Source of the DNA: Buttiauxella agrestis
Lineage (GTDB): Bacteria; Pseudomonadota; Gammaproteobacteria; Enterobacterales; Enterobacteriaceae
Direction: 5' to 3'
Assembly (NCBI RefSeq): GCF_900446255.1
Contig: NZ_UIGI01000001.1
Span: 250,763-274,762 of the forward strand
DNA: 24,000 nucleotides
This document shows positions 1 through 24,000 of the stretch, piece after piece (position 1 is the stretch's first letter; the number at the start of each line of letters is the position of its first letter). The notes beneath the pieces are model-generated. The model was not told the origin of the DNA, ran no database searches, and saw only the letters and a program-made list of their open reading frames with translations. The translations under genes and the position numbers were made by a program.

Positions 1-7501: not shown

Positions 7502-8059
7502 TTAGTTTCCAAATTCTTTACTCAGCCATGCCACGAGACCCGCTGTGTCTATCGGCTCGCGGTGGTCCACGGTATAAACCGGCCCAAGCGACATCGGCTC
7601 TGCGTTATTCGCAAGTTTTACCAACTCCGGCAGATATTCTTCCCCTGGGTGCCCGTGGCGTCTTACGCCAAGCCGCTGCGCATAACGTTCGGCAGCAAGG
7701 GGACCAGGAATGTGGTTCCACACCTCCAGAACCCGGGTGACTCCCGCCTGCTCAAGATAACGCTCGAGCGCTTCTTTCGGCTGGAAGCCAAACCATGCAT
7801 CGACAATAAAGATACATTGCGTTGGGCTATCAGACACTATCGACCAAATCACTTCGTAGGCCGCGCTTCCCAGGCGGCGATTAAACGGCCTGTCTATCTC
7901 CTCGAACTGGGCCATAAAAGGTTCTTTGATACCGTCGATAGTTAGCAGCGGTAACGTAAACGCTTCGGACAACAAACGGGCGATAGTGCTTTTTCCTGAT
8001 GCGGGTACGCCGTTCACAAGTACCACCGTTTTGCCCTGTGTTCGCGTGGACTGGCTCAT
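7502..8059 (-). CDS. P-loop (AAA_33 / chloramphenicol-phosphotransferase- or zeta-like) small-molecule kinase family protein
   Basis: 185 aa. It has the Walker A VLVNGVPASGKST and a Walker-B-like FIVDAWF. Layout resembles CPT-type kinases as I recall them. Its ATG (8057-8059) overlaps the EIIA stop (8056-8058) as ATGA. It looks more GC-rich than the neighbouring genes. Confidence 0.7.
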   Translation of the reverse strand: MSQSTRTQGKTVVLVNGVPASGKSTIARLLSEAFTLPLLTIDGIKEPFMAQFEEIDRPFNRRLGSAAYEVIWSIVSDSPTQCIFIVDAWFGFQPKEALERYLEQAGVTRVLEVWNHIPGPLAAERYAQRLGVRRHGHPGEEYLPELVKLANNAEPMSLGPVYTVDHREPIDTAGLVAWLSKEFGN

Positions 8060-8493
8060 AATATTGCGATCACCTCTTCCTTAACTTTTGCCCGACGCAG
8101 TTTTGCCATCACATCGTCATCACCTAACAAATTCACAATCGCGCGGATACCTTCTTCGATGTGCCCGTTGCTGTCGCAGGCGGCAAACATAATCACGATG
8201 TCGGCCTTTCCGCTGTCGGCAAAGGCGATGGGTTCATCAAGTAACACCAGACTGAAGCCATTTTTTATCACCCCGCACTCAGGGCGAGCGTGGGGCATGG
8301 CAACGCCTTCTTCAAAAACGTAATACGCGCCATGCTCCAGAGTGTTTTTAATGACTGCCTCGTGATAAGAAGGCAGGATATAGCCCTTTTCAACCAACGG
8401 CTGAGCCGCAAGTCTAATCACCTTTTTCCAGTCTGTTTCGCGTATGCCAACTTGTATCGCCTGGGCTTCAATTAGTAACTCTTTAATAGCCAT
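8056..8493 (-). CDS. PTS EIIA component, ascorbate/mannitol type (UlaC/SgaA-like)
   Basis: 145 aa. The active-site context GVAMPHARPE parallels GLAMPHGRPE in UlaC. SD GGGAG lies upstream of the ATG. Confidence 0.9.
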   Translation of the reverse strand: MAIKELLIEAQAIQVGIRETDWKKVIRLAAQPLVEKGYILPSYHEAVIKNTLEHGAYYVFEEGVAMPHARPECGVIKNGFSLVLLDEPIAFADSGKADIVIMFAACDSNGHIEEGIRAIVNLLGDDDVMAKLRRAKVKEEVIAIL

Positions 8494-8502
8494 GCGAACT
8501 CC

Positions 8503-8772
8503 CTAAATAGTCTTGCGAATAATATTTCGTAGCTCATCAATTTTGACAAATAAACCATCGATATGCTGACGGTGCGTTTTACTCTTCGCATAGACTTGTA
8601 ACGCCTGGTTATAGCGCAGCATTAAGTTTTTCTGTGCTTCGCTATTGTCAGGATTATTCTTCAGTGTATTTTCCAGTGTCGTTAATTCAGCTTCATACTG
8701 TTGCGCCTGAATATCATATTGCGTGCTGTCTGAATTATTTTTCTGGAATAAACGTTTTAAAGATTCAAGCAT
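8503..8772 (-). CDS. Hypothetical 89-aa helical protein embedded in the PTS operon
   Basis: A good SD (GGGAG 6 nt before the ATG at 8772). The sequence is Gln/Asn/Lys-rich and predicted all-helical. I recognise no motif. Its stop lies 9 nt before the EIIA ATG. Confidence 0.5.
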   Translation of the reverse strand: MLESLKRLFQKNNSDSTQYDIQAQQYEAELTTLENTLKNNPDNSEAQKNLMLRYNQALQVYAKSKTHRQHIDGLFVKIDELRNIIRKTI

Positions 8773-8841
8773 AGCTATCTCCCGCCCCGACGGTTGCCGG
8801 GCAACCAGGGTTACATTGAAGAGTAAAGAATAACGCGGCGG

Positions 8842-9684
8842 TTATTTAAATAATGCGATCTTTTCGATTAAAACAGCAGCGACGGCGTCATTGGCCGGAA
8901 TTAAAAATTTACGCACGCTGTCGTTCACTTTGCCCTTCTCGAAGGTTTCTTTGCAGTGCCCGACCCACTGCACGTTCATTTCAGTGCCGACGTTAACTTT
9001 ATCAATCCCCCCGGCGACGGCGCGCCGCATATCTTCATCGCTCACACCTGTGCCACCGTGCAGCACCAGCGGGGTTTTGGTCACTTCACTGATATCTGCC
9101 AGCCGCTGATGCTGAATTTTCGCTTTGCCGGTATACAGGCCGTGTACCGTACCGACGGACACCGCCAGCATATCCACACCGGTTTCATCAACGAAACGTT
9201 TGGCGTCTTCGGTGGTGGTAAAGCAGATATCTTCCATGGCAACCGCTTTGCCATCTTCTGAGCCGCCAATTGCGCCTAATTCTGCTTCTACAGAGATATT
9301 TCGCGGGCGGGCAATATCAATAACCTTACGCGTATTGGCGATATTATCGGCCATATCCAGATGCGAACCGTCATACATGACCGAGCTAAATCCGGCGTCG
9401 ATGGCTGTTTTAATGGACTCAATATCCGAACAGTGATCCAGATGCAAACAGGTCGGTATTTGCTGACTTTCAGATAAAGAACGAATGGAATCGACCAATA
9501 AACGATAACCTAAATATTCCGCAGTCCCGGTAGAAATTTGAATCATTAACGGGCTATTGGTTGCTTTGGCAGCTTTAAAATAAGCGGGCAGCATTTCAAG
9601 GCAATGCAAATTAAAGGAGCCTACCGCTTTAAATTTACGCTCTTTGGCTACCTGTAATAAATCCGGGAAGTTATACAGACTCAT
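8842..9684 (-). CDS. Class II ketose-bisphosphate aldolase (GatY/KbaY/FbaA family)
   Basis: The track ORF has an N-terminal extension. I prefer the start MSLYNFPDLL at 9684. Motifs present are CLHLDHC, LVLHGGTG and VNVGTE. The start overlaps the EIIC 3' end by 14 nt. Confidence 0.9.
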   Translation of the reverse strand: MSLYNFPDLLQVAKERKFKAVGSFNLHCLEMLPAYFKAAKATNSPLMIQISTGTAEYLGYRLLVDSIRSLSESQQIPTCLHLDHCSDIESIKTAIDAGFSSVMYDGSHLDMADNIANTRKVIDIARPRNISVEAELGAIGGSEDGKAVAMEDICFTTTEDAKRFVDETGVDMLAVSVGTVHGLYTGKAKIQHQRLADISEVTKTPLVLHGGTGVSDEDMRRAVAGGIDKVNVGTEMNVQWVGHCKETFEKGKVNDSVRKFLIPANDAVAAVLIEKIALFK

Positions 9685-11038
9685 GTGCTTTTTCCTCTTG
9701 AGGTTTGGTTGATTTACCATTCACGAACCAGGCGATAAGCGCCACGAACAGGATGAATAGGCCGACAAACGTCCAGTTATTCTGGAATACATGCCCCAAA
9801 ATCAGGCCGCTACTGATCACATCTGAATCGCTGAAAGTCACACCGGTAAAGCCGTAGCTTTCAAGCATTGGCACCAGGATGGCTGGCAGGAAGGTAATAA
9901 ACAGGCCGTGTACTACGCCGCCGATAATCGCGCCGCGTCTGCCGCCCATTGCGTTACCGAAAATCCCAGCGGTGCCGCCAGCAAAGAAGTTGGTCAACAA
10001 GCCAGGCAGAATCATCGCCAGGCCAAACATTGGGAACACAATCATGCCGATGATGGAGCCAACGGTAGTAGCCAGGAAGCCAACAATCACGGCGTTGGGG
10101 GCGTAAGGGAACAGCACCGGGCAGTCCAGCGCCGGTTTGGCATCCGGTACGATGCGCATCGCAATACCACGGAATGCAGGCACTAGTTCGTTAAGCAGCA
10201 AACGCACACCGCTGTAGAGCACAAATACCCCGGCAACAAACTGAATCGCCTGCATAAAAGCAAACATCAGGTAATTCACGCCGTTGGAGTATTGGCCGAT
10301 GTATTCCGGGCCTGCCGCCAGCGCCGGGATGAGGTACATAGGGATCATCACCACGGCCATCGAAAGGTAAGTGTCTTGCAAGAATTTGAAGTTATCCGGT
10401 AGCACCAGATCTTCGGTAGATTTAGAACCCTTGCCGACAACCTTCGCCACTGCGGCCTGCACCAGATAACCAATAGTGCAGAAGTGGCCCAGCGCGACAT
10501 CGTCAGAACCGGTAATGCGGCGTACCACAGGTTGGGCGAGAGCAGGCATCAGCACCGCCATAATTCCGCCGAATATCCCGCCCGTGAGAATCAACGGCAG
10601 CCCCGTCAGCCCGGCTTTATAGCCGATAACGGCACCAATCGTTGCCATCCAGAGCAGTGCTTGCCCGGTGAGAAAGATGTACTTAAACGGTGTGATACGC
10701 GCAATGATGATGTTGATGATAAATATCACCATCAGCGTGAGTGCCACTTCGGAACCCAGCTCACGGTTTGCAAGGCCGGCAATAGCGGCCACATCGGTGA
10801 TGTAGCCTTTCATACCGAAACCGTGGGTGAAGATGTCGTTCAGGAAAGTCAGCGTATCAACAATAATGTTGATACCCGCCATCATGATTAAAAAACCAAG
10901 CAGCGTTTTAAACGTCCCTTCCGCGACTTTACCCTTCGATTTTTTTTGCAGCAAAAGACCGAGCATGGCAATAAAGGCAATCAATATTGATGCCTGTCCT
11001 AGCAGGTCTTTAACAATAAAGTTAATGATGCTATTCAT
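9671..11038 (-). CDS. PTS EIIC component, ascorbate family (UlaA/SgaT-like)
   Basis: 455 aa, polytopic membrane protein with a UlaA-like length and Gly/Pro-rich helices. Its ATG overlaps the EIIB stop by 8 nt. Confidence 0.9.
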   Translation of the reverse strand: MNSIINFIVKDLLGQASILIAFIAMLGLLLQKKSKGKVAEGTFKTLLGFLIMMAGINIIVDTLTFLNDIFTHGFGMKGYITDVAAIAGLANRELGSEVALTLMVIFIINIIIARITPFKYIFLTGQALLWMATIGAVIGYKAGLTGLPLILTGGIFGGIMAVLMPALAQPVVRRITGSDDVALGHFCTIGYLVQAAVAKVVGKGSKSTEDLVLPDNFKFLQDTYLSMAVVMIPMYLIPALAAGPEYIGQYSNGVNYLMFAFMQAIQFVAGVFVLYSGVRLLLNELVPAFRGIAMRIVPDAKPALDCPVLFPYAPNAVIVGFLATTVGSIIGMIVFPMFGLAMILPGLLTNFFAGGTAGIFGNAMGGRRGAIIGGVVHGLFITFLPAILVPMLESYGFTGVTFSDSDVISSGLILGHVFQNNWTFVGLFILFVALIAWFVNGKSTKPQEEKAHESV

Positions 11039-11345
11039 GGTCGAATACCTTCACATTGCGTTCTTTTAAAAAGGCGACAATCTTTTGTTCGATTTCGTCT
11101 TTATCCGTGAGGCGGTGCAGCACAATGACGCGTTTAATTTCCTCTTCGCTCGCATCGGCCGTTAAAATATCGGCGAACGTTTTTTGCGTTAAAATAATGT
11201 CAGATTTAAAGGCCCCAGCTTCTGATACGGTGGTGTGATCAATTTCTGCCGGAATCTGAAGTTTTTTAAGTACCGCAGTTGCAGCCATTTCAATGGCGAA
11301 ACTGGAACCTAAACCACAGCCGCATACACAAAGAATTTTAAGCAT
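11031..11345 (-). CDS. PTS EIIB component (UlaB/SgaB-like)
   Basis: I prefer the start MLKILCVCGCGLGSS at 11345, with SD GAGGAG 7 nt upstream. The phospho-cysteine loop is CVCGCGLGSS. Length is about 104 aa. Confidence 0.85.
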   Translation of the reverse strand: MLKILCVCGCGLGSSFAIEMAATAVLKKLQIPAEIDHTTVSEAGAFKSDIILTQKTFADILTADASEEEIKRVIVLHRLTDKDEIEQKIVAFLKERNVKVFDHE

Positions 11346-11356
11346 TGAAAGTCTCC

Positions 11357-12337
11357 TCAAATAATATTGAGCTGCTTCGCTAATTTATAATGATGCCCTT
11401 CGGTGTCGACGAGGCGTTTTTGCATACTGATTAAATCTATAGGGATCGGTTTGTTACTCGAATTAATAATAATGGCTTTATTTCTCATGCCGGACTGGAT
11501 ACAACGAACGACTTCACCTGCCATAATTGTGCCCTGATAAATTTCCTCGCAGGTAGGGTCACCGTTACGCAAGCTATAACCAATAATCGACTTACGAATT
11601 CGTACGCCAATTTTTGGCTCAAGTTGTTTAATCATGGTGTCAATCGCCCCCTGGAAGCCGGGGGAATATTCTTTGGTGTAACCTTCGGAGCACAAAATCA
11701 CGACGCTGTTTTGTGTCTCAAGGCGTGCGCTAATCTTGTGTGCCAGTTCGCTCAATGACTGTTGGCACTCGGGGATTAGCGCAAAATCAGCGTTGCTTTT
11801 AATCGCCGATTGCAGCGTCAACTCACCACAATATCCGCCGAGCAGTTCAACCATAAAAACCCGCCCTGGCAAAGCGCGACCTGTATTACGCAGTTTGCCG
11901 ACTTCTTTAATGACTTGTTCACAGGCAGTTGAAAAACCAATGGTGTAATCACTGCCGTAAACATCGTTGTCGATGGTCATACCGACACCGAAACAATTCA
12001 CACCATATTCGCTAAGGTTATTCAGAAACTGTAAGGAGCCGTCTCCGCCTGCCATAATAAGCACATCGATATGCAGGGTTTTTAACTGTTTTGCGATAGT
12101 TTCATATTCGCTACCCATTAATTTACGATGAGTTCTGCCTGAAGACATAATCGGAATGGCGGCAACAGAAAAATCCACTAGATCCCGTACGGAAATAGCC
12201 TGGTGATTATTCTGCAATAAACCTGGAATACCACCGTTAAACAAAACGATTTCTGCCTGTGCCAGTCGGGAAATCTGAAAAACAAAATTATTTATTCCCG
12301 TGACATCACCGCCGCTAATTACCATGCCGATTCTCAT
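11357..12337 (-). CDS. PfkA-family ATP-dependent sugar-phosphate kinase (6-phosphofructokinase-like)
   Basis: The track start is a TTG at 12400. I prefer the ATG at 12337 (MRIGMVISGGDVTGINN), with SD GAGG 8 nt upstream. PfkA motifs SGGD, MAGGDGS and GMTIDNDVYGSDYTIGF are present. The canonical MGRYCG reads LGGYCG here. Confidence 0.85.
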   Translation of the reverse strand: MRIGMVISGGDVTGINNFVFQISRLAQAEIVLFNGGIPGLLQNNHQAISVRDLVDFSVAAIPIMSSGRTHRKLMGSEYETIAKQLKTLHIDVLIMAGGDGSLQFLNNLSEYGVNCFGVGMTIDNDVYGSDYTIGFSTACEQVIKEVGKLRNTGRALPGRVFMVELLGGYCGELTLQSAIKSNADFALIPECQQSLSELAHKISARLETQNSVVILCSEGYTKEYSPGFQGAIDTMIKQLEPKIGVRIRKSIIGYSLRNGDPTCEEIYQGTIMAGEVVRCIQSGMRNKAIIINSSNKPIPIDLISMQKRLVDTEGHHYKLAKQLNII

Positions 12338-12395
12338 GATGCTCGCCTCGTTTATTTGCTTGCAGACATTTTTCCCTTTAAACAAGACTTGAATT

Positions 12396-12411
12396 TGCAA
12401 TGGATGTCACA
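12396..12411 (-). promoter_or_regulatory. Second, weaker CRP-like site, possibly class II
   Basis: The minus strand reads TGTGA-catcca-TTGCA. Its centre is 74 bp from the first site. If positioned at -41.5, it places a GAAAAAT -10-like element and a start about 24 nt before the pfk ATG. Confidence 0.3.
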
Positions 12412-12465
12412 AAAGCAGGATTCATTTAAGCCTGGAGGTCATTGACAGAGGGTTTTTAGGGGCGT

Positions 12466-12489
12466 TTTTTGTGATATGAATCACTGCTA
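12466..12489 (-). promoter_or_regulatory. Near-consensus CRP-binding site upstream of the pfk-PTS operon
   Basis: TGTGA (12470-12474), tatgaa, then TCACT (12481-12485), compared with the consensus TGTGA-N6-TCACA. Its centre is about 140 bp upstream of the pfk ATG. Confidence 0.6.
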
Positions 12490-12687
12490 ATTAATGGCGG
12501 GAAACAAAGTATTTGTTGAAAATATTTTATATTTCAATGGATTAATCTTGGCGGGTGAAAACTAATAATATCAGCGTGCACTTGGTTTTGATGGGGAATT
12601 ATTAGCTTTCAAAAATGTGACTGCTAACGCATTTTTATATGGCTGAAAAGGAATGGGGTTAATTTGGATGTCTAAAATAAATAAGCG

Positions 12688-12714
12688 TGAAGACGGATAA
12701 GCCATCCGTCTTCA
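12688..12714 (-). terminator. Rho-independent terminator after the acetyltransferase, at the end of the raf-like operon
   Basis: TGAAGACGGAT-5 nt loop-ATCCGTCTTCA forms an 11-bp stem, 18 nt after the stop. On the minus strand it is followed by CGCTTATTTATTTT. Confidence 0.7.
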
Positions 12715-12731
12715 TCATTTAAAAGAGCATT

Positions 12732-13313
12732 CTAATCAGCAAAAGCCAATTTATCTTCCGCGCTAATGTCACGCAGCACCCGGCAAGGCACGCCTGCGGC
12801 AACCACGTTTGGCGGAATAGATTTTGTCACTACGCTGCCCGCGCCAATCACGCTGTTGCGACCAATCACCACGCCGGGGTTGATGATGACGCCCGTTCCC
12901 AGCCACACGTTATCTTCAATGGTGACGGGCAAAGAGAACTGCTGCCCGGTGATGCGGATTTCCGAGTCTATCGGATGCCCGGCGGTAGAAATGGTCACAT
13001 TGGGCGCAACCATCACGTTATCGCCAATCGTCACCGTGGCATCGTCCACCACGATGAAATTAAAGTTAGCGTAAAAGTTTTTGCCGATATGCGTGTGGCT
13101 GCCATAAGCCACGCGGATGGGCGGCTCGACCCAGCAATTTTCACCCACGCTGCCAAACAATTGCTGGAGCAGTTCAGCGCGGCGAGCCTCTTGCGAAGGG
13201 CGCGTCATGTTGTAGTCATAGACCCACTCTTTGCCTGCCCGGCGCTCTTCCGGCAACCCTTCACAATGGTCCGTATACAGTTCGCCAACTTCCATTTTTC
13301 TTCGTACTGACAT
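12732..13313 (-). CDS. Hexapeptide-repeat sugar O-acetyltransferase (Maa/LacA family)
   Basis: 193 aa. The N-terminal Mac-type region (GELY..) and left-handed beta-helix repeats (IGDNVMVAPNVTI, IEDNVWLGTGVIINPGVVIG) align well with E. coli Maa as I recall it. The SD overlaps the rafB stop, with a 12-nt gap. Confidence 0.9.
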   Translation of the reverse strand: MSVRRKMEVGELYTDHCEGLPEERRAGKEWVYDYNMTRPSQEARRAELLQQLFGSVGENCWVEPPIRVAYGSHTHIGKNFYANFNFIVVDDATVTIGDNVMVAPNVTISTAGHPIDSEIRITGQQFSLPVTIEDNVWLGTGVIINPGVVIGRNSVIGAGSVVTKSIPPNVVAAGVPCRVLRDISAEDKLAFAD

Positions 13314-13325
13314 GTTCTCTCTTCC

Positions 13326-14591
13326 TTAATTTACCGGAGCCGCCGCAGTTTGTGGGAGCGGAACTCTGTGATTTGACAGGGTAAACGCTGACACGACGGT
13401 GATGGTCAGCACGATACCGCCCAGAATCAGATAGGTATCCTGGAAGCCAATCTTATCGTACATATTTCCGGCAAAAGCCGAGAGGAAAATCGCCGCGGAC
13501 TGTTTGGCAAACTGGAAACCAATCAAATAAATCGTGGCCGACAGGCGGGTGTCGAACACGCCGGTAATATATTTAAACGCCCCAACCAGCAGGAACGGCA
13601 CTTCCAGCGCATGCAACATTTTGAGTGCAATCACTTCAAACGCCGTGGTGGCAAAAGCCGAGCCGATGATACGGGTGGTCATGATCGCCCCGGCAATCAG
13701 CAGCGTGTTTTTGGCGCCGATGCGGTTAATGATCCACGGCGAGCAGAACATAATAATCGCGTTGCAAATTTCTCCGGCAGTGGTCGCAAAACCGAAGGCT
13801 TGGGTGCCTTGCTGTGGGGTATCAAAGAAGGTTTTAAAGAAGGTCGCAAACTGTTGATCGAAGACGTCATAAACGCATGCCACACCCACCACATAGAGAA
13901 TGAACATCCACATTTTGGGCATTTTAAATAACGAAAAGACCATTTTTGCAGAAATCTGGCGCTGATTGGCACCCAAAGAATCCATTACCTGCGCGGTCTG
14001 GTTTGCCTGCGGGCGAGCGACCAGCAACAGCACCATCAAAATCACTGCCGCACCTGAACCCATCCAGAACACAAACGCCGGATTAACGTTAAATAACATC
14101 CCTGCGGTCGAAGCGCACAACCCCCAACCCAGGCAGCCAAACATCCGCGCTTTTCCATACTCAAAATAGCTATTGCGGCTCACGCGTTCGATATACGCCT
14201 CAATCGCGCCGGAACCGGCAGAGAATACAAAACCGATATAAATCCCGCCCGCAAGCGCACCGAGCACGATATTGGCTTTTAGCAGCGGAGCGAAAACATA
14301 CAGGAAGAAGGGGGCGAAGAAGAACAGCATCAGGGTTATGACCCACAGCAAATGCTTTTTAAGCCCCAGTTTGTCGGAAATGATCCCCAGAACGGGCTGG
14401 CAGAGAATGGCAAACAGCGAAATACAGGAAAACACGATCCCGGTATGCGTTTTATTCAGGCCGATCACGTCCGAAAGCCAGATGGGCAGGAACGGGAAAC
14501 AGGTCGCCATAATGAAAAAGTAGAGAAAGAAAAACAGGCCAAAAATCCAGAAGTTAGGGTTATTTTTATGGGTACAGGCAGGCATGCTCAT
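13326..14591 (-). CDS. rafB: Raffinose/alpha-galactoside:H+ symporter, LacY family (RafB-like)
   Basis: I prefer the start MSMPACTHKNNPNFWIFGLFFFLYFFIMATCFPFLP at 14591, with SD GAGGA 7 nt upstream. It is very similar along its length to plasmid RafB and to LacY as I recall them. Confidence 0.9.
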   Translation of the reverse strand: MSMPACTHKNNPNFWIFGLFFFLYFFIMATCFPFLPIWLSDVIGLNKTHTGIVFSCISLFAILCQPVLGIISDKLGLKKHLLWVITLMLFFFAPFFLYVFAPLLKANIVLGALAGGIYIGFVFSAGSGAIEAYIERVSRNSYFEYGKARMFGCLGWGLCASTAGMLFNVNPAFVFWMGSGAAVILMVLLLVARPQANQTAQVMDSLGANQRQISAKMVFSLFKMPKMWMFILYVVGVACVYDVFDQQFATFFKTFFDTPQQGTQAFGFATTAGEICNAIIMFCSPWIINRIGAKNTLLIAGAIMTTRIIGSAFATTAFEVIALKMLHALEVPFLLVGAFKYITGVFDTRLSATIYLIGFQFAKQSAAIFLSAFAGNMYDKIGFQDTYLILGGIVLTITVVSAFTLSNHRVPLPQTAAAPVN

Positions 14592-14652
14592 TGTGTTTTC
14601 CTCAAAGGGACAAACTTGATGGGGCAGCGCGTGCCACCCCGATGTCATGGTA

Positions 14653-16776
14653 TTACACGCGTTCAAAGCCAATCAAAATGGCGCTTTCCGGGTCGAGGAT
14701 CGGTAGTGCTAATCCGGCCTGTGCCAGCCATTCTCCGCTAACGGTTTGCGTTGTTTCCATCCAGCCCGGCAGCTTGCGCATGGTATGACCGCCTTTGCCC
14801 ACCACGCTGATTTGTGGATGGTCGAGCAGGGTAATGCGATAACGAGCCGCCGGGTCCAGCCCTGGCACGCGCAAATTACCGGCGAGCGTATAATCCGGCA
14901 TCGCCAGTTGGCTGACCAAATACAGCGCCTGAGATTTATCTTCCGCAACGACACCTTGCACTTGCGTTGTGGCATCTGGCATATCCACACGCCACTGTTT
15001 GCCGGTATGCAGCAGCGGTCGCCACTGTTTGTAGAGTTGCACGTAGCGCTCGTAACCTGCGCTTTCGGCAGCGTCGGCCGTCATCGGGTCAAGCTCCATA
15101 CCCAGATGCCCGAACAGGGCTGTCAGGCCACGAAAATCAATGCTGTGCTGGCGATAGGTGGCATGGCAACGCAGATTGCCGATGTGCGCACCCATCACTT
15201 CCGGCGGGAAGAAATAGCTCATGCCGCGCTGGATGGTATTACGCTCCAGCGCATCATTATTGTCTGACGCCCAGAAGCGGTGGGTGCGTTTTAACACTTC
15301 ATAGTCGATTCGCCCGCCACCCGATGCGCAGGATTCAAACTCAACGTGTGGGTATTTGCGGTTAAGTTCGTCCAACAGGCGGTAAAACTGACGAGTTTGT
15401 GCATCCGCTGCCGCTTTGCCATTGTGCCCCGCCTGAACCAGCTCGCGGTTCATATCCCACTTCACGTAATCAATCGGATGTTCGCCCAGCAGCCAGTTCA
15501 TGCGCTCTAAAAGATAATCGAACACCTGTGGATTACTAAGATCCAGCACCCACTGGTAGCGCCCGGTGGCCTGCTCGTAGCCCGGCAGCGCCAGTACCCA
15601 ATCGGGATGCGCACGGTATAAATCGGAATCCGGGTTAATCATTTCCGGCTCGACCCAAATACCAAATTCCATGCCGCACGCTTTCACATGGTTGATAACC
15701 GGCATCAAACCGTTCGGATATTTTTGCTCATCAAGATACCAGTCGCCGAGCGCTGCCCGGTCATGATTGCGGCCTTTAAACCAGCCGTCATCAATGATGA
15801 AACGCTCCACACCCAGCTCGGCGGCGCGGCTCGCCATTTGCATGATGTATTCCGGGTTATGGTCGAAATAGATCCCTTCCCACGTATTGAGATGCACCGG
15901 GCGCGGCTTATTTTCCGGGAAGCGAATAACCTGTTCGCGCAGGAATTGGTGGAACTGCTGGCTCATGCCATTCAGACCGCTGGCCGAGTGGCTGGCATAA
16001 AGCCATGGCGTATGCAGCGTTTCGCCTTCACCCAGCGCCATTTCGCCCGCCAGATACAGCGCTTCGGCTTGCAGATAACGACGGCCATCCGTTTTCACTT
16101 CGCAGCGCAAGCGGTGGTTGCCGCTCCAGCCCAAATGCACGCCCCACACATCGCCTTGCTGTTCACTAAATGCGGCCGTTCCCGCAATCATGGCCGGGAA
16201 ATGTTCGTGCGAGGTGCGCCCACGGCGATTTTCCAGCACGAAGCTGTCATGCTCAAGGCGAATGCGATGTGGCTGGAATTCACGTGTCCAGCGACCATGA
16301 AACGCCATGACTTCGAGTGCGCGTTCGGCAATGGGCAGAGTGATGGCCAGGCGATCCACTTGCCACGGAGTCGCGCGTAAGTTGGCCAGCCCATGGCGAA
16401 TTTGCAACACGCCGCTGCTGTCAAGACGAAGCTCGCTAATCAGGCGCAAACCGGCCTGCTTATCCTCAGCGGTGATCGTTATATTCTGGCCGTTTTGTTC
16501 AACCTGCGTGGTGGTAAAAACCGGAGAGGCATCCAGGCCGTTGCGATGGCCTTCAATCCCCGGCGAGCCAAACAAACCGCGCCCGAGTTCTGCACCTAAG
16601 GTTATCGGCGTATCAATATCAAGGCGGCCATTGGCGATGGGGCGATCCAGGCTGGCGCTATCTTGCGGTGAAAAGTGCGCAAGATGCTGGCCCCAGTAGA
16701 CTATTTCGGCGAAAGGTTGGGTTCTTATAACGATGTCGCTTTGGGCGCTGGTTAAGCGATGATAAATCGGTTCCAT
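14653..16776 (-). CDS. rafA: Alpha-galactosidase, GH36 (RafA-like)
   Basis: The start is uncertain: 16776 (MEPIYHRLTS, best match to the RafA N-terminus MISKYCRLTS) or 16785. There are long stretches nearly identical to RafA as I recall it (MAFHGRWTREFQPHR, FIIDDGWF, YVKWDMNR, ESCASGGGR). Confidence 0.9.
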   Translation of the reverse strand: MEPIYHRLTSAQSDIVIRTQPFAEIVYWGQHLAHFSPQDSASLDRPIANGRLDIDTPITLGAELGRGLFGSPGIEGHRNGLDASPVFTTTQVEQNGQNITITAEDKQAGLRLISELRLDSSGVLQIRHGLANLRATPWQVDRLAITLPIAERALEVMAFHGRWTREFQPHRIRLEHDSFVLENRRGRTSHEHFPAMIAGTAAFSEQQGDVWGVHLGWSGNHRLRCEVKTDGRRYLQAEALYLAGEMALGEGETLHTPWLYASHSASGLNGMSQQFHQFLREQVIRFPENKPRPVHLNTWEGIYFDHNPEYIMQMASRAAELGVERFIIDDGWFKGRNHDRAALGDWYLDEQKYPNGLMPVINHVKACGMEFGIWVEPEMINPDSDLYRAHPDWVLALPGYEQATGRYQWVLDLSNPQVFDYLLERMNWLLGEHPIDYVKWDMNRELVQAGHNGKAAADAQTRQFYRLLDELNRKYPHVEFESCASGGGRIDYEVLKRTHRFWASDNNDALERNTIQRGMSYFFPPEVMGAHIGNLRCHATYRQHSIDFRGLTALFGHLGMELDPMTADAAESAGYERYVQLYKQWRPLLHTGKQWRVDMPDATTQVQGVVAEDKSQALYLVSQLAMPDYTLAGNLRVPGLDPAARYRITLLDHPQISVVGKGGHTMRKLPGWMETTQTVSGEWLAQAGLALPILDPESAILIGFERV

Positions 16777-16813
16777 GAATGGCATCTCTGGGAAAGTGAT
16801 GTCATTACTGTTG

Positions 16814-16831
16814 ATCCGAAACGTTTCGGAT
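16814..16831. promoter_or_regulatory. raf operator, promoter-distal: perfect 18-bp palindrome
   Basis: ATCCGAAACGTTTCGGAT is a perfect palindrome with a LacI-family CG centre. It lies 38 bp upstream of the preferred rafA ATG. Confidence 0.75.
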
Positions 16832-16835
16832 GCCA

Positions 16836-16851
16836 ATCAAAACGTTTCGGT
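16836..16851. promoter_or_regulatory. Second raf operator: imperfect palindrome
   Basis: ATCAAAACGTTTCGGT has the same AAACGTTTCGG half. Its centre is exactly 21 bp from the first operator. TTGATTGGCA (a candidate -35, TTGGCA or TTGATT) lies between the two. A perfect TATAAT (minus strand, 16864-16869) lies just upstream of both. I could not assemble a fully convincing -35/-10 pair. Confidence 0.65.
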
Positions 16852-16882
16852 AATGTGATCGTGATTATAAAATCAGTGAAAT

Positions 16883-17890
16883 TCAGGCTGGAGGATTAGT
16901 GGTGACGCCGGGAATAAATTCCGGTTGCCAAAGTACTTGCAGGGAATCGATAGGTTGGCCGGAAATCAGGCCTAGCACCATGCTTGAAATTTGCTTTCCG
17001 ACGCCTTCACGCGTCGATTGAACCACGGCGGCGACGTCAGTTTCGACAATGCTGTCCGTTGGCAAACCATCGTAAACCACTAAAGAAACGCGATTTTCAC
17101 CGGTCAATAAGCCCATATGCTGCAATGCCATCGCGGCACCGTCGCCATGCGAGTTGCAGTCGGTAACTATCGCCGTGGGTGGCGAGGGTAACGCCATTAA
17201 CTCTTGCACGGCTTTGTAACCCGCGCGGCGGGTTGGTGGCACTTCGCGTAGATAATCCATGGATAAATGGTGGTTTGCGAGCGCATCAAGATAACCGTTG
17301 CGGCGTTGTGTGATAAATGCCTGATAGTTATTTTCACCTAGCAAAGCGATTCGCTCATGTCCCAGTGAAATCAGATGGTTAGCCGCATTAAATGTGCCAG
17401 CGTGGTTGTCAAAATCAAACCATGCGTAGGGTTGAGCCAGTTGGCTGCGACCCAGCGCTAAAAATGGGAAACCGGCAGATTGTAGCTGTTGCAAACGTGG
17501 ATCGTTATCGAGAGTGTGAGCCACAATCAGCGCATCGACACGGCGGCCTTGCACCATTCGCATAAATCCGTGCCGATCGGCATTATCGTCATCGGCAATG
17601 AGCAGCAAATCCACTTCATGTTGCGCCAGTTCGCGGCTAATTTCGCCGACCATGTCCATAAAGACGCTGTTATTGAGCGGCACGGGATGAACAGGGAAAA
17701 CCAGGCCAACGGCATCAATTTTCCCCATCTTCAGGCGACGGGCAAAGGTATTTGGGCGGTAACCACGGCGCTGTGCTTCGGCTTCGACACGTGCTTTTGT
17801 CTCTTGCGATACATCGTCATAACCGTTCAGCGCGCGGCTGACAGTCGTAACAGAAAGTCCGAGTTGTTTGGCGATGGCTTTAAGCGACAT
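16883..17890 (-). CDS. rafR: LacI-family raffinose operon repressor (RafR-like)
   Basis: 335 aa. MSLKAIAKQLGLSVTTVSRALNGYDDV...RRGYRPNTFARRLKMGK closely matches RafR as I recall it. It sits upstream of rafA and rafB in the same orientation, as in the plasmid raf operon. Confidence 0.9.
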   Translation of the reverse strand: MSLKAIAKQLGLSVTTVSRALNGYDDVSQETKARVEAEAQRRGYRPNTFARRLKMGKIDAVGLVFPVHPVPLNNSVFMDMVGEISRELAQHEVDLLLIADDDNADRHGFMRMVQGRRVDALIVAHTLDNDPRLQQLQSAGFPFLALGRSQLAQPYAWFDFDNHAGTFNAANHLISLGHERIALLGENNYQAFITQRRNGYLDALANHHLSMDYLREVPPTRRAGYKAVQELMALPSPPTAIVTDCNSHGDGAAMALQHMGLLTGENRVSLVVYDGLPTDSIVETDVAAVVQSTREGVGKQISSMVLGLISGQPIDSLQVLWQPEFIPGVTTNPPA

Positions 17891-17986
17891 AAAAATCCGT
17901 GTCTGGTGAGTAAGTGGCGGAGCTGAAAGCTAGTTTCCCGCAACAATGTGTACCCGTCCACAGAATAACGTAATTAAGAGTCGCAA

Positions 17987-18011
17987 ATATGTCACCGGGT
18001 CTGTGACATAT
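17987..18011. promoter_or_regulatory. Inverted repeat upstream of frvA: candidate operator
   Basis: ATATGTCAC-cgggtct-GTGACATAT has perfect 9-bp arms. It lies 66 bp upstream of the frvA ATG, in the rafR/frvA divergent region. Confidence 0.35.
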
Positions 18012-18076
18012 CCGCTGTTATTAGAAGCTGTTTAACTTTCTACACTATCGCTCTGAATCTTCGATGGAGCGAACAG

Positions 18077-18520
18077 ATGTCCTTCCTCAATGCCAATGCG
18101 GTAAACCTCAATATTGGCGGCAACAGCGCTTATTCAGTGCTGAAAAACCTTGCTGCAATGGCGGCAGATCTTGGCTACATCAATGACAAACAAGCCTTTA
18201 TGCAAACGCTACTCCTGCGTGAACAAAACCATTCCACGGGTTTTGGTTCCGGCGTAGCGGTTCCCCACGGCAAAAGCGCTGCGGTAGTAAAACCCTTTGT
18301 TTTGTTCGCCAGAAGCCCCCTGGATATTGACTGGAAAGCGATGGATGACGAAGGGGTTAACTGCTGGATTTGCATCGGCATTCCCGAGATCGGCGGCGAA
18401 GAACAGGTGAATGCGATTTCCACATTGTGCCGCAAAATTATTCACCAGGATTTTATCCAACAGCTGAAAACCGGCAATGCGCAGGATGTTGTCGCGCTGC
18501 TCAACCAAACCCTCTCCTGA
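18077..18520 (+). CDS. frvA: PTS fructose-like EIIA component (FrvA-like)
   Basis: 147 aa, PTS EIIA type-2, with the active-site context GVAVPHGKS. SD GGAG lies 7 nt upstream. It is the first gene of an frvABXR-ordered cluster. Confidence 0.85.
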   Translation: MSFLNANAVNLNIGGNSAYSVLKNLAAMAADLGYINDKQAFMQTLLLREQNHSTGFGSGVAVPHGKSAAVVKPFVLFARSPLDIDWKAMDDEGVNCWICIGIPEIGGEEQVNAISTLCRKIIHQDFIQQLKTGNAQDVVALLNQTLS

Positions 18521-18536
18521 GCCTGAGGAATACGCC

Positions 18537-19994
18537 ATGGAAGCCCCTCTCAAACTTGTCGCGATAACAAACTGCCCGGCGGGGATTGCCCACACCTACA
18601 TGGTGGCTGAGGCGCTGGAGCAAAAAGCCCGTTCGCTTGGGCATGTCATTAAAGTTGAAACACAAGGTGCAAACGGAGTCGAAAACCGCCTGTTGGACAG
18701 CGAAATCGCTGCGGCAGATTACGTCATTCTCTCCATTGGGCGCGGGCTAAACGAAGATGACCGCGCCCGTTTCGCCGGGAAAAAAGTGTATGAATTGCCC
18801 ATCTCGCAGGCGCTGAAAAACATTAATCAGATTTTTGAACAGTTGCCGACGCACTCAAAACTTTTCACGGCTGATAGCGGCGTGAAGCTGGGAAATCAGG
18901 AAGTAAAGCAGGGCAGTGTGATGAGTCACCTGATGGCGGGTGTTTCGGCCGCTCTCCCGTTCGTGATTGGCGGCGGTATTCTGGTGGCAATCGCCAATAT
19001 GCTGGTGCAATTTGGCCTGCCGTATCAGGACATGAGCAAAGGCGCGCCGTCGTTTAGCTGGATTATCGAGTCCATCGGCTATCTTGGCTTCAAATTTATG
19101 ATCCCGATAATGGGCGCGTATATCGCCTGGTCAATTAGCGATAAACCCGCGTTTGCTCCGGCGTTTATCGTCTGTTACCTCGCAAATGACAAAGGTTTAC
19201 TCGGCACGCAATCTGGCGCGGGTTTCTTAGGCGCGGTCGTGCTCGGTCTGGCGATTGGCTATTTCGTTCGTTACTTCCGCAAGGTCAAACTGGGCAAGGC
19301 GCTGCAACCACTGCTTGGCTCTATGCTCATCCCATTCGTTACGCTTTTCGTGTTTGGTGTTTTGACGTATTACGTCGTCGGGCCGTTTATGGCGAGCATC
19401 ATGGACGGGCTGCTGCATTTCCTGAATACCATTCCACCGTCGATGAAACTTGGCGCGGCGTTCCTCGTGGGGGCAATGCTGGCGTTTGATATGGGCGGGC
19501 CAATCAACAAAACCGCATGGTTCTTTTGCTTTTCGCTACTCGAAAAACACATTTATGACTGGTACGCGATTGTCGGCGTGGTGGCATTAATGCCGCCGAT
19601 GGCTGCTGGTATCGCCACCTTTATTGCGCCGAAATTGTTTACCCAGCAGGAAAAAGACGCCGCAGGCAGCGCGATTGTGGTGGGGGCTACCGTGGCAACC
19701 GAACCGGCAATACCGTATGCGCTGGCGGCGCCGTTACCGATGATTACCGCGAACACCTTAAGCGGCGGGATCACTGGAATGTTGGTTATTGCGTTTGGTA
19801 TTCAACGCCTGGCGCCGGGCCTTGGCGTATTCGACCCGCTGATTGGTTTGATGTCGCCGGTCATTCCATTTTATGCGGTGCTTGCCGCGGGACTGGCGTT
19901 GAATATCACGCTGATTATTGTGCTCAAAGGTGCATGGCTTAAACATAGCGCTCGTAAACTCGCCGCAAAACAGGACGTTGCTCATGAAATTTAA
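18537..19994 (+). CDS. frvB: PTS fructose-like EIIBC component (FrvB-like)
   Basis: I prefer the start MEAPLKLVAITNCPAGIAHTYM at 18537, with SD GAGGAA upstream. The EIIB(Fru) cysteine motif is NCPAGIAHT, followed by a membrane EIIC. About 485 aa, against 483 aa recalled for K-12 FrvB. Confidence 0.9.
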   Translation: MEAPLKLVAITNCPAGIAHTYMVAEALEQKARSLGHVIKVETQGANGVENRLLDSEIAAADYVILSIGRGLNEDDRARFAGKKVYELPISQALKNINQIFEQLPTHSKLFTADSGVKLGNQEVKQGSVMSHLMAGVSAALPFVIGGGILVAIANMLVQFGLPYQDMSKGAPSFSWIIESIGYLGFKFMIPIMGAYIAWSISDKPAFAPAFIVCYLANDKGLLGTQSGAGFLGAVVLGLAIGYFVRYFRKVKLGKALQPLLGSMLIPFVTLFVFGVLTYYVVGPFMASIMDGLLHFLNTIPPSMKLGAAFLVGAMLAFDMGGPINKTAWFFCFSLLEKHIYDWYAIVGVVALMPPMAAGIATFIAPKLFTQQEKDAAGSAIVVGATVATEPAIPYALAAPLPMITANTLSGGITGMLVIAFGIQRLAPGLGVFDPLIGLMSPVIPFYAVLAAGLALNITLIIVLKGAWLKHSARKLAAKQDVAHEI

Positions 19995-21045
19995 CTTCTT
20001 AAAACAGCTTTGTGACGCCAGCGCAGTCAGTGGCGACGAACATGAAGTCCGCCACATTCTGGCGCACCAGTTACGCCCCTTCGCGGATGAAATTACTTTC
20101 GATGGACTGGGCAGTTTTATCGCCTGCAAAGGCAATAAAGGCCCGAAAGTGGCGATAGTCGGCCATATGGACGAAGTCGGTTTTATGGTGAAACACATCA
20201 CCGAACAAGGCTTTATTTGGTTCGATACCATTGGTTCATGGTGGAACCAGTCAATGCTGAATCACCGCGTAACAATCAGAACCCGTAGCGGCGAGAAAAT
20301 CCCCGGTCTGATTGGTTCTGTAGCGCCTCATGCCTTGAGTGAAAAGCAAAAACAGCAGCCGATGGCGCACGAAGAAATGTTTATCGATATCGGTGCCAGC
20401 AGCCGGGAAGAAGTCTGCTCACGCGGCGTCGCTATCGGGGATTTTATTAGTCCGGAGGCGAATTTTGCCCGCTGGGGTGAAGATAAAATCACCGCGAAAG
20501 CGCTGGATAATCGTGCGGGTTGCGCATTAATGGCGGAGTTATTTGAGAGTGTTAATAACCCTGACATCACGCTCTACGGCATTGCGACGGTGGAAGAAGA
20601 AGTCGGTCTGCGCGGGGCTCAAACGTCTGCCGAATTCGTTAAACCGGATATTGTGATTGTGCTGGATACCGCCGTGGCAGGGGATATTCCCGGCATCGAC
20701 CCCATTAAATTCCCGCTCAAACTTGGCCACGGCCCGGCGGTAATGCTGTTTGATAAACGTTATTTCCCCAACCAAAAGCTGGTGGCAGCGCTGAAGCAAA
20801 GTAGTGAAGCCGCAGGCGCGCCTGTGCAGTTTTGCACAATGAAAACGGGAGCCACAGACGGCGGGCGTTTTAATGTGATGGGAGGAGGCCGCCCGGTCGT
20901 GTCCATTTGCCTGCCAACACGTTATCTGCACGCGAATAGTTCGATGATTTCCGGGAACGATTATGCCGCGGCTTTTCGCGTGATCCATCATCTTCTAAAT
21001 AGAATTAACGCTTCATTTATTGATGAGGTAAATACTTATATTTAA
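19984..21045 (+). CDS. frvX: M42-family metallo-aminopeptidase/glucanase-like protein (FrvX-like)
   Basis: I prefer the start MKFNFLKQLCDA at 19984, which overlaps the frvB 3' end by 11 nt. M42 motifs present are GHMDEVGF, ALDNRAG and EEEVGLRGA. Confidence 0.9.
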   Translation: MKFNFLKQLCDASAVSGDEHEVRHILAHQLRPFADEITFDGLGSFIACKGNKGPKVAIVGHMDEVGFMVKHITEQGFIWFDTIGSWWNQSMLNHRVTIRTRSGEKIPGLIGSVAPHALSEKQKQQPMAHEEMFIDIGASSREEVCSRGVAIGDFISPEANFARWGEDKITAKALDNRAGCALMAELFESVNNPDITLYGIATVEEEVGLRGAQTSAEFVKPDIVIVLDTAVAGDIPGIDPIKFPLKLGHGPAVMLFDKRYFPNQKLVAALKQSSEAAGAPVQFCTMKTGATDGGRFNVMGGGRPVVSICLPTRYLHANSSMISGNDYAAAFRVIHHLLNRINASFIDEVNTYI

Positions 21046-21165
21046 AGATAATTACGGGATTGCGTAAGTTCTGGAATGTATCTCGCAAACCCGTTTTTTG
21101 ATGCTTGCCATTCTCCCGGCGAATCGCAAAAGTGGTTATGTTTTCTTCAACCCGGTACGCCATCA

Positions 21166-22899
21166 ATGCTTAGTGAACGTCAGTTGTCCCTGCTCGAAAG
21201 ACTGGAAAACCAGAACCTGACCATGAAAGATCTGGCGAGCGGGGGAAATGTCTCCAGCCGGACTGTGCTGCGCGATATCGACTACCTGAATTTTACTCTC
21301 AGCGATGCGGCACGCATTAGCACCAACGGTAGTGGCTACCAGTTAGATATTTTCGACAGAAACCGTTATTTCATGCAGTTACAGCGCCATGATAACGACG
21401 ACAGAATGCTTTTTGTCTTACTCACCAACCTGTACACCACACGGCTGCAACTGGCAGAAGCTCTCAATTTGCCGGAGAAAATCGTTAACGACCAACTCGC
21501 ACGGCTTAAGCAGCGAACCTCACGTTGGTTCAGGATTGCCAGCAGGCCAAATTCCGGGCACTACATTGATGAGCCGCGTCGAAAGAAACTGATCATTCTG
21601 GCTAATTTAATCAAAAAATCGCCGTCGACAGTCTGCGCCAGTCTCAACCTTGAAAGCCGGGTATTTCAGGTTCTGCAACAGAATATTGAAGGCATCAGCG
21701 ATAATCCCGAATACTGCGCAACGTTATTGTTGGCGGTTTACGCGCTGCGAAATCAAAAATCGCCTTCTGTACCGGCAGGCAACAGCCAGACTTTCCATGC
21801 CGCTTACGAGTCCGCTGGACTGTATCTTTCTCATGACGCGTTGAAGGAAGCCGATTCGCTGGTGAAAGCGCTGCAAGATAGTGCTTCGCAAGTTACCACC
21901 ACAGTGATAGGCGAGTTGACGCTGGAATTATTGATTAGCCACGGTTTGGGCGAACTGGATGAGCAACTGATTGATGACCTGACCGCTCATATTACGCGGT
22001 GTGCGGCGCGGCCTTTATGGTTACAAGAAAGCCGACAAGGGTCTATGAACAACCTGAAAGCGGCGTGGCCGGTGGCGTTTGATCTGAGTATTGGGCTGAT
22101 TAACCAAATCAGGCAGCGGCTGAATATTGAAATTTATGACAGCGATTTGATTGGCCTGTATTTCGCCTGTGCGCTGGAACGCAACCAGGGTGAAAAGCAC
22201 ACCATTGTTTTGCTCGCCGAGCAAAATGCCATCGCTACTATCAATCAACTGGCTATTGAACGTGAGTTGCATAATTGCCGGGTGGTTATCGCTCTCCAGC
22301 CTGCGCAGTTGTATGCATTGTGTGAAGAAATGACTCCCGCTCTGATTATCAATAACAGCGCTTTTCCACTGGATAAACTCGTGGCAGAAATGCTGGTTAT
22401 CAAGAATATTATTAATCCGGCAGGTATTAACCTGGTGAAAGAGAGGCTGGATTATTCATTGATAAAACAAAAGCTCCCGCAATTTATCCCAGAGGAGTGC
22501 AGTTTTGTTTATGCCAATACTCCGGGTGATCAGTGGCTAACCATCATCAAAGATATCTGTGCCAGGTTAGTGAAGCGGGGGCTTTTAAATAAGGATGATG
22601 CGCGTAGTGTTTATCAACGAGAAACGGAAGGGGAAAACCTGGTCGTCAATCGTATCGCCATCCCCCATTGCTGGAGCGAATCGAGCAATCAATTTCGCAG
22701 CTATTTTATTTGCCTTAAACACCCGGTGATGATTAACGGCGAGTCCGTTGCCCATTTGTTGTTAGCCTGCACCAGCACTTCGTTGCGCCAGGAGCTAAAG
22801 ATTTTCAGCTACTTAGCTAATGCGTTAAACCGCTACGATGCGCATGAGATTGAACGCATCAGGAGCTACCAGCAGTTTATGGCGTTACTTTGCGGATAA
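21166..22899 (+). CDS. frvR: Putative frv operon regulator (FrvR-like): N-terminal HTH plus C-terminal EIIA-type-2-like domain
   Basis: I prefer the start MLSERQLSLLERLENQ at 21166, matching K-12 FrvR MLNERQLKIVDLLEQ as I recall it, although no clear SD is visible. The C-terminal NRIAIPHCWSE resembles an EIIA-2 active-site loop. NAIATINQLAIE and the SDLIGLYFACALER block are conserved with FrvR. Confidence 0.8.
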   Translation: MLSERQLSLLERLENQNLTMKDLASGGNVSSRTVLRDIDYLNFTLSDAARISTNGSGYQLDIFDRNRYFMQLQRHDNDDRMLFVLLTNLYTTRLQLAEALNLPEKIVNDQLARLKQRTSRWFRIASRPNSGHYIDEPRRKKLIILANLIKKSPSTVCASLNLESRVFQVLQQNIEGISDNPEYCATLLLAVYALRNQKSPSVPAGNSQTFHAAYESAGLYLSHDALKEADSLVKALQDSASQVTTTVIGELTLELLISHGLGELDEQLIDDLTAHITRCAARPLWLQESRQGSMNNLKAAWPVAFDLSIGLINQIRQRLNIEIYDSDLIGLYFACALERNQGEKHTIVLLAEQNAIATINQLAIERELHNCRVVIALQPAQLYALCEEMTPALIINNSAFPLDKLVAEMLVIKNIINPAGINLVKERLDYSLIKQKLPQFIPEECSFVYANTPGDQWLTIIKDICARLVKRGLLNKDDARSVYQRETEGENLVVNRIAIPHCWSESSNQFRSYFICLKHPVMINGESVAHLLLACTSTSLRQELKIFSYLANALNRYDAHEIERIRSYQQFMALLCG

Positions 22900-23075
22900 A
22901 CTGTTTCGCAGTCAGTTCGTAATCTTCAATTTGTTTTTTTAACTCATCGATAGCCGTTTATAATTCGCCCGTTATTGCTAATGCTTTTTCAGTATCAAAA
23001 GTATCCTGGCTAATTATTGTTGGTCGTTAACAACGTCTATCGCGAAGTAGAGAAATAAAATGGCGTGAAATAACG

Positions 23076-23101
23076 AAAAAAACACCCGGCAAGCCGAGTG
23101 T
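23076..23101 (-). terminator. Rho-independent terminator of asr
   Basis: The minus-strand RNA is ACACUCGG-CUUG-CCGGGUGU, an 8-bp stem including one G-U pair with a tetraloop, followed by UUUUUUU. It lies 29 nt after the asr stop. Confidence 0.8.
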
Positions 23102-23129
23102 TTTAGAGTCGAGGGATTTTGTTACTGGC

Positions 23130-23432
23130 TTATGCAGCAGGTTTAACCGCTGGTTTTGCTGCTGGCGCTACTGTGTGAGTCGCTTTTTTGTGGTGCTTTT
23201 TGGCAGCCTGAGCTTTCTGTGGAGCGGCTGCGGCTGCTTTATGTGTGGTTGTTTTGTGGTGCTTTTTAGCTGCCTGCGCTTTCTGAGCGACAGGTGCTGC
23301 TTTATGGTGTTTCTTGTGGTGCACAGTAGTGGTGTGTTTTGCCGGAGCAGGGGCTGCGGTAGTATCAGCAGCGAAAGCAACAGAAGACAGACCCATTACA
23401 GCAACAGCAATCAGTGTTAATACTTTTTTCAT
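23130..23432 (-). CDS. asr: Acid shock protein Asr-like: secreted, Lys/His/Ala-rich
   Basis: I prefer the start [21 protein letters not shown] at 23432; the track ORF has a 23-aa extension. The signal peptide and the repeated [11 protein letters not shown] blocks closely match E. coli Asr as I recall it. Confidence 0.85.
23186..23285 (-). repeat. Two copies of a 34-bp direct repeat inside asr, 66 bp apart
   Basis: The segments 23186-23219 and 23252-23285 differ at 3 of 34 positions. Both encode [11 protein letters not shown]. The offset of 66 bp equals 22 codons. Confidence 0.8.
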
Positions 23433-23530
23433 TTTAATCGTCTCGTATTTGTTTGCGTGTGGCCTGCTGGCCCGTTGAAATAACTTTATTCCAGTAAACA
23501 AATACGTTCAGTGAGTGATTGGTGTCGGTA

Positions 23531-23544
23531 CGTAACGGAATGTA
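23531..23544 (-). promoter_or_regulatory. RstA-box-like element upstream of asr
   Basis: The minus strand reads TACATTCCGTTACG, compared with the RstA box TACATNTNGTTACA as I recall it; 2 of the 12 specified positions mismatch. It lies about 100 bp upstream of the asr ATG and just after the fdhD stop. Confidence 0.3.

Positions 23545-24000: not shown

Follow-up and report, generated by a model that had tools for sequence, protein, structure and literature searches.

A conserved seven-gene PTS operon of Buttiauxella agrestis with a proposed role in ketose catabolism

Genes and boundaries of the operon

The window, that is, the whole 24,000-nt stretch of Buttiauxella agrestis DNA analysed here, presents seven closely packed genes on the minus strand (7502-12337). 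All the open reading frames are present where the first-pass annotation had placed them. The order on this strand is PfkA-family kinase, EIIB, Asc-family EIIC, class II aldolase, an 89-aa protein, EIIA and P-loop kinase. Orthologue alignments and Shine-Dalgarno sequences back the starts of pfk (12337), IIB (11345) and the aldolase gene (9684). With the chosen starts, IIB/IIC overlap by 8 nt, IIC/aldolase by 14 nt and IIA/P-loop by 4 nt, and the remaining gaps are 11, 69 and 9 nt. The gene list and tight packing described earlier are therefore correct, and the spacings are reproduced exactly.

Two hairpins flank the operon. The upstream boundary is a terminator-like hairpin of the upstream acetyltransferase gene (12688..12714, minus strand), with a 12-pair stem followed by a T-rich tail. 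The other, a GC-rich hairpin identified by inspection (AAGCCCTCTG-ctatc-CAGAGGGCTT, 7450..7474), lies between the convergent P-loop and EIIBC genes and is likely a bidirectional terminator. The consensus terminator scan did not call it because the minus strand has no T-run after it.

The three PTS components belong to known families (coordinates of all seven genes refer to the minus strand). EIIB (104 aa, 11031..11345; PF02302, PTS_IIB) has a GAGGAG Shine-Dalgarno sequence before the ATG at 11345, and its N-terminal CVCGCGLGSS motif is invariant. EIIC (455 aa, 9671..11038) is of the L-ascorbate (UlaA/SgaT) family, with 406.7 bits to PF03611 (EIIC-GAT). It passes the equivalog NF009551 (821.8 bits, cut-off 657). 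Its mean column identity is 93% across 48 species, which points to very strong purifying selection. EIIA (145 aa, 8056..8493) is of the Mtl/Fru/Asc type (PF00359, EIIA_2, 102.2 bits) and has an invariant IPHARPE histidine motif.

The PfkA-family kinase is a paralogue of 326 aa (11357..12337; PF00365 PFK, 197.9 bits). It scores below the 6-phosphofructokinase equivalog cut-off (158 vs 371), and a canonical pfkA is present elsewhere in the same genome. We numbered its residues by alignment with the PFK of B. stearothermophilus. The kinase retains G11, R72, D103, T125, D127, D129, R162, E222, R243 and R252. It presents the substitutions M169L, R171G and H249Y, and changes at these positions (M169L, R171G/A, H249Y/F) are conserved in all the variants carrying the kinase. 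This pattern suggests a ketose-phosphate kinase.

The aldolase (280 aa, 8842..9684) belongs to the class II ketose-bisphosphate type, with 298.5 bits to PF01116 and 261 bits to TIGR00167 (cut-off 215.6). It carries the HLDH, VHG and LHGG metal and catalytic motifs. Its scores fall below the equivalog cut-offs of FBA and TBP-aldolase (233 vs 443 bits for the latter); the genome also encodes canonical FbaA and a KbaY equivalog. A KVNVGTE motif is shared by 71 related loci and by 6 of the 7 further variant aldolases examined. Within this motif, the glycine of the cassette aldolase corresponds to alanine in the genome's own KbaY and to aspartate in FbaA. This position is a weak specificity marker, because a PDB chain named KbaY also has aspartate there.

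The P-loop protein (185 aa, 7502..8059) is a putative small-molecule kinase, probably a second sugar-phosphate kinase. Against curated families, it gave only sub-threshold AAA_33/CPT matches. Its Walker A motif (GxPASGKS), D42 and lid arginines are invariant. The structure model (pLDDT 90.7) and the sequence both match best to 2rhm, the putative kinase Caur_3907 of Chloroflexus aurantiacus and the closest solved relative (Foldseek E 2e-11, TM 0.76; profile E 2e-14), followed by adenylate, gluconate and shikimate kinases. The identity to 2rhm is about 26%. This structural-genomics entry has no assigned function, and therefore adds nothing on the substrate of the P-loop protein.

The 89-aa protein (8503..8772), preceded by a GGGAG Shine-Dalgarno sequence, is specific to this PTS family. 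Its reading frame is intact in 78 loci. No family matched it in profile searches, and its homologues form no more than about 30 clusters in a set of 1.8 billion representative proteins. The structure model has three helices (pLDDT 77), and structural comparison of this model gave no informative match.

Leader region and CRP-like sites

A leader of about 300 bp travels with the cassette. The earlier reading had a near-consensus CRP site as its only clear control element. This site is confirmed at 12470-12485. However, the leader presents three positionally conserved CRP-like 16-mers and further conserved boxes.

The distal 16-mer, TGCGTTAGCAGTCACA (12616..12631, minus strand), is 294 nt upstream of the pfk ATG. 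At its position, 77/80 related loci have a site with two or fewer mismatches, and the AAAAATG box that flanks it is shared between genera. The middle site (aGTGA-N6-TCACA, 12470..12485, minus strand) is 148 nt upstream of the ATG. It is the sole match to the CRP consensus in the window with one mismatch or none, a count that is not significant for a single window (44 of 100 shuffles had at least one such match). Its position is kept in 75/80 related loci; 37 of these are perfect, Vibrio ruber included. The proximal site, TGTGACATCCATTGCA (12396..12411, minus strand), lies 74 nt upstream of the ATG. It is found at the same position in 63/80 loci, with a nearly invariant right half (TTGCAAAT).

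Closer to the gene, a conserved GGGAAAAAT box (12368..12376, minus strand) is a candidate -10 region. It occurs with two or fewer mismatches at -45 to -34 in 61/80 loci. The proximal CRP-like site would be at a class II position, provided that this box is the -10. The consensus promoter scan found nothing above background and does not support this promoter model.

Spread and variant architectures

The same cassette, with its gene order unchanged, is present in about 78 species of Enterobacterales, plus Vibrio. The genera are Buttiauxella, Klebsiella, Raoultella, Serratia, Pantoea, Erwinia, Citrobacter, Kluyvera, Phytobacter, Mangrovibacter and Vibrio. The neighbouring genes differ and the flanks are unrelated. 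Every related locus uncut by a contig end has all seven genes in this order, so the linkage is far beyond chance.

Other loci show different architectures. Low-GC variants are organized as DeoR | PFK-IIB-IIC-orf89-class II aldolase-IIA-aldose 1-epimerase. More precisely, the epimerase gene takes the place of the P-loop gene, and the DeoR gene is divergent. Another PTS variant lacks PFK and consists of IIB-IIC-orf89-IIA-P-loop-LacD-like class I aldolase-HAD phosphatase. As first described, this window has no regulator gene next to the operon. This does not extend to other lineages: nine Serratia loci have a DeoR gene directly upstream of the cassette, and one variant has a PRD/EIIA regulator.

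The P-loop protein shares 51% identity with the C-terminal domain of ROK::P-loop fusions in Rhizobiales. The fusion gene adjoins a LacD-like aldolase, a SorC-type regulator and an RbsB/AlsB-like sugar ABC transporter. This aldolase is 61% identical to the LacD-like aldolase of the PTS variant. The longer P-loop homologues carry ROK in 120/120 among the matches listed. Polyol dehydrogenases are found near the fusion loci in Agrobacterium and Rubellimicrobium. The gene content, the conservation, the residue patterns, the fusion and these architectures are direct observations. The PTS variants preserve the same logic as the seven-gene cassette.

The roles of the two extra genes had been considered impossible to infer from known pathways. 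For the P-loop protein this does not stand, given its ROK and aldolase context. For the 89-aa protein, the only link is with the PTS. All the PTS variants have its gene between IIC and IIA, and the ABC/ROK variants lack it. It occurs only with PTS genes, whichever aldolase or kinase goes along. The three-helix protein probably assists the PTS part rather than the aldolase.

Proposed pathway and alternatives

We infer every biochemical step, and the class of substrate, from these data. Most likely, the operon takes up a ketose, adds two phosphates to it and cleaves the product into intermediates of glycolysis. This sequence of uptake, second phosphorylation and aldol cleavage, already proposed in the first-pass annotation, is supported by the families and the variants. 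Judging by family membership, EIIA, EIIB and the Asc-family EIIC would carry out the uptake of the sugar together with its first phosphorylation. The PfkA paralogue would add the second phosphate, with the catalytic Asp and the phosphate-clamping arginines kept and R171 and H249 lost. The P-loop kinase may also do so, although the scheme gives no reason for two candidate enzymes at this step. Some related loci have the P-loop protein as their sole second kinase; in others, it forms a fusion with the ROK kinase that stands in for the PTS. The class II aldolase would cleave the bisphosphate to DHAP and an aldose phosphate (glyceraldehyde-3-P for a hexulose). Transcription would begin in the leader and depend on CRP. 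A sugar-specific repressor would be encoded nearby in certain lineages (DeoR in Serratia), but here it would be unlinked or missing.

Among the closest known systems is the D-tagatose route of E. coli Nissle 1917. There, tagatose is converted to T6P, PfkA makes TBP, and a class II aldolase follows (PMC9720028). The housekeeping PfkA of E. coli is the tagatose-6-phosphate kinase and is essential for this cluster (PMC9720028), so a PfkA-type kinase is not the departure from the tagatose route that it was first taken for. Besides the class II aldolase, the Nissle cluster codes for a DeoR/GlpR regulator and a protein of the aldose 1-epimerase family, and has no GatZ (PMC9720028). Both routes would pass from a ketohexose 6-phosphate to a 1,6-bisphosphate by a PfkA-family kinase, with a cluster aldolase free of GatZ/KbaZ. 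The epimerase and the DeoR/GlpR regulator are common to the Nissle cluster and the low-GC variants. On the other hand, Nissle uptake uses an ABC transporter and a separate sugar kinase instead of a PTS. Its PfkA is the chromosomal housekeeping enzyme, whereas the present operon has a dedicated paralogue carrying R171G and H249Y. It has neither the P-loop kinase nor the 89-aa protein. Finally, its substrate is proven, whereas for the present operon a ketose is a proposal.

The gat and aga/kba systems of E. coli share PTS uptake, tagatose-6-P, a PfkA-type second phosphorylation and a class II tagatose-bisphosphate aldolase with the proposed route. However, they use Gat- or Man-family transporters, require a dehydrogenase or a deacetylase/deaminase, and pair GatY/KbaY with GatZ/KbaZ. 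The family assignments agree with the earlier statement that the operon has no Z subunit and no Ula-type enzymes. The Ula (sga) L-ascorbate regulon has EIIC, EIIB and EIIA of the same types (UlaA, UlaB, UlaC). Nevertheless, the present EIIC is below the UlaA equivalog NF009549 (406 vs 890 bits), and kinase and aldolase take the place of UlaG, UlaD, UlaE and UlaF homologues. In the Gram-positive LacABCD, a sugar-6-P is likewise phosphorylated and then split by a bisphosphate aldolase, and a LacD-like class I aldolase (NF009498) also serves in the PTS variant without PFK and in the Rhizobiales loci. In contrast, LacC is of the PfkB family and LacAB isomerase is required; here, the kinases are of the PfkA family and the P-loop class, with no isomerase.

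The main alternative, improbable but with some weight, keeps the core pathway and excludes the P-loop protein from it. It could then phosphorylate a nucleotide, a protein (e.g. a PTS component) or a toxic analogue, or be regulatory. Its sub-threshold family matches agree with this, as do structural neighbours as diverse as adenylate, PSTK, gluconate and shikimate kinases and an uncharacterised protein. The low-GC variants do without it, too. Wherever the P-loop gene is present in a variant, its start codon overlaps the stop codon of EIIA, a coupling that is not specific because the low-GC epimerase gene overlaps this stop codon too. Against this, ROK-P-loop fusion beside a LacD-like aldolase is a classic sign of consecutive steps in one pathway, which argues for a second-step sugar-phosphate kinase. 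In the PTS variant without PFK and in the ABC variants, moreover, it is the only candidate for this phosphorylation.

It is unlikely that the transported compound is a keto-acid, or a sugar acid or lactone resembling ascorbate, with IolJ-like cleavage of a phosphorylated keto-acid and the kinases in side reactions. IolJ cleaves 2-deoxy-5-keto-gluconate-6-P, and PF01116 includes IolJ-type enzymes. EIIC, moreover, is of the L-ascorbate family and passes NF006919, 'PTS ascorbate transporter subunit IIC' (479 bits vs 380). But no variant has a lactonase, decarboxylase or dehydrogenase. Every variant couples the transporter to a bisphosphate-type aldolase and at least one extra kinase, and the PfkA paralogue keeps the sugar-phosphate clamp. 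The Rhizobiales equivalents adjoin polyol dehydrogenases and ribose/allose-type binding proteins.

Still less probable is a redundant fructose- or mannose-type entry to glycolysis, where the PTS makes fructose-6-P and the operon supplies its own PFK and FBP aldolase. Indeed, 6-phosphofructokinases and FBP aldolases rank first among the NCBIfam and PDB matches of the kinase and the aldolase. However, both score well below the equivalog cut-offs, R171 and H249 are missing from every kinase orthologue, and canonical PfkA and FbaA are already in the genome. A housekeeping duplicate is not expected to retain distinct, conserved active-site changes. A mainly regulatory PTS branch, with a phosphorelay modulating cAMP or other targets as proposed for Klebsiella EtcABC, is very improbable: overexpression of another orphan EII complex alters cAMP signalling in K. 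pneumoniae (PMC6629953), but EtcABC is a different, contiguous A-B-C locus, and the present cassette always has catabolic enzymes and a very strongly selected EIIC.

Some points count against the ketose reading. The P-loop protein passes no curated family threshold, and the aldolase stays under the cut-offs of FBA and TBP-aldolase alike. The substrates known for the Asc family are anions of the L-ascorbate type rather than neutral ketoses. Klebsiella has separate loci for D-tagatose, L-sorbose and fructose. It also has one for D-psicose (PMC6020474), and because of these other loci the obvious ketohexoses are already covered.

A search of the literature for a characterised orthologous operon, or for a paper assigning its substrate, found none. 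We give a probability of about 0.6 to the whole reading, a self-contained ketose catabolic cassette with a CRP-controlled leader. The leading guesses for the substrate are a heptulose and a rare D-ketohexose, for example D-tagatose. The cassette would be a horizontally mobile, self-contained unit for the catabolism of a ketose.

Layout, distribution and leader of the cassette

The locus is a putative PTS-linked ketose-bisphosphate pathway, a kind already known. It is formed by seven minus-strand genes at 7502-12337, encoding a PfkA-family kinase (pfk), EIIB, EIIC, a class II aldolase, an 89-aa protein, EIIA, and a P-loop protein. This is the set that the first-pass annotation placed here. The spacing that it gave (genes overlapping by 8, 14, and 4 nt or separated by 9 to 69 nt) is exact with corrected starts. 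The mechanical ORF list makes three genes too long, and we reset their starts from orthologue alignments and Shine-Dalgarno sequences (pfk 12337, IIB 11345, and aldolase 9684). A strong hairpin (12688-12714) ends the upstream acetyltransferase gene. A second, GC-rich hairpin (7450-7474) lies between the last operon gene and the convergent EIIBC gene. The scan for promoter and terminator consensus was not above shuffled background, and no Rfam family matched in the operon or its leader. The 69-nt gap between the aldolase and 89-aa genes presents a short perfect inverted repeat, GGTTGCC-C-GGCAACC (8792-8806). It may stabilise the RNA within the operon or mark a processing site.

Two other modules lie beside the cassette in the window. 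At 12732-17890 (minus strand), a raf-like cluster presents a LacI-type regulator, an alpha-galactosidase-sized gene, and a permease. It ends in a galactoside/maltose O-acetyltransferase, not an invertase (NF007076, 286 bits, below the cut-off). At 3743-7441, a LacI-type regulator, a double-SIS protein (GlmS-isomerase/FrlB-like), and a Bgl/Scr-type EIIBC without an EIIA domain converge on the operon. Some Buttiauxella and Dryocola loci (L001, L002, and L008) have the same downstream neighbour.

We collected related loci by scanning one genome per species (n = 80). The nearest belongs to Buttiauxella brennerae (97% identical). All seven genes, in the same order, are present at every locus uncut by a contig end. 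The genera include Buttiauxella, Dryocola, Cedecea, Scandinavium, Klebsiella (with K. pneumoniae ATCC 13883), Raoultella, Citrobacter, Kluyvera, Phytobacter, Mangrovibacter, Serratia, Pantoea, and Erwinia, besides Vibrio ruber. The flanks vary by lineage, and any one flank gene is common to at most 21 loci. The cassette is both conserved and mobile. Mean column identity is 93% for EIIC, 60% for the 89-aa protein, and 59% for the P-loop protein. In a GTDB order sample, the P-loop marker is present in 15 of 401 genomes, and in 10 of 29 of the home family. The home genome also carries a canonical PfkA, FbaA, a KbaY equivalog, and two more EIIC-GAT genes, so the cassette is an extra set. Two records (L021/L026) bear unexpected titles. 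The one titled Pseudomonas lundensis strain I31 has a cassette as close to the window's as the Serratia proteamaculans loci. The other, of 4.1 Mb and titled Enterobacter ludwigii E2023-21, corresponds to the Pantoea loci in every gene, and the coordinates coincide. Each looks like a case of mislabelling or contamination of the assembly.

The G+C content inside the cassette is uneven. It is low over 8503-8772 and 11031-12687, in the leader (36%), the 89-aa gene (37%), IIB (42.5%), and pfk (44%), and higher in IIC (51.5%) and the P-loop gene (54%), with a window average of 48%. Related variants sit in genomes of 29-33% G+C. These two observations hint at a low-GC origin for part of the cassette.

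Megablast against complete E. coli genomes gave no match to the cassette. With blastn, 0 of 5,426 complete genomes covered at least 80% of pfk-IIB-IIC. The partial blastn matches are a different Asc-family PTS, with a LacI regulator. Its example, locus L098 (E. coli SK1144, NZ_AP018784.2 4284672-4287989), is an orphan Asc-family PTS with the order IIA-IIB-IIC plus a LacI-family regulator. It has transposase remnants on its flanks and no linked catabolic enzymes. This type of PTS is found in 1,332 of the 5,426 complete E. coli genomes, O104:H4 strains among them.

About 300 bp 5' of pfk align between genera, and the DNA farther out is unrelated. The leader thus belongs to the cassette, as judged from these alignments. 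The first-pass annotation recognized one CRP site as the only clear control element. Instead, the leader holds three CRP-like 16-mers at fixed distances from the ATG and further boxes. The 16-mers are at -294 (12616-12631; 77 of 80 loci), -148 (12470-12485; 75 of 80), and -74 (12396-12411; 63 of 80). The -148 site is a perfect TGTGA-N6-TCACA in 37 loci, Vibrio included. A GGGAAAAAT box at -39 to -31 is kept in 61 loci. If this box were the -10 element, the -74 site would fall at the class II position. As the consensus promoter scan is no better than shuffles, we only infer these two assignments. More leader boxes are conserved, for example TGTCAA near -108 (74 loci). Their presence suggests an operator for a specific regulator.

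The absence of a dedicated adjacent regulator holds in the window, but not in the Serratia, low-GC, and PRD variants. In nine Serratia loci, a DeoR-family gene lies directly 5' of the operon on the same strand. The low-GC variants present a divergent DeoR gene, and in the PRD variant a PRD regulator with an EIIA domain heads the operon. The home genome has no orthologue of the Serratia DeoR (best paralogue, 32% identical). Since the Serratia and low-GC DeoR proteins are only 24% identical, these genes are probably independent recruits.

Kinase, aldolase, and transporter

The kinase matches PF00365 (PFK, 197.9 bits). It falls far below the 6-phosphofructokinase models TIGR02482 (158 bits; cut-off 371) and NF002872 (203 bits; cut-off 253). 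The numbering of B. stearothermophilus PFK is that of E. coli PfkA. The motifs SGGD, GGDGS, and TIDND line up with the former enzyme, and the elements of the PFK fold, nucleotide and Mg binding, and Asp127 are present. The retained residues are G11, R72, D103, T125, D127 (the catalytic base), D129, R162, E222, R243, and R252. The full fructose-6-P site (M169, R171, and H249) is not conserved, with the changes M169L, R171G, and H249Y, which all variants share. Effector-site residues are also lost (R21F and K213). Enterobacterial, vibrio-like, and low-GC kinases keep the patterns L/V-L-G-G/A and G-Y/F. We read this PfkA paralogue as a putative sugar-phosphate kinase for a substrate other than fructose-6-P.

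The aldolase is a class II enzyme (PF01116, 298.5 bits) with the metal and catalytic motifs HLDH, VHG, and LHGG. It passes the broad ketose-bisphosphate aldolase model TIGR00167 (261 bits; cut-off 215.6), which places it among class II ketose-bisphosphate aldolases. It is below the TBP-aldolase models TIGR01858 (233 bits; cut-off 443.6) and NF009375 (202 bits; cut-off 542), and below the FBA models TIGR01859 (284.5 bits; cut-off 343) and NF009497 (272.9 bits; cut-off 423). The KbaY of the home genome scores 613 bits. A KVNVGTE motif is present in 71 related loci; of the seven further variant aldolases examined, six have it. At its Gly, the home-genome KbaY has Ala and FbaA has Asp. The AgaY structure paper reportedly discusses this position as a stereo-determinant. 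We dropped the Gly as a marker of tagatose-type specificity and retain it as no more than a weak hint, because a PDB chain named KbaY has Asp there.

EIIC matches PF03611 (EIIC-GAT, 406.7 bits). It passes the equivalog NF009551, 'PTS sugar transporter subunit IIC' (821.8 bits; cut-off 657), and NF006919 (478.9 bits; cut-off 380), which assigns it to the Asc (UlaA/SgaT) family. Against the UlaA equivalog NF009549 it reaches 406.3 bits for a cut-off of 890, and UlaA orthology, with its L-ascorbate specificity, is not supported. To our knowledge, L-ascorbate is the sole established substrate of the Asc PTS family. None of the seven products matches the UlaG lactonase, the UlaD decarboxylase, or the UlaE/UlaF epimerases, in agreement with the earlier reading that Ula-type enzymes are missing. 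EIIB (PF02302) and EIIA (PF00359) are separate proteins. The N-terminal CVCGCGLGSS of EIIB and the IPHARPE of EIIA are invariant in 48 species. They are the putative phospho-Cys and phospho-His motifs.

The 89-aa and P-loop proteins

A good Shine-Dalgarno sequence precedes the 89-aa gene (8503-8772), which is intact in 78 loci. Its product matches no family among the Pfam/NCBIfam-type models. The family is very small; of the clusters formed at 50% identity from 1.8 billion representative proteins, only about 30 belong to it. Outside these clusters, the sole resemblance is to long helical proteins, and it is weak and repeat-like. The protein is modelled as a bundle of three helices (pLDDT 77). 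Foldseek found no PDB entry at E ≤0.001, and the atlas search was empty. The three-helix bundles that VIA-align returned were all generic, with a Z of about 8-10, a background level for models made of helices. No PDB sequence came below E 0.01 in a profile search. A complex prediction of EIIC, EIIA, and EIIB with the 89-aa protein as partner scored 0.24, under the mark of 0.32; the tool gave no verdict, and the score speaks neither for nor against an interaction.

Distant relatives of the 89-aa protein revealed other gene orders. The low-GC type (29-33% GC) begins with DeoR, followed by PFK-IIB-IIC-orf89-class II aldolase-IIA-aldose 1-epimerase. The 42%-GC type is IIB-IIC-orf89-IIA-P-loop-LacD-like class I aldolase-HAD phosphatase and has no PFK. 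The PRD variant is PRD/EIIA regulator-IIB-IIC-orf89-like-class II aldolase-P-loop-like protein. The Vibrio-like type presents seven genes identical in kind to those of the window. From these orders, the invariant set consists of IIB, IIC, orf89, IIA, and an aldolase of either class. The 89-aa gene lies between IIC and IIA throughout the PTS variants. It is undetectable in ABC-transporter versions, which retain the aldolase and the P-loop domain. Thus, the 89-aa protein tracks the PTS and not the aldolase. The seven genes include no Z-type gene, as had been noted. We considered the 89-aa protein as a GatZ-like aldolase partner and rejected this as the leading idea, because the protein accompanies IIC and IIA whichever aldolase class is present, and the ABC versions have the aldolase but not this protein.

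The P-loop protein (7502-8059, 185 aa) is below the Pfam thresholds of AAA_33 (20.3 bits; cut-off 27), CPT (19.8 bits; cut-off 22), and AAA_18. Many orthologues have precomputed PF13671 or PF07931 matches. Its model (pLDDT 90.7) has a fold that matches P-loop kinases. The closest solved relative is 2rhm, an uncharacterised putative kinase, followed by adenylate, PSTK, gluconate, and shikimate kinases. Walker A, the Asp at position 42, and the lid arginines are invariant in the orthologues. A protein atlas search returned only generic AAA_33 clusters.

A P-loop domain with 51% identity over the whole length is fused to a ROK sugar kinase in two genomes of alphaproteobacterial type. There the fusion protein has about 480-510 aa, with ROK at the N-terminus and the P-loop domain at the C-terminus. 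Among the matches listed, all the longer homologues (at least 120) carry PF00480. They come from Rhizobium, Agrobacterium, Mesorhizobium, Devosia, Shinella, Rubellimicrobium, and relatives. We located the fusion, of about 470-510 aa, in four related loci (L099:8352-9890, L100:7989-9437, L104:7001-8458, and L105:7001-8425). It is widespread in Rhizobiales and Rhodobacterales, under no other annotation than 'ROK family protein' or 'glucokinase'. It always adjoins a ribose/allose-type ABC transporter (RbsB/AlsB-like) and a LacD-like class I aldolase, which has 61% identity to that of the PTS variant, and a SorC-type regulator is also beside it. Polyol dehydrogenase genes are near in two loci (Agrobacterium and Rubellimicrobium). 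This locus looks like a putative hexitol/ketose pathway of its own.

The fusion and its neighbours suggest that a module of P-loop kinase and LacD-like aldolase may work with a PTS or with an ABC transporter plus a ROK kinase. A bisphosphate aldolase needs a second phosphorylation of the sugar. By Rosetta-stone and context reasoning, the P-loop domain would be the only candidate for this step in both the PTS (LacD variant) and ABC settings. The first-pass annotation considered that the roles of the two extra genes could not be inferred. For the P-loop gene the ROK fusion speaks against this, and the 89-aa gene is placed with the PTS only.

Pathway, substrate, and significance

In the most likely scheme, the sugar would enter through the Asc-family EII and gain its first phosphate. 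The second phosphate might come from the PfkA paralogue, the P-loop kinase, or both. Then the class II aldolase would release DHAP and an aldose phosphate. The D-tagatose cluster of E. coli Nissle offers a precedent. Its genes encode, besides an ABC transporter and a tagatose kinase, a class II aldolase, a protein of the aldose 1-epimerase family, and a DeoR/GlpR regulator, and the step from tagatose-6-P to the bisphosphate depends on the housekeeping PfkA (PMC9720028). So a PfkA-type kinase is normal in the tagatose route, not the departure from it that was first supposed. The low-GC variants share with this cluster an aldose 1-epimerase family gene and a DeoR-type regulator; given the precedent, such an epimerase-family gene fits a ketohexose pathway. 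The slot after EIIA is occupied by the P-loop gene in the window and by a mutarotase-family gene in the low-GC variants. With its two candidate second kinases, the cassette might handle two related substrates, or one substrate in two anomeric or positional forms.

Full-text literature searches gave no paper on this operon, on a characterised orthologue, or on a sedoheptulose PTS. EtcABC of K. pneumoniae, an orphan EII complex linked to cAMP signalling, is not the same system, being a different locus with contiguous A-B-C (PMC6629953). The S. meliloti tag operon differs as well, since it uses TagD and TagE. In Klebsiella, fructose, sorbose, and tagatose have systems of their own. The psicose locus of K. 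pneumoniae, a cluster of permease, ribokinase, AlsE, and DeoC, is also not the same system (PMC6020474). Considering these separate systems for four ketohexoses, the substrate of the cassette could plausibly be a rarer hexulose or a heptulose from plants. PfkA-family enzymes and class II FBP aldolases can accept sedoheptulose phosphates.

The boldest joint reading is tentative, with a chance of roughly three in ten. The P-loop protein would found a third class of ketose-phosphate kinase, so far unrecognised and unrelated to PfkA and PfkB, free in PTS operons and ROK-fused in alphaproteobacteria. The 89-aa protein would be a new accessory subunit of the Asc PTS. The substrate would be a natural plant ketose for which PTS entry into bacteria is not yet known, such as sedoheptulose, mannoheptulose, or a rare hexulose.

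For the P-loop gene, which is widespread and has no annotation beyond 'AAA family ATPase', the ROK::P-loop fusion offers a hypothesis that is concrete and cheap. The Rhizobiales ABC version has a binding protein whose ligand is a possible way to the substrate. There is applied interest, for rare-sugar production, in kinases and aldolases of rare sugars whose stereochemistry is relaxed or unusual. A second substrate class, if true, would broaden the Asc PTS family. The cassette is present in Klebsiella pneumoniae, Raoultella, the Serratia liquefaciens group, Pantoea, Erwinia, Citrobacter, and some vibrios, and absent from the complete E. coli genomes searched. On this contrast, its distribution may mark a nutrient niche (plant, gut, or food) that sets these bacteria apart.
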